Shown one piece after another: positions 1-41,778 of a stretch of DNA of 41,778 bases. Source of the DNA: a virus; IMG/VR virus record IMGVR_UViG_3300016484_000878, positions 1-41,778 of that record, one strand, 5' to 3'. The first letter of the stretch is position 1; the number at the start of each line of letters is the position of its first letter. The notes beneath the pieces were generated by a model. It made no database searches. It was given only the letters and a program-made list of their open reading frames with translations, and had not been told where the DNA came from. The translations under genes and the position numbers were made by a program.

Positions 1-22
1 GACATTGATTCTCGCTCTCTGC
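1..22. repeat. 22-bp exact copy of the window end (41757..41778); assembly overlap of a circular or circularly permuted genome
   Basis: gacattgattctcgctctctgc occurs at both ends. It contains the ATG (cat on plus) of the minus-strand gene 41123..41761. Confidence 0.9.
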
Positions 23-55
23 TCTGTGCGTTGTCGCTCTTTGCGTGTGCGCTTG

Positions 56-65
56 ATTGTAGCAC
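56..65 (-). promoter_or_regulatory. Extended -10 promoter for gene 41123..41761 (acts across the circular junction)
   Basis: The minus strand reads GTGCTACAAT (TGn + TACAAT). It matches the recurring GTGC-TAnAAT-CAAGCGC motif of this genome and lies about 45 nt upstream of the ATG after circular closure. Confidence 0.55.
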
Positions 66-154
66 TGGCATAACCCCTACCAGCATGCGCAGTCCTATCC
101 CAGTGACCGAACATCACGCCCCGAAGAAGCGTGACTGTCTCTGCGCTTCCCTCG

Positions 155-244
155 CATTCAGAGGGGGAGTCGAACCCCCAGACCCCTCGCGACATCGACG
201 CAACCAACGTCTTGTTTCGCTCGGCTAGACCGCCAGACCTGAAT
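155..244 (-). tRNA. tRNA-like gene, non-canonical (about 89 nt), isotype undetermined
   Basis: Features present: a 7-bp acceptor stem attcagg/tctgaat (one G-U), U8, a D-arm-like tggc-ggtcta-gccg, and a canonical T arm ggggg-ttcgact-ccccc (163..179). No canonical anticodon arm could be folded. The best candidate is gacg-ttggttg-cgtc inside an extended gcga/tcgc helix. No CCA is encoded. Confidence 0.4.
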
Positions 245-556
245 TGATGCCGGGGGTCGGGCGCTGGTTAGGCACCCTATCCCTATTTCGTGTCGACAAC
301 AGGAGGGGAGTGACCCCCTCGCCGTTGCATCGATCGTCACCCGGAGATACGCACTCGCCGTAAGGATACGGCATCATGGCACGCTCTTTGTAGGTGTGAT
401 GTGTCCGTTGCCCGCTTTGCCGCCGGCGATCGATGCATCACTGTGAAGTTTTAGGGGATCGGGGAATGAACGATGATCAGGGTTTCCCCCATCGGGTTTA
501 CTCTTCATTCGCCCGATCCTTGAACGTTTGATTTCTCTCTCGCTCTGATGACTACT

Positions 557-1573
557 TTACTGCGTCAGCGCTCGCTGCGCAACTCCGTGCGCGATTGAAT
601 CTTGAACGCCGTTACGCCACTCAGCCACACCGTTCGTGTGCACACTGCGCGCCTCGCTCCGCACGTCACAGACGAGCCGGGCGAGGTGCGCCCAGCGTCG
701 GCCGGCGACGAGATCCACGGGTTCGAGGTAGGGCGCGGCGCCGTCGCTCGGCATACGGAGCAGGATGGCGCACGTCTGGCTGACGTGGTGTTTCGGGCCG
801 GGGACGTAGTTGCGCTTGTCGTCGGCCAGCATCCACTCCGCCGTGGCGTAGACGCTCTGCTGAATCCACGTCTCCAGCCACGAGAAGAACGGCTTGCGCT
901 TCGTCTTGAGGTCGGCCAGGTAGAACACACCCGTCCGCCTGGATCTCAAGATGTCGTCGAGCCGGCCCGCCGCACGCAGCTCGACGTTGCGCACCACTCG
1001 CTCCTGAAGGCCGTGAACGCGCTCCAGCCCCTCACGCTCCAGTAGCGCCTCCAACGCCTCGATCTGCGCGTTCACTTCGGGCGTGCCGAACAGCATGCCG
1101 GTCTTCGCCCGCGCCTCCCAGACGTCGTGGCGGTTGGTGCCCATCGTGGCCGCAGTGTTCGCCCCGGCCGCCGTCTTCGCCTGCTCGTGCAGGTCGGCCA
1201 GGGCCGACACCAGCGCCTTGCCCGCCGTACTGGCGTGCAGTTCGGAGAGGTCCGCACCCGCAGCCCTGGCCGAGTGCACGAGAAAGGTCAACTGCTCGAC
1301 GAGATCGGGGCGGAGCGCCAGGCCCATCTGTGTGCGCTCGCGCTCCCAGATCGACAGGGCGCGCGAGTCGGTGATGGCGCCGGCCAGGTTCGTCGCGCTC
1401 ATGAGGCCGTACGGCACCCAGTCTCCGCCCGCCTTCGTGCCGGCCTCGCCAGGCAGGAGCGGCATGTGATAGCGCCCGCGATACCGCTCCCCGAACTGCT
1501 TGACGTTGCCGGCGGCTTCTTTCGCAGCGAGCTCTGCCTGATCGGCAGCGGCAGGATCGAATAGCAGGCTCAT
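557..1573 (-). CDS. PD-(D/E)XK exonuclease (RecB/RecE/Cas4-like phage exonuclease)
   Basis: 338 codons from ATG 1573, with an ATGA overlap to the upstream gene. The longer 423-aa track ORF is an upstream extension. The nuclease-like core is GRLDDIL...VFYLADLKTKRK. Confidence 0.7.
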   Translation of the reverse strand: MSLLFDPAAADQAELAAKEAAGNVKQFGERYRGRYHMPLLPGEAGTKAGGDWVPYGLMSATNLAGAITDSRALSIWERERTQMGLALRPDLVEQLTFLVHSARAAGADLSELHASTAGKALVSALADLHEQAKTAAGANTAATMGTNRHDVWEARAKTGMLFGTPEVNAQIEALEALLEREGLERVHGLQERVVRNVELRAAGRLDDILRSRRTGVFYLADLKTKRKPFFSWLETWIQQSVYATAEWMLADDKRNYVPGPKHHVSQTCAILLRMPSDGAAPYLEPVDLVAGRRWAHLARLVCDVRSEARSVHTNGVAEWRNGVQDSIAHGVAQRALTQ

Positions 1574-1779
1574 GCGCGCTCTCGCATTCCACTCATGATG
1601 AGCACGACGAACGCGAATAGCGGGACGGCAACGATCCATCCCGCCCCCGCAACCACGCTCATGATGACGCCGGTGACGCGTGCCGCCTTCGTGTTCGCGC
1701 TCGCCTGAAGCGAGTAGTTGAACGCCCATCCGTACAGCAGCGCCATCGCGCCATACAGCGCCCATTCCCAATTGCTCAT
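1570..1779 (-). CDS. Small membrane protein (2 predicted TM helices)
   Basis: 69 aa, hydrophobic (ALYGAMALLYGWAF; VIMSVVAGAGWIVAVPLFAFVVLIM). SD GAGAGGGGCGAA upstream of the ATG. Confidence 0.75.
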   Translation of the reverse strand: MSNWEWALYGAMALLYGWAFNYSLQASANTKAARVTGVIMSVVAGAGWIVAVPLFAFVVLIMSGMRERA

Positions 1780-1814
1780 GCCTGTTTCGCCCCTCTCTGA
1801 TTCGTAGAGTATTG

Positions 1815-1825
1815 ATTATAGCACA
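1815..1825 (-). promoter_or_regulatory. Extended -10 promoter (TGTGCTATAAT)
   Basis: The minus strand reads tgtgcTATAAT, about 35 nt upstream of ATG 1779 and just downstream of hairpin 1834..1876. Confidence 0.6.
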
Positions 1826-1833
1826 CATAGCAG

Positions 1834-1876
1834 AAGGTCGAGAGTCGAGGTTTCTCCGCCCTCGACTCTCGACCTT
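1834..1876 (-). terminator. Stem-loop terminator candidate (17-bp perfect stem)
   Basis: aaggtcgagagtcgagg / cctcgactctcgacctt with a 9-nt loop, downstream of gene 1931..2278. The U-tract is weak. Confidence 0.55.
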
Positions 1877-1930
1877 CCTATCTCCGCCTGAGCCTTCCCG
1901 TGGATCCCGGCGAAGAATCCTGTGTGCCGC

Positions 1931-2278
1931 CTAGTTCTGCTTGTGCCAGATCGTCAGTGTGTAGACGCCGTCGGCGCCCGGGCCGGAGATGCCGCGCTCG
2001 ATCTTCGCGGGCTCGGCGCCATCCTCGACGAGTTCCTTGCCGGCGCGAGTGAGCAGCCGGCGGATGCGGGCAAAGCGCTGCTTCTCGGTCTCGCCGTTCT
2101 CGACGTCGAGGGTGAACTTCGTCGCCACGGCCTTCGGGTTGCCGTCAGCGTCGGTCTGGTCGAGCACGGACTTGACGGCGCCTTCGAGGGGGTTGTCTTC
2201 CCGACGGCGGCCGGCGCCCTGGCGCGCGGCGCGCTTGACCGGCGCGGCCTCGATGAACTCGGTGTACGTCTCGCTCAT
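1931..2278 (-). CDS. Hypothetical protein
   Basis: 115-aa ORF with GGGAG upstream of the ATG and protein-like composition. The opposite-frame ORFs are shadows. Confidence 0.75.
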   Translation of the reverse strand: MSETYTEFIEAAPVKRAARQGAGRRREDNPLEGAVKSVLDQTDADGNPKAVATKFTLDVENGETEKQRFARIRRLLTRAGKELVEDGAEPAKIERGISGPGADGVYTLTIWHKQN

Positions 2279-2316
2279 GATGTTCTGTTCTCCCTGTTCG
2301 ATGATCGCAGATTAGT

Positions 2317-2421
2317 TGGGGGAGGTAGGACTCGAACCTACATTCTCTCTAGCTAGTGATCCGGCTACACGGTGGCCACCCATATACCGAACAGGCGTCC
2401 GTCCAGTTAGACGACTCCCCC
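2317..2421 (-). tRNA. tRNA-like gene, non-canonical (about 105 nt), isotype undetermined
   Basis: Starts 6 nt after the helicase stop. Features present: a perfect 7-bp acceptor stem gggggag/ctccccc, U8, a D arm gtct-aactggac-ggac with GG, and a canonical T arm gtagg-ttcgagt-cctac (2325..2341). It is about 30 nt too long. The only anticodon arm is weak (cctgt-tcggtat-atggg) and is followed by a 37-nt extra segment. Confidence 0.35.
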
Positions 2422-2427
2422 ACGTTG

Positions 2428-4263
2428 TTACGCGTTTGATTGTTGCATGCGGGAGCGCACGAGTGCAACTAGTGGATCGATTCTGCGATTCGCTTTCGCA
2501 GCGTCTACAGCCTCGCTGAGATCACCGGCGGTGACGAACTCGTCGAAGGTGACACCCAGGTAGCGTGCCATGTTCTTCAATCCCTGACTCGCCACCTTGT
2601 TGCGCCACGCGCTCTTGCGTGTGCTGAACGCGTCTCCGGCCAGGTCCTCGCCCCAGGCTAGTGCCATGTCGAGGCGCAGGCCCACGTGCTCGGTGCCGGC
2701 GGCCCATTCGGGAGCGGCGTCGTACTGCGGGTTGTATCCGTGGTTGATCGAGCAGCGCACGATGTCGTACGTGCCCGGGTCTCCGGTGATCGAATCCACG
2801 ATGAACACGAACGCGTCCGCCTTGCCGTACACGCTCGCCTTCGTGTAGTAGGTGCCGCCCGCTGTCTTACCCCACACCTTCGTGCGGCCGAGCGGATCGA
2901 AGGTGCGCGTGGTGGTGGCGCCGGAGTACTCGTCGCTCTCGAATTCGAAGGACGCTCCCGCACGCTGCTGGCCGATCTCTTCCTCGATCTCCAGCGCGTA
3001 GATCTCTTCGAGTTCGCTCAGCGTGGCGTCGGGGTGCTCGTCGTAGGTGCCCTGGCTGACGCGCTCGGGGGAGAGATCGATGAGCGAGCGGAGATCGTTG
3101 CCCTCGCTCGCTCCCGTCACGTCGATCACGAGCGCCGGCCGGCGAGCGCTCGGTTCGATCGTCAAGTCGGGACGGAGCGCTCGGCCGACGCACTGCTGGT
3201 AGAGCGGAGCGCTCTTCGTCGGGCGGCCCATCACGATGCACTCGACGCTCGGATCGTCGAACCCCTCGGTGAGCACCATCGCGTTGTGGATGACCTGAAT
3301 CGCTCCCGAGCGCAGATCGGCCAGGGCCTGGCGTCTGGCCGTCTTGTCCATCGCGCCGTGCACGACGGCGCTCTTGATGCCAGCCTTGCTGAAGACCTCC
3401 GCGGCGTGCTCGGCGGTGGCCACGAGCGGCCAGAACGCGATCCCCTTGCGATCGCTCGCCACGCGAGCGTACTGCTCAGCGATCTTCTCGATGGCGAACG
3501 AGCGCTCAAGCTCGTCAGCGAGCGAGCGCTCGCCGAAGTCTCCGCCGACAGTCTTGACGTTCCTGAGGTTGAGGTCGTCGACGATGACGCGCTCACCCTT
3601 GACGTCGAGCAGGTACCCGTTCCGAATGCCGAACAGGATGTCCCGCTTGAACGTGCAGTCCTCCCACACCGTGCTCAGCTTCATCTTGTCCGAGCGAGCG
3701 AGCGTGGCGGTGAACCCCGCCACCTTGACATCAGGAACGATGCCCCCCGACTCGATCGCTCGGCGATCGGCACTGACGCGCTCGATAACCTCATGGCGAA
3801 ACTTGACGGGAGTTTCGTCGCCCTTGAGTGCTCCGAAGTGCGTCAGGATCTTGCCGTAGGTGTTCGTACTCACGGCATGGTGGCACTCGTCGATGACGAT
3901 CAGCCCGACGCGCCTGATCTGTGCGCGCCGTTTCTCGCTCGCGAGCGTCTGCCGTGAGCTGACCACCACTCTCGCGGTGACGTTGTTCTTCTCCGCCTTG
4001 ACGATGCCGACGCTTACGTCCGGGCACACGCGCTTGATGCTGGCCGCCGCCTGCTCGATCAGTTCGTTGGTGTGAGCGATCACGAGCGCTCGCTTGCCGG
4101 CGTTCTCAGGATCGCTCAGCCACTCGTCGATGAGCGTCGAGAAGATGACCGTCTTCCCGAGGCCGGTAGCGAGCACCATCGGAACGCGCGTAGCGCCGGC
4201 ATCCCAGCGCTTACGCAGATCGTCGATCGCCTCACGCTGATAGTCACGAAGCTTGATTGTCAC
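2428..4263 (-). CDS. SF2 (DEAD/DEAH-type) DNA helicase
   Basis: Walker A LATGLGKT, motif II DECH, motif III TATL, and a conserved C-terminal helicase core. The GTG 4263 start is preferred (GTGA overlap with the upstream gene); ATG 4296 is the alternative. Confidence 0.88.
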   Translation of the reverse strand: MTIKLRDYQREAIDDLRKRWDAGATRVPMVLATGLGKTVIFSTLIDEWLSDPENAGKRALVIAHTNELIEQAAASIKRVCPDVSVGIVKAEKNNVTARVVVSSRQTLASEKRRAQIRRVGLIVIDECHHAVSTNTYGKILTHFGALKGDETPVKFRHEVIERVSADRRAIESGGIVPDVKVAGFTATLARSDKMKLSTVWEDCTFKRDILFGIRNGYLLDVKGERVIVDDLNLRNVKTVGGDFGERSLADELERSFAIEKIAEQYARVASDRKGIAFWPLVATAEHAAEVFSKAGIKSAVVHGAMDKTARRQALADLRSGAIQVIHNAMVLTEGFDDPSVECIVMGRPTKSAPLYQQCVGRALRPDLTIEPSARRPALVIDVTGASEGNDLRSLIDLSPERVSQGTYDEHPDATLSELEEIYALEIEEEIGQQRAGASFEFESDEYSGATTTRTFDPLGRTKVWGKTAGGTYYTKASVYGKADAFVFIVDSITGDPGTYDIVRCSINHGYNPQYDAAPEWAAGTEHVGLRLDMALAWGEDLAGDAFSTRKSAWRNKVASQGLKNMARYLGVTFDEFVTAGDLSEAVDAAKANRRIDPLVALVRSRMQQSNA

Positions 4264-4670
4264 GGGTGGCGCTCGCATCCCGGGAAGCGCGGGCACGCGG
4301 GGCGCTCATGCGTCTCCATCGTCTCGTAATACGGGGAGTGGCGGAACAGGCGTCGCCCGTTCTTCGGATCGTTGTTTGGGTAACCGGCGTGAACCGTGAT
4401 GTCACCCACGTACCGCTGACGCGGCTCGTCGTGTTCGACGTGGCCAACGGGAAGGACGCAGAACATCGTCGCCGAGTTATTCGCGTACACCATGCACAGG
4501 ATCGGCTCGACGGTGTGCAGCGGCTGACGAGAAAGCCAGAGCGCATGCGTCGCGTCGAGCAGGTGCCCTTGTGCGGCGTGCGACACGAACGCGCTGCGCT
4601 GGCCGGTGATCGTCCTGTGCCATTTTAGCGCAGCCTTGATGACAGCGCGCTCTTCAGGAGTCATGCCCAT
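4260..4670 (-). CDS. Hypothetical protein
   Basis: 136-aa ORF with SD GAGAGGGGCGAATCA directly before ATG 4670. Confidence 0.8.
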   Translation of the reverse strand: MGMTPEERAVIKAALKWHRTITGQRSAFVSHAAQGHLLDATHALWLSRQPLHTVEPILCMVYANNSATMFCVLPVGHVEHDEPRQRYVGDITVHAGYPNNDPKNGRRLFRHSPYYETMETHERPACPRFPGCERHP

Positions 4671-4702
4671 TGATTCGCCCCTCTCTGATTTGTGCTGTGC
4701 TA

Positions 4703-4711
4703 ATTATACAC
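4703..4711 (-). promoter_or_regulatory. -10 promoter element (GTGTATAAT)
   Basis: The minus strand reads cgtgTATAAT, immediately after hairpin 4711..4744 and about 30 nt before ATG 4670. Confidence 0.5.
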
Positions 4712-4744
4712 GAAGCGCGCGAGGGGTCAACCTCGCGCGCTTCG
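4711..4744 (-). terminator. Stem-loop terminator candidate (14-bp perfect stem)
   Basis: cgaagcgcgcgagg-ggtcaa-cctcgcgcgcttcg, between genes 4759..5178 and 4260..4670. Confidence 0.6.
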
Positions 4745-4758
4745 TCGTGCTCGGCAGA

Positions 4759-5178
4759 TCAGGACTTGGGGAACGTCAGCGGTCCCCAGTTCTTTTCGAT
4801 ACTCTCCAGGCTTACGCCGTGACTGGCGGCGCCATTTTTAGCGCACTTCTCGTGATCGTGCACATTCAAAACGTAACCGCTGTGATCGTCGCGCCACACC
4901 CACCTGTCGCCCTCACTGTCGACGATGACGAGCGGGCGCTCGTCCGTCTTGCGCTCGCTCTCGCGCGCGAGAGCGTCGCCGTCGAGGCGCTCGCGCACGG
5001 CGGTCATCGCGTCGTAGAACGCATCGAAGTCGGCGCGCGTCATGTACGGGAGACTCGTCATGGCGACATGTGCAGCCTGACGCACCGTGACCTTGATCTC
5101 GCCCACGCCATCCACCTCGATCATCGGCACCTGCTCGCAGATCTCCGCGATCCGGAAACCTCTGCTCTCGATCTTCAT
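4759..5178 (-). CDS. Hypothetical protein
   Basis: Start moved to ATG 5178 (MKIESRG...), which follows SD GAGAGGGGCGAATGAG. The track start 5202 lacks an SD. Confidence 0.78.
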   Translation of the reverse strand: MKIESRGFRIAEICEQVPMIEVDGVGEIKVTVRQAAHVAMTSLPYMTRADFDAFYDAMTAVRERLDGDALARESERKTDERPLVIVDSEGDRWVWRDDHSGYVLNVHDHEKCAKNGAASHGVSLESIEKNWGPLTFPKS

Positions 5179-5211
5179 CTCATTCGCCCCTCTCTGATTC
5201 ATGTGCGCTTG

Positions 5212-5222
5212 ATTCTAGCACA
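5212..5222 (-). promoter_or_regulatory. Extended -10 promoter (TGTGCTAGAAT)
   Basis: The minus strand reads gtgtgcTAGAATcaagcgcac. The TAG of the -10 is also the stop codon of gene 5215..5718. Confidence 0.55.
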
Positions 5223-5718
5223 CGCCTACGCGCTCACTCCAGCCGCCACACGCTTCGATGGCGGCGAGTTCGGCGCGGGTGACCTTGATATCCACGCCGG
5301 CGTCCGGCTTCATCCCGTGCTCGGGAGTGAGCGTGCGCCCGCCGTCGAGCGACTCCATCGTGACGCGTCGCGCGCTCCACTCCAGCGGAGACTCGTTCGG
5401 GCGATACTGGCTGGCGTTCGGCGCGGCGTGCCAGTGGTTGACCGGGCCGATCTCCGTCACGATCGCCGCGTGCTGCTCGTCGTCACGACGACTAGGCGGC
5501 TGAACAGGGCGCACGATGTCGCCCTCCCGCACATCCACCCATGTCCGCGCCACCCAGATGAACTCGTCCGGCGCTGGCGCCCGCTCCACCTCGATGCCCA
5601 GCTCGGCCAGCACTGCGCTGACGACGTTCCGATAGCGCGGGAGCGCGGCCTCGCCGGCGGCGACGGAGCGCATAGCCGCCCTGATCGCGTCGACATACTT
5701 CTCTTCGCTAATCTTCAC
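5215..5718 (-). CDS. Hypothetical protein
   Basis: 167-aa ORF with a 4-nt overlap to the upstream gene, consistent with translational coupling. Confidence 0.78.
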   Translation of the reverse strand: MKISEEKYVDAIRAAMRSVAAGEAALPRYRNVVSAVLAELGIEVERAPAPDEFIWVARTWVDVREGDIVRPVQPPSRRDDEQHAAIVTEIGPVNHWHAAPNASQYRPNESPLEWSARRVTMESLDGGRTLTPEHGMKPDAGVDIKVTRAELAAIEACGGWSERVGVC

Positions 5719-6026
5719 AGCTCATCTCCGTCCCCGAGAAACCTCGCGTAGAGAGTGTGCACGCCATCGCGTGAACGGAGGCGCGCCTCAAAATCACCGA
5801 TCGGGCGGAAGCAGGCGAGCCTCCCCTCGACGACAGACTTACGCACGTTCAGCGCCGTCGACTTGTCCCCGGCGTACACCACGGCCCATCGTCCGCGCTC
5901 GGCGCGCAGCTCGCCGGCCACGCCATCCCATGCACTACCCGGGGGTCGGCCATTCTTCTCGCTGGCGTGACGCGACGGTGGCGGGTCCTCCCACCTCAAC
6001 ACGCGCGGCTTCGTTTCGCCCCTCAT
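5715..6026 (-). CDS. Hypothetical protein
   Basis: 103-aa ORF with coupled starts and stops on both sides. Confidence 0.75.
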   Translation of the reverse strand: MRGETKPRVLRWEDPPPSRHASEKNGRPPGSAWDGVAGELRAERGRWAVVYAGDKSTALNVRKSVVEGRLACFRPIGDFEARLRSRDGVHTLYARFLGDGDEL

Positions 6027-6391
6027 CCCCAGTACACACCCTCTCTCTTATACATCTGCTGTTCGCGTTCGCGTTGCGGGGAGCGCATACGCTGGATCAC
6101 CAGCGGGTAGCCGGCGGGTGCCGTCCACCCCCGGCCGTCGGCGAACTCCAGCACGAAGCCCTCCATCTGCTCGTCCGGCCAGCCGGGCACGAGCGCACGC
6201 GCTTCGAGTACCTCGGCCTCGGTGGCGGTGCGCCGGCCGGTCACGACGGCCGACCAGGGGACGGGGATCTTCGAGCGCCACGGCTTCAGCCGCAACCGGA
6301 CCACCCACCCCCTGCCGATCTTGATGCGTTCAGGACGAGATCTCGATCCGATCCACATCTGACGCTGAGGCCTCACGGCATGAATCGCCAA
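6023..6391 (-). CDS. Hypothetical protein (start uncertain: 6391 or 6358)
   Basis: 122-aa ORF. ATG 6391 overlaps the methylase 3' end by 19 nt. The alternative ATG 6358 lies after the methylase stop. Confidence 0.65.
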   Translation of the reverse strand: MAIHAVRPQRQMWIGSRSRPERIKIGRGWVVRLRLKPWRSKIPVPWSAVVTGRRTATEAEVLEARALVPGWPDEQMEGFVLEFADGRGWTAPAGYPLVIQRMRSPQREREQQMYKREGVYWG

Positions 6392-7089
6392 ACTCGCTCG
6401 GTTGTTTCAGGGCGGCCGTCAGCGCCGTGTTGAAGACTCTGCCGATGCGGCATCGACAGAACGGGACGCCACCCCTTGGGGGCGCTGTACTCGGACACGA
6501 GAACGAGCGCACCGGACTCGGACCATCCTTGAGCCGTGCGCCAGAACTCCGCACTGTCGAATGCGCCAACGGCGCCGTACTCCTGAGTCCCCTCGTATGG
6601 CGGATCGCAGTAGACGACACAGTCGGCATCGATCTGCCACTCGCGATAGTCGCGCTGACAAATCTTGCGTCCATGGAATGCCGGAGCCATCCGCTTGACC
6701 GCACGGAAAGACTCAGACTGATGATTGCGAGGCTCGCCGTTGCCCATCTTTCCGCCACGTGCGAATCCACCGAACCACTTACCACCGAACGAGCACCCGA
6801 ACCCGGCGAATCCGCGGAGCGCGCTAGGGGGCGCGGTCATGAGTCGCTTGTAATCGTTCTCCGTCAACGCCTCGGGCGGAAGCCATCCGTCAGACACGGC
6901 CAACCACATCATGACGATGTCCTCTGACGCGTCACCCGCTTCAGCCTGCTCGAATAGTGGCGCAACCTTGGCGAACACCGATCCGCCACCGATGAACGGC
7001 TCGATATACCTACGCCGATCCCCCGCCTCTCGGCTCAGGTATTCGGCAATCTTGCCGGCAAGCCTTGACTTGCCACCCACGTAACGCAA
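6373..7089 (-). CDS. DNA N6-adenine methyltransferase (Dam-like, D12 class)
   Basis: N-terminal RYVGGKSRL (AdoMet-binding region) and the catalytic DPPY motif (VVYCDPPYEG). TTG start at 7089 preceded by GAGAGGGGCGAGGGG. Confidence 0.85.
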   Translation of the reverse strand: MRYVGGKSRLAGKIAEYLSREAGDRRRYIEPFIGGGSVFAKVAPLFEQAEAGDASEDIVMMWLAVSDGWLPPEALTENDYKRLMTAPPSALRGFAGFGCSFGGKWFGGFARGGKMGNGEPRNHQSESFRAVKRMAPAFHGRKICQRDYREWQIDADCVVYCDPPYEGTQEYGAVGAFDSAEFWRTAQGWSESGALVLVSEYSAPKGWRPVLSMPHRQSLQHGADGRPETTERVWRFMP

Positions 7090-7170
7090 CCCCTCGCCCC
7101 TCTCATCGTGCTCACGTGCTTGATCTGTGCCGGCGTGACGACGTCTTCCTGCCTCTGCCCGACACTCTCG

Positions 7171-7199
7171 ATTCTACGCACGCAAACCTCATCGTGCAA
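7171..7199 (-). promoter_or_regulatory. Sigma-70-like promoter (TTGCAC-17-TAGAAT) for the methylase operon
   Basis: On the minus strand the -35 TTGCAC is at 7194..7199 and the -10 TAGAAT at 7171..7176. Confidence 0.55.
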
Positions 7200-7227
7200 G
7201 TTTCCAGCGTGCATGCTTTGAGCACGG

Positions 7228-7283
7228 AAAAGCCCCCCGACGGGAGCCGGCGAGGGGCGAACCTCTACGACCGTCGGGGGGCT
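7228..7283 (-). terminator. Intrinsic terminator candidate
   Basis: 13-bp stem agccccccgacgg/ccgtcggggggct with a 27-nt loop, followed on the minus strand by TTTT. It lies downstream of gene 7318..7533. Confidence 0.55.
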
Positions 7284-7317
7284 TGCTCATCGAGCGTAGC
7301 ACGCGCGTCATGGCGCG

Positions 7318-7533
7318 TCAGCGCACGGCGATTTTTCTGATCTCGAATCCGCCGACAGACCAACGCCCGAGCCAGACGCGCCCATCCTGAAACTGGCCGC
7401 ACGGCTTGCCGTTGAGGCCATCGAGCGTCCGCTCAGCCTCTTCGCGCGAGGTGAAGTAGTCGAACACTTCCTCGATGTCATCGTCACCCGCATAGCCGGC
7501 CTCAACCTTTATCAGCGCGTAGATCGTTGTCAT
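7318..7533 (-). CDS. Hypothetical protein, first gene of the minus arm
   Basis: Start placed at ATG 7533 (MTTIYALIKVEAGY...). The track ORF extends to 7614, but that part covers the operator and promoter region. Confidence 0.65.
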   Translation of the reverse strand: MTTIYALIKVEAGYAGDDDIEEVFDYFTSREEAERTLDGLNGKPCGQFQDGRVWLGRWSVGGFEIRKIAVR

Positions 7534-7540
7534 GTGCAGC

Positions 7541-7574
7541 ACCGTACCACGGTTCACGGTGACCGTGGACCGTG
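7541..7574. promoter_or_regulatory. Operator-like array: five ACCGTG/CACGGT hexamers at an exact 7-bp period
   Basis: accgta(7541) cacggt(7548) cacggt(7555) accgtg(7562) accgtg(7569). The last four form a symmetric 27-bp palindrome in which only the spacer bases differ. The array abuts both -10 elements. Confidence 0.6.
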
Positions 7575-7584
7575 CTAGATTCTC
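7572..7584. promoter_or_regulatory. Face-to-face divergent -10 elements (plus TAGATT 7576..7581; minus GAGAAT 7579..7584)
   Basis: The plus strand reads gtgcTAGATT followed by exactly 6 nt and then ATG 7588 (leaderless). The minus strand reads gtGAGAATcta and points toward gene 7318..7533. Confidence 0.55.
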
Positions 7585-7587
7585 ACC

Positions 7588-7770
7588 ATGAGTGATAACG
7601 AGAGTGGACAGCATACGCCCGAGCGTCCCGTGAGGACGGCGGCGGCCACCCGCGGGAAGATGCGCGCCAGCGAGAACAGAATGGCGGCCAGGCTCGAAGA
7701 ACGCGGGTGGGTGTGCCTTCCGCCAGAGGTGGCCGAGCGCGGGCGTGCACTACTGGCTGAGACGAAGTGA
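7588..7770 (+). CDS. Small basic protein from a leaderless mRNA (possible regulator)
   Basis: 60 aa. The ATG lies 6 nt after the -10 with no SD. G/C-rich third codon positions. Followed by hairpin 7768..7800. Confidence 0.65.
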   Translation: MSDNESGQHTPERPVRTAAATRGKMRASENRMAARLEERGWVCLPPEVAERGRALLAETK

Positions 7771-7800
7771 AGGGCATGAGCGCACCGCCCATGCCCTTCA
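7768..7800 (+). terminator. Hairpin (11-bp stem) overlapping the stop codon; attenuator or terminator candidate
   Basis: tgaagggcatg-11 nt-catgcccttca. There is no U-tract. Confidence 0.4.
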
Positions 7801-7845
7801 CCGACCCTGCAACCATCCACCCTCGCCGAGAAGAGTAACACGAAT

Positions 7846-10176
7846 ATGGACAAAGACGTTGCACTGAAGTGGCTGACGTGGCTCTACGGGGAGGCGTTCG
7901 AGGGCGGACTGTGGATCGGCGGGCATCTCGACGGCTTCAAAGGGCAGGTGTTCGACGGCGCCTACGCGCTCGAACGCGCGGTGGAGTACGCCGCAGCGCT
8001 CGACGACGCGGGCGCTGGGCACGAGATGGCCGGCGTGTATCACAGGCTCACGACGATGCGTGAGGTGGACGGTGGGCGCGGGAAGGTAGAGGACTCGGTC
8101 CTGTTGCCGGCGTTCGCCATGGACCTCGACATCCGCGGGCCGGGGCACAAGGCGGAGAACTACCCGGCGGACGAAGCGACGCTGCGCTCCCTGCTGGCCG
8201 ACGCGGGAGTGGTGGAGCCCTCGACGTGGGTGAACTCGGGCGGGGGGCGATACGCGTTCTGGAAGCTGGACGCGCCGGCGCCCGTCTGGGATGCCGACGT
8301 GCGCGCGGCGATGATGGAGCGCTCGGCCAGACTGCACGCCGGCGTCATCGCGGTGGCGAAGTCGCTCGGGCTGAAGGTGGACAACACGCGGGACCTCGCG
8401 CGCGTCTACCGCCTGCCGGGGACCACCAACCGCAAACCCGGTTGCGCGCCCGTCACGGCCACGTGGACGGGCGCGGACGGCGCCAGGACGTATCTGGCCA
8501 GCCAGGTGGAGGCGACGCGTCACCCGACGACTCAATCCGTCTCTTGGGCGGAGGCCGTGGAGTCTTCGCAGCGAGATTTCCGCGAGATCGAAGCGCGGCG
8601 CGATGCGCTCAACGTTCCCGCGTTCGACCTTCAGGGCGGGATGGCAGGGCTGTTCGGCCAGGCGCGAGCGCACGACCCCGCAGAGGCGCGCGGCTTCACG
8701 GTGGCTCAGGCGATGGCGTTCGTTCGGCCGGCGCTCGACGCGCTGCGCGGCGCCGCCGACGGAGAGATCAACGTCCGGTTGAACGAGGCGGCGTGCGCGC
8801 TGGCGCACTTCGGCCCGGAGTTCTGGGACGAGGCGGCGGCTGATCGTCAGCTCGATGCCGCACTCGCCTGCACGATGTACGACGGGCTGACGTGGCAGGC
8901 GGCGGACACGATCGCGTCGGCTAGGCGCGCCATGGCGTCGGACTGGCGGGCGCTGCTCATTCCTGAGCCCGCGGCAGCGCTCGACGCTGCGGTGGCGATG
9001 GCGCCGGTGGATGAGGTCGATGCGCTGCTGGCCGAGATGCTTTCGCTCGACGAGATTGTCAGTCGGCCGGCGCCGAAGTTCCTCATCCACGGCCTGTTGC
9101 AGCTTGACAGCGAGTCGTGGCTGATTGGGCCACCCGGCTCGAAGAAGAGCTTCGTCGTGCTCGACATGGCGGCGCGCATCATCCGCGGCGAACCCTGGCA
9201 GGGGCGGCGTACCAATCCCGCCGACGTCGTGATGATCGTGGCCGAGGGCGCAGGTGGAGCGGGCAAGAGGGCGGACGCGTGGCAGCGGCGGTACGGGAAG
9301 GTGGGCGACGGCTTGTTCGTGCTCCCACGGCCTGTTCAGGCCGCGGACACGGCCAGATGGGGCGTGCTGGTGCGTGCGTGCGCCCGGCTGGCGGACTCGG
9401 CCAGGGAGCGCGGGCGGGGGCTGTTCGTCATCCTCGACACTCAGGCGCGTGTCACCGTAGGCCTGAAGGAGAACGACGCGACGGACATGGGCATCTTCGT
9501 GTCGGCCATCGGGGCGATCCGCGCGGCCACCGGCGGGTGCGTGCTGGCCGTCCACCACACAGGGCGAGCGGGCGGAGACGCGCGAGGCTCGTCGGCGATC
9601 GACGGCGCGCAGACCACCGAGCTCAAGGTGACGGCCAGCGGGAAGCTGACGGGCAAGCTCTCGATCGAGAAACAGAAGGACATCGAGGAGATCGAGCCCA
9701 TTCGTATCGCCTTCGAAGTGATCGAGCTGGGGGTGGATGCGGACGGAGAGCGGCTGACGTCGCTCGTGCTGGCCGAGCAGGATTCGACGGCGTTCAGGCT
9801 CGCGTGGGCCGGCGGCGAGGCCGGCGCGGAAGTGACCCAGGAAGCCCCGTTCAAGGAGCGCGTCGAGTGCGAGGCGTGGATCGTGGCGCGCCGCCCGGCC
9901 AGAGGGCAGGCGCCGGTCAATGAATGGTGGGTCATGCAAGCGCTCGTGGACACGGCCAGGACCACGGGGCTGACGCAGTCCGAGGTTCACGCCATCGTCG
10001 AAGAGAAGCGCGGGAAGGTCGACAAGACGACGTTCAAGCGTGCATGGCAGAAGGTCACCGAGGATGGCGGGGCATGGGCGGACGTCGTGATCAGTGCCGG
10101 CGGGCAGCGTTGGACAGTCGATCCAATGGCCGTGGAGTCGGCCAGGGAGGCGGCCGAAAGGGGCGCTGAAGACTAG
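7846..10176 (+). CDS. Bifunctional DNA primase-polymerase / RepA-DnaB-like helicase
   Basis: The N-terminal Prim-Pol motifs are AMDLDI, SGGGRYAFW and RLPGTTNRK. The C-terminal P-loop is LIGPPGSKKSF with RecA-like strands. Confidence 0.85.
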   Translation: MDKDVALKWLTWLYGEAFEGGLWIGGHLDGFKGQVFDGAYALERAVEYAAALDDAGAGHEMAGVYHRLTTMREVDGGRGKVEDSVLLPAFAMDLDIRGPGHKAENYPADEATLRSLLADAGVVEPSTWVNSGGGRYAFWKLDAPAPVWDADVRAAMMERSARLHAGVIAVAKSLGLKVDNTRDLARVYRLPGTTNRKPGCAPVTATWTGADGARTYLASQVEATRHPTTQSVSWAEAVESSQRDFREIEARRDALNVPAFDLQGGMAGLFGQARAHDPAEARGFTVAQAMAFVRPALDALRGAADGEINVRLNEAACALAHFGPEFWDEAAADRQLDAALACTMYDGLTWQAADTIASARRAMASDWRALLIPEPAAALDAAVAMAPVDEVDALLAEMLSLDEIVSRPAPKFLIHGLLQLDSESWLIGPPGSKKSFVVLDMAARIIRGEPWQGRRTNPADVVMIVAEGAGGAGKRADAWQRRYGKVGDGLFVLPRPVQAADTARWGVLVRACARLADSARERGRGLFVILDTQARVTVGLKENDATDMGIFVSAIGAIRAATGGCVLAVHHTGRAGGDARGSSAIDGAQTTELKVTASGKLTGKLSIEKQKDIEEIEPIRIAFEVIELGVDADGERLTSLVLAEQDSTAFRLAWAGGEAGAEVTQEAPFKERVECEAWIVARRPARGQAPVNEWWVMQALVDTARTTGLTQSEVHAIVEEKRGKVDKTTFKRAWQKVTEDGGAWADVVISAGGQRWTVDPMAVESAREAAERGAED

Positions 10177-10187
10177 TCGCGTGAGCA

Positions 10188-10439
10188 GGGGGCGCAAATA
10201 GGGGGCGCATTCCGAATGCGCCCCCCAATGCGCCCCCTGACGCATGACTAGGGTTTTGAGCTGAATGCGCCCCCAATGCGCCCCCCAATGCGCCCCCTGC
10301 TTGACCTGGGAAAACTCTTATGCGCCCCCAATGCGCCCCCAATGCGCCCCCTGGTCTAGTGACTATACAGCAATTGAATGCGCCCCCCCCACCCCCTCTC
10401 TCCTGAGGGAGAGGGGGGGGGCGCATAGCTCGGCGCATT
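10188..10439. repeat. Iteron array: 11-bp unit AATGCGCCCCC (9 direct, 3 inverted, 1 partial); candidate origin of replication
   Basis: Direct copies start at 10215, 10227, 10264, 10275, 10287, 10319, 10330, 10341 and 10377. Inverted copies start at 10188, 10201 and 10413. A partial copy is at 10432. The region is non-coding. Confidence 0.8.
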
Positions 10440-10501
10440 GGGTTCGAAAGGTTTACTCGTGACTAGTGGGGAGTGAGGTTGCGTTGAGGAATCTGAGCGT
10501 G

Positions 10502-10507
10502 TAGAAT
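10502..10507 (+). promoter_or_regulatory. -10 element TAGAAT upstream of gene 10554
   Basis: gcgtgTAGAAT, with a 46-nt leader carrying SD GAGGGGCGAA. Confidence 0.5.
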
Positions 10508-10553
10508 CAGTCGTGTACGAAGCGATGACACGAATCAACGAGGGGCGAATGAG

Positions 10554-10793
10554 ATGACGAAGATCGAGCAGATGCGTAAGGCGCTCTCCCCGCTGGCGCT
10601 GGCCGACCTGGCGACGCAGGGCGGCGAGTACCCGGGGTTCGTCGTGCAGATCAACCCCGCCCGGCCGGACAGGGCTCGCGCTCTGGCCGAGCTTCGCGTC
10701 CACGGTGTCGTCGGCCCGAACGACGGACTCACGATCATCGGGTCGGGTCTCGTGGCGCGGCTGAAGGCGGAGTTGCTCGACGCGCTCTTCTGA
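10554..10793 (+). CDS. Hypothetical protein
   Basis: 79-aa ORF with SD GAGGGGCGAATGAG before the ATG. Confidence 0.78.
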   Translation: MTKIEQMRKALSPLALADLATQGGEYPGFVVQINPARPDRARALAELRVHGVVGPNDGLTIIGSGLVARLKAELLDALF

Positions 10794-10864
10794 GATGCCC
10801 CACGCGCCCGCTGTGACGGCTCTGGCCGGTCCGGCGGGCGCGGTTGCATGGGAAGGGAGGGGTG

Positions 10865-11140
10865 ATGGTTTCCAGCTCGCCAGCGTCGCGCTGGTCGGGA
10901 AAGCATGGGTACGGGGGCGGGAAGCGGCGCTTCGCGCGTCGTTTCAAGATCGCGTATGCGAATCAGGGCGCAGCGATCGATCAGGCTGTGTTGATGGATC
11001 TCAAGCACGGCGTGGCGTTCGATGCGTATCCGTGCCGATGGGGCAACAACTATCGGGACGGCGAGGTTTTTGCTGTACACTGGCACGTAGGCAGAGTGAA
11101 AGAACCGAGGGGCGATGACGAAACAGACATTGACGAATGA
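10865..11140 (+). CDS. Hypothetical protein (start 10862 to 10865; track start 10844)
   Basis: GGGAGGGG lies just upstream of GTG 10862 and ATG 10865. Confidence 0.65.
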   Translation: MVSSSPASRWSGKHGYGGGKRRFARRFKIAYANQGAAIDQAVLMDLKHGVAFDAYPCRWGNNYRDGEVFAVHWHVGRVKEPRGDDETDIDE

Positions 11141-11624
11141 GACGTCGGTACGGATCGAGGTGATCGGCCGGCCGCGCACCAAAGGCTCGCTCGAACCCGT
11201 GCACGTTCGCGTGGCGCCGGGCAAGTGCCGCGTGTCGCTCAAGGAATCCGGCGTGTACTCGGTGGCGTGGAAGAAAGAGATGATCCGCGCCATCAAGAGC
11301 GAGTGCTACTGCGAGCGCTTCGAGAGTGCTGTCGTCGTCGACACGTTCTTCAGGTTCGAGAATTTGTGCGAGCCCGATCAGGCGATGCCCTGGCCGACTC
11401 GCGCGGCCGGCGAATTCGCGCACGGGGATGAGGACAAGCTTCGGCGCAACGCGCTCGACGCGCTCACTCAGTCGGGGCTGATTCTCGACGACGCGCTCGT
11501 GATCGGTGGGTTTCCGTTCAAGCGCTGGTGCCTTGAAGGCGAACACCCTGGCGTGCTCATCAAGGTGCGCGCCGCAACCGAGCACGATCTCCAGATCGTG
11601 TACGCGATGGAGCGCCTCCCGTGA
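11115..11624 (+). CDS. rusA: RusA-like Holliday junction resolvase
   Basis: GRPRTKGS near the N-terminus and the acidic catalytic region GDEDKLRRNALDALTQSGLILDDALV. Confidence 0.75.
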   Translation: MTKQTLTNETSVRIEVIGRPRTKGSLEPVHVRVAPGKCRVSLKESGVYSVAWKKEMIRAIKSECYCERFESAVVVDTFFRFENLCEPDQAMPWPTRAAGEFAHGDEDKLRRNALDALTQSGLILDDALVIGGFPFKRWCLEGEHPGVLIKVRAATEHDLQIVYAMERLP

Positions 11625-12415
11625 GCGCCATCGAATTCGAGATCGAGGAAGAGGAACGCCTCATCCCGATCGATCGCTCCCACCTGATGTGGGGGCGGTG
11701 CCGGTGTGGAGCGTCGGCGCTCGTGGCTCCGGGGCGGCGAGCGCGGTGCTCGGTGTGCGCCCTGGCCGATGCCGGGCGCGCCGTCGAGCCGGCTCCCGTG
11801 GACTGGTTGCCGAAGCTCGGGCAGGGGTTTCATCCGCGCCTGGCGGCGGAGCGGGAGGCGTTCCCGGCGCCGGAGGTGACATCGCGGGATCCGTGGGACG
11901 GCGATGGGTGCCCGTCGCCCGTGCTGAAACTCGCTCAGAAGGCGCGTGAGGCGTCGTGGAGCGTGAGGGTACAGCGGAGTAGGGGTAGCGCCCCCCATGC
12001 CACCACGGGCCACCCTGGGGCAGTCAAATGGCGGTATGCGCTCGTGCTGTCGAGGGCGGACGGTGCCTGGAGCGCGTATGCGGTGCATGACGGCGCGTCG
12101 TGGGCGTCGGTGATGCTCTGGGGGGCGTCGCGGGCATGGTTCCCGCTCGCCTCGGTCACGGATCTGGCCGAGTACGTGGCCGCGGGCGGCGAGATGCCTG
12201 AGTCGTGGTACGCCGGCATCCGTGAGCGGGTGGCGGGCGCGGACGAGCGGCGCAAGCTCCGGGTGAAGTGCGATCGTGGGGAGCATGGCGACACTGAGTT
12301 CTTCGGCATGCCGAGTCCTCAGACGATCACGTGCAACATCTGCGGGAACTCGTGGGTGATGGGCGATGAGCCGTGGCGCAAGGTGAAGACGGGGACGAGG
12401 GAGGGGATGGCGTGA
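11621..12415 (+). CDS. Hypothetical protein with two zinc-ribbon-like Cys pairs
   Basis: 264 aa. The Cys motifs are CRC...CSVC near the N-terminus and CNIC near the C-terminus. ATGA-type coupling to neighbours. Confidence 0.75.
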   Translation: MSAIEFEIEEEERLIPIDRSHLMWGRCRCGASALVAPGRRARCSVCALADAGRAVEPAPVDWLPKLGQGFHPRLAAEREAFPAPEVTSRDPWDGDGCPSPVLKLAQKAREASWSVRVQRSRGSAPHATTGHPGAVKWRYALVLSRADGAWSAYAVHDGASWASVMLWGASRAWFPLASVTDLAEYVAAGGEMPESWYAGIRERVAGADERRKLRVKCDRGEHGDTEFFGMPSPQTITCNICGNSWVMGDEPWRKVKTGTREGMA

Positions 12416-12624
12416 GTAAGGGGAACGTTGAATTCGTCGGTGGTCCGAAGTGCGGGACTGTGGCGCGTGGATACGTCGGCATGCCGGAGACGCTGACGGA
12501 TTGGCATGACGGGGACGTCGTCACGTATCGACGGCGTGACGTCGGTGCGCCTGAGGCCGCGCGCCCGATGGTGAGTGCGGGAGGTAACCGCATGTACGAC
12601 TTCGAGCGGGTGGCGTCGGCATGA
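12412..12624 (+). CDS. Hypothetical protein
   Basis: GTG 12412 in a GTGA overlap with the upstream stop; 70 aa. Confidence 0.65.
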   Translation: MSKGNVEFVGGPKCGTVARGYVGMPETLTDWHDGDVVTYRRRDVGAPEAARPMVSAGGNRMYDFERVASA

Positions 12625-13064
12625 GTCGCTTCGTCAGGCGTGACATCGAGATCTACGAGCGTCACATGCGCGGTGAGCGTACGAGTGATCTCGCGCGTGA
12701 GTATTCGCTGAGCGATTCTCGCATCTCGCAGATCGTCGCTGAGGTGGCGCGCAACATGCCTGAGGTGGACATCAGCCACCTTCGTGCGCTGTCGGCAGAC
12801 CGTCTCGAATTCATGCAGGAAAAGGTTTTAGAGCTTATTTCGATGCCCGGTGCACCGACGTTCACGCAGCGTGGCGATCAGCTGATCGATGCCGACGGCA
12901 ATGCCGTGCTGGATTACTCGCTGCGGTTGAGGGCTCTGGCCGAGCTGCGTGCCATCAATACCACGTTCGGCAAGCGGTTCGGGCTCGACGCGCCGACGCA
13001 GTCCGAGGTCAAGGCGACGGTCAACTATGAGGTTGTGGGTGTTGATCCGGAGGCGATGACGTGA
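12621..13064 (+). CDS. HTH DNA-binding protein, possible small terminase subunit
   Basis: The N-terminal sigma-70 region-4-like HTH is TSDLAREYSLSDSRISQIVAEV. The position upstream of terL fits, although four small ORFs intervene. Confidence 0.45.
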   Translation: MSRFVRRDIEIYERHMRGERTSDLAREYSLSDSRISQIVAEVARNMPEVDISHLRALSADRLEFMQEKVLELISMPGAPTFTQRGDQLIDADGNAVLDYSLRLRALAELRAINTTFGKRFGLDAPTQSEVKATVNYEVVGVDPEAMT

Positions 13065-13180
13065 TCGGCGGACTGATACCTCTCATTCAATTCGGGCGTC
13101 ATCGATATGTCACTGAGACCTCATGGCATATCGAAATCACGTGGCTTCGCGCCCGCTTCACGCTTGAGGTGACGCGATGA
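13061..13180 (+). CDS. Possible 39-aa ORF (weak)
   Basis: GTGA and ATGA coupling on both sides, but an AT-rich patch with poor codon usage. It may be non-coding. Confidence 0.25.
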   Translation: MIGGLIPLIQFGRHRYVTETSWHIEITWLRARFTLEVTR

Positions 13181-13260
13181 AGCGTGACGGGTGGATCGAC
13201 GCGCTTATCGTTCTGGCGATCATCGCGCTCGTGTTCATTGGTCTTTGGTGGACGGCGTGA
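13177..13260 (+). CDS. Possible 27-aa single-TM peptide
   Basis: MKRDGWIDALIVLAIIALVFIGLWWTA, with an ATGA overlap to the upstream ORF. Confidence 0.35.
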   Translation: MKRDGWIDALIVLAIIALVFIGLWWTA

Positions 13261-13292
13261 TACGATGACGGCAGATTAACGAGAGGGGCGAG

Positions 13293-13499
13293 ATGAGCGA
13301 GCACTGGAACGTGCAGATCAAAATCCAGCGGGTGACGAACGAGCGCGTCGATCGCGGTCCGCTGAACGCGGCGGCGAATGAGCGGAACATCGTCGAGGTT
13401 CTGTCGCTGGCCGTCGTGGCGGACGACGAGCGTGAGGCCTACGAGAAAGCGATGCGCCTGATGAAGGCGAACGCGCCATGGGCGATGGGTGCCGAGTGA
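13293..13499 (+). CDS. Hypothetical protein
   Basis: 68 aa. SD GAGAGGGGCGAG, with a possible -10 TGATACGAT at 13258..13266. Confidence 0.75.
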   Translation: MSEHWNVQIKIQRVTNERVDRGPLNAAANERNIVEVLSLAVVADDEREAYEKAMRLMKANAPWAMGAE

Positions 13500-13783
13500 T
13501 GGCGAAGGTGATGCTCGCTGGCGAGATGGCCGATCTCAACGGTCCGATCAACACGGCTGTCAAGGCATGGTTGGTTGGGCAGGGGTTCGATCTGAATGAT
13601 GTGCGCGGCTACACGCTGACGTACGACGCGAACGACGTCATGACGATCGATATCCGCATGTACATGACCGACGAAGTGCCGGCGCCGAAGCTGCGCAAAT
13701 ACTGCGCAGCTTGCGTCGAGCGATGCGAGACCGGCCACGATCCATGCTTGACGGAATCGGGCGATTGTGCAGCCTATTCGTAA
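13499..13783 (+). CDS. Hypothetical protein
   Basis: ATG 13499 in a TGATG overlap; 94 aa, with a Cys-rich C-terminus. Confidence 0.7.
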   Translation: MAKVMLAGEMADLNGPINTAVKAWLVGQGFDLNDVRGYTLTYDANDVMTIDIRMYMTDEVPAPKLRKYCAACVERCETGHDPCLTESGDCAAYS

Positions 13784-16061
13784 ACGGATCGAGACCAGGG
13801 GAGCGGCCAGGCAGCTACTGTCTGACCGCTCCCCTGAAGTGCTCACAGTCGGCGCCGCCGGCACGGGCAAGAGTTTCGGGGCGCTGTGGAAAATCCACCT
13901 CATGTGCCTGCTGAACGGGAAGTGTTCGCCGGACTGCGAGCGCGAGCACGAGCATCACGATCGCGGCATGAAGGCGCTCATCGTGCGCCAGACGCTCAAG
14001 AGCTTGACCTCGACAGGGCTCGTCACCTTTCGCGAGCAAGTGGCCGCAGACGCCATCGCTCAGGGGATCGTGCGCTGGTATGGCGGGAGCGGCGAGAAGC
14101 CGGCGCAGTACATCTATGAGAACGGATCGTCGATCGTCGTCGGTGGCCTCGATAATCCTGATAAGGTGATGTCCACCGAATATGACTGCGTGATCGGCGA
14201 GACGTTGATAGACAGCGTCTCGCCGATCGAGCGCGCCTACTCTCGTCCGTACTCAGGCAAACTCATCACTGTCACCACGGCCGCGGGCCACCAACTCACC
14301 GGAACCCCGAACCACCCAGTACTCACCCCGCATGGATGGCGTGCGCTGAATCAACTCAGCGAGGGTGGCCACCTGATGCGCCGCGCTCGGAGTGAGCAGG
14401 AATCCATCGGTGGGGCGAACCCAGATGTAGCAGACCAACCATCCTCGATCGCAGAGGTAGCGCGTGCGTTTGCGCTCGCGAATCCTGGTCGGTCCGAGCG
14501 GGTTGAAACTGTAGCGATGGACTTCCACGGCGACGGAGTCCCCGATGGCTATGTCGACGTTGTATCTGCCGACGGCTTTTTCCATCACGCCATCGATCCC
14601 GCGAGCTTTGATCATGTCATTGAAGTCGACAGCGACGGGGCTGATCTTGAGCCCGCGCCGCTCATGGCTGAGCGAACGTCTGTCGAGGTGATCGGCGCTC
14701 GATACGCGTCCACGATTCAAGATGCCTTGCTGTTTTCCGAGTTCGCTCATGCGAGTACGATTCTCGGGAGAGTTGCGCCACGCCTCACCGTTGCGGGTGG
14801 CGGACTCGGTGAATCGACGCTTCCATTCGGTGTCGGCATCGCGAACGTGGCGGAGCGCCTGCCCTTCGCTTTTGGTGCGGACACGAACGCCACGCTTGGT
14901 CATCTCCTCACGGAAACGGCCGGCGCTGACGTGGATGGACTTCGCGGCGGCCATCAGCCGGAATTCCCCTTTGAGGTAACGGCTGATCGCATCGTCAAAA
15001 TCAGCGTCACTGACGCTGGACCGGGCAGGCATGTGTACAACCTCCAGACGGGTAGCCACTGGTACGTAGCCAACGAGATAATATCACATAACTGTATCTT
15101 CGTTCAGGAGGCTACGGATATCACGCTGGAATCGTGGGAGAAACTCAACTCACGATTGCGTAATGGGCGCGTGTCTTTTCAGCAGTTGCTCGCCGACTGT
15201 AACCCGCAACAGCCGTCGCACTGGCTGAAGAAGCGGTGCGATGAGGGTAAGACGACGATGCTCATCTCGCGTCACGAGGACAATCCTCGCCTGTTCGGTG
15301 ATGATGGGGAGCTGACGTCGTACGGGAGCGCGTACATCGCGCGCCTCGACAACCTCACGGGTGTGCGTTACCTCAGGCTGCGCAAGGGGAAGTGGGCGGC
15401 GGCCGAAGGGCTGATCTACGAAGATTGGAGTCCTGATCGCAATGTCATCGATCGCAAGGTGTTGCCGATGGACTGGCCGCGATATTGGGCTGTGGACTTC
15501 GGGTACACGAATCCATTCGTGTGGCAGATGTGGGCTATTGATCCTGATGGTAGGGCTTATCTCGAAAAGGAGATCTATAAGACAAAAAGGCTGGTTGAGG
15601 ATCACGCCAAAGACATTCTCCGGGTGGTTGTTGCTGAGAATGGGAAGTGGAAATACCCGCGTCCACAAGCGGTCATATGCGATCACGATGCGGAGGACCG
15701 GGCGACGCTGGAGCGTCACCTCGGGTTCGGGACGGTAGCTGCAAACAAGACAGTCAGTGAGGGGATTCAGGCGGTCCAGTCGCGTATCAAGGTGGCCGGC
15801 GACGGATTGCCACGCCTGTTCGTCCTGAGGGATGCGCTCGTCGAACGCGACGGCGAACTGAAGCAGGCCGGCCTGCCGACGTGCACGCTCGAAGAGATCG
15901 AGGGCTACGTCTGGAAACCGAAGCCTGGCGGCGTGCTCCCCAAAGAGGTGCCGGATGAGCCGCTGAAAAAGGATGACCACGGATGCGATGCAGGGCGCTA
16001 TTTCGTCGCGCACCTTGATCTCGCGCCCCGCGTGCGCGTCAGGGTCATTCGTCCTCGATGA
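13767..16061 (+). CDS. terL: Terminase large subunit, interrupted by an intein
   Basis: Walker A GAAGTGKS. The exteins join as ...VMSTEYD|CIFVQEATD... (Walker-B-like region). The C-terminal nuclease domain is intact. The mature protein is about 462 aa after removal of the 302-aa intein. Confidence 0.88.
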   Translation: MQPIRKRIETRGAARQLLSDRSPEVLTVGAAGTGKSFGALWKIHLMCLLNGKCSPDCEREHEHHDRGMKALIVRQTLKSLTSTGLVTFREQVAADAIAQGIVRWYGGSGEKPAQYIYENGSSIVVGGLDNPDKVMSTEYDCVIGETLIDSVSPIERAYSRPYSGKLITVTTAAGHQLTGTPNHPVLTPHGWRALNQLSEGGHLMRRARSEQESIGGANPDVADQPSSIAEVARAFALANPGRSERVETVAMDFHGDGVPDGYVDVVSADGFFHHAIDPASFDHVIEVDSDGADLEPAPLMAERTSVEVIGARYASTIQDALLFSEFAHASTILGRVAPRLTVAGGGLGESTLPFGVGIANVAERLPFAFGADTNATLGHLLTETAGADVDGLRGGHQPEFPFEVTADRIVKISVTDAGPGRHVYNLQTGSHWYVANEIISHNCIFVQEATDITLESWEKLNSRLRNGRVSFQQLLADCNPQQPSHWLKKRCDEGKTTMLISRHEDNPRLFGDDGELTSYGSAYIARLDNLTGVRYLRLRKGKWAAAEGLIYEDWSPDRNVIDRKVLPMDWPRYWAVDFGYTNPFVWQMWAIDPDGRAYLEKEIYKTKRLVEDHAKDILRVVVAENGKWKYPRPQAVICDHDAEDRATLERHLGFGTVAANKTVSEGIQAVQSRIKVAGDGLPRLFVLRDALVERDGELKQAGLPTCTLEEIEGYVWKPKPGGVLPKEVPDEPLKKDDHGCDAGRYFVAHLDLAPRVRVRVIRPR
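14253..15032 (-). CDS. Antisense-nested endonuclease-like gene inside the intein (HTH + NUMOD3-like + Vsr/DUF559-type PD-(D/E)XK)
   Basis: 259 codons from ATG 15032, with GGAGG 8 nt upstream; the ORF stays open up to GTG 15059. Motifs: AISRYLKGE...AAAKSIHVSAGRFREEMTKRGVRV, WRNSPENRTRMSELGKQQG and GRYNVDIAIGDSVAVEVH. Composition is protein-like (about 10 Lys), whereas the sense frame has none over 245 codons. A GC-driven shadow ORF is not excluded. Confidence 0.6.
   Translation of the reverse strand: MPARSSVSDADFDDAISRYLKGEFRLMAAAKSIHVSAGRFREEMTKRGVRVRTKSEGQALRHVRDADTEWKRRFTESATRNGEAWRNSPENRTRMSELGKQQGILNRGRVSSADHLDRRSLSHERRGLKISPVAVDFNDMIKARGIDGVMEKAVGRYNVDIAIGDSVAVEVHRYSFNPLGPTRIRERKRTRYLCDRGWLVCYIWVRPTDGFLLTPSAAHQVATLAELIQRTPSMRGEYWVVRGSGELVARGRGDSDEFA
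15078..15088 (-). promoter_or_regulatory. Extended -10 (TGTGATATTAT) for the antisense gene
   Basis: The minus strand reads tgtgaTATTAT. It is built from the rare ATA-ATA-TCA-CAT codons of the last intein block and lies about 45 nt upstream of ATG 15032. Confidence 0.45.
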
Positions 16062-16068
16062 TGCGATC

Positions 16069-16089
16069 TTGATTCGTGTGTGCTAGAAT
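16069..16089 (+). promoter_or_regulatory. Promoter element TTGATTCGTGTGTGCTAGAAT (leaderless; ATG 6 nt downstream)
   Basis: The extended -10 is tgtgcTAGAAT (16084..16089). An inverted near-identical copy lies at 28451..28471. Confidence 0.6.
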
Positions 16090-16095
16090 CGATGC

Positions 16096-16263
16096 ATGGC
16101 ACAAGGTGGTAACAAGGACACGAGTGCGCGGAAGTTGCGCGGGACTCGTGTCCGTCAGGACCTCGACTACAAGGTGAAGAGTGATCCCGACATCCGTGGG
16201 GTCAACAAGGGGCGCGCCGAGTCGGAGCAGTACTACGACTCGCGAGAGGAGCGGGACAGGTGA
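16096..16263 (+). CDS. Small highly charged protein (55 aa), leaderless
   Basis: MAQGGNKDTSARKLRG...SDPDIRGVNKG.... The ATG lies 6 nt after the -10. G/C-rich third codon positions. Below the length cut-off of the ORF track. Confidence 0.5.
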   Translation: MAQGGNKDTSARKLRGTRVRQDLDYKVKSDPDIRGVNKGRAESEQYYDSREERDR

Positions 16264-16460
16264 CGGGGGCGACGAAGGATCCGTACGGGCGCAGCGAACA
16301 GGCGAACAGGCGGGCGGGCAGGGACCGCGAGGTGCTAGCCGATCCCGACATCCGCGGCTCGCGCTCGGGACGGCGCGGCCAGTACGACGACGCGCGCAGC
16401 AGCACGCACAACAGCCCGGAGCGCGTCGAGCGCGAGTGGAGCAGGGGTGGCCGAGGGTGA
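16260..16460 (+). CDS. Small highly charged protein (66 aa)
   Basis: GTGA overlap with the previous ORF. It shares the ADPDIRG motif with the previous ORF. Confidence 0.5.
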   Translation: MTGATKDPYGRSEQANRRAGRDREVLADPDIRGSRSGRRGQYDDARSSTHNSPERVEREWSRGGRG

Positions 16461-16660
16461 GCTGGAAGAGCGAGCGCGAGGCTCGTGAGCGGGCTGACGG
16501 GATCTTGAGGGCCGCGCATGGGCGCGGCGAGGATGTCGGCGGGGACTACGGGTCCGGCCGGCTCACGAAGGCGCAGAAGAAGAGCCAGGAGAAGCACATC
16601 GGCTGGACGCGCGGCCCGGAGACCACCGGCGAGAAGATCAAGCGCAAGCTCTGGGGCTGA
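16457..16660 (+). CDS. Small highly charged protein (67 aa)
   Basis: GTG 16457 in a GTGA overlap, in the frame of track ORF 16181..16660. Confidence 0.5.
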   Translation: MSWKSEREARERADGILRAAHGRGEDVGGDYGSGRLTKAQKKSQEKHIGWTRGPETTGEKIKRKLWG

Positions 16661-16687
16661 CGCCAAACGTGCAACTTGCAGATTAGA

Positions 16688-16724
16688 CGAAAGAGGCGCA
16701 CTCGATCTGGGTGCGCCTCTTTCG
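16688..16724 (+). terminator. Stem-loop terminator (14-bp stem)
   Basis: cgaaagaggcgcac-9 nt-gtgcgcctctttcg. Confidence 0.65.
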
Positions 16725-16742
16725 CATGCACGATAATGCGCG

Positions 16743-16748
16743 TAGAAT
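16743..16748 (+). promoter_or_regulatory. -10 TAGAAT, leaderless promoter for gene 16755
   Basis: gcgcgTAGAAT + ctgtgc (6 nt) + ATG 16755. Confidence 0.55.
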
Positions 16749-16754
16749 CTGTGC

Positions 16755-17069
16755 ATGGCGATTCACTATGAGAACTACAAAACGTTCAGCAAGGGGCAGG
16801 GCTTCGTTGGCGTAGCCTGCCGCGTCAAATCTCCGCAAGCCAGCACGACACGCCTCTTCGCGAGTGACTGCTTCGAGTGCAAGAAGAAGGCGCTCGCCGG
16901 CAAGCTGATCATCTCGCGCGAGGGCGAGGTGGGACGCGTCGTCGAGGTGTTCGCTGATCGCGTTGAGCTTCAGCGCGAGGAGCGCCCCCTCCGCTACGTC
17001 ATGATGGCTGAGCTGGACACAGATTGGGCGCCGCTAGACCTCGACGAGATCTTCGGGATGAAGCCGTGA
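16755..17069 (+). CDS. Hypothetical protein (leaderless)
   Basis: 104-aa ORF with the ATG exactly 6 nt after the -10. Confidence 0.75.
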   Translation: MAIHYENYKTFSKGQGFVGVACRVKSPQASTTRLFASDCFECKKKALAGKLIISREGEVGRVVEVFADRVELQREERPLRYVMMAELDTDWAPLDLDEIFGMKP

Positions 17070-17227
17070 GCTGGAGTGAGCGCCTCGACGCTCGCGATCG
17101 TGAGCGTCACGCCATCCGTGAGGCGGGCATGGCCGGCAAGAAAGACTGGCCCGTCGTGCGTGGAATCGAGAAGAAGGGGCATGCTGGACGGCATGGCGAA
17201 CGAAAAGAAGACCACAGAGCAGGCTGA
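17066..17227 (+). CDS. Possible small ORF (53 aa), weak
   Basis: GTGA coupling to gene 16755..17069, but it overlaps the next ORF by 47 nt. Confidence 0.3.
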   Translation: MSWSERLDARDRERHAIREAGMAGKKDWPVVRGIEKKGHAGRHGERKEDHRAG

Positions 17228-17378
17228 GCCTCAGGTGCGCACCCTCGGCCGGGTGAACGTCAAGGGTGGCGGTGACCCGATCGACCACGACGCCCGCGGC
17301 GGCATCACCATCGGCAAGGACGCGGACGGCAAGGTCGTCTTCGTCGACTTCGGCGGGGCTGACGTCGAGGTCGAGTGA
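17181..17378 (+). CDS. Hypothetical protein (start 17181 or 17193)
   Basis: MLDGMANEKKTTEQ.... The upstream part of track ORF 17076 is Arg/Ser-rich and unlikely to be coding. Confidence 0.6.
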   Translation: MLDGMANEKKTTEQAEPQVRTLGRVNVKGGGDPIDHDARGGITIGKDADGKVVFVDFGGADVEVE

Positions 17379-17396
17379 CGCCGGCACGATGAAGAG

Positions 17397-17420
17397 GGCA
17401 CGCCTTCGGGCGTGCCTTTT
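17397..17420 (+). terminator. Classic intrinsic terminator
   Basis: ggcacgcc-TTCG-ggcgtgcc followed by TTTT. Confidence 0.8.
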
Positions 17421-17424
17421 CGTG

Positions 17425-17430
17425 TACCAT
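17425..17430 (+). promoter_or_regulatory. -10 TACCAT, leaderless promoter for gene 17437
   Basis: cgtgTACCAT + gcgggc (6 nt) + ATG 17437. Confidence 0.45.
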
Positions 17431-17436
17431 GCGGGC

Positions 17437-17766
17437 ATGGTGACGATGGGGATCGAGCAGCGCGGCGTGCGCCCCCGTACCTCGCTGCGTGACCTCCTCG
17501 AAGCCAGAGACGCGTCTCTTCGCGTCCGCGGTAGCCGCATCACTGCCGCGTTGGTGCGCGCCCGGCGGCTTGTGGCTGGCCGCGCCGGGGCTGCCGGGCG
17601 CGCGCTCCTCATCGCCGTGCTCTTCGTCGCCAGCCAGGTGCACAGGCACGGGCTGGTGCTGGCCGGCTTGGCGTCGTTCGTGCTGGCCGCCGCGCTCTAC
17701 TCCCCGATCGCCGCGCTCGTTACTGCCGGCGTGTCCCTCTTCTTTCTGGAATTGAGGCGCCGGTGA
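17437..17766 (+). CDS. Membrane protein (2 TM helices)
   Basis: 109 aa with hydrophobic segments ALLIAVLFVASQV and LAGLASFVLAAALYSPIAALVTAGVSLFFL. Confidence 0.65.
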   Translation: MVTMGIEQRGVRPRTSLRDLLEARDASLRVRGSRITAALVRARRLVAGRAGAAGRALLIAVLFVASQVHRHGLVLAGLASFVLAAALYSPIAALVTAGVSLFFLELRRR

Positions 17767-19031
17767 GCGTGCGCAGCCTTCTCGGCGGGATGGTGAACGA
17801 GTCACCCGTCCCTCTGGTGTCGCGCTGGGGTGCCGGCCGTGGACTCGGGACCATGTTCACCGGACGTGGGCGCACGGCTGAGTTGGAGTCGCTGAACGCC
17901 ACGGCCACGCTTTACGGGGTCGTCAAGAAACTCAGCAAGGCGACGGCCGCCGTCGAGTGGACGCTCGATCGCAAGCCGGCCAGGCCCGGTGACGATCCCA
18001 TCCCGCTGACCGGCGGGCGCGCCGAGAGCGCCGCCCCGCTGCGCGTGTGGAGCAACCCCACTGACGCGCCGCACATCAACGCCGCCTACTTCCGTCAGGG
18101 CAGCCAGCAGCACTATGACCTGTGCGGTGAGTTCTGGTGGGTGGTGCTGAAGTTCGCGGGCATCCCCGTGCAGCTCTGGCCGGTTCGGCCAGACCGCATC
18201 ACGCCGGTCCCGAGCCAGACCCGGCTGGTGGCCGGCTATCTCTATCGCTCGCCTGACGGCGAAGAGGTTCCGCTTGAGGTGGACGACGTCATCTGCTCCA
18301 TCGATCCCTCGCCCACCGACCCCCTCCGCGGCGCCGGCCCAATCGGCGCGCTGGCGTCCGACCTGGCCGAGAGTAGGGCACAGGCGGCGTGGCAGGCTGC
18401 CACCTATCGCAACGGTGCTCAGCCGGGCGGCATCATCAAGGTGGGCCGCAAGCTCAGCGACTCCGAATGGGATGACCTCGTCGAGCGCTGGCGCTTCGAA
18501 CACCAGGGCACGGAGAACGCGGGACGCGTCGCAGTCCTCGAAGAAGGCGATTTCACGCCGCTCTCGTACGCGCAGAAGGACATGCAGTTCGTCGAGTCGC
18601 GCGGCCTGACGCGTCAGGCGATCTTCGATGCGTACGGCTTCCCGAAATTCGGCATCGGTGACGTGGATGACGTGAACCGCGCGTCGGCCGAGGCGTCGAT
18701 GGCGATGTTCTCGCAGACGCTGACCGTCCCGCGTCTGGAGAACTTCCGCACCGTTCTCAACACGCGCTTTCTGCCGATGTTCGGTAGCGCGTGGAAGAAC
18801 TACGAGTTCAACTACGCCGATCCCGTTCCTGCTGACGCAGAGGGTGAGCGCCAGGACCTGACGACGAAGTCGAGTGCGTTCAAGACGCTCATCGACGCAG
18901 GCGTCAATCCTGAGGATGCGGCGGAGGTGTGTGGCCTCCCCCCGATGCGGGTGGACAAGAAGCCCGAACCCGCTCCCGTGGTGCCAGGTGCGCCCGAACC
19001 TGAGCCCGACCCGAGTGAAGGCGATAAATGA
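17763..19031 (+). CDS. Portal protein (HK97-family-like)
   Basis: 422 aa, positioned between terminase and protease, with a portal-like sequence pattern. GTG start in a GTGA overlap. Confidence 0.8.
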   Translation: MSVRSLLGGMVNESPVPLVSRWGAGRGLGTMFTGRGRTAELESLNATATLYGVVKKLSKATAAVEWTLDRKPARPGDDPIPLTGGRAESAAPLRVWSNPTDAPHINAAYFRQGSQQHYDLCGEFWWVVLKFAGIPVQLWPVRPDRITPVPSQTRLVAGYLYRSPDGEEVPLEVDDVICSIDPSPTDPLRGAGPIGALASDLAESRAQAAWQAATYRNGAQPGGIIKVGRKLSDSEWDDLVERWRFEHQGTENAGRVAVLEEGDFTPLSYAQKDMQFVESRGLTRQAIFDAYGFPKFGIGDVDDVNRASAEASMAMFSQTLTVPRLENFRTVLNTRFLPMFGSAWKNYEFNYADPVPADAEGERQDLTTKSSAFKTLIDAGVNPEDAAEVCGLPPMRVDKKPEPAPVVPGAPEPEPDPSEGDK

Positions 19032-19267
19032 ACGCCTTCCTTGCTGCATTGCTCGGCCAGATCGAGGCGGCGATGCGCTGGCAAGTGAAGGCGCACATCG
19101 ACGCGAACGTGTGTGAGCCCTGCAAAAAGAACGATCGGAAGTTGTACCGGAATCGCACGTCCGCCTATGCTGACTACCCAGGAGGCAAGGGCTACATCAA
19201 GTGCGTCGGGGCGAAGTATGGCAACACGTGTCGATGCACTGTGAAGAAGCGAAAGGGGATGTCGTGA
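19028..19267 (+). CDS. Small Cys-rich (zinc-ribbon-like) head-module protein
   Basis: 79 aa with CEPC...C..C.C motifs. ATGA overlap with the portal gene. Confidence 0.7.
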   Translation: MNAFLAALLGQIEAAMRWQVKAHIDANVCEPCKKNDRKLYRNRTSAYADYPGGKGYIKCVGAKYGNTCRCTVKKRKGMS

Positions 19268-19560
19268 AGACGGTGTATGTCACGATCGGCAACTCCGACG
19301 ACAAGCTGACGCAGTCTGAATGGGCATGCTTTCAGATCGACGTTCACAAGGATCTGATGACCGCCACGCGCGAGTTTCACGGGTCGTGGCACTCGAATCC
19401 GGGGGCACCTTGGCAGAATGCGGCATGGTGCATCGTCATTCCTGACGGCGTCGATCAAGCGCTCAAGGCTAGATTGCGAGTTACGGCGTCGAATTACCGG
19501 CAGGATTCGATCGCGTGGGCCGAGGTTCCGAACGTCGAATTCCTGAAGGGGAATCAGTGA
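19264..19560 (+). CDS. Hypothetical protein
   Basis: GTG 19264 in a GTGA overlap; 98 aa. Confidence 0.7.
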   Translation: MKTVYVTIGNSDDKLTQSEWACFQIDVHKDLMTATREFHGSWHSNPGAPWQNAAWCIVIPDGVDQALKARLRVTASNYRQDSIAWAEVPNVEFLKGNQ

Positions 19561-20378
19561 ACAAGCGTAGGCGCGCCATTCTGAGCGCACTCGAACCTGC
19601 CGTCGCTTTCTCGATGTCCCACCAGCCCGCACCGCGCGCCCTGGCCGACGTCACCGGGCTAGCCGTGCGTGCCCGGGTGAGCGCTGAGGCGCCTGCGGAC
19701 GTTCTCATCTACGGCCGCATCGGTGGCGGAGGGTGGTTCATGGATGGGATCTCCGCCAGCGACGTCGCCGCCGCCCTCAAAGAGGCCGGCCCCGGCCCCA
19801 TCAACGTACGCATCAATTCCGGCGGCGGGGACGTGTTCGACGGCGTGGCCATCCATTCACTTCTCGCTCGCCACCCCGGCACCGTCACTACGTACGTCGA
19901 TGGGCTTGCTGCTTCGGCCGCGTCCTTCATCATGCTCGCCGGTGAGCGCGTCGTTGCCTCGCGCAACAGTATGGTGATGATTCACGACGCGATGACGGGC
20001 GTGTTCGGAGCGAAGGCGCGGCTTCAGCGCGCGCTTGAACTGCTCGACAAGGTGTCGGACAACATTGCCGACATGTACGCCGAGAAAGCCGGCGAAGACG
20101 TCGAATACTGGCGCGCGAAGATGGAAGAGAACGGCGAAGAAGGTGTCTGGTACACCGGCCAAGAAGCCCTCGATGTCGGACTCGTCGACGACATCACCGG
20201 CGATGACGAAGAAGACGAAGACGAGCGCGTCGACAATTTCCTCTCCGGGTGGGTGAACATGCTCCCTGCCCCCGTCGCCGAGCGCGTGCAGAACGCGCAC
20301 AAAGAACCTCAAGCCCCCGATCCCGTCATGCTCGACGCGGACGTAATCACAGGAATCATGAAAGAGGTATTCGCATGA
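19557..20378 (+). CDS. Capsid maturation protease (ClpP/S14-like)
   Basis: INSGGGDVFDGVAI and GLAASAASFIMLAG motifs, with an acidic C-terminal tail. GTGA-coupled start. Confidence 0.85.
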   Translation: MNKRRRAILSALEPAVAFSMSHQPAPRALADVTGLAVRARVSAEAPADVLIYGRIGGGGWFMDGISASDVAAALKEAGPGPINVRINSGGGDVFDGVAIHSLLARHPGTVTTYVDGLAASAASFIMLAGERVVASRNSMVMIHDAMTGVFGAKARLQRALELLDKVSDNIADMYAEKAGEDVEYWRAKMEENGEEGVWYTGQEALDVGLVDDITGDDEEDEDERVDNFLSGWVNMLPAPVAERVQNAHKEPQAPDPVMLDADVITGIMKEVFA

Positions 20379-21727
20379 CCGCGAAGCCCACCACCGTGTC
20401 GAGCTGGGAAACCTACCTCGCCACGCTCGACACGCCCGAGAAGTTCAAGGCCGCGTATTCCGACGATGGCGACACCGGCTTCAAGGCCAACCTGAAGAAC
20501 TACGTCGAGGCGAAGAACGCCGAGCGCGACGACATCATCGAGCAGGTCAAGCAGACCACCCAGGACACCATCGTAGAGATGTTCCGGGCGGGCGGTCTGA
20601 AGACCGACAACCCGAAGGCCCTGAACTCGGCCCTCCTGGCCGGCCAGAAAGCCTCGATCGGTGGCCGGAACGCGCCCGGCGCCGCGCTCAATGGCACCTT
20701 CGGTGACATCGGCGAGTTCGTCGGCGCTCTCTGGCACGGTAACAAGGCCCCGACGGCCGAGCAGGCCGCGGCGATGTCCATCCTGAACGGCTACTCGGAG
20801 AAGATCCCGGACGCCGGCGGCTTCCTCGTGCCGGAGGAGTTCCGTCAGGACCTGCTCATGCTGGAATTGGAGGACTCGATCGTCCTCCCGCGCGCCACCG
20901 TCATCCCGATGAACGCGGCCTCGCTGACGTTCCCGACGGTGGACGCCACCAGCAACGTCAGTTCGGTGTACGGCGGCATCGTCGTCTACCGCACCGACGA
21001 GGGTGAGGAGTTCGTCGAGTCTCAGGCGAAGTTCGGTAAGGTCAAGCTGGACCCGACCAAGCAGACCGCGCTCGCCTACGTCACCAACGAGGTCATCCGC
21101 GACGGCGGGGGCGCGCTCACCGCGTTCCTGATGAACGCGATGCCGAAGGCGATGGCGTTCGCCGCGGACTACGACTACATGAACGCGTCGGGCGCCGGCG
21201 AGCCGATGGGCGCGCTCAACGCGGGTAACCCGGGCATGATCGTCGTGGCCAAGGAGGCTGGCCAGGGCGCGAACACCATCGTGTGGGAGAACATCCTCCG
21301 GATGTACGCCCGCATGCTGCCGTCCTCGCTCAAGCGGGCGGTGTGGGTGGCGTCACCCGACACGTTCTTCGAGCTGGCCACCATGGCGCTGACCGTCGGC
21401 ACCGGTGGCTCGGCTGTGTGGATCATGGACGCGCACGGCGCCCCGCAGCTCACCCTGCTGGGCCGGCCGGTCATCATGACCGAAAAGACCCCAAGCGCGC
21501 TGGGCGGCCAGGGCGACATCTCGTTCGTGGACTTCGGTTCGTACCTGATCGGCCGGCGTGACGCGATGTCGATCGACACCTCGCCGCACGTCAAGTTCAC
21601 CTCGGACCAGACCACCATCCGCGTGATCGAGCGCAACGACGGCCGCCCGTGGCTGACCAGCCCGATCACTCCGAAGAACGGCGGCGCGACGCTGTCGCCT
21701 TTTGTCCAGTTGGCCGTTCGCGCCTGA
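20375..21727 (+). CDS. Major capsid protein (HK97 fold, with N-terminal delta domain)
   Basis: 450 aa from ATG 20375 (ATGA overlap with the protease). The position, size and sequence pattern are typical. Confidence 0.85.
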   Translation: MTAKPTTVSSWETYLATLDTPEKFKAAYSDDGDTGFKANLKNYVEAKNAERDDIIEQVKQTTQDTIVEMFRAGGLKTDNPKALNSALLAGQKASIGGRNAPGAALNGTFGDIGEFVGALWHGNKAPTAEQAAAMSILNGYSEKIPDAGGFLVPEEFRQDLLMLELEDSIVLPRATVIPMNAASLTFPTVDATSNVSSVYGGIVVYRTDEGEEFVESQAKFGKVKLDPTKQTALAYVTNEVIRDGGGALTAFLMNAMPKAMAFAADYDYMNASGAGEPMGALNAGNPGMIVVAKEAGQGANTIVWENILRMYARMLPSSLKRAVWVASPDTFFELATMALTVGTGGSAVWIMDAHGAPQLTLLGRPVIMTEKTPSALGGQGDISFVDFGSYLIGRRDAMSIDTSPHVKFTSDQTTIRVIERNDGRPWLTSPITPKNGGATLSPFVQLAVRA

Positions 21728-21763
21728 TAAGCTTGACGTCGGCTGACGCCTCACCCGATACAG

Positions 21764-21806
21764 CACAGCGCCCCTCGCTCGATGATGAGCGAGGGGCGCT
21801 GTGTTT
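21764..21806 (+). terminator. Strong stem-loop terminator after the capsid gene
   Basis: 17-bp perfect stem cacagcgcccctcgctc / gagcgaggggcgctgtg with a 6-nt loop, followed by TTTG. Confidence 0.8.
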
Positions 21807-22011
21807 GTGCATGATCATTTTGCGGCGCGAGAGCGCCTTGATTCGTCGACGCGCAAGCATGCACGGTAGATTCTTTGCGCTTGATTTCTTGCTTGTCGTG
21901 TGCTAGTCGCGCGCGTGGTACGCTGAGGCAGTCCAGCCCTGGCCGGCAATAAACCCCCTGCCAGCGGCAATGCCTAGCCGGCATTCAAACCCCGGCAGGA
22001 GAGGAAACACC

Positions 22012-22446
22012 ATGTACAGCGAGGCTCTCGGGCGGCTCATCAACGCCCACTACCCCGCGGACGACGTCTACATCTCGCTGCGCGACGCCGCTGGTGTGAC
22101 GTTCTTCGTGCACGAAGTCGACGGCGCCACCCAGGCCGTCATCACCTTCGCGTCGGACGCGTCCGGCACTGGGGCGGAGACCCCGAACGTCTTCGATCAC
22201 TACTACGGCAAGTCGGCCGACGTCAGCAACGGCGTCTGGCACAAGACCACCCAGGCCGCGAGCGACACCATCACCGCGGCCGACGGTACCGAGGACCTGA
22301 TCGCCATCGAAGTGCTGGCGAACATGGCTCCGTCGGGTAAGCCGTACGTCAAGTGCACCGCGGACGGGGCGGGCATCGTCTTCGCCGTTCTGCACGACCT
22401 GGCCTACGGCCGCGCCCCGCAGAACCTTCGGAGCGTGACCGCGTGA
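22012..22446 (+). CDS. Virion-module hypothetical protein
   Basis: ATG 22012 follows GGAGAGGAAAC; 144 aa. Confidence 0.75.
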   Translation: MYSEALGRLINAHYPADDVYISLRDAAGVTFFVHEVDGATQAVITFASDASGTGAETPNVFDHYYGKSADVSNGVWHKTTQAASDTITAADGTEDLIAIEVLANMAPSGKPYVKCTADGAGIVFAVLHDLAYGRAPQNLRSVTA

Positions 22447-22910
22447 GCGTTCTCGACAGCGGCGCGGGGATGCTCAAAAGCGTCCTCGGCCTCAAGGTCT
22501 CGCGCGCGACGGCGGCCCTCCCGGCCACCACTCAGGCGGCGATCTTCAACATCAACACCGGGCGCGTCATCGTTACTTCGCTGGTCGGCTCGGTGACTAC
22601 CGCCATCCAGAACCAGGCGTGCACCGTCAAGGTGACCGGCAATCCCACCGCGGGCACCGACGTGGATCTGTCCGCGGTCAGCGCCTCGATCGCCGCCAAG
22701 GAGGTGGGGTCGATCTTCGTCCTGCCCGCCGCCGCGGCAACCGCCCTGGCCGTGGGTAACGCGGGCGGGGAGCGGCTTCAGATCGGCGTGGGTGTCGTGC
22801 TGAACCCGGGCACGCTCGATCTCGTCACCTCAGCCACGAACACCGGCTCGGTCAAGTGGGACATCACGTACGTTCCGCTCGACGCCGGCGCGTCGATCAC
22901 CGCGGCCTGA
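22443..22910 (+). CDS. Virion-module hypothetical protein
   Basis: GTG 22443 in a GTGA overlap; 155 aa, Ala/Thr/Val-rich and beta-type. Confidence 0.7.
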   Translation: MSVLDSGAGMLKSVLGLKVSRATAALPATTQAAIFNINTGRVIVTSLVGSVTTAIQNQACTVKVTGNPTAGTDVDLSAVSASIAAKEVGSIFVLPAAAATALAVGNAGGERLQIGVGVVLNPGTLDLVTSATNTGSVKWDITYVPLDAGASITAA

Positions 22911-22926
22911 GCAGGAAGGTAGCCAC

Positions 22927-23355
22927 GTGGCGAACGCACTTTTCACCCCGGCCGCCGAAGGCTTCATCGACGGCACGATCGATCTCGATACCGCCGTCAT
23001 CAAGGCCGCGTTCGTCCGTGGCTACACCTTCAGCGCGGCGCACAAGTTCGTGTCCGAAGTCGTGGCCACGGGCACGCTCAACGGCACGAGCGCCGCGCTG
23101 GCGAACAAGACGGTGACCGGCGGCGTCTTCGATGCCGATGACACCGTCATCACCACCACGGCATCGGCCAGCAACCACGGCATCCTGCTGTTCCAAAGCA
23201 GCGCCGTCACCGGCGGCGCCGACGTGGCGAACACGGCGCAGCGCGTCATCGCCTACTACGACACCGGCACCGGCCTCCCTGCTCAGCCGGGTACTGGCGA
23301 CACCCCGGTGACGTGGTCCTCGGGCACCTCCCGCATCTTGCGCGTCAACGCGTAG
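22927..23355 (+). CDS. Virion-module hypothetical protein
   Basis: 142-aa ORF with a GTG start preceded by GGAAGG. Confidence 0.72.
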   Translation: MANALFTPAAEGFIDGTIDLDTAVIKAAFVRGYTFSAAHKFVSEVVATGTLNGTSAALANKTVTGGVFDADDTVITTTASASNHGILLFQSSAVTGGADVANTAQRVIAYYDTGTGLPAQPGTGDTPVTWSSGTSRILRVNA

Positions 23356-23364
23356 GCCCGGCCG

Positions 23365-24462
23365 ATGGCGAACCTGTTCACCAGCCAGACGCCATCCTCG
23401 ACGAACAACTCTGACGGCACGCCCGGCATCACGTCCGGCATGACCGTCACGTTCGCCGAGGATGGCGTGGTGAACGGTGTCCGCATCTTCACCACCACCA
23501 CCGTCGGCGGAACCTACACGGGTGCGCTCTGGCAAGTCACCTCCTCCGACCCGGGCACGGGCTCCCTGCTCGCCAGCAAGACCTACAGCGGCGGCACCCC
23601 GGCCGGCGGCGCCTGGCTGGATATCGTCTTCGACACCCCCGTAGTCGTTACCGCGGGCACCACCTACCGCGTCGGCGTGTTCAACAACCAGGGGCGCTAC
23701 GTCGCCACCCTCTCGTTCTTCGGCTCACCGCTGACGAACAACGGGATCACCGCTCCCGCGCACAACGGGACGGCGGGCGGCTTCACCGTCAGCCAGGGTG
23801 TCTTTCGCATCGACTCGGCGATCGGCTACCCGAACAGCCCCGGCGGGGGCGGCACGAACTACTTCGTCGACGTCGATTACGTCATCGACGATGACACCGT
23901 CGCGCCCGACGGCCTGGCCGTCCCGGTAGGCCTCGGTGCTCCGTCGGTCAACGCCGCGCTCACCGTGGCGCCGAATGGGCTCGGCGTGCCCGTCGTGCTC
24001 GGCGCTCCCGCCGCGGGTGTCGCGGGTGCCACCACGCCGAACGGGCTCGGGATCGTGGTAGGCCTCGGTGCGCCGTCCACCACTCTGGCCGCAGCCGCAC
24101 CCGACGGGCTGAGCGTGCCTGTGAGCCTCGGGGCACCGTCGGTGGTCACCGCGTACACCGTGGCGCCGAACGGGCTCGGGGTGGCCGTCGGACTGGGTGC
24201 GCCGGCCATCATCCGCAGCGCCGCACCCGACGGGCTGGCCGTGCCCGTCTCGCTCGGGGCGCCCGTGGTCGGCCAGGCCTCGGGTGGCGGAGGGTGGCAT
24301 GACTTCGGCGGGATCATCGATGGCGCCCTGGCTGACGCGGCAGTGAACGCCGAGCGTCGACGCAACCCCATCGAATGTCCCGAGCACGGTTGGCCACTCG
24401 AAATCACTCCGCGCGGCAGGCATTGTCAGTTCGGCGGACATGTTGTCATCGGAGGATGGTAA
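23365..24462 (+). CDS. Structural protein: DUF4082-like N-domain + 6 tandem repeats + C-terminal zinc-ribbon-like motif
   Basis: The N-terminus resembles DUF4082 (GVRIFTTT...GALW...AGGAWLDIVFDTPVVVTAGTTYRVGVF). The repeats are AP(D/N)GLxVPVxLGAP. The C-terminus is CPEHGW...HCQFGGH. Confidence 0.7.
   Translation: MANLFTSQTPSSTNNSDGTPGITSGMTVTFAEDGVVNGVRIFTTTTVGGTYTGALWQVTSSDPGTGSLLASKTYSGGTPAGGAWLDIVFDTPVVVTAGTTYRVGVFNNQGRYVATLSFFGSPLTNNGITAPAHNGTAGGFTVSQGVFRIDSAIGYPNSPGGGGTNYFVDVDYVIDDDTVAPDGLAVPVGLGAPSVNAALTVAPNGLGVPVVLGAPAAGVAGATTPNGLGIVVGLGAPSTTLAAAAPDGLSVPVSLGAPSVVTAYTVAPNGLGVAVGLGAPAIIRSAAPDGLAVPVSLGAPVVGQASGGGGWHDFGGIIDGALADAAVNAERRRNPIECPEHGWPLEITPRGRHCQFGGHVVIGGW
23902..24264 (+). 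repeat. Six in-frame tandem repeats of about 60-69 nt (20-23 aa)
   Basis: APDGLAVPVGLGAPSV / APNGLGVPVVLGAP / PNGLGIVVGLGAP / APDGLSVPVSLGAP / APNGLGVAVGLGAP / APDGLAVPVSLGAP. Confidence 0.85.
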
Positions 24463-25517
24463 TGCGTGCCCCATACACCACCGTCGAACGCGTCATGCGT
24501 GCCGCCGACATCAAATCAACGGCGTACGCCACGAACGAAATCCTCGACGCCATTCTGAGCGCGTCGGAATCCGTCGACAGGCTGGTGCGCCTCGGCGATG
24601 AGACCCGTCCGGGATTCGCTCCGTGGGTCGGTGCGATCACATTCGACTGGCCTGTGGCGAACAACAGCCGTGGCTATCGCTTCAACCTCAATCAGTTCCG
24701 CCTGAATGAGCTGACGTCGCTCGTGTCGGGCGGGGACTCGATGACCGGGCAGACCCTGCCCTGGCCGAGCTACGGGCCGCCGTTCTCCGCCATCGAGATC
24801 GATCAGGCGGGGAGCGATTCGCTCGACTACCGCTCGGGAGTCGGTCAGCGCTCGCTCGTGGTGAGCGGGACATGGGGAGTGCTCGGGAGCACGAGCGAGC
24901 GCTCGACGTGGACGCTCGGGGCGAGCGTCTCGGCGAGCGCTGGCACGCTCCTGCTCAACGCTCCGATCGGGGTGGGCTCGATCGTCTCGCTCGGTAGCGA
25001 GCGGGTGATCGTGAGCGCGCGCTCGTGGGTATCGAGCGGCCAGACTTCGAGCGGAGCGCTCGCCGCCGCGGTCAACGTGCAGAGCGTGAGCGTGAGCGAT
25101 GGGTCTGCTTTCCTGGCTGGGGAGGAGGTCATCGTGGACAGCGAGCGCATGCTGATCCGCGAGATCGTCGGTAACACGCTCAACGTGCAGCGGGCGACGA
25201 GCGGCACCACCCTAGCCGCCCATCTGGCCGGCGCCACGGTGTATTGGGCGCGCTCGTGCGAGGTGGAGCGGGGAGCGCTCGGCACCACGGCAGACTCCCA
25301 CACCTCGGGGAGTGCGCTCGGCATCTACCGGGCGCCGGATCTGGCCGAGCAGCTCACCATCGCGTACGCGCTCGACAGGCGTGCTCAGGAGAGCGCTGGC
25401 TACGCTCGCACGATCGGCCAGGGCGAGAGCGAGCGGCAGGTGAGCGGCCGCGGGATCGCCGAGCTGGAGAAGCGGATCGTGGCAGCGTACGGGCGCATCA
25501 GGTACCGGGCGATCTAA
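24462..25517 (+). CDS. Virion protein (possible head-tail connector/adaptor)
   Basis: 351 aa from ATG 24462 (TAATG overlap). The function is inferred from position only. Confidence 0.7.
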   Translation: MRAPYTTVERVMRAADIKSTAYATNEILDAILSASESVDRLVRLGDETRPGFAPWVGAITFDWPVANNSRGYRFNLNQFRLNELTSLVSGGDSMTGQTLPWPSYGPPFSAIEIDQAGSDSLDYRSGVGQRSLVVSGTWGVLGSTSERSTWTLGASVSASAGTLLLNAPIGVGSIVSLGSERVIVSARSWVSSGQTSSGALAAAVNVQSVSVSDGSAFLAGEEVIVDSERMLIREIVGNTLNVQRATSGTTLAAHLAGATVYWARSCEVERGALGTTADSHTSGSALGIYRAPDLAEQLTIAYALDRRAQESAGYARTIGQGESERQVSGRGIAELEKRIVAAYGRIRYRAI

Positions 25518-25909
25518 TGGTCACGCGCATCAATCTGAAGGGTCCGATGTTCAGCGCCCCGAGGCGCGCTGAAGTGATGAACTCGATGAAGACCGGCATC
25601 AAACGAAGTGTCGCCGAATTCGCTTGGACTGCCGTGTCGGGAATCCTTGCGCAGAGCATTCGCAACCCAACGCCTGTTTATCAGACGCAGATCATCATCG
25701 ACAACAGGCAAGATGACAACTGGTCGGTGACCGATCAGGGGTTGGTGAAATACAACTACTGGCTTGAGGGCACGGGGAGCAGAAATTTCCCGGTGACTAG
25801 GTTCAAGGGATATCATGCCTTCCAGCGAGCCTATGAGATGACTCAGGCGCGCGTCGGCCATCTGGCCGGTGTCGAGGTAGGAAAAGCCGTTCGCCGGCTA
25901 GGGGGGTGA
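25517..25909 (+). CDS. Head-tail joining protein (possibly HK97 gp10-like)
   Basis: 130 aa with a TAATG overlap. The function is inferred from size and position. Confidence 0.65.
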   Translation: MVTRINLKGPMFSAPRRAEVMNSMKTGIKRSVAEFAWTAVSGILAQSIRNPTPVYQTQIIIDNRQDDNWSVTDQGLVKYNYWLEGTGSRNFPVTRFKGYHAFQRAYEMTQARVGHLAGVEVGKAVRRLGG

Positions 25910-25915
25910 GATCGA

Positions 25916-26380
25916 TTGGCACTGAATACGCAGCTGTATATGGATGCGCTCATTTCTCACGCGCTGGCGTCAGGACATTTCACGTCGGTGAATTACGTCG
26001 ATGTCGGCAGTAACCCCACCAACGAAGGTCTGGCGGCGATCCTCTGGCCGAGGCGCATCACCCCCGTCGGCGGGCGATCGGGTCTGGCGACGACGTCAGC
26101 GGTGATGACGCTGGTGATGCGCATCATGCATTCGTGGGAGTCTGATCCGCTCGGCGGAATCGATCCGCGCATGCTCGACGCCGTCGATGCGTTGCTGAAC
26201 GCCTACTCGGGAGACTTCACGCTCGGCGGATTGATCGCTGAAGTGGATCTGCTCGGCCAGTACGGCGAATCCCTTCGCTCTGATTCCGGGTGGCTGGATA
26301 TGGGCGAAGGTCAGAAGTTCAGGATCGTGGACATCACGATCCCGCTCGTAATCAATGACGTATGGAATCAGGCGGAGTAG
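25916..26380 (+). CDS. Tail terminator-like protein
   Basis: TTG start 5 nt after GGGGGGTGAG; 154 aa. The function is inferred from position only. Confidence 0.6.
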   Translation: MALNTQLYMDALISHALASGHFTSVNYVDVGSNPTNEGLAAILWPRRITPVGGRSGLATTSAVMTLVMRIMHSWESDPLGGIDPRMLDAVDALLNAYSGDFTLGGLIAEVDLLGQYGESLRSDSGWLDMGEGQKFRIVDITIPLVINDVWNQAE

Positions 26381-26382
26381 TC

Positions 26383-27120
26383 ATGGCGAAACAATCTGGT
26401 CTCGGTGATTACTGCCTGGTGGACGGATACGACTTCTCGGGCGACATCGGCTCACTCGCGCGGATCGGTGGCGGGCCGGCGGCGAGTGACATCACCGGCA
26501 TCACCGTCAGTGCGATGGAGCGGATCGGCCTGCTTCGTGACGGCGGCATCGACTTCACGTCGTGGTTCAATCCGAGCGTCGGCCAGGAGCACAAGGTTCT
26601 CTCGCTCCTGCCGTACGCGTCGCGTCAGCTCACCTACTGCCGCGGCCTCGGGCTCGGCAACTCGGCGGCCAGCTCGGTGCTGAAGCAGATCAACTACGAT
26701 CCCACCCGCGGCCAGGACGGATCCCTGTCGATCGGCATCACCGGCCAGGCCGACAGCTACGGGCTGGAGTGGGGTGTCCAGCACACCCCCGGCAAGCGCA
26801 CCGACACCGCGGCCACCAATGGTGCCTCGATCGACCTGGGTGCCACCAGCACACTCTTCGGCGCGCAACTCTATGCCCACCTGATCGCGTTCACGGGGAC
26901 GAGCATCACACTCACGCTAGAGGACAGCGCCGACAACGCCACCTTCGCCGCGGTGACCGACGGAGCGTTCACTGCGTTCACGGGGATCGGCGCGCAGCGC
27001 ATCCAGACCGGCCGGACTGCGACGATCCGCCGCTACACGCGCATCTCATCAACGGGCACGTTCACCAACGCGGTGTTCCTGGTGAACTTCAACCGCAACC
27101 TGACACTCACGAATTTCTGA
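26383..27120 (+). CDS. Major tail (tube) protein candidate
   Basis: 245 aa from ATG 26383. It lies upstream of the chaperone and tape-measure genes and has a shorter paralogue at 28038..28445. Confidence 0.6.
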   Translation: MAKQSGLGDYCLVDGYDFSGDIGSLARIGGGPAASDITGITVSAMERIGLLRDGGIDFTSWFNPSVGQEHKVLSLLPYASRQLTYCRGLGLGNSAASSVLKQINYDPTRGQDGSLSIGITGQADSYGLEWGVQHTPGKRTDTAATNGASIDLGATSTLFGAQLYAHLIAFTGTSITLTLEDSADNATFAAVTDGAFTAFTGIGAQRIQTGRTATIRRYTRISSTGTFTNAVFLVNFNRNLTLTNF

Positions 27121-27131
27121 GGGGCGCATAG

Positions 27132-27527
27132 ATGATTGTTCCGAACCTGAATCAGTATCGCACGTATGCGGTGACGATGCCGATCCCGACGCACTTTCGT
27201 CCGGCGACGTGCGCCGAAGTCCAGTGCCGCGCGCACGTGAACGGATGGAAGACAATCGTTCCAACGGACTCGCCTCAGGCGCAGTACATCAGGTCGGCCA
27301 GCGGGCGGAAGTTTGTCGAGACGCGCGCGGCTGACGGCCTCGCCGAATTCAGGTTCGAGGCCGGTCAGCAGTGCTTCGCTGCTAGCGAGCATCGCGCCTC
27401 GCTCGAACGCGATCCCAACTTCACCGTTCGCGAGAACGGCCTCACGCGCACGCACACGCGCGGTGAGCTATGGGTAGAGGACATGAGTCACCACCTCGAC
27501 AGAATCAAGGAACAGAGGGAGGGGTGA
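27132..27527 (+). CDS. Hypothetical protein
   Basis: 131-aa ORF with SD GAGGGGCG before the ATG. Confidence 0.72.
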   Translation: MIVPNLNQYRTYAVTMPIPTHFRPATCAEVQCRAHVNGWKTIVPTDSPQAQYIRSASGRKFVETRAADGLAEFRFEAGQQCFAASEHRASLERDPNFTVRENGLTRTHTRGELWVEDMSHHLDRIKEQREG

Positions 27528-27565
27528 GCGAGAATGTCTAAACGTGGACTAGTAACATACTCCAC

Positions 27566-28042
27566 ATGGGATATGCGAACCTCTTCATCGGCCCTGACTC
27601 TCGCGAATGCGGGAAGTGCCGGACCGTCAAGCTTTACGACAGATTCAGTCCCCGAGGAACAGTCAACGGGGTCAGGGTCTACAAATCAACATGCAAGGAT
27701 TGCTCGGCTGCTCAAATGCGTCAATGGGCAAAAAACAATCCCGAGCGGCACGCAAAGACTCGCCATGAACGCGAAATGCGTCAAGTGTACGGCATCTCCC
27801 CTGAGCGCTACTGGGAGATGCATGAACAGCAAGGCGGGAAGTGCGCAATCTGTCGCGAGGAGCAATCGGCGCGACACGGAACCAACGGAACTATTTTTCG
27901 GCTCTCCGTTGATCACTGCCATGAAACCGGTAGGGTTCGTGGACTTCTCTGTAACAACTGCAACCGAGCCATCGGTTTACTGAAAGATGATCCTCAGTTG
28001 CTTGCGAAAGCGATTGAGTATTTAGGAGGGCAGAAAGATTAG
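27566..28042 (+). CDS. HNH endonuclease, endonuclease VII family (free-standing, likely mobile)
   Basis: GGKCAIC...LSVDHCHETGRVRGLLCNNCNRAIGLL...AIEYL. The GC content drops visibly over this region. Confidence 0.85.
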   Translation: MGYANLFIGPDSRECGKCRTVKLYDRFSPRGTVNGVRVYKSTCKDCSAAQMRQWAKNNPERHAKTRHEREMRQVYGISPERYWEMHEQQGGKCAICREEQSARHGTNGTIFRLSVDHCHETGRVRGLLCNNCNRAIGLLKDDPQLLAKAIEYLGGQKD

Positions 28043-28445
28043 CAAAGAGTCCGGCCTCGCATGGTCAACACTCAGTGTTGACGATTCCAGCGGCACCGCT
28101 CGTGACATCCGAAGCGACATCACCAACTTCCAGTTCGCCACGCCGCGCGCCGTTCAGGACGTGACCGGCGTCGACAAGTCCGCCATCGAGCGCCTGCTCC
28201 TGCTGGCCGACTTCAGCATCACGCTGAACGGTGTGTTCAATGATGCGGCGAACATGAGCCACGCCGTCTTCAAGACGGTGCCGTCCACGTCGGTGAACCG
28301 TACCGTCTCGCTCGGCGTGTCCGGCCAGACGCTCGCGAATGAGTGCCTGTTCACCGACTACAACCTCACGCGCGGCCAGGACGGTTCGCTCACGTGGAGC
28401 GCGCCGGGTGTCCTTTCTGACGGCGTCGTACCTTCCTGGTCCTGA
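28038..28445 (+). CDS. Tail-tube paralogue, apparently initiating at ATT (AUU)
   Basis: The frame is open from 28026. The N-terminus SKESGLAW...DVTGVDKSAIERL aligns with AKQSGLGD...DITGITVSAMERI of gene 26383..27120, and the YNLTRGQDGSL motif is shared. AGGAGGG lies 7 nt before ATT 28038. There is no in-frame ATG, GTG or TTG before 28161. Confidence 0.6.
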   Translation: MSKESGLAWSTLSVDDSSGTARDIRSDITNFQFATPRAVQDVTGVDKSAIERLLLLADFSITLNGVFNDAANMSHAVFKTVPSTSVNRTVSLGVSGQTLANECLFTDYNLTRGQDGSLTWSAPGVLSDGVVPSWS

Positions 28446-28450
28446 ACATC

Positions 28451-28471
28451 AATCTAGCACACACGAATCAA
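28451..28471 (-). promoter_or_regulatory. Inverted copy of the 21-bp promoter element (TTGATTCGTGTGTGCTAGATT) pointing antisense into the tail genes
   Basis: 20 of 21 positions are identical to 16069..16089, but on the minus strand, in the 40-nt gap between genes 28038..28445 and 28486..28893. Confidence 0.45.
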
Positions 28472-28485
28472 CAGGGGGCAAAGCA

Positions 28486-28893
28486 ATGAGCTATCAGCGG
28501 AAGAGCTACCGCCTCACGTGGCCCGAGGGTCACGTGAGGCATGGACTCGTCGTCGTCATGCGCGGCCTGTCGATCAACGATCTTCAGATCGTCAGCAGCA
28601 TGAAAGGCATGAAGAGCGACGACTTCGAGCCCGAGCAGATCAAAGAAGTCCTCGTCGTCCTCAGCAAGCGCATGATCTCGTGGAACCTCACCGACGAGGA
28701 CGATGCCCCCATCGCGGTCACGCCTGAGGCCCTGGTCGACGAGGACTTCTCCATGATCATGGAGATCATCACGTCGTGGACGAACGCCGCCGTCGGCGTG
28801 AAGGCTGACCTGGGAAAAGGCTCGAACTCTGGAAGCACGTTCCCGGAGGGGTCGATTCCGATGGAACAGTTGTCACCAAGCCAGACGAGCTAG
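28486..28893 (+). CDS. Tail assembly chaperone (G-like)
   Basis: 135 aa, acidic, immediately upstream of the tape-measure gene. It contains a slippery site near its 3' end. Confidence 0.75.
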   Translation: MSYQRKSYRLTWPEGHVRHGLVVVMRGLSINDLQIVSSMKGMKSDDFEPEQIKEVLVVLSKRMISWNLTDEDDAPIAVTPEALVDEDFSMIMEIITSWTNAAVGVKADLGKGSNSGSTFPEGSIPMEQLSPSQTS

Positions 28894-29027
28894 AAGACGC
28901 GCAGATGATCCTCGGCCTGTGCCGCCAATTCCACTGCCTACCGTCGGCGGTGCTGGCCGAGGACGCGAGCCTGTTACGCCTGCTGTTGATCGAGGACATG
29001 GGCACCCCGAACACCAAGGAAGAGTGA
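28486..29027 (+). CDS. Tail assembly chaperone frameshift product (G-T-like)
   Basis: A -1 shift at 28812..28818 extends the protein with ...RLELWKHVPGG...LIEDMGTPNTKEE. The product ends 5 nt before the tape-measure GTG. Confidence 0.65.
28812..28818 (+). promoter_or_regulatory. -1 programmed frameshift slippery heptamer G_GGA_AAA
   Basis: GGGAAAA is in the X_XXY_YYZ register of the chaperone frame. The -1 frame is open from 28809 to 29027. Confidence 0.7.
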
Positions 29028-29031
29028 GAAC

Positions 29032-31263
29032 GTGGGCGACAACGAAATCGAGATCATCGTTGACGTCGACGATCGCGCCTCTGACAAATTCAACGGCATT
29101 GGCAAGAGCGCCGGCAAGGTGATGGACGTCGTCACGTCCGCGCTCGCTAGCGCGGCCACGGCTGCCACCGACTTCGGGGCGAAGATGGCCACCACGGCGG
29201 CCAGCACCGCGGCCATGGGGGCCGGAACGACGGTGGCTACCGGCGGGATGAACCTGCTCATCGGTGCCCTGCTGGCCGCCGCAGCCGCCGCGGCAGCCAT
29301 GGTGACCGCGCTCTTCACGCTGGCCCCCGCGCTCTCCCTCGTGGGGGGTCTGGCCGCTGGTGCCGTCGGTGCGCTCATCGGTGTGGGCGTGGCGGCCGCC
29401 ACACTCGGCGTGGGCCTCGGGGGTGTGACAGACGCGTGGAATGCCTACGGGAAGAGCGCGGGCGGCGGAGGTGGGGCCTCGAAGGCGGCGGGCGAGCAGG
29501 CGTATCAGGCGGCCAGGCGCATCGAGCAGGCGGAAGAGGCTGTCACCCGCGCCAAGCGAGCCGCGGTGCGCGCCAGCGAGGATGTCTCGCGAGCTCGCGC
29601 GGAGGAGCGCGAGCGGATCGAGGACCTGACACTCGCCTTGCGCGGCCAGCAGTATGCGCAGCAGGATGCCGCCGACGACCTGAAAGCGGCGGAAGAGAAG
29701 CTCGCGCGCGAGAAGGTGAACGGCAACTCGTTCAGCGTGGCTGCTGCGCAGAAGGAAGTCGATCGCGCCAAGTACCGCTACGACTATGAGACCGAACGCC
29801 TGAAAGACCTCGAAGCTGACAAGAAAGAGGCCGACAAGAACGGCGTCGAAGGCTCACGTCAGGTTCAGGACGCGCTTCAGCGTGAGCGGGATGCAGCCGA
29901 GGCCGTGACCGACGCGATGGAGTCCCTGGCCGACGCCAAGCGCAAGGTGGAGACGGCCAGCGGTGGTGCCGCTGGTGGCGTCGATCAGTTCGCAGAAGCG
30001 ATGGCGAAGCTCTCGCCGAACGCTCAGGCGTTCGTGCGCACACTGATCCGCCTGAAGGAGGAGTTCGCGGGGATCAAGCGGCAGGTCCAGGATCGCCTGT
30101 TCGCCGGCCTCGACAAGTCGCTGGAACAGCTCGCCTCGAACTGGGGGCCGAAACTCGTCCCGATCCTCGGCGGAATGGCGGACGCCATTAATGGTGTCGC
30201 CAAGAATATGATGGAGGCTTTTGGGCGCCCTGAATTCATCGACAACATCGCGAAGACGAGTAAGCACTTCGAGCGCTTTCTCGGGTTCCTTGGTGACGCC
30301 GTCATCGATATCGTGGATGCGTTCGCGCGGATCGGTGCGGCGTCAGGTCCTGTGCTCGATGCGCTCGGCGGGATCATTGCTGACATCGCAGACAGTTTCG
30401 CGGACTGGATCGAAGAGGCGGAGAAGACCGGCGATCTCGAATCGTTCATGGAGACTGCCGCTCACTATCTGAACGAGATCTACGACATCGGCAAACTGGC
30501 CTTCGGAATCATGGGCGAGATCATCGAGATCTTGTTCCCGACATCCGACAGCGCGGGAAAGGGCCTGCTGGCCGGAATCAAGGCGTCGCTGCAAGACGTG
30601 AAGGACTGGCTGGCTGACCCAAAGAACAAGAAGCAGATCGAAGACTGGATGAACAGCTTCGACGACTTCTTCACGAAGCTGACCGAGGAGTGGATCCCCG
30701 ACCTTCAGGAGTTCGGGCGCAACGTCGGCGCAATCGTCAGGCCGATCAATAACGTGATTTCTGGATTCCGCCGCGTTAAGAAGTGGCTCGATGATGATCT
30801 ACCGCACGCGTTCGGGAAGCTTGCGCGCAAGGGTTACAACATCTTCGATGGCGTGCGTGAGGGTTTCCGTCGCGCGATGAACTGGATCATCTCGAAGTGG
30901 AACAGTCTCAGCTTCACGATCCCGTCGATCAGCATCTTCGGTCAGACAGTCGGCGGAAACAGCTTCAGTGTCCCGCAGATCGACTACTTCGCCTCTGGCG
31001 GCATTGCACGCAATGACCGTGCCACCGTCATGAACGAGCGCGGCGCCGAGGCGGTGCGCCTGCCGACGGGCTCGATGGTCTACTCGGCCGGCGACTCGGC
31101 CAGGATGGCTGCCGCCAGCGGCAGCGGGAAGCTCGACCTGAACGTCAAGATCGACCGGACCACGGAGCGTGGCCTGGTGGATGCGCTGTTCGGTATGCTG
31201 CGGTTCGAGATCGATCAGCGCTTCGGAGGCGACGTGCAGCTTGCCCTAGGCAGTAACCGATGA
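29032..31263 (+). CDS. Tape measure protein
   Basis: 743 aa with an Ala/Gly-rich hydrophobic N-region, long coiled-coil segments, and a position after the chaperones. Confidence 0.88.
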   Translation: MGDNEIEIIVDVDDRASDKFNGIGKSAGKVMDVVTSALASAATAATDFGAKMATTAASTAAMGAGTTVATGGMNLLIGALLAAAAAAAAMVTALFTLAPALSLVGGLAAGAVGALIGVGVAAATLGVGLGGVTDAWNAYGKSAGGGGGASKAAGEQAYQAARRIEQAEEAVTRAKRAAVRASEDVSRARAEERERIEDLTLALRGQQYAQQDAADDLKAAEEKLAREKVNGNSFSVAAAQKEVDRAKYRYDYETERLKDLEADKKEADKNGVEGSRQVQDALQRERDAAEAVTDAMESLADAKRKVETASGGAAGGVDQFAEAMAKLSPNAQAFVRTLIRLKEEFAGIKRQVQDRLFAGLDKSLEQLASNWGPKLVPILGGMADAINGVAKNMMEAFGRPEFIDNIAKTSKHFERFLGFLGDAVIDIVDAFARIGAASGPVLDALGGIIADIADSFADWIEEAEKTGDLESFMETAAHYLNEIYDIGKLAFGIMGEIIEILFPTSDSAGKGLLAGIKASLQDVKDWLADPKNKKQIEDWMNSFDDFFTKLTEEWIPDLQEFGRNVGAIVRPINNVISGFRRVKKWLDDDLPHAFGKLARKGYNIFDGVREGFRRAMNWIISKWNSLSFTIPSISIFGQTVGGNSFSVPQIDYFASGGIARNDRATVMNERGAEAVRLPTGSMVYSAGDSARMAAASGSGKLDLNVKIDRTTERGLVDALFGMLRFEIDQRFGGDVQLALGSNR

Positions 31264-34200
31264 CGTCGCACGATCCCGAGGACATCGTCACCGAGTTCTA
31301 CATCGACGGGGCGTGGACATCCACGTACGGCGGCGAGAACCTGGCCGCGCGCGTGCGTGGCAATGACGCCATCCGCCTCACGTCGGGCGGCGCGGACCAG
31401 TTCTCGTCGATCACCTCGCGCACGTCGTCGTACACGCTGAACAACGGTGACAACCTGTTCACCGACGACGATCCAATGTCTCCCCTGTTCCGCAAGTTCG
31501 GCCAGAGCACGAGGGTGCGGCACTCGATTCTCCATCCGACGCGTGGCCAGGATCTGTACGCAAAGGTCATGGATCAGCCGGAAGAGCCGAACGGGACGCG
31601 CATCTACACGGCTGACAAGGCGTCGCTCGACATCACCGGCGACATTGACGTCCGCTGGGAGATGGACGTCATGAGCACGCGCAATCTCGATCAGTTCATC
31701 ATCGGCAAGTTCCAATTGTCGACGCAGATGTCATGGCTGATCTACATCACCGACACCGGGCGTATCGTGTTCGTCCACACGACGGGCGGGACCTCAGGCA
31801 CGCTCCTGGCCGAGTTCTCCGACCCGGGGACCATTCCCGAGGTGGAGACGCGCAAGGCGTATCGCGTCACCCTCGACGTGAACAACGGCGCGGCGGGGCG
31901 CACGTATACGTGGTACACGAGTGACTCGATCGACGGTACATGGACTCAGGTCGACACCGCTATCGTCGCGGGTACGACGTCGATCTACTCGGGTACGGCA
32001 AGCCTGGCGATCAGTGCGGGCGGGAACGGAGACATCGTCCTCGGGAGCGTCTCCCCCTTCCGTGGCAAGATCTACGGTGCTCAGGTGTACAGCGGGATCG
32101 CCGGCACGCTGGTGGCCGACTTCCGGCCGAACATGCATGCCTCGATCGGCCAGACGACATGGGCGGACACGTGCGCTTCTCCGAACACGTGGATCATCGA
32201 GAACGCCGGACAGGACGACGGGCTCCCCGCCATTCGTATCGGATCCGATCGGATCCGCTTCACCGGCGAGAATCAGACCCGGCCGGACGACTGGGATCTG
32301 TCGGGCGTGGACCGCTGGTGCGCGATGACGGCTCAAGGCACGCTGGCGCGCTACCAGTCCACGCGTGCAGCCCTGAAGAGTGCGACGACGCGCTATTTTA
32401 GTCAATTGCCCAACGTCGGGCACTGGCCGTGCGAAGACGGACGCGACGCCACATCCATCGGCAACACCCTCGACGGCGGCAACCCTGGCGTCATCAACGA
32501 TTGTTCGTTCACGTCGGCAGACGGCTTCAGTGGTTCATCGGGTGCTGTTCAGCTGAACACAGTCCCTGGCTCGACGGTGATCACGAAGGCGATCACGCAT
32601 GCAGCCACGGGCGCATGGTCGGTGCTGTTCTACTTCCACGTCGATGAACTGCCTGCTTCGACGTCGGTACTGTGCAACATCTATCCGCGTTCGTCGTCCA
32701 TCCATCGCTGGGTGGTCAACGTCAACCTGACCGGATTCGATTTCCAGGGTCTGAATAGTGCAGGCACGTCGGTGACGTCGGCGGGCGTGGCGTTCGGCAG
32801 CGGCGTAGACCCCGTCAGCGGGTGGGTTGCCGTCTACATGGCGTTCGAGCAGGTGGGCACGTCACTGCGCTGGCAGACGGCGTGGCATCAGGTCGGCTCG
32901 ACCACCACCTACACGCACGCCTTCGGGGGCACTACGGTGGCATCGAGCACCGCGGGCACCATCGAGCGCATTCACTTCATCCCCACGGCTGCGTCCCTGG
33001 CCGACGTGCAGTTCTCGCAGATCAATCTGTGGAATTACGAGTATCAGATCACCAGCGCGTTCGCCGAGATCTCCCGCGGCTACGCCGGCGAGCGCTGGGG
33101 CCGGCGCTGGATTCGCCTCCTGCGGGAGGAAGGCATCACCCCGGAGTGGGTGGGCAATCCCGACCTGACGGAGGAGTGCGGTCCGCAGCCCGCCACCACG
33201 CTCTACGACATCATGGCTGAGGGTGCCAAGCTCGACGGCGGGATGGTCACCGAGAGCAGAGATGTCCCGCTCGCGTGGCTGTACGTCAGCGGAGCCTCAC
33301 TCGGCAACCGTAAACGCCTCGACCTGAGCTACTCGGGCAGCGAAATCAAAGACGTGCCTCGTCCGACGGGCGACGGACGCTACACCGTCAACGACTTCAC
33401 CGCCGCGCGCGACAACGGCAGTGAGGCGCGCTACGAAGCCACCGACGTCAGGCGCAAGAACGTCCGCGAACCTGACGACCCCGTTTCGCCGGGGGTCGGC
33501 CGAGTAGAGCGGAGCGAGTCATTCAACGCCTATCTCGACGAGCGCATGTGGTACATCGCCTCGTTCCGTGTGCACCTCGGTACGTGGGACGAGCGCATCA
33601 TCCCGACGATGCGTATCTACAATCACCGCAATCAGATCAGCGGCCAGCCTGCACTGCTGGCCGACATCTTCGCTCAGGACATCGGAGATCCGATCGGCAT
33701 CGTCGACGTGGCAGGATCGCCTATGCCACCCAACGACGTGCGTTCGGTGGTCACCGGTTATACGGAGACGATCGACAACCTCACTCACGAGATCGCGTTC
33801 AACACCGTCCCGCAAGGCCCATACGACACGCCGATCCTGACGTCGTCCCTGGCCGACTATGATCCCCGCCTCGACGCCGATGACGACGAGACGCAGATTC
33901 ACGGCGCACTCACGACGACGGCCACCTCCGTCACGTGGAGCACCGACACCTCGGGGCGAGTCCCGTTCTGGGTGTGGGATGCGGGTTACGGGACTGACAT
34001 TGGTGGCGGGAACACGTTCGACATCGACATCGGCGGGGAACGCATCACCGTCTCGTCGATCACCGCCCCGACATCGAGCGCGGCGGTGATTCTCGGGACG
34101 TTCGAGGCCACGGGCTCGGCTAGCGAGTGGACGGCAAGTGGCGGGAGCTGGGCGCGCTCGACGACGTTCGCGTTCGCCGGCACGTGGTCCGCCCTGCTCA

Positions 34201-34646
34201 CCGTGAGCGGCTCACCGGCGAACGCTTTCATTCGCCCTGACGTCGCCTACCGCGCGCCCGTGCGCGAGGGGTACACCTATACCGCGGCCGCTCAGTGTCG
34301 GACGGGAAGCACGCTCAACGTCGGTATGCTGATCACCTGGTTCGATGCCGCGGGCGGGGCGATCAGCACGGTCACGAACAACACCTCGCTGGCGAGCGGT
34401 GCGTGGGCGGCCAGGTCCATCACCGCGGTGGCGCCGGCTGGTGCCGTGGCCGCTCAGTACGGGCCGCTGCTGACGGGCTCACCGGCGAACGGGAGCCTGC
34501 TGTACGCCGACGAGGTCACGTTCACGTCCACGGGGCTGAACTTCCAGACGGCCACTCTGACGCGTAGCGTCAACAGCATCGTCAAGGCGCACACCACGGG
34601 CTCGATCGTCCGCCTGTTCGACCCCTCGTACCTCGGGAGAATCTGA
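31260..34646 (+). CDS. Large minor tail protein (distal-tail/tip fusion with lectin-like and CBM-like domains)
   Basis: 1128 aa with an ATGA overlap to the tape-measure gene. The C-terminus resembles a carbohydrate-binding jelly-roll (GTWSALLTVSG...YADEVTFT). Confidence 0.75.
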   Translation: MTSHDPEDIVTEFYIDGAWTSTYGGENLAARVRGNDAIRLTSGGADQFSSITSRTSSYTLNNGDNLFTDDDPMSPLFRKFGQSTRVRHSILHPTRGQDLYAKVMDQPEEPNGTRIYTADKASLDITGDIDVRWEMDVMSTRNLDQFIIGKFQLSTQMSWLIYITDTGRIVFVHTTGGTSGTLLAEFSDPGTIPEVETRKAYRVTLDVNNGAAGRTYTWYTSDSIDGTWTQVDTAIVAGTTSIYSGTASLAISAGGNGDIVLGSVSPFRGKIYGAQVYSGIAGTLVADFRPNMHASIGQTTWADTCASPNTWIIENAGQDDGLPAIRIGSDRIRFTGENQTRPDDWDLSGVDRWCAMTAQGTLARYQSTRAALKSATTRYFSQLPNVGHWPCEDGRDATSIGNTLDGGNPGVINDCSFTSADGFSGSSGAVQLNTVPGSTVITKAITHAATGAWSVLFYFHVDELPASTSVLCNIYPRSSSIHRWVVNVNLTGFDFQGLNSAGTSVTSAGVAFGSGVDPVSGWVAVYMAFEQVGTSLRWQTAWHQVGSTTTYTHAFGGTTVASSTAGTIERIHFIPTAASLADVQFSQINLWNYEYQITSAFAEISRGYAGERWGRRWIRLLREEGITPEWVGNPDLTEECGPQPATTLYDIMAEGAKLDGGMVTESRDVPLAWLYVSGASLGNRKRLDLSYSGSEIKDVPRPTGDGRYTVNDFTAARDNGSEARYEATDVRRKNVREPDDPVSPGVGRVERSESFNAYLDERMWYIASFRVHLGTWDERIIPTMRIYNHRNQISGQPALLADIFAQDIGDPIGIVDVAGSPMPPNDVRSVVTGYTETIDNLTHEIAFNTVPQGPYDTPILTSSLADYDPRLDADDDETQIHGALTTTATSVTWSTDTSGRVPFWVWDAGYGTDIGGGNTFDIDIGGERITVSSITAPTSSAAVILGTFEATGSASEWTASGGSWARSTTFAFAGTWSALLTVSGSPANAFIRPDVAYRAPVREGYTYTAAAQCRTGSTLNVGMLITWFDAAGGAISTVTNNTSLASGAWAARSITAVAPAGAVAAQYGPLLTGSPANGSLLYADEVTFTSTGLNFQTATLTRSVNSIVKAHTTGSIVRLFDPSYLGRI

Positions 34647-34648
34647 GC

Positions 34649-35113
34649 ATGCCCACCTACGCAGTCGGCCAGCGCCTGACCGCCGCACTCCTGCAAGAAC
34701 TGGCCGACCTGATCGAGGACTCGACAGTCAGCGCGTCCGTCACTTCCGACTCGGCCGGCTTCACCACCACCGAGGTCACCGTCATCACGCTGGTTGCCTA
34801 CTTGACGGCAGGCAACACCTATCAGCTGTCGTCGTACGGGCGCATCTCGTCAGGGACCGCGGCGGATGTCATCGGGACGCGTATCAGGCTGACCAATACG
34901 GCTGGAACCGAGATTCAGGCGGGACAGGTCAGCGCCGCAACGACGTCGTCTACAGGATTCAGCAACTCGTTGAATGCCGAATACACGGCCTCCGTGACGG
35001 GCAATCAGACCTTCGTCCTAACTGCTCAGCGCACTGCGGGCGGCGGCACCTGTGTCTTCCGCGCGGCATCGACGGCACCGGGGTGGCTCACCTGTCGACT
35101 GAAGAGTGGATAG
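34649..35113 (+). CDS. Minor tail / receptor-binding candidate
   Basis: 154 aa, Thr/Ser/Ala-rich beta protein. It is the last virion gene before the lysis genes. Confidence 0.65.
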   Translation: MPTYAVGQRLTAALLQELADLIEDSTVSASVTSDSAGFTTTEVTVITLVAYLTAGNTYQLSSYGRISSGTAADVIGTRIRLTNTAGTEIQAGQVSAATTSSTGFSNSLNAEYTASVTGNQTFVLTAQRTAGGGTCVFRAASTAPGWLTCRLKSG

Positions 35114-35147
35114 CTCTTCGTCACGCTGCGTGTGGTACGGTCGGGGT

Positions 35148-35987
35148 ATGGCCGCATGGACCGTCATCCCCTGCCTGCTGACGCTGCGCAGCGAGTTCAA
35201 CGCCGTCAACCCTACGCGAGACAAAGGGGCAGACGGGACGATCGGTGACAGTGCGCACACGTCGACGTCGGACCACACACCCGACGAAGACAGCGATTTC
35301 CTTCGTGATCACGATGCTGACTCGAAGAACGAGGTGCACGCACTCGACATCGACTCGTCCGGCCCCTGGCCGAGCACGGGATGGTTCAACGAGGCGATCG
35401 AGGGTATCCGTGAGCGCGAGCGTGCGCGCTGGCTCGACCCCAACGACAAGTGCCGCTTGAAGTACATCATCTGGAACAAGCGCATCGCCTCGCAGTCGAG
35501 CGACTTCGAATGGCGTGCGTACTCGGGTTCCGACCCACACACGAATCATGCGCATTTCAGTGGACGTTATGAAACCGTCTGCGAGAACGACACGAGCCCT
35601 TGGGGAGTGGATGACATGGCGCTCAGCGCTGATGACAAAACGTGGATCGCGAACACGATCAAGACCACAGTGGCCGCGGCCGTCGATGACTTCCTGACGG
35701 TGAAGACCGGCGACAAGACTTACCCAGGGCGGACCGTCGCCCAGTTCATCACCGACCTTCACGGACTGCGCGACTACCTGAAGGGCGACGCCGCGGGCAC
35801 CGTGAATTCAGGGATCACGCAGACCTCACCCGTGCGCGTCGGCATTGACGCCGCCGTCTTCGCCGCTCAGTCCGCCGATCGCATCGAGCGCGCGCTCGCT
35901 GCCATGGCCGCCAAGCCCGTGATCACGAAGGAAGTCGTCCGCGCGGCGATGCTCGACATCATCGACGGCGTCGCCTCGGGCGAGTGA
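35148..35987 (+). CDS. Endolysin (zinc peptidase, LAS/M15-like motifs)
   Basis: GDSAHTSTSDHTPD ... VHALDID ... HTNHAHFS. The start is at ATG 35148 after GGTCGGGG. The C-terminal half has unknown function. Confidence 0.65.
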   Translation: MAAWTVIPCLLTLRSEFNAVNPTRDKGADGTIGDSAHTSTSDHTPDEDSDFLRDHDADSKNEVHALDIDSSGPWPSTGWFNEAIEGIRERERARWLDPNDKCRLKYIIWNKRIASQSSDFEWRAYSGSDPHTNHAHFSGRYETVCENDTSPWGVDDMALSADDKTWIANTIKTTVAAAVDDFLTVKTGDKTYPGRTVAQFITDLHGLRDYLKGDAAGTVNSGITQTSPVRVGIDAAVFAAQSADRIERALAAMAAKPVITKEVVRAAMLDIIDGVASGE

Positions 35988-36328
35988 TCGTGACTACTCC
36001 CCATCAACCGGACAGTACGGGTAGCATGCTCGCTGAGATTCACAGGATGCTCGGAGATCTCTCGGCGAAGATCGGAACCGTCTTGTCCGATATGGCCTAC
36101 ATCAAAGAGGACGTCAGCGAACACAAGCGGGAGATCCGCACGCTGAACGGCCTCCCCGGGGAGCTTGCCGCGCTCAAAGACGAGTTCCGCACCTTCAAGG
36201 CCGACGCAGAAGCGCGGATGCGTGCCATGGAGCGCGACAAGATGCCGAAGGCCACCCTTACGCTCATCGTCACGATGGTGCTCGGCTTCATCGGACTGCT
36301 GACCTATCTGGGAGTGACTGTCAAATGA
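35984..36328 (+). CDS. Lysis-cassette membrane protein (coiled coil + C-terminal TM)
   Basis: 114 aa with TM segment ATLTLIVTMVLGFIGLLTYLGV. GTGA-coupled to the endolysin gene. Confidence 0.7.
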   Translation: MIVTTPHQPDSTGSMLAEIHRMLGDLSAKIGTVLSDMAYIKEDVSEHKREIRTLNGLPGELAALKDEFRTFKADAEARMRAMERDKMPKATLTLIVTMVLGFIGLLTYLGVTVK

Positions 36329-36594
36329 ACGCCAAGGCTACCGAGTTCAAGGTGAAAATCGCTTCGTTCGCGTCGTTCGCCGGCTCTCTGGCCGCCTCCG
36401 TCGTGCTGGAACAGTGGGCGCCCAAGGCGGTCGAGCGTCTTCCGCTCGGCGTTCAGGCCCTGGCCGGCGCTGCGATCGTGGCGGCTGCGGCATGGTTCGC
36501 CGGCCGGGCCGCGCGGTCCCGCCCCGACTCGATCAGCGAGAGCACCCTCGAAGCCGTACGCGTGCGCGCTGCCCGACTCCAGCGTGGTGAGTAG
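36325..36594 (+). CDS. Holin candidate (2 TM helices)
   Basis: 89 aa with hydrophobic segments IASFASFAGSLAASVVL and ALAGAAIVAAAAWFAG and a charged C-terminal tail. Confidence 0.6.
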   Translation: MNAKATEFKVKIASFASFAGSLAASVVLEQWAPKAVERLPLGVQALAGAAIVAAAAWFAGRAARSRPDSISESTLEAVRVRAARLQRGE

Positions 36595-36609
36595 CTCGCC
36601 TTCGAAGCT

Positions 36610-36663
36610 CTCAGCCCCACCCGCTCTTCCCCCTGTTGAGCGCGGGTGGGGCTGAGTCATTTT
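36610..36663. terminator. Bidirectional terminator at the convergence of the two arms
   Basis: 15-bp stem ctcagccccacccgc / gcgggtggggctgag followed by TCATTTT. It sits between the plus-arm end (36594) and the minus-arm end (36667). Confidence 0.8.
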
Positions 36664-36666
36664 CGA

Positions 36667-36846
36667 TCACCGATCAAAGAACATGGAGCGTGCGCGCTCC
36701 AGCAGTGCACCGCCGAAGGCGATTCCCGCCACCTCCTGCCAGCATCGCTCGATACTCGGGAAGTCGCATTTCAGCGTGTAGACACCGACACCGATGAGTA
36801 GCAATCCGACGATCAGCACGAACATCGCCCACCTTCGCCCGGTCAT
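36667..36846 (-). CDS. Small membrane protein (59 aa)
   Basis: MTGRRWAMFVLIVGLLLIGVGVYTL.... ATGA overlap with the upstream gene. One residue below the ORF-track length cut-off. Confidence 0.6.
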   Translation of the reverse strand: MTGRRWAMFVLIVGLLLIGVGVYTLKCDFPSIERCWQEVAGIAFGGALLERARSMFFDR

Positions 36847-37565
36847 CTTGACGCCAGTTCCCGGGCGTGGGCGCGCATGTCGTCGATGATGTCCTGCCGA
36901 AGGCCGTGGTTGGCCAGCTCGACGTTGGGGTTTTCGTTCAGCTTGCGCATCGCAGCAGCGTACTTGCGTGCCGTACTAACCCCCATGCCGGCCAGGGTGG
37001 CCGCCTCGTTCACGCTGTCACCGCGGCGAAGGGCGGCTACGGCCACGTGTACCGACGAGTCGTTACGAGATCTGCGCTGGCGCTGAGTGGGGGCAGTGTC
37101 GGGCGCGTGGACCCCTTCCGCCTCCTCCCCCTCTTTCGCCTCCGCCTGCCCCTGCTGGCCGACCTCGCGCTGGCGGGTGACGAGGATGGCCAGCGTGCAG
37201 CCGATCATCAGGCCGTCGATGGCGATCGGGCCGACGATCGGGACGATGCCCGTCTCACCCATGGCGATCAGCAGCGAATACTGATGGGCGTAACTGACGA
37301 TGATCGCCGGAATGCCGGGGATTAGGATGAGCGCCCGCGTGAGGTAGTGCGAGAAACGCCGCTCCCACAGCATGCGGATCAAGATCTCGATCGCGCGGAA
37401 CGCGAGGATCGGCCAGACCGCGGCGCCGGGCACGCGAAGCCAGAGCGAGATCTCGCTCGTGGCGAGGGTGGTCTCGGTGATGTTCGCGATGATGCTGATC
37501 AGCAGCGTGAAGATCAGCGTATTACGCACGTAGTTTCGGGCATTCGCGCCCTCGAAAGCGTCCAT
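36843..37565 (-). CDS. Membrane-anchored HTH protein (4 TM N-domain, DUF2637-like, plus C-terminal HTH)
   Basis: Four hydrophobic helices in residues 1-130, then an acidic/Gln linker, then the HTH SVNEAATLAGMGVSTARKYAAAMRKL. Confidence 0.7.
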   Translation of the reverse strand: MDAFEGANARNYVRNTLIFTLLISIIANITETTLATSEISLWLRVPGAAVWPILAFRAIEILIRMLWERRFSHYLTRALILIPGIPAIIVSYAHQYSLLIAMGETGIVPIVGPIAIDGLMIGCTLAILVTRQREVGQQGQAEAKEGEEAEGVHAPDTAPTQRQRRSRNDSSVHVAVAALRRGDSVNEAATLAGMGVSTARKYAAAMRKLNENPNVELANHGLRQDIIDDMRAHARELASR

Positions 37566-37594
37566 GGTTTGAGTTCGCCCCTCAAAAAGTCGAT

Positions 37595-37630
37595 GGCGTT
37601 GAGCGAGGATCCCGTCTCTCGCTCAACGCC
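37595..37630 (-). terminator. 13-bp perfect hairpin between promoter and gene start (terminator or attenuator candidate)
   Basis: ggcgttgagcgag-10 nt-ctcgctcaacgcc. On the minus strand it is followed by atcgacTTTTT. Confidence 0.5.
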
Positions 37631-37633
37631 ATC

Positions 37634-37663
37634 AGTCTAATTCATCGACGCTTGATTCGTCAA
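37634..37663 (-). promoter_or_regulatory. Sigma-70-like promoter (TTGACG-18-TAGACT)
   Basis: On the minus strand the -35 is at 37658..37663 and the -10 at 37634..37639, upstream of gene 36843..37565. Confidence 0.5.
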
Positions 37664-37683
37664 GCGTGGATTACTCGCTTCGC

Positions 37684-37872
37684 CTAGTCCCGCTCGCCGC
37701 GGCGCCGGCGTCCGACGTACCCGCCAGGGCGGCCATCCTCATCGAGGCTGGGGAGGGGCTTGTCGCCCTTCTTCGCCTTGCCCCTGTCGTCGGTGGAGAT
37801 GCCGTGCCCGCGGGCCGGCGGGCCGACGCTCTTGCCGTTCAGGACGTCGGCCAGGTTCTCCGCACGGCTCAC
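37684..37872 (-). CDS. Small Gly/Arg-rich protein
   Basis: 62 aa with a GTGA-coupled start. Confidence 0.55.
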   Translation of the reverse strand: MSRAENLADVLNGKSVGPPARGHGISTDDRGKAKKGDKPLPSLDEDGRPGGYVGRRRRGERD

Positions 37873-38057
37873 GACGCGCCCCCGTTGCGCCGACGCTCGG
37901 CGCCCGCCCCGAGCCCGCGGCCGCCCCCGTGGCGGATGGACTCGATGTCGGGCATCTCCTCGATGCTCTCGATCCGCTTGCTCGTCAGCGCTTCCCGCGG
38001 GATGTCACTGTCCTTGTCGCGGATGCGATCGCTGATCTTCCCGCCGAGCTTCATCAT
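37869..38057 (-). CDS. Small hypothetical protein
   Basis: ATG 38057 in a TAATG overlap with the upstream stop; 62 aa. Confidence 0.55.
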   Translation of the reverse strand: MMKLGGKISDRIRDKDSDIPREALTSKRIESIEEMPDIESIRHGGGRGLGAGAERRRNGGAS

Positions 38058-38341
38058 TACCACTTCCCCGACTTCACGTTATTGCGGAGGGTGAACTCCG
38101 CCATGATCGCGATGCCGACGCAAACGATGACGCTGAAGAAGTCGAGTGCGATCAACATCCCGTCGGCGCCACGAACGAAGTCTGCGAACAGATCGAGGCT
38201 GGCGACAATCAGCGCGACGATGATGATCTTGATCGCCCGCTCCTGTCGCTTCAGGTTCGGCCGAATCATCGCGTGCCAGCAGTACGCGAACGTCAGTGGG
38301 ATGTAGATCCAGTCGAGGATCACGCTCGCCAAGGTCATCAT
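38057..38341 (-). CDS. Membrane protein (start 38341 or 38365)
   Basis: Three hydrophobic segments (LASVILDWIYIPLTFAYCW, IKIIIVALIVASLDLF, ALDFFSVIVCVGIAIMAEF). Confidence 0.65.
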   Translation of the reverse strand: MMTLASVILDWIYIPLTFAYCWHAMIRPNLKRQERAIKIIIVALIVASLDLFADFVRGADGMLIALDFFSVIVCVGIAIMAEFTLRNNVKSGKW

Positions 38342-38346
38342 GCTGT

Positions 38347-38463
38347 TCACAGACTGACCGCCCACATCGCCGTGCCGACCAGGACCACCCAGCCGACGGC
38401 GCCGGCGAGAACGCCGACCGCGATGCCCGCCGCCGTGTTGAATCTGCGCGTGTTCGTCTCCAC
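38347..38463 (-). CDS. 38-aa single-TM peptide
   Basis: GTG 38463 follows SD GAGCGAGGGGCGAAGC. The peptide is VETNTRRFNTAAGIAVGVLAGAVGWVVLVGTAMWAVSL. Confidence 0.5.
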   Translation of the reverse strand: METNTRRFNTAAGIAVGVLAGAVGWVVLVGTAMWAVSL

Positions 38464-38583
38464 GCTTCGCCCCTCGCTCACTCTTGAATTCTCACTTCTC
38501 GCTCTTGCGATGACTCAAGTCTGCATGATCGAAGCCATCGTGTCAACTGCAAACGTGTCACCTAATTTAGTGCGCACTGATTC

Positions 38584-38612
38584 TTGACACGTTGATTCGT
38601 GTCGTGTAGATT
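38584..38612 (+). promoter_or_regulatory. Near-consensus promoter TTGACA-17-TAGATT
   Basis: The -35 is at 38584..38589 and the -10 at 38607..38612, in a lower-GC intergenic region. The spacer contains the TTGATTCGTGT element. Confidence 0.65.
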
Positions 38613-38650
38613 ATGAGTTGTAAGCGAGAGCAAGCGACGAGGGAGCGGAC

Positions 38651-38818
38651 ATGCTGAAGTGCGAGAAGAAGAACTCGGCGATCGAGCACAGCAACGAGAA
38701 CGACCCGGAGATGTTCACCGTTTACAGCTTCGATCTCACGCGCAGATTCAAGCACTGCCTGAACCACGCGGCGGAGAGCGAGCAGCGTGGCCGGCGAGTC
38801 GAGATCATCCGCCACTAA
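38651..38818 (+). CDS. Solitary plus-strand 55-aa protein (possible ribbon-helix-helix regulator)
   Basis: SD GGGAG lies 5 nt before the ATG. Third codon positions are very G/C-rich. MLKCEKKNSAIEHSNENDPEMFTVYSFDLTRRFKHCLNHAAESEQRGRRVEIIRH. It has its own promoter and terminator. Confidence 0.65.
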   Translation: MLKCEKKNSAIEHSNENDPEMFTVYSFDLTRRFKHCLNHAAESEQRGRRVEIIRH

Positions 38819-38829
38819 ATACCAGAGCG

Positions 38830-38865
38830 AAAGGCGCCACCTCTATCGAGGTGGCGCCTTTTCTC
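38830..38865 (+). terminator. Classic intrinsic terminator (14-bp stem, tetraloop, T-run)
   Basis: aaaggcgccacctc-tatc-gaggtggcgccttt followed by tctc. It may also terminate the converging minus-strand gene 38903..39097. Confidence 0.8.
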
Positions 38866-38902
38866 GCTGCATACTTGATCTTGAAGAGATGATCTTGATC
38901 GA

Positions 38903-39097
38903 CTAGTTGATCTTGATGAGATCTGCATGCTCGTCGAGTCGTCCCAGGCGATACGTCAGGTGACCCACGGCTGCGGTGAGTTGCATCATCCCGAACAGGT
39001 CCTGCGTGAACAGCGCCAGCGCCGCAGACGCCAGCAGCATGAAGACTGCGATCGCCACCTGGTAGCGCAGCACCTCGCGCCGCCTCGCGCTGGGCAT
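38903..39097 (-). CDS. Small membrane protein (64 aa)
   Basis: ATG 39097 overlaps the upstream stop by 1 nt. The TM segment is VAIAVFMLLASAALALF. Confidence 0.6.
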   Translation of the reverse strand: MPSARRREVLRYQVAIAVFMLLASAALALFTQDLFGMMQLTAAVGHLTYRLGRLDEHADLIKIN

Positions 39098-39762
39098 CAC
39101 AGGCCGCGCTTCGGGAAGCGGGTGTTGTGCGTCCAGTGGCCGTAGATCGGGTGTCCGGGGACCATGAACCATCCCGGCTGGCCGAGCAGGGCGAAGAACA
39201 GCTCGGCGGGGACGACGTCCTGAGGTAGCCGGCCGTCGTCGAAGACGTGCCACCCGGCGTCGGCCAGGGACTGATCAACGTGCTGCGAGCACATCATGTC
39301 CTTGCGCGTCGACATGTGCTTGATCAGCCAACGCTCGGTGAGGCGCATGCGGAACGCGCCCGCGGCGAGCTTGACGTAGGTGAGGAAGTTGTACGGCGTC
39401 CCGACGTAGTTCGAGGCGCAGAGCGCGACGTTGGCGCCCCATACATCACGTCCGAAGTAGTGCGGACGGATGAAGATGTTCTTGCTCTCGTGCGCACGGG
39501 TGCCGATCGGGATGCGCTCGCAGCCTCGCGGCATGGCCTGCACGATGTCGATTCCCGCCAGACCTGGCGCGCCGGCCACGATGGCGACGTGCCGGCGCTT
39601 CCACCACACGCGCCAGCGCCGCACCTGGCCGAACCAGCGCCGCGTCAGGAACAGCAGCCCCTGGCCGGCCCCCACAGGGAACAGCCCCGGCACAATGCCG
39701 TCCATGTCGGTGAACAGGATGTCGCCCGCCTTGACGCTGCTCTCTTCGCTCATCTCGCTCAC
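39097..39762 (-). CDS. Permuted papain-like (NlpC/P60, YiiX/C92-like) amidase candidate
   Basis: AGDILF..., the His in RHVAIVAG...IVQAMPRG, and the Cys in DMMCSQHVDQSL are in His-before-Cys order. The start is GTG 39762 (GTGA overlap) or ATG 39753. Confidence 0.5.
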   Translation of the reverse strand: MSEMSEESSVKAGDILFTDMDGIVPGLFPVGAGQGLLFLTRRWFGQVRRWRVWWKRRHVAIVAGAPGLAGIDIVQAMPRGCERIPIGTRAHESKNIFIRPHYFGRDVWGANVALCASNYVGTPYNFLTYVKLAAGAFRMRLTERWLIKHMSTRKDMMCSQHVDQSLADAGWHVFDDGRLPQDVVPAELFFALLGQPGWFMVPGHPIYGHWTHNTRFPKRGL

Positions 39763-39980
39763 GACTCCACCTCGAATCCGAGTTCGCGAAGTGCAGCTTC
39801 GAGGCCGGCGGCGACGCTGCAACCACTGGCGCCCCACGCGTCAAGGTACGCCCGACGCGCCTCAGGTGTGATCTTGACGCGCGTCGCCGCTTCTACGGCC
39901 ACGATCACTTCGCGCTCGAAGTCGACATCGTCTGCGTACGCAGCGAGGCACGCCTGAGCACGCCGGTCCTCGACGTTCAC
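39759..39980 (-). CDS. Small protein, paralogue of 39977..40282
   Basis: GTG 39980 in a GTGA overlap. The shared motifs are EAATRVKI, YLDAW and the C-terminal ELGFEVE. Confidence 0.65.
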   Translation of the reverse strand: MNVEDRRAQACLAAYADDVDFEREVIVAVEAATRVKITPEARRAYLDAWGASGCSVAAGLEAALRELGFEVES

Positions 39981-40282
39981 TGTGCTTCCACCTCGAATCC
40001 GAGTTCGGTCATCGTCGCCACGAGCGCGTCGTGCGCAACATCGACGACGGTGAAGTGCAGCGGGCATCGGGCGTTGTCGTGTTCGACGCGGCTCATCAGC
40101 CGCTCGTTGTACGCATCCAGCCAGGCCTTGCGGTGAATGCGCACGATCTCGTCATCGATCTTGACGCGTGTCGCCGTCTCGATGGCGGCTTCGATGTCTT
40201 GGATGATGCCGCCGTATTCGCGCTCGAAAGCGTCGCGTGCGCGCTGGCGCCGCTCTTTGATCTTGCTCGATTCAGAACTCAT
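39977..40282 (-). CDS. Small protein, paralogue of 39759..39980
   Basis: 101 aa with ETATRVKI, WLDAY and the C-terminal ELGFEVE. Confidence 0.7.
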   Translation of the reverse strand: MSSESSKIKERRQRARDAFEREYGGIIQDIEAAIETATRVKIDDEIVRIHRKAWLDAYNERLMSRVEHDNARCPLHFTVVDVAHDALVATMTELGFEVEAQ

Positions 40283-40760
40283 TGGTCAACGCCTTCAGGG
40301 TGGCTGCGTGCGTGTCTGCGAGGACCTTGCGCAGCATGCGGATTTCACGGTCTTTGGCGGCGATCGTCTCGTTCAGATCGCGGATGGTCTCGTGCGGAGA
40401 GTCGTCGATGTCGGGGAGGTTGTTCTCTGCGTCGGCCAGAGACGAGAGTGCCTGAGTGAGCGCGTCGGAGCTTTTGTCCCTCTCGCCCCTACGCCACGCC
40501 TTCGCCATCACGATCACGTTCTCGCGCTCGGCTTGCGTCTTCGCCACCGACGCCGGGAGCGCGGTCAGGCGCTGGCCGAGCGCGCCCAGCAGGCGGATGA
40601 CGGTGTCGAGTTCGGGGATGTTTCGCGAACGCTCGTACGTCGAGATCATCGACGACGGCACGCCCGACGCCTCCCCTAGTTGCTGCTGAGTCATGCCGGC
40701 GTTCACGCGCATGTCGCGCAACACCGGCCCGAACATCGCCCCGTAACTGATGATGGTCAC
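40272..40760 (-). CDS. XRE-family HTH DNA-binding protein with coiled-coil C-terminus
   Basis: LRDMRVNAGMTQQQLGEASGVPSSMISTYERSRNIPELDTVIRLLGAL. The start is GTG 40760 (GTGA overlap) or ATG 40735. Confidence 0.8.
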   Translation of the reverse strand: MTIISYGAMFGPVLRDMRVNAGMTQQQLGEASGVPSSMISTYERSRNIPELDTVIRLLGALGQRLTALPASVAKTQAERENVIVMAKAWRRGERDKSSDALTQALSSLADAENNLPDIDDSPHETIRDLNETIAAKDREIRMLRKVLADTHAATLKALTNEF

Positions 40761-41005
40761 AGGAAGCCGTCCGGGATGAGTGTCGCGTCGAAGCGGTAGA
40801 ACGGGCCTTCGGGCACCTCTGCACTGATGATTATGATCTTCTTCTCGCACGCGATGTCCAGCGCGGCCCGCTCAGCGTCGGATGCGTTGGTCATCATGCG
40901 ATGCATGGTTCTCGGATTGACGAAGTAGCGATACGGTTCGCGCTGCGTCAACCGTTTGAACATCGCCACCATGTCGTCCCACGTGAGCGGGTCTGTCGCA
41001 CTCAT
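40757..41005 (-). CDS. Hypothetical protein
   Basis: 82 aa with SD AGAGGGGCGAAAA before ATG 41005. Confidence 0.75.
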   Translation of the reverse strand: MSATDPLTWDDMVAMFKRLTQREPYRYFVNPRTMHRMMTNASDAERAALDIACEKKIIIISAEVPEGPFYRFDATLIPDGFL

Positions 41006-41122
41006 TTTTCGCCCCTCTGATCTTGATCGAATGAAAATCGGGCGGGGCTCTGTGGCGAACCCCGCTCGATTTCTATACCGCTATCGACGACTTGTCATCG
41101 CGTCGCAAACGAAGGCGTACGT

Positions 41123-41761
41123 CTACGCGTTGTCGATGCGGTAAGCGTTCACCCAGGACGGGTTGCCGCCGGGGTTCGGCTTCTGGCCGACGCGCTTCTT
41201 CGTGAGGCGCTTGCCGATCAGATCGGCCGGCGAGGCGAGATTGATACCGCGGGCGCGAGCCTCGGTCATCGCCTTGGCGAACTCGGCGTAGTCGAACCCG
41301 CCGACCACCTCGATCCGCTTGCCCTCGTCCTGGCCGACGTAGGCGACGTCGCGCCCGGTCGAGATGCACTCGGCCTCGGTGATGCGGTAGCCGGTGTCGA
41401 GGCTGATGTGCGTGACCATGACCGGGCGGTTGGGCTTGCCTGTTGGCTGGTCGATCGCGTCGGTGGTGATGGCCTTGTCGCGCTTCTCGCCGCCGACCTT
41501 GGACAGGCTCCAGTACTTCGGAGTCTTCGTGTTGAAGTCCTGGTCCTGCTTGTCGTCCATGCCGGTGATGATGCCGGTCCGCTCGCTGCCGAGCGGGTGC
41601 GTCTTGTTGAACAGGGCGGGGGCGGTAGCGCCCGAGCTGAACAGCAGGCTCCCGCCCGCGGCCCCGCCGAAGGCGCCGGCCATCGCGTCCTGAGGCGCGG
41701 ACTGCTCGGGGGCGGGAGGCGTCGGGGCGGCGGAGGCCGCAGCCCACGGGTCGTTGGACAT
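41123..41761 (-). CDS. Hypothetical protein (possible ssDNA-binding/annealing protein, by context only)
   Basis: 212 aa with a low-complexity Ala/Pro/Gly N-terminus. It is transcribed just upstream of tRNA-like element 1 and the PD-(D/E)XK exonuclease gene across the circular junction. No diagnostic motif was seen. Confidence 0.7.
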   Translation of the reverse strand: MSNDPWAAASAAPTPPAPEQSAPQDAMAGAFGGAAGGSLLFSSGATAPALFNKTHPLGSERTGIITGMDDKQDQDFNTKTPKYWSLSKVGGEKRDKAITTDAIDQPTGKPNRPVMVTHISLDTGYRITEAECISTGRDVAYVGQDEGKRIEVVGGFDYAEFAKAMTEARARGINLASPADLIGKRLTKKRVGQKPNPGGNPSWVNAYRIDNA

Positions 41762-41778
41762 TGATTCTCGCTCTCTGC
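41757..41778. repeat. 22-bp exact copy of the window start (1..22)
   Basis: Identical to positions 1..22. It marks circular closure. Confidence 0.9.

Follow-up and report, generated by a model that had tools for sequence, protein, structure and literature searches.

Inteins that carry an endonuclease gene on the opposite strand have been described before. Antisense VSR-like endonucleases are present in the inteins of actinophage MuF-like minor-capsid proteins (Gosselin, Arsenault & Gogarten, bioRxiv 10.1101/2025.01.02.630785) and, as summarised in the same preprint, antisense LAGLIDADG endonuclease ORFs in inteins go back to Gorbalenya (1998) and Gogarten (2002). A related combination is found in fractured genes, in which a free-standing Vsr-like homing endonuclease gene lies between the halves of a split intein (Dassa et al., 2009, PMC2677866). 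I-Bth0305I (PDB 3R3P), an EDxHD homing endonuclease, is encoded in the recA group I intron of Bacillus phage 0305phi8-36.

The window, i.e., the whole stretch of 41,778 nucleotides analysed here, is a tailed-phage genome of ~42 kb whose large terminase gene terL very probably carries a composite mobile element, consisting of a splicing-only intein and a separate antisense homing endonuclease gene in codon register with it. The original prediction had proposed this division between intein and opposite-strand gene, which is supported by profiles, composition and relatives. It had also known of no intein with such an organisation, a claim that falls because antisense VSR-like ORFs in full inteins are already reported (bioRxiv 10.1101/2025.01.02.630785). 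The nested organisation is therefore not new; what is new is that the host gene encodes a terminase, and how broad and deep the coupling is. The basis is computational and comprises both ORFs, homology, fold, frame-specific selection, translation signals and the patchy presence of the element against empty alleles, from which we infer transcription, translation, splicing, cleavage and the target site.

The terminase gene and its intein

The terL gene (13767..16061, plus strand) has a GTG start and encodes an intein-interrupted precursor of 764 aa of the PBSX/Terminase_3 type, with profile matches to phrog_2 (E 4e-32), TIGR01547 (E 5.5e-14) and Terminase_3. A total of 1612 TerL homologues was collected, one of which (P0021) is identical to the TerL of the window. 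The class-1 Hint intein of 302 codons (14187..15092) begins with Cys1 (14187-14189), ends with the terminal His-Asn (15087-15092) and is followed by a +1 Cys (15093-15095). An intein-less allele, L114, confirms this predicted split, as it reads ...MSTEYD|VIFVQEATD across the insertion point, with Val where the window has the +1 Cys, and its alignment gap comprises exactly the 302 codons between the boundaries STEYD|C...SHN|C. Around the insertion point, the empty allele has the sequence GAATATGAC|GTCATCTTC.... Directly 3' of this point lies IFVQEA (15096..15113), with which the Terminase_3 match starts; it is probably a Walker-B-like motif, and the homing target is presumed to lie around it.

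Profile matches in the sense frame of the intein are confined to its two ends, as the original prediction had expected: Pfam Intein_splicing scored 39.6 bits (cut-off 35.8), TIGR01445 (intein_Nterm, NCBIfam) matched the N-terminal lobe with 28.7 bits (cut-off 24.5), and TIGR01443 matched the C-terminal lobe weakly. No endonuclease family of Pfam or NCBIfam matched this frame. The N-terminal splicing lobe (14187..14399) contains block A (CVIGETLID) and block B (TGTPNHP) with the catalytic residues Thr40 (14304-14306) and His43 (14313-14315), and its residues 10-70 are modelled by AlphaFold with a pLDDT of 63-89. The C-terminal lobe (14990..15092) with blocks F and G, HVYNLQTGSHWYVANEIISHN, reaches 58-89. 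In 67 host ORFs, conservation of Cys1, of the block B Thr and His and of the +1 Cys is complete or reaches at least 90%, and the terminal Asn is present in 67/67. In the exteins, a comparison with the intein-bearing relative L112 yielded 142 sense-synonymous versus 8 antisense-synonymous single-nucleotide codon changes, which points to strong sense-frame purifying selection. TerL thus appears to be functional, so that the intein must splice; it would be translated within TerL and excise itself to give the active terminase.

The two splicing lobes are joined by a linker of ~180 residues (14400..14989, plus strand), which is predicted to be disordered (pLDDT 23-53) and is a mirror translation of the nuclease core on the other strand. 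It contains no Pfam, NCBIfam or PHROG domain, except for relatives carrying the same module. The predicted Lys-free run of 245 codons (K25 to K271) and the richness in Ala, Gly, Val and Asp were both verified. The codon-position GC is also flipped: GC1/GC3 amounts to 0.61-0.65/0.71-0.79 in the exteins and to 0.71/0.64 in the sense frame of the overlap, a composition that fits a minus-strand gene. Compared with L112 and L113, the linker shows an amino acid identity of 0.62 in the sense frame versus 0.76 in the antisense frame, and substitutions concentrate at sense codon position 1, the sense frame evolving faster than the antisense frame. It is very improbable that the linker works as an in-frame domain of its own, e.g., as a new endonuclease or DNA-binding domain of a conventional bifunctional intein. 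Such a domain could be suspected from the motif DFHGDG...VDVV, which is conserved across the 67 host ORFs, from a match of phrog_15127 to sense residues 1-153 (E 1.6e-27) and from two weak strands in the AlphaFold model at residues 104-127. However, the conserved motif is the exact mirror of the invariant nuclease core (AVEV read as DFHG, NVDI as YVDV), and the low pLDDT, the missing domain-family matches, the faster evolution and the absence of Lys all argue against it.

The antisense nuclease gene and its signals

The nested gene (14253..15032, minus strand; ATG 15032..15030, TGA 14255..14253) encodes 259 aa within an ORF that is open over 14253..15059 (268 aa). It encodes 10 Lys and is free of TTA, CTA and TCA codons, all as originally predicted, and it shares its codon triplets with terL (both 13767 and 14256 are divisible by 3). 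This codon-on-codon register is the cheapest for such an overlap, because TerL stays open as long as the nuclease gene lacks these three codons, all of which have synonyms. The ORF is intact with identical start and stop in L112, L113 and L005.

The protein, modelled with a mean pLDDT of 85, would consist of an N-terminal HTH, a helical middle and a Vsr/EDxHD-like core of the PD-(D/E)XK fold. The HTH-like N-terminus was borne out: residues 9-46 (14895..15008, minus strand) form AlphaFold helices 9-20, 26-32 and 37-46 with a pLDDT of ~90, this region matches the HTH protein 2LVS (E 1e-4), and homologues carry HTH_23, HTH_28 or HTH_7. A NUMOD3-like segment, which had also been proposed, found no support in any search, and AlphaFold predicts plain helices there. 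The predicted Vsr-type alpha/beta core (residues 148-230; 14343..14591, minus strand) agrees with a match to PF18741 (REase_MTES_1575) of E 1.2e-4 and 22.5 bits, which lies below the cut-off of 38.2, with PDB profile matches to 3HRL (E 0.0017) and 3R3P (E 0.0085), and with Foldseek, whose best match is 3R3P, the catalytic domain of I-Bth0305I (probability 1.00, E 2.7e-3, TM 0.59 to the 98-residue domain). Among 20 sequences, Y157, N158, D160 (14555..14553), E170 (14525..14523) and R189 are invariant. We assign the protein to the Vsr/EDxHD-like family with modest confidence.

The nuclease gene does not simply lie between the splicing blocks, as had been assumed. Its C-terminal beta-hairpin (residues 237-252, GEYWVVRGSGELVA; 14277..14324, minus strand), which has a pLDDT above 90 and lies outside the region aligned to 3HRL and 3R3P, is antisense to block B (LTGTPNHPV), and its motif GEYRVIRGSGEL is kept throughout the nuclease family. 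The stop codon TGA is antisense to the Ser23 codon TCA of the N-terminal lobe. At the other end, start and Shine-Dalgarno sequence fall into block F. The ATG is antisense to the block F His codon (CAT) in 44/44 aligned loci, and GGAGG, found as predicted 8 nt ahead of it (15045..15041), is antisense to the block F codons Asn-Leu-Gln (AAC CTC CAG). A similar motif precedes the start in 36/44 non-redundant loci, and the Leu codon is CTC in 33/38 loci with 9.5 expected (p 1.7e-15), including 12/13 loci with a GC content of at most 0.58 (1.7 expected). ATG and Shine-Dalgarno sequence are thus built into block F, with a strong synonymous-codon bias. Upstream, a weak candidate for an extended -10 element, TGATATTAT, is located at 15078..15088 as predicted; it is also present in L112 but altered in L113 and absent in L005, so that it is not conserved, and a sigma-70 promoter scan reported none on the minus strand.

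Selection on the two reading frames

A long open antisense frame is not unusual at 63% GC. Calculated from local codon usage, the probability that the in-register frame of the window is open over 277 codons is ~0.22, and 42/232 control windows in neighbouring genes are open as well. A comparable shadow ORF of 287 aa lies in the C-extein (15150..16013), further ones occur elsewhere in the window, and long open antisense stretches are also found in L005, L011, L112 and L113. The double-open frame of the window alone is therefore not significant and could be due to chance. On this basis, the antisense frame could be read as a GC-driven shadow ORF that encodes nothing and merely results from the high GC content and the codon-on-codon register, opposite a mini-intein with a long junk linker, and the significance of the overlap has to come from homologues and substitution patterns rather than from the window.

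The host frame crosses the nuclease without a stop, and with a register offset of 0, in 103/103 related loci (GC 0.38-0.73), of which 78 are non-redundant. The nuclease ORF is kept intact even at 38-52% GC, where chance gives P 1e-3 to 1e-7; individual low-GC loci reach 3e-6, 2e-6, 9e-8, 5e-5 and ~1e-3, and in these phages control genes have at most 164 open codons versus 273-352 at the nuclease loci. The linker substitutions are mostly antisense-synonymous, the reverse of the exteins and of the shadow ORF within them. Antisense- versus sense-synonymous changes amount to 30/9 and 41/16 in the clade of the window (L112 and L113, p ~0.001 each) and to 104 versus 26 in the Guernseyvirinae (Salmonella phages), where 323/308 were possible (p 1.3e-11). 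Together with the confidently modelled nuclease fold and the start and Shine-Dalgarno codons kept by synonymous-codon bias, the low-GC openness and these substitution patterns refute the shadow ORF, which we consider extremely improbable.

Both frames are constrained where the nuclease gene overlaps the splicing blocks; in the N-terminal lobe, opposite the nuclease tail, the corresponding counts are 5 versus 5 and 10 versus 6. The original prediction of roughly 800 nt of obligatory dual coding was overstated: dual constraint is limited to two stretches, one of ~150 nt at 14253-14399 and one of about 45-70 nt at 14990-15059, and in the central 590 nt the sense frame only has to stay stop-free. 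In the comparison with relatives that it had suggested, synonymous-site constraint falls on the antisense frame in the linker and on the sense frame in the exteins and splicing blocks.

Distribution, mobility and comparison with known systems

The nuclease has 20 homologues with 25-60% identity, several of which contain PF18741 and HTH domains and which are labelled 'very-short-patch-repair endonuclease' by their sources. The family extends over 113 phage records and 170 IMG/VR loci, with relatives matching the ORF of the window at E 3e-28 to 1e-93, and nested relatives include phages of Salmonella, E. coli, Pseudomonas, Vibrio and Aggregatibacter. The module is found in MuF, minor capsid protein 2, VG15, TerL and other exteins. 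Gene callers repeatedly picked the antisense ORF rather than the host gene, and automated callers artificially split nested-nuclease loci. The recently described gene-within-a-gene arrangement is far commoner among phages than reported.

The presence of the intein is patchy and departs from the extein tree: the closest extein relative has no intein, with a nucleotide identity of 0.845, versus 0.802 and 0.721 for the intein-bearing relatives. The empty alleles look naive, with Val, Ile or Leu at the +1 position in 53/58 and Cys in just 1. During co-infection, the nuclease would cut terL alleles that lack the intein, close to EYD|VIFVQEA. The intein, the nuclease gene and the +1 Cys codon would then be copied into the cut allele by recombinational repair, and protein splicing would render the insertion harmless.

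Alternatively, the protein may be a former homing endonuclease that is now inactive or a mere DNA binder in the terminase lineage, with a vertically inherited intein and an ORF that persists because its ancestry is recent or because it has a secondary role. Where most members of the family have the Vsr-type segment 'GGxWH', the TerL clade has 'RYSFN', so that the canonical 'WH' is replaced by 'FN' throughout; some VSR-like intein groups appear to be vertically inherited (bioRxiv 10.1101/2025.01.02.630785), and intein and extein diverge alike between the window and L112 (~20% of nucleotides), giving no sign of a very recent transfer. However, the variant motif EVHRYSFNPLG, which has a clade-specific His two residues past the invariant Glu, is itself strictly conserved. 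The variant is kept in 7/7 TerL-clade sequences, in all of which the ORF is intact at amino acid identities down to 41%, and in Vivi2-like ones. The antisense purifying selection within this clade, the naive empty alleles and the departure from the extein tree likewise speak against such a loss, and we regard a retired enzyme as unlikely.

Homing cleavage is what we infer for the antisense protein, and its long helical, HTH-rich N-terminal half is without a characterised counterpart; a role other than homing, e.g., as an HTH regulator or nickase that resides in the intein and aids the phage in packaging, superinfection exclusion or anti-defence, is conceivable, and terminase-adjacent nucleases can serve packaging according to the account in PMC3592412. 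However, the gene lies inside an intein in all 103 loci and in several unrelated host genes, it is hard to see why a gene of benefit to the phage should travel solely with inteins, and the closest solved relative is a homing endonuclease, which makes such a role quite improbable.

The antisense homing endonuclease within a splicing-only intein comes closest to the actinophage inteins of the preprint, which likewise are full, unsplit inteins with a VSR-like ORF antisense in frame -1 and a sense 'HEN region' without recognisable structure (bioRxiv 10.1101/2025.01.02.630785). The nuclease is a direct homologue of the Vivi2 protein (34.7% identity, E 3e-28), both having the EVH...(N/H)P variant of the active site, and has further actinophage homologues in Fosterous, Affeca, Angelicage, Sejanus, Malisha and Keitabear. 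However, the preprint lists the VSR type in minor capsid proteins only, and its non-canonical TerL inteins contain an Endo VII out of frame (bioRxiv 10.1101/2025.01.02.630785). In the window, the extein is TerL, and the phage is an uncultured one from a metagenome, outside PhagesDB. The preprint further regards the arrangement as rare and as derived from invasion by a free-standing endonuclease gene, whereas all relatives studied here are nested; among the 103 loci, no free-standing member of the family was found, and such an invasion is therefore only a putative origin.

Fractured genes resemble the locus in that a putative Vsr-like endonuclease, as a separate gene, is tied to the intein of a phage gene, terminase included; however, their host gene is divided into two ORFs with a split, trans-splicing intein (PMC2677866). 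In the window, host ORF and intein are both continuous because the nuclease occupies the opposite strand, in a register that leaves the host frame free of stops. I-Bth0305I has the Vsr-like fold and the conserved acidic pair predicted for the nuclease core, but shares only about 13-16% identity with it, has a different N-terminal DNA-binding part and is intron-borne and sense-strand, whereas the nuclease is antisense in an intein and belongs to a clade without the 'WH' segment. The Synechocystis DnaX and Chloroflexus SpoVR-like inteins, as presented in the preprint, follow the same principle of an endonuclease opposite the intein strand, with LAGLIDADG enzymes and cellular hosts instead of a Vsr-like PD-(D/E)XK fold and a phage (bioRxiv 10.1101/2025.01.02.630785). 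As in canonical LAGLIDADG and HNH inteins, Hint lobes surround an endonuclease-coding segment at a conserved position within an essential gene, and the element is presumably mobile by homing. However, canonical inteins carry the endonuclease in the same polypeptide, whereas here the frame contains a disordered spacer, and start, Shine-Dalgarno sequence and stop of its own make the enzyme a separate protein.

The intein of the terminase gene

The arrangement put forward in the original prediction, a mini-intein in terL with a homing endonuclease gene nested on the opposite strand, was confirmed as an observation, and its interpretation as a division of labour between two proteins was supported, with corrections concerning its novelty, the promoter, the NUMOD3 segment and how far both frames are truly constrained. 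The window, about 42 kb long, is the genome of an uncultured tailed phage from a JGI metagenome, with genes for a helicase, an AAA_25 primase-helicase, TerL, a portal protein and an HK97-type capsid protein, and no tRNA. Its plus strand contains a 764-codon terL ORF (13767..16061), which was identified by profile searches (phrog_2, E 4e-32; TIGR01547, E 5.5e-14; also Terminase_3) and had no megablast match in the phage collection.

The intein comprises 302 codons of this ORF (14187..15092). Its N-terminal nucleophile Cys1 (14187-14189) is conserved in at least 90% of 67 host ORFs, as is the Thr of the block B motif T-x-x-H, present here as T40-P-N-H43 (TGTPNHP), the His of which is invariant. 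At the C-terminus (...ISHN/C), the terminal Asn is invariant in the same set and the +1 Cys is at least 90% conserved, occurring in all nine intein-bearing TerL homologues. The intein-less allele L114 (protein P0025), with exteins 92% identical at the amino acid level, lacks precisely these 302 codons when aligned to the window, the junction being ...MSTEYD/VIFVQEATD in the empty allele and ...MSTEYD/C(intein)...SHN/CIFVQEATD in the window; around the insertion point, L114 reads ...GAATATGAC / GTCATCTTCGTT.... The element was therefore inserted directly before the Walker-B-like IFVQEA and brought its own +1 Cys.

PF14890 (Intein_splicing) scored 39.6 bits, or 36.5 bits on the whole protein, and TIGR01445 (intein_Nterm) 28.7 bits, both passing their cut-offs (35.8 and 24.5). 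As anticipated in the original prediction, these alignments cover only the ends of the sense frame, and no endonuclease family of Pfam or NCBIfam matched that frame; likewise, no group I intron or other structured RNA was found in the region by Rfam at E <= 0.1. In the AlphaFold model of the sense frame, the Hint lobes are confident (pLDDT 63-89) and the linker between them has a pLDDT of 23-53. Taking nucleophile, block B, His-Asn/+1 Cys, precise insertion and profile score together, the intein is classed, on sequence criteria, as class-1 Hint. A fractured gene, in which a split intein leaves the host gene in two ORFs (Dassa et al., 2009; PMC2677866), was rejected, as the window host is one continuous ORF, and the same was found in 103 of 103 relatives. 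Other intein types occur in the same TerL family, namely in P0037 (1133 aa), P0053 (1058 aa), P0041 and P0044 (both 786 aa), which combine LAGLIDADG_3 or Hint_2 with Intein_splicing, so this terminase family is a repeated target of inteins.

The nested nuclease and its signals

Within the intein, the minus strand is open over 14253..15059 with an ATG at 15032, and the resulting 259-codon frame uses the same codon triplets as terL. The compositional features on which the original prediction was built could be reproduced: the sense frame has a Lys-free run of 245 codons and a linker (14400-14989) rich in Ala, Gly, Val and Asp, the antisense protein contains ten Lys, its ORF has no TTA, CTA or TCA codon, and GGAGG lies 8 nt ahead of the ATG. 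Codon-position GC agrees with this picture, with GC1/GC3 values of 0.61-0.65/0.71-0.79 in the exteins and 0.71/0.64 in the sense frame of the overlap; the complemented base frequencies of the overlap are those of normal codon positions, a composition that points to a minus-strand gene.

In the protein collection, 20 homologues with 25-60% identity were found, several of which carry PF18741 (REase_MTES_1575) and HTH domains and the source name 'very-short-patch-repair endonuclease'. The window protein itself reaches 22.5 bits against PF18741, under the cut-off of 38.2, and some homologues have a precomputed match. The AlphaFold model, which was calculated with the 20 homologues, has a mean pLDDT of 85 and consists of an HTH at residues 9-46, where an HTH-like N-terminus had been proposed, a helical middle, an alpha/beta core at 148-230 and, at the C-terminus, a hairpin (237-252; pLDDT > 90). 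The supposed NUMOD3-like segment matched no family in Pfam, NCBIfam or PHROG. The best PDB match in Foldseek was 3R3P, the catalytic domain of the homing endonuclease I-Bth0305I (probability 1.00, E 2.7e-3, TM 0.59 to the target), followed by further PD-(D/E)XK nucleases, and weak sequence-profile matches were obtained to 3HRL (E 0.0017) and 3R3P (E 0.0085). These matches give modest support to a predicted Vsr-type alpha/beta fold of the core.

Asp160 (YNVD) and Glu170 (AVEV), the predicted catalytic acidic residues, do not vary in 20 and 14 sequences. They fall on the D and E of 3HRL in the alignment and correspond to Vsr Asp51 and to the Glu that is invariant among Vsr-like endonucleases. 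For these endonucleases, a segment corresponding to Vsr Trp68-His69 has been described (Dassa et al., 2009; PMC2677866). This Trp-His segment (E-V-x-G-G-x-W-H) is absent in the window and in the whole TerL clade, i.e., the members whose host gene is TerL, which have EVHRYSFNPLG with Phe-Asn at that place; the clade-specific His172 at Glu+2 may be a substitute. Most family members have the Trp-His form. The family has two putative active-site variants, E(V/I)xGGxWH in 51 non-redundant loci and EVH...(N/H)P in the whole TerL clade and the Vivi2-like MuF inteins, the latter variant lacking the Vsr-type Trp-His pair and being conserved in the TerL clade and slightly altered in Vivi2. The variants were examined at nuclease residues 170-180 (window 14493..14525) and also in loci L006, L027, L052 and L054. 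According to two family alignments, the sense linker motif DFHGDG...(Y/D)VDVV (window 14523..14560) is the exact mirror of the invariant nuclease core (AVEV becoming DFHG and NVDI becoming YVDV), and Val-Asp (GTC GAC) is its own reverse complement, so the apparent conservation of an intein linker motif can be an echo of the other strand.

The translation signals of the nuclease lie in the splicing blocks of its host. In 44 of 44 non-redundant loci with an alignable N-terminus, the start lies opposite the His codon at the beginning of block F (H-V-Y-N-L-Q-T), CAT giving ATG and CAC giving GTG, and 36 of these loci have an SD-like motif at a distance of 5-18 nt upstream. The SD core, GAG, lies opposite the Leu codon of block F, which is CTC in 33 of 38 loci as opposed to 9.5 expected from extein Leu usage (p 1.7e-15), and in 12 of 13 loci with GC <= 0.58 as opposed to 1.7 expected. 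Such conservation of one synonymous codon is difficult to account for if the antisense ORF is not translated. Opposite the stop, the intein has a Ser TCA codon, located between blocks A and B, and the conserved nuclease tail GEYRVIRGSGEL mirrors block B LTGTPNHPV. The extended -10 element proposed at 15078-15088 is not conserved among relatives, and a promoter scan found no sigma-70-like promoter on the minus strand.

Selection on the two frames

A long open antisense frame can also arise as a GC-driven shadow ORF. At the window's 63% GC, TTA, CTA and TCA, which read as stops on the opposite strand, together account for only 0.55% of the codons of genes near terL, which gives a probability of about 0.22 that 277 codons stay open, and 42 of 232 control windows in neighbouring genes were open; at this probability, the window's own double-open frame was dropped as evidence. 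For low-GC phages, the probability that both frames are open is 3e-6 (Aaphi23), 2e-6 (Idiomarinaceae phage), 9e-8 (Vibrio phage), 5e-5 (KMB36) and about 1e-3 (Snoke and Jersey), with 273-352 open antisense codons observed and a maximum of 164 in control genes there. The window also contains a GC-driven shadow ORF of 287 aa (15150..16013, minus strand), antisense and in register to the TerL C-extein, which is a useful internal control: substitutions there are overwhelmingly sense-synonymous (142 vs 8, versus the intein-bearing locus L112), and similar open stretches span 293 codons in L112 and 321 in L113, a second intein-bearing locus. Two further long minus-strand ORFs, of 815 aa (7798..10245) and 415 aa (17802..19049), lie opposite the AAA_25 primase-helicase (7846..10176) and the portal protein (17763..19031), respectively, and given these partners are probably shadow ORFs.

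At register 0, the third codon position of the nuclease is the first of the host and vice versa. Single-nucleotide codon changes synonymous in one frame only were counted between the window and L112 and L113, whose TerL is 81% and 73% identical. The exteins gave sense-only/antisense-only counts of 142/8 (L112) and 127/12 (L113), the linker 9/30 and 16/41 (p about 0.001 each), and the part shared by the nuclease and the N-terminal splicing lobe 5/5 and 10/6. The amino acid identity of the linker is 0.76 in the antisense and 0.62 in the sense frame, and the direction of frame constraint is the same in more distant TerL-clade members. The second sample comprised ten Salmonella and E. coli Guernseyvirinae alleles of about 50% GC, in which single-nucleotide events at host codon positions 1/2/3 numbered 94/41/483 in the exteins, 110/13/34 in the linker, 19/6/33 in the N-terminal lobe and 4/1/15 in the C-terminal lobe. 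In this linker, 104 changes were synonymous for the nuclease only and 26 for the host only, with 323 and 308 possible (p 1.3e-11).

The substitution counts thus reveal three regimes in one ORF: sense constraint in the exteins and the non-overlapped intein ends, antisense constraint in the linker and constraint on both frames in the splicing-block overlaps. Of the roughly 800 nt of dual coding originally proposed, the overlap is real and open in both frames; however, selection on both frames is limited to the splicing-block overlaps. In view of the strong purifying selection on the exteins (142 vs 8) and the essential role of TerL, the TerL precursor is presumably spliced. With about 780 nt and both products definable, this is among the clearest natural long antisense overlaps in bacterial viruses, and exteins, splicing blocks and linker provide a clean internal control within one ORF.

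Distribution, annotation and comparison with described inteins

With tblastn, the nuclease was found in 113 GenBank phage records from Gordonia, Mycobacterium, Salmonella, Escherichia, Pseudomonas, Vibrio, Idiomarina and Aggregatibacter/Haemophilus, and every match underlies a structural gene on the opposite strand. The nuclease-derived motif pattern G[RPK]YN[VI]DI led to 170 confirmed loci in IMG/VR and 8 in GTDB genomes; a scan of metagenome contigs with a single protein gave 266 pattern matches, none of which was confirmed. In 103 of 103 loci (78 non-redundant, GC 0.38-0.73), the host frame is open across the entire nuclease match with a register offset of 0. The Pfam intein model is reached by 56 of 67 non-redundant host ORFs, the exteins of which are MuF (36), portal-adjacent (6), minor capsid protein 2 (4), VG15 (4), Terminase_3 (3) and others. 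Intein status in these surveys is based on Pfam and alignment, as finding blocks B/G or TerL-type sites by regular expression was unreliable. Since the module is present in cultivable Salmonella, E. coli and Gordonia phages and the frames can be mutated separately by synonymous changes, the hypothesis is accessible to experiment.

The nested ORF is unannotated in almost all 113 phage records (L006-L015, L104-L111; e.g., Jerseyvirus MT588083, Snoke MK931441, Aaphi23 AJ560763 and Vivi2 KU963250) and is listed as 'hypothetical protein' in PK2 (PV446483) and a few others. Host genes are variously named 'NAD+--asparagine ADP-ribosyltransferase', 'capsid maturation protease' or 'head morphogenesis', and an intein is mentioned only in Snoke and KMB36. 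Automated calling on metagenome contigs chose the antisense nuclease and split or dropped the host gene at L001 (4548..6395), L002 (3792..6080), L004 (4134..5933) and L005 (1625..3856). Three distant homologues considered as free-standing genes of structural modules (P0008, P0009 and P0010) were found, on translation of the opposite strand, to lie within continuous intein-bearing ORFs, the gene callers having favoured the antisense ORF and broken up the host gene, as also at L005. Gene callers either miss the nested nuclease or call it and chop an essential host gene, which produces apparently free-standing nucleases and false fractured genes in protein and metagenome catalogues. No free-standing relative was found among about 100 loci. 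The nuclease frame of Salmonella phage vB_STM-ZS (L109) had appeared interrupted; the stop precedes the true ATG, and the ORF itself is uninterrupted. A second copy in the window, suggested by L097, was dismissed, since its sequence is absent from the window and tblastn gives a single copy; L097 (IMGVR_UViG_3300037485_001042) is an unrelated IMG/VR contig with another module member, also of 41,778 bp by coincidence.

The nearest extein relative of the window is intein-less (nucleotide identity 0.845), and intein-bearing relatives are at 0.802 and 0.721. Intein-less homologues have Val, Ile or Leu at +1 in 53 of 58 cases and Cys in one; given Cys in 9 of 9 bearers, the empty alleles look never-invaded rather than precisely deleted. 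As intein and exteins have diverged to a similar degree, a very recent transfer is not apparent. Patchy presence, naive empty alleles and the range of exteins would fit gain by homing, in which the nuclease, if expressed, may cleave the empty terL site-specifically.

The closest known systems are the inteins with a 'VSR -1 ORF' listed in Supplemental Table 1 of a recent preprint, only in MuF-like or putative minor capsid proteins (Malisha, Vivi2, Angelicage, Affeca, Fosterous, Kewpiedoll, Sejanus and others); the preprint's non-canonical TerL inteins are of the 'OOF ENDO VII' type (Gosselin, Arsenault & Gogarten, bioRxiv 10.1101/2025.01.02.630785). The phages with a 'VSR -1 ORF' are the same as the actinophages hit by tblastn with the window nuclease. 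The preprint regards the arrangement as rare and derived from invasion by free-standing endonuclease genes, and its main text is silent on ribosome-binding sites, start codons and synonymous-site analysis (bioRxiv 10.1101/2025.01.02.630785); a full-text literature search found no further paper on antisense endonuclease genes in inteins. An alternative to such occasional landing is that the Vsr-like nuclease family is bound to one intein lineage as its obligate and ancient partner. With start and SD in block F, the hairpin in block B, the stop in the N-terminal lobe and a fixed register, neither partner would then be separable without rebuilding the other. We give an even chance to this obligate partnership, in which intein and nuclease together would form a mobile element of a class of its own. 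As a unit, this element would have spread through structural and packaging genes (MuF, TerL, minor capsid protein 2 and VG15) in phages of Actinobacteria, Proteobacteria and other phyla, escaping annotation in over 100 phage genomes of GenBank, among them those of the well-studied Salmonella Jersey-like phages. For intein evolution, the element supports the order 'splicing first, endonuclease later' and suggests that splicing and homing can be supplied by two separate proteins on shared DNA.

The original prediction knew of no intein with this organisation; it is already present in the preprint with homologous endonucleases (bioRxiv 10.1101/2025.01.02.630785). The window nuclease matches Vivi2, Fosterous, Affeca, Angelicage, Sejanus, Malisha, Keitabear and Sedona in tblastn (E 3e-28 to 9e-8), all members of the preprint's VSR intein alignment, and the window element is therefore homologous to those described and resides in a host gene new to the type. 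As in those inteins, its ORF is antisense, in frame -1 and inside an unsplit intein, and the sense region is predicted to lack recognisable structure (pLDDT 23-53) while the antisense product folds in the model (mean 85); unlike them, with their minor capsid hosts, its extein is TerL. The window element thus belongs to a kind described only very recently and extends it to TerL as extein. To this kind, the present analysis adds the statistics of dual-frame maintenance, the lack of a free-standing relative among about 100 loci, the fixed register, the location of start, SD, stop and tail within the splicing blocks, the three-regime selection map and a wide distribution beyond actinophages.
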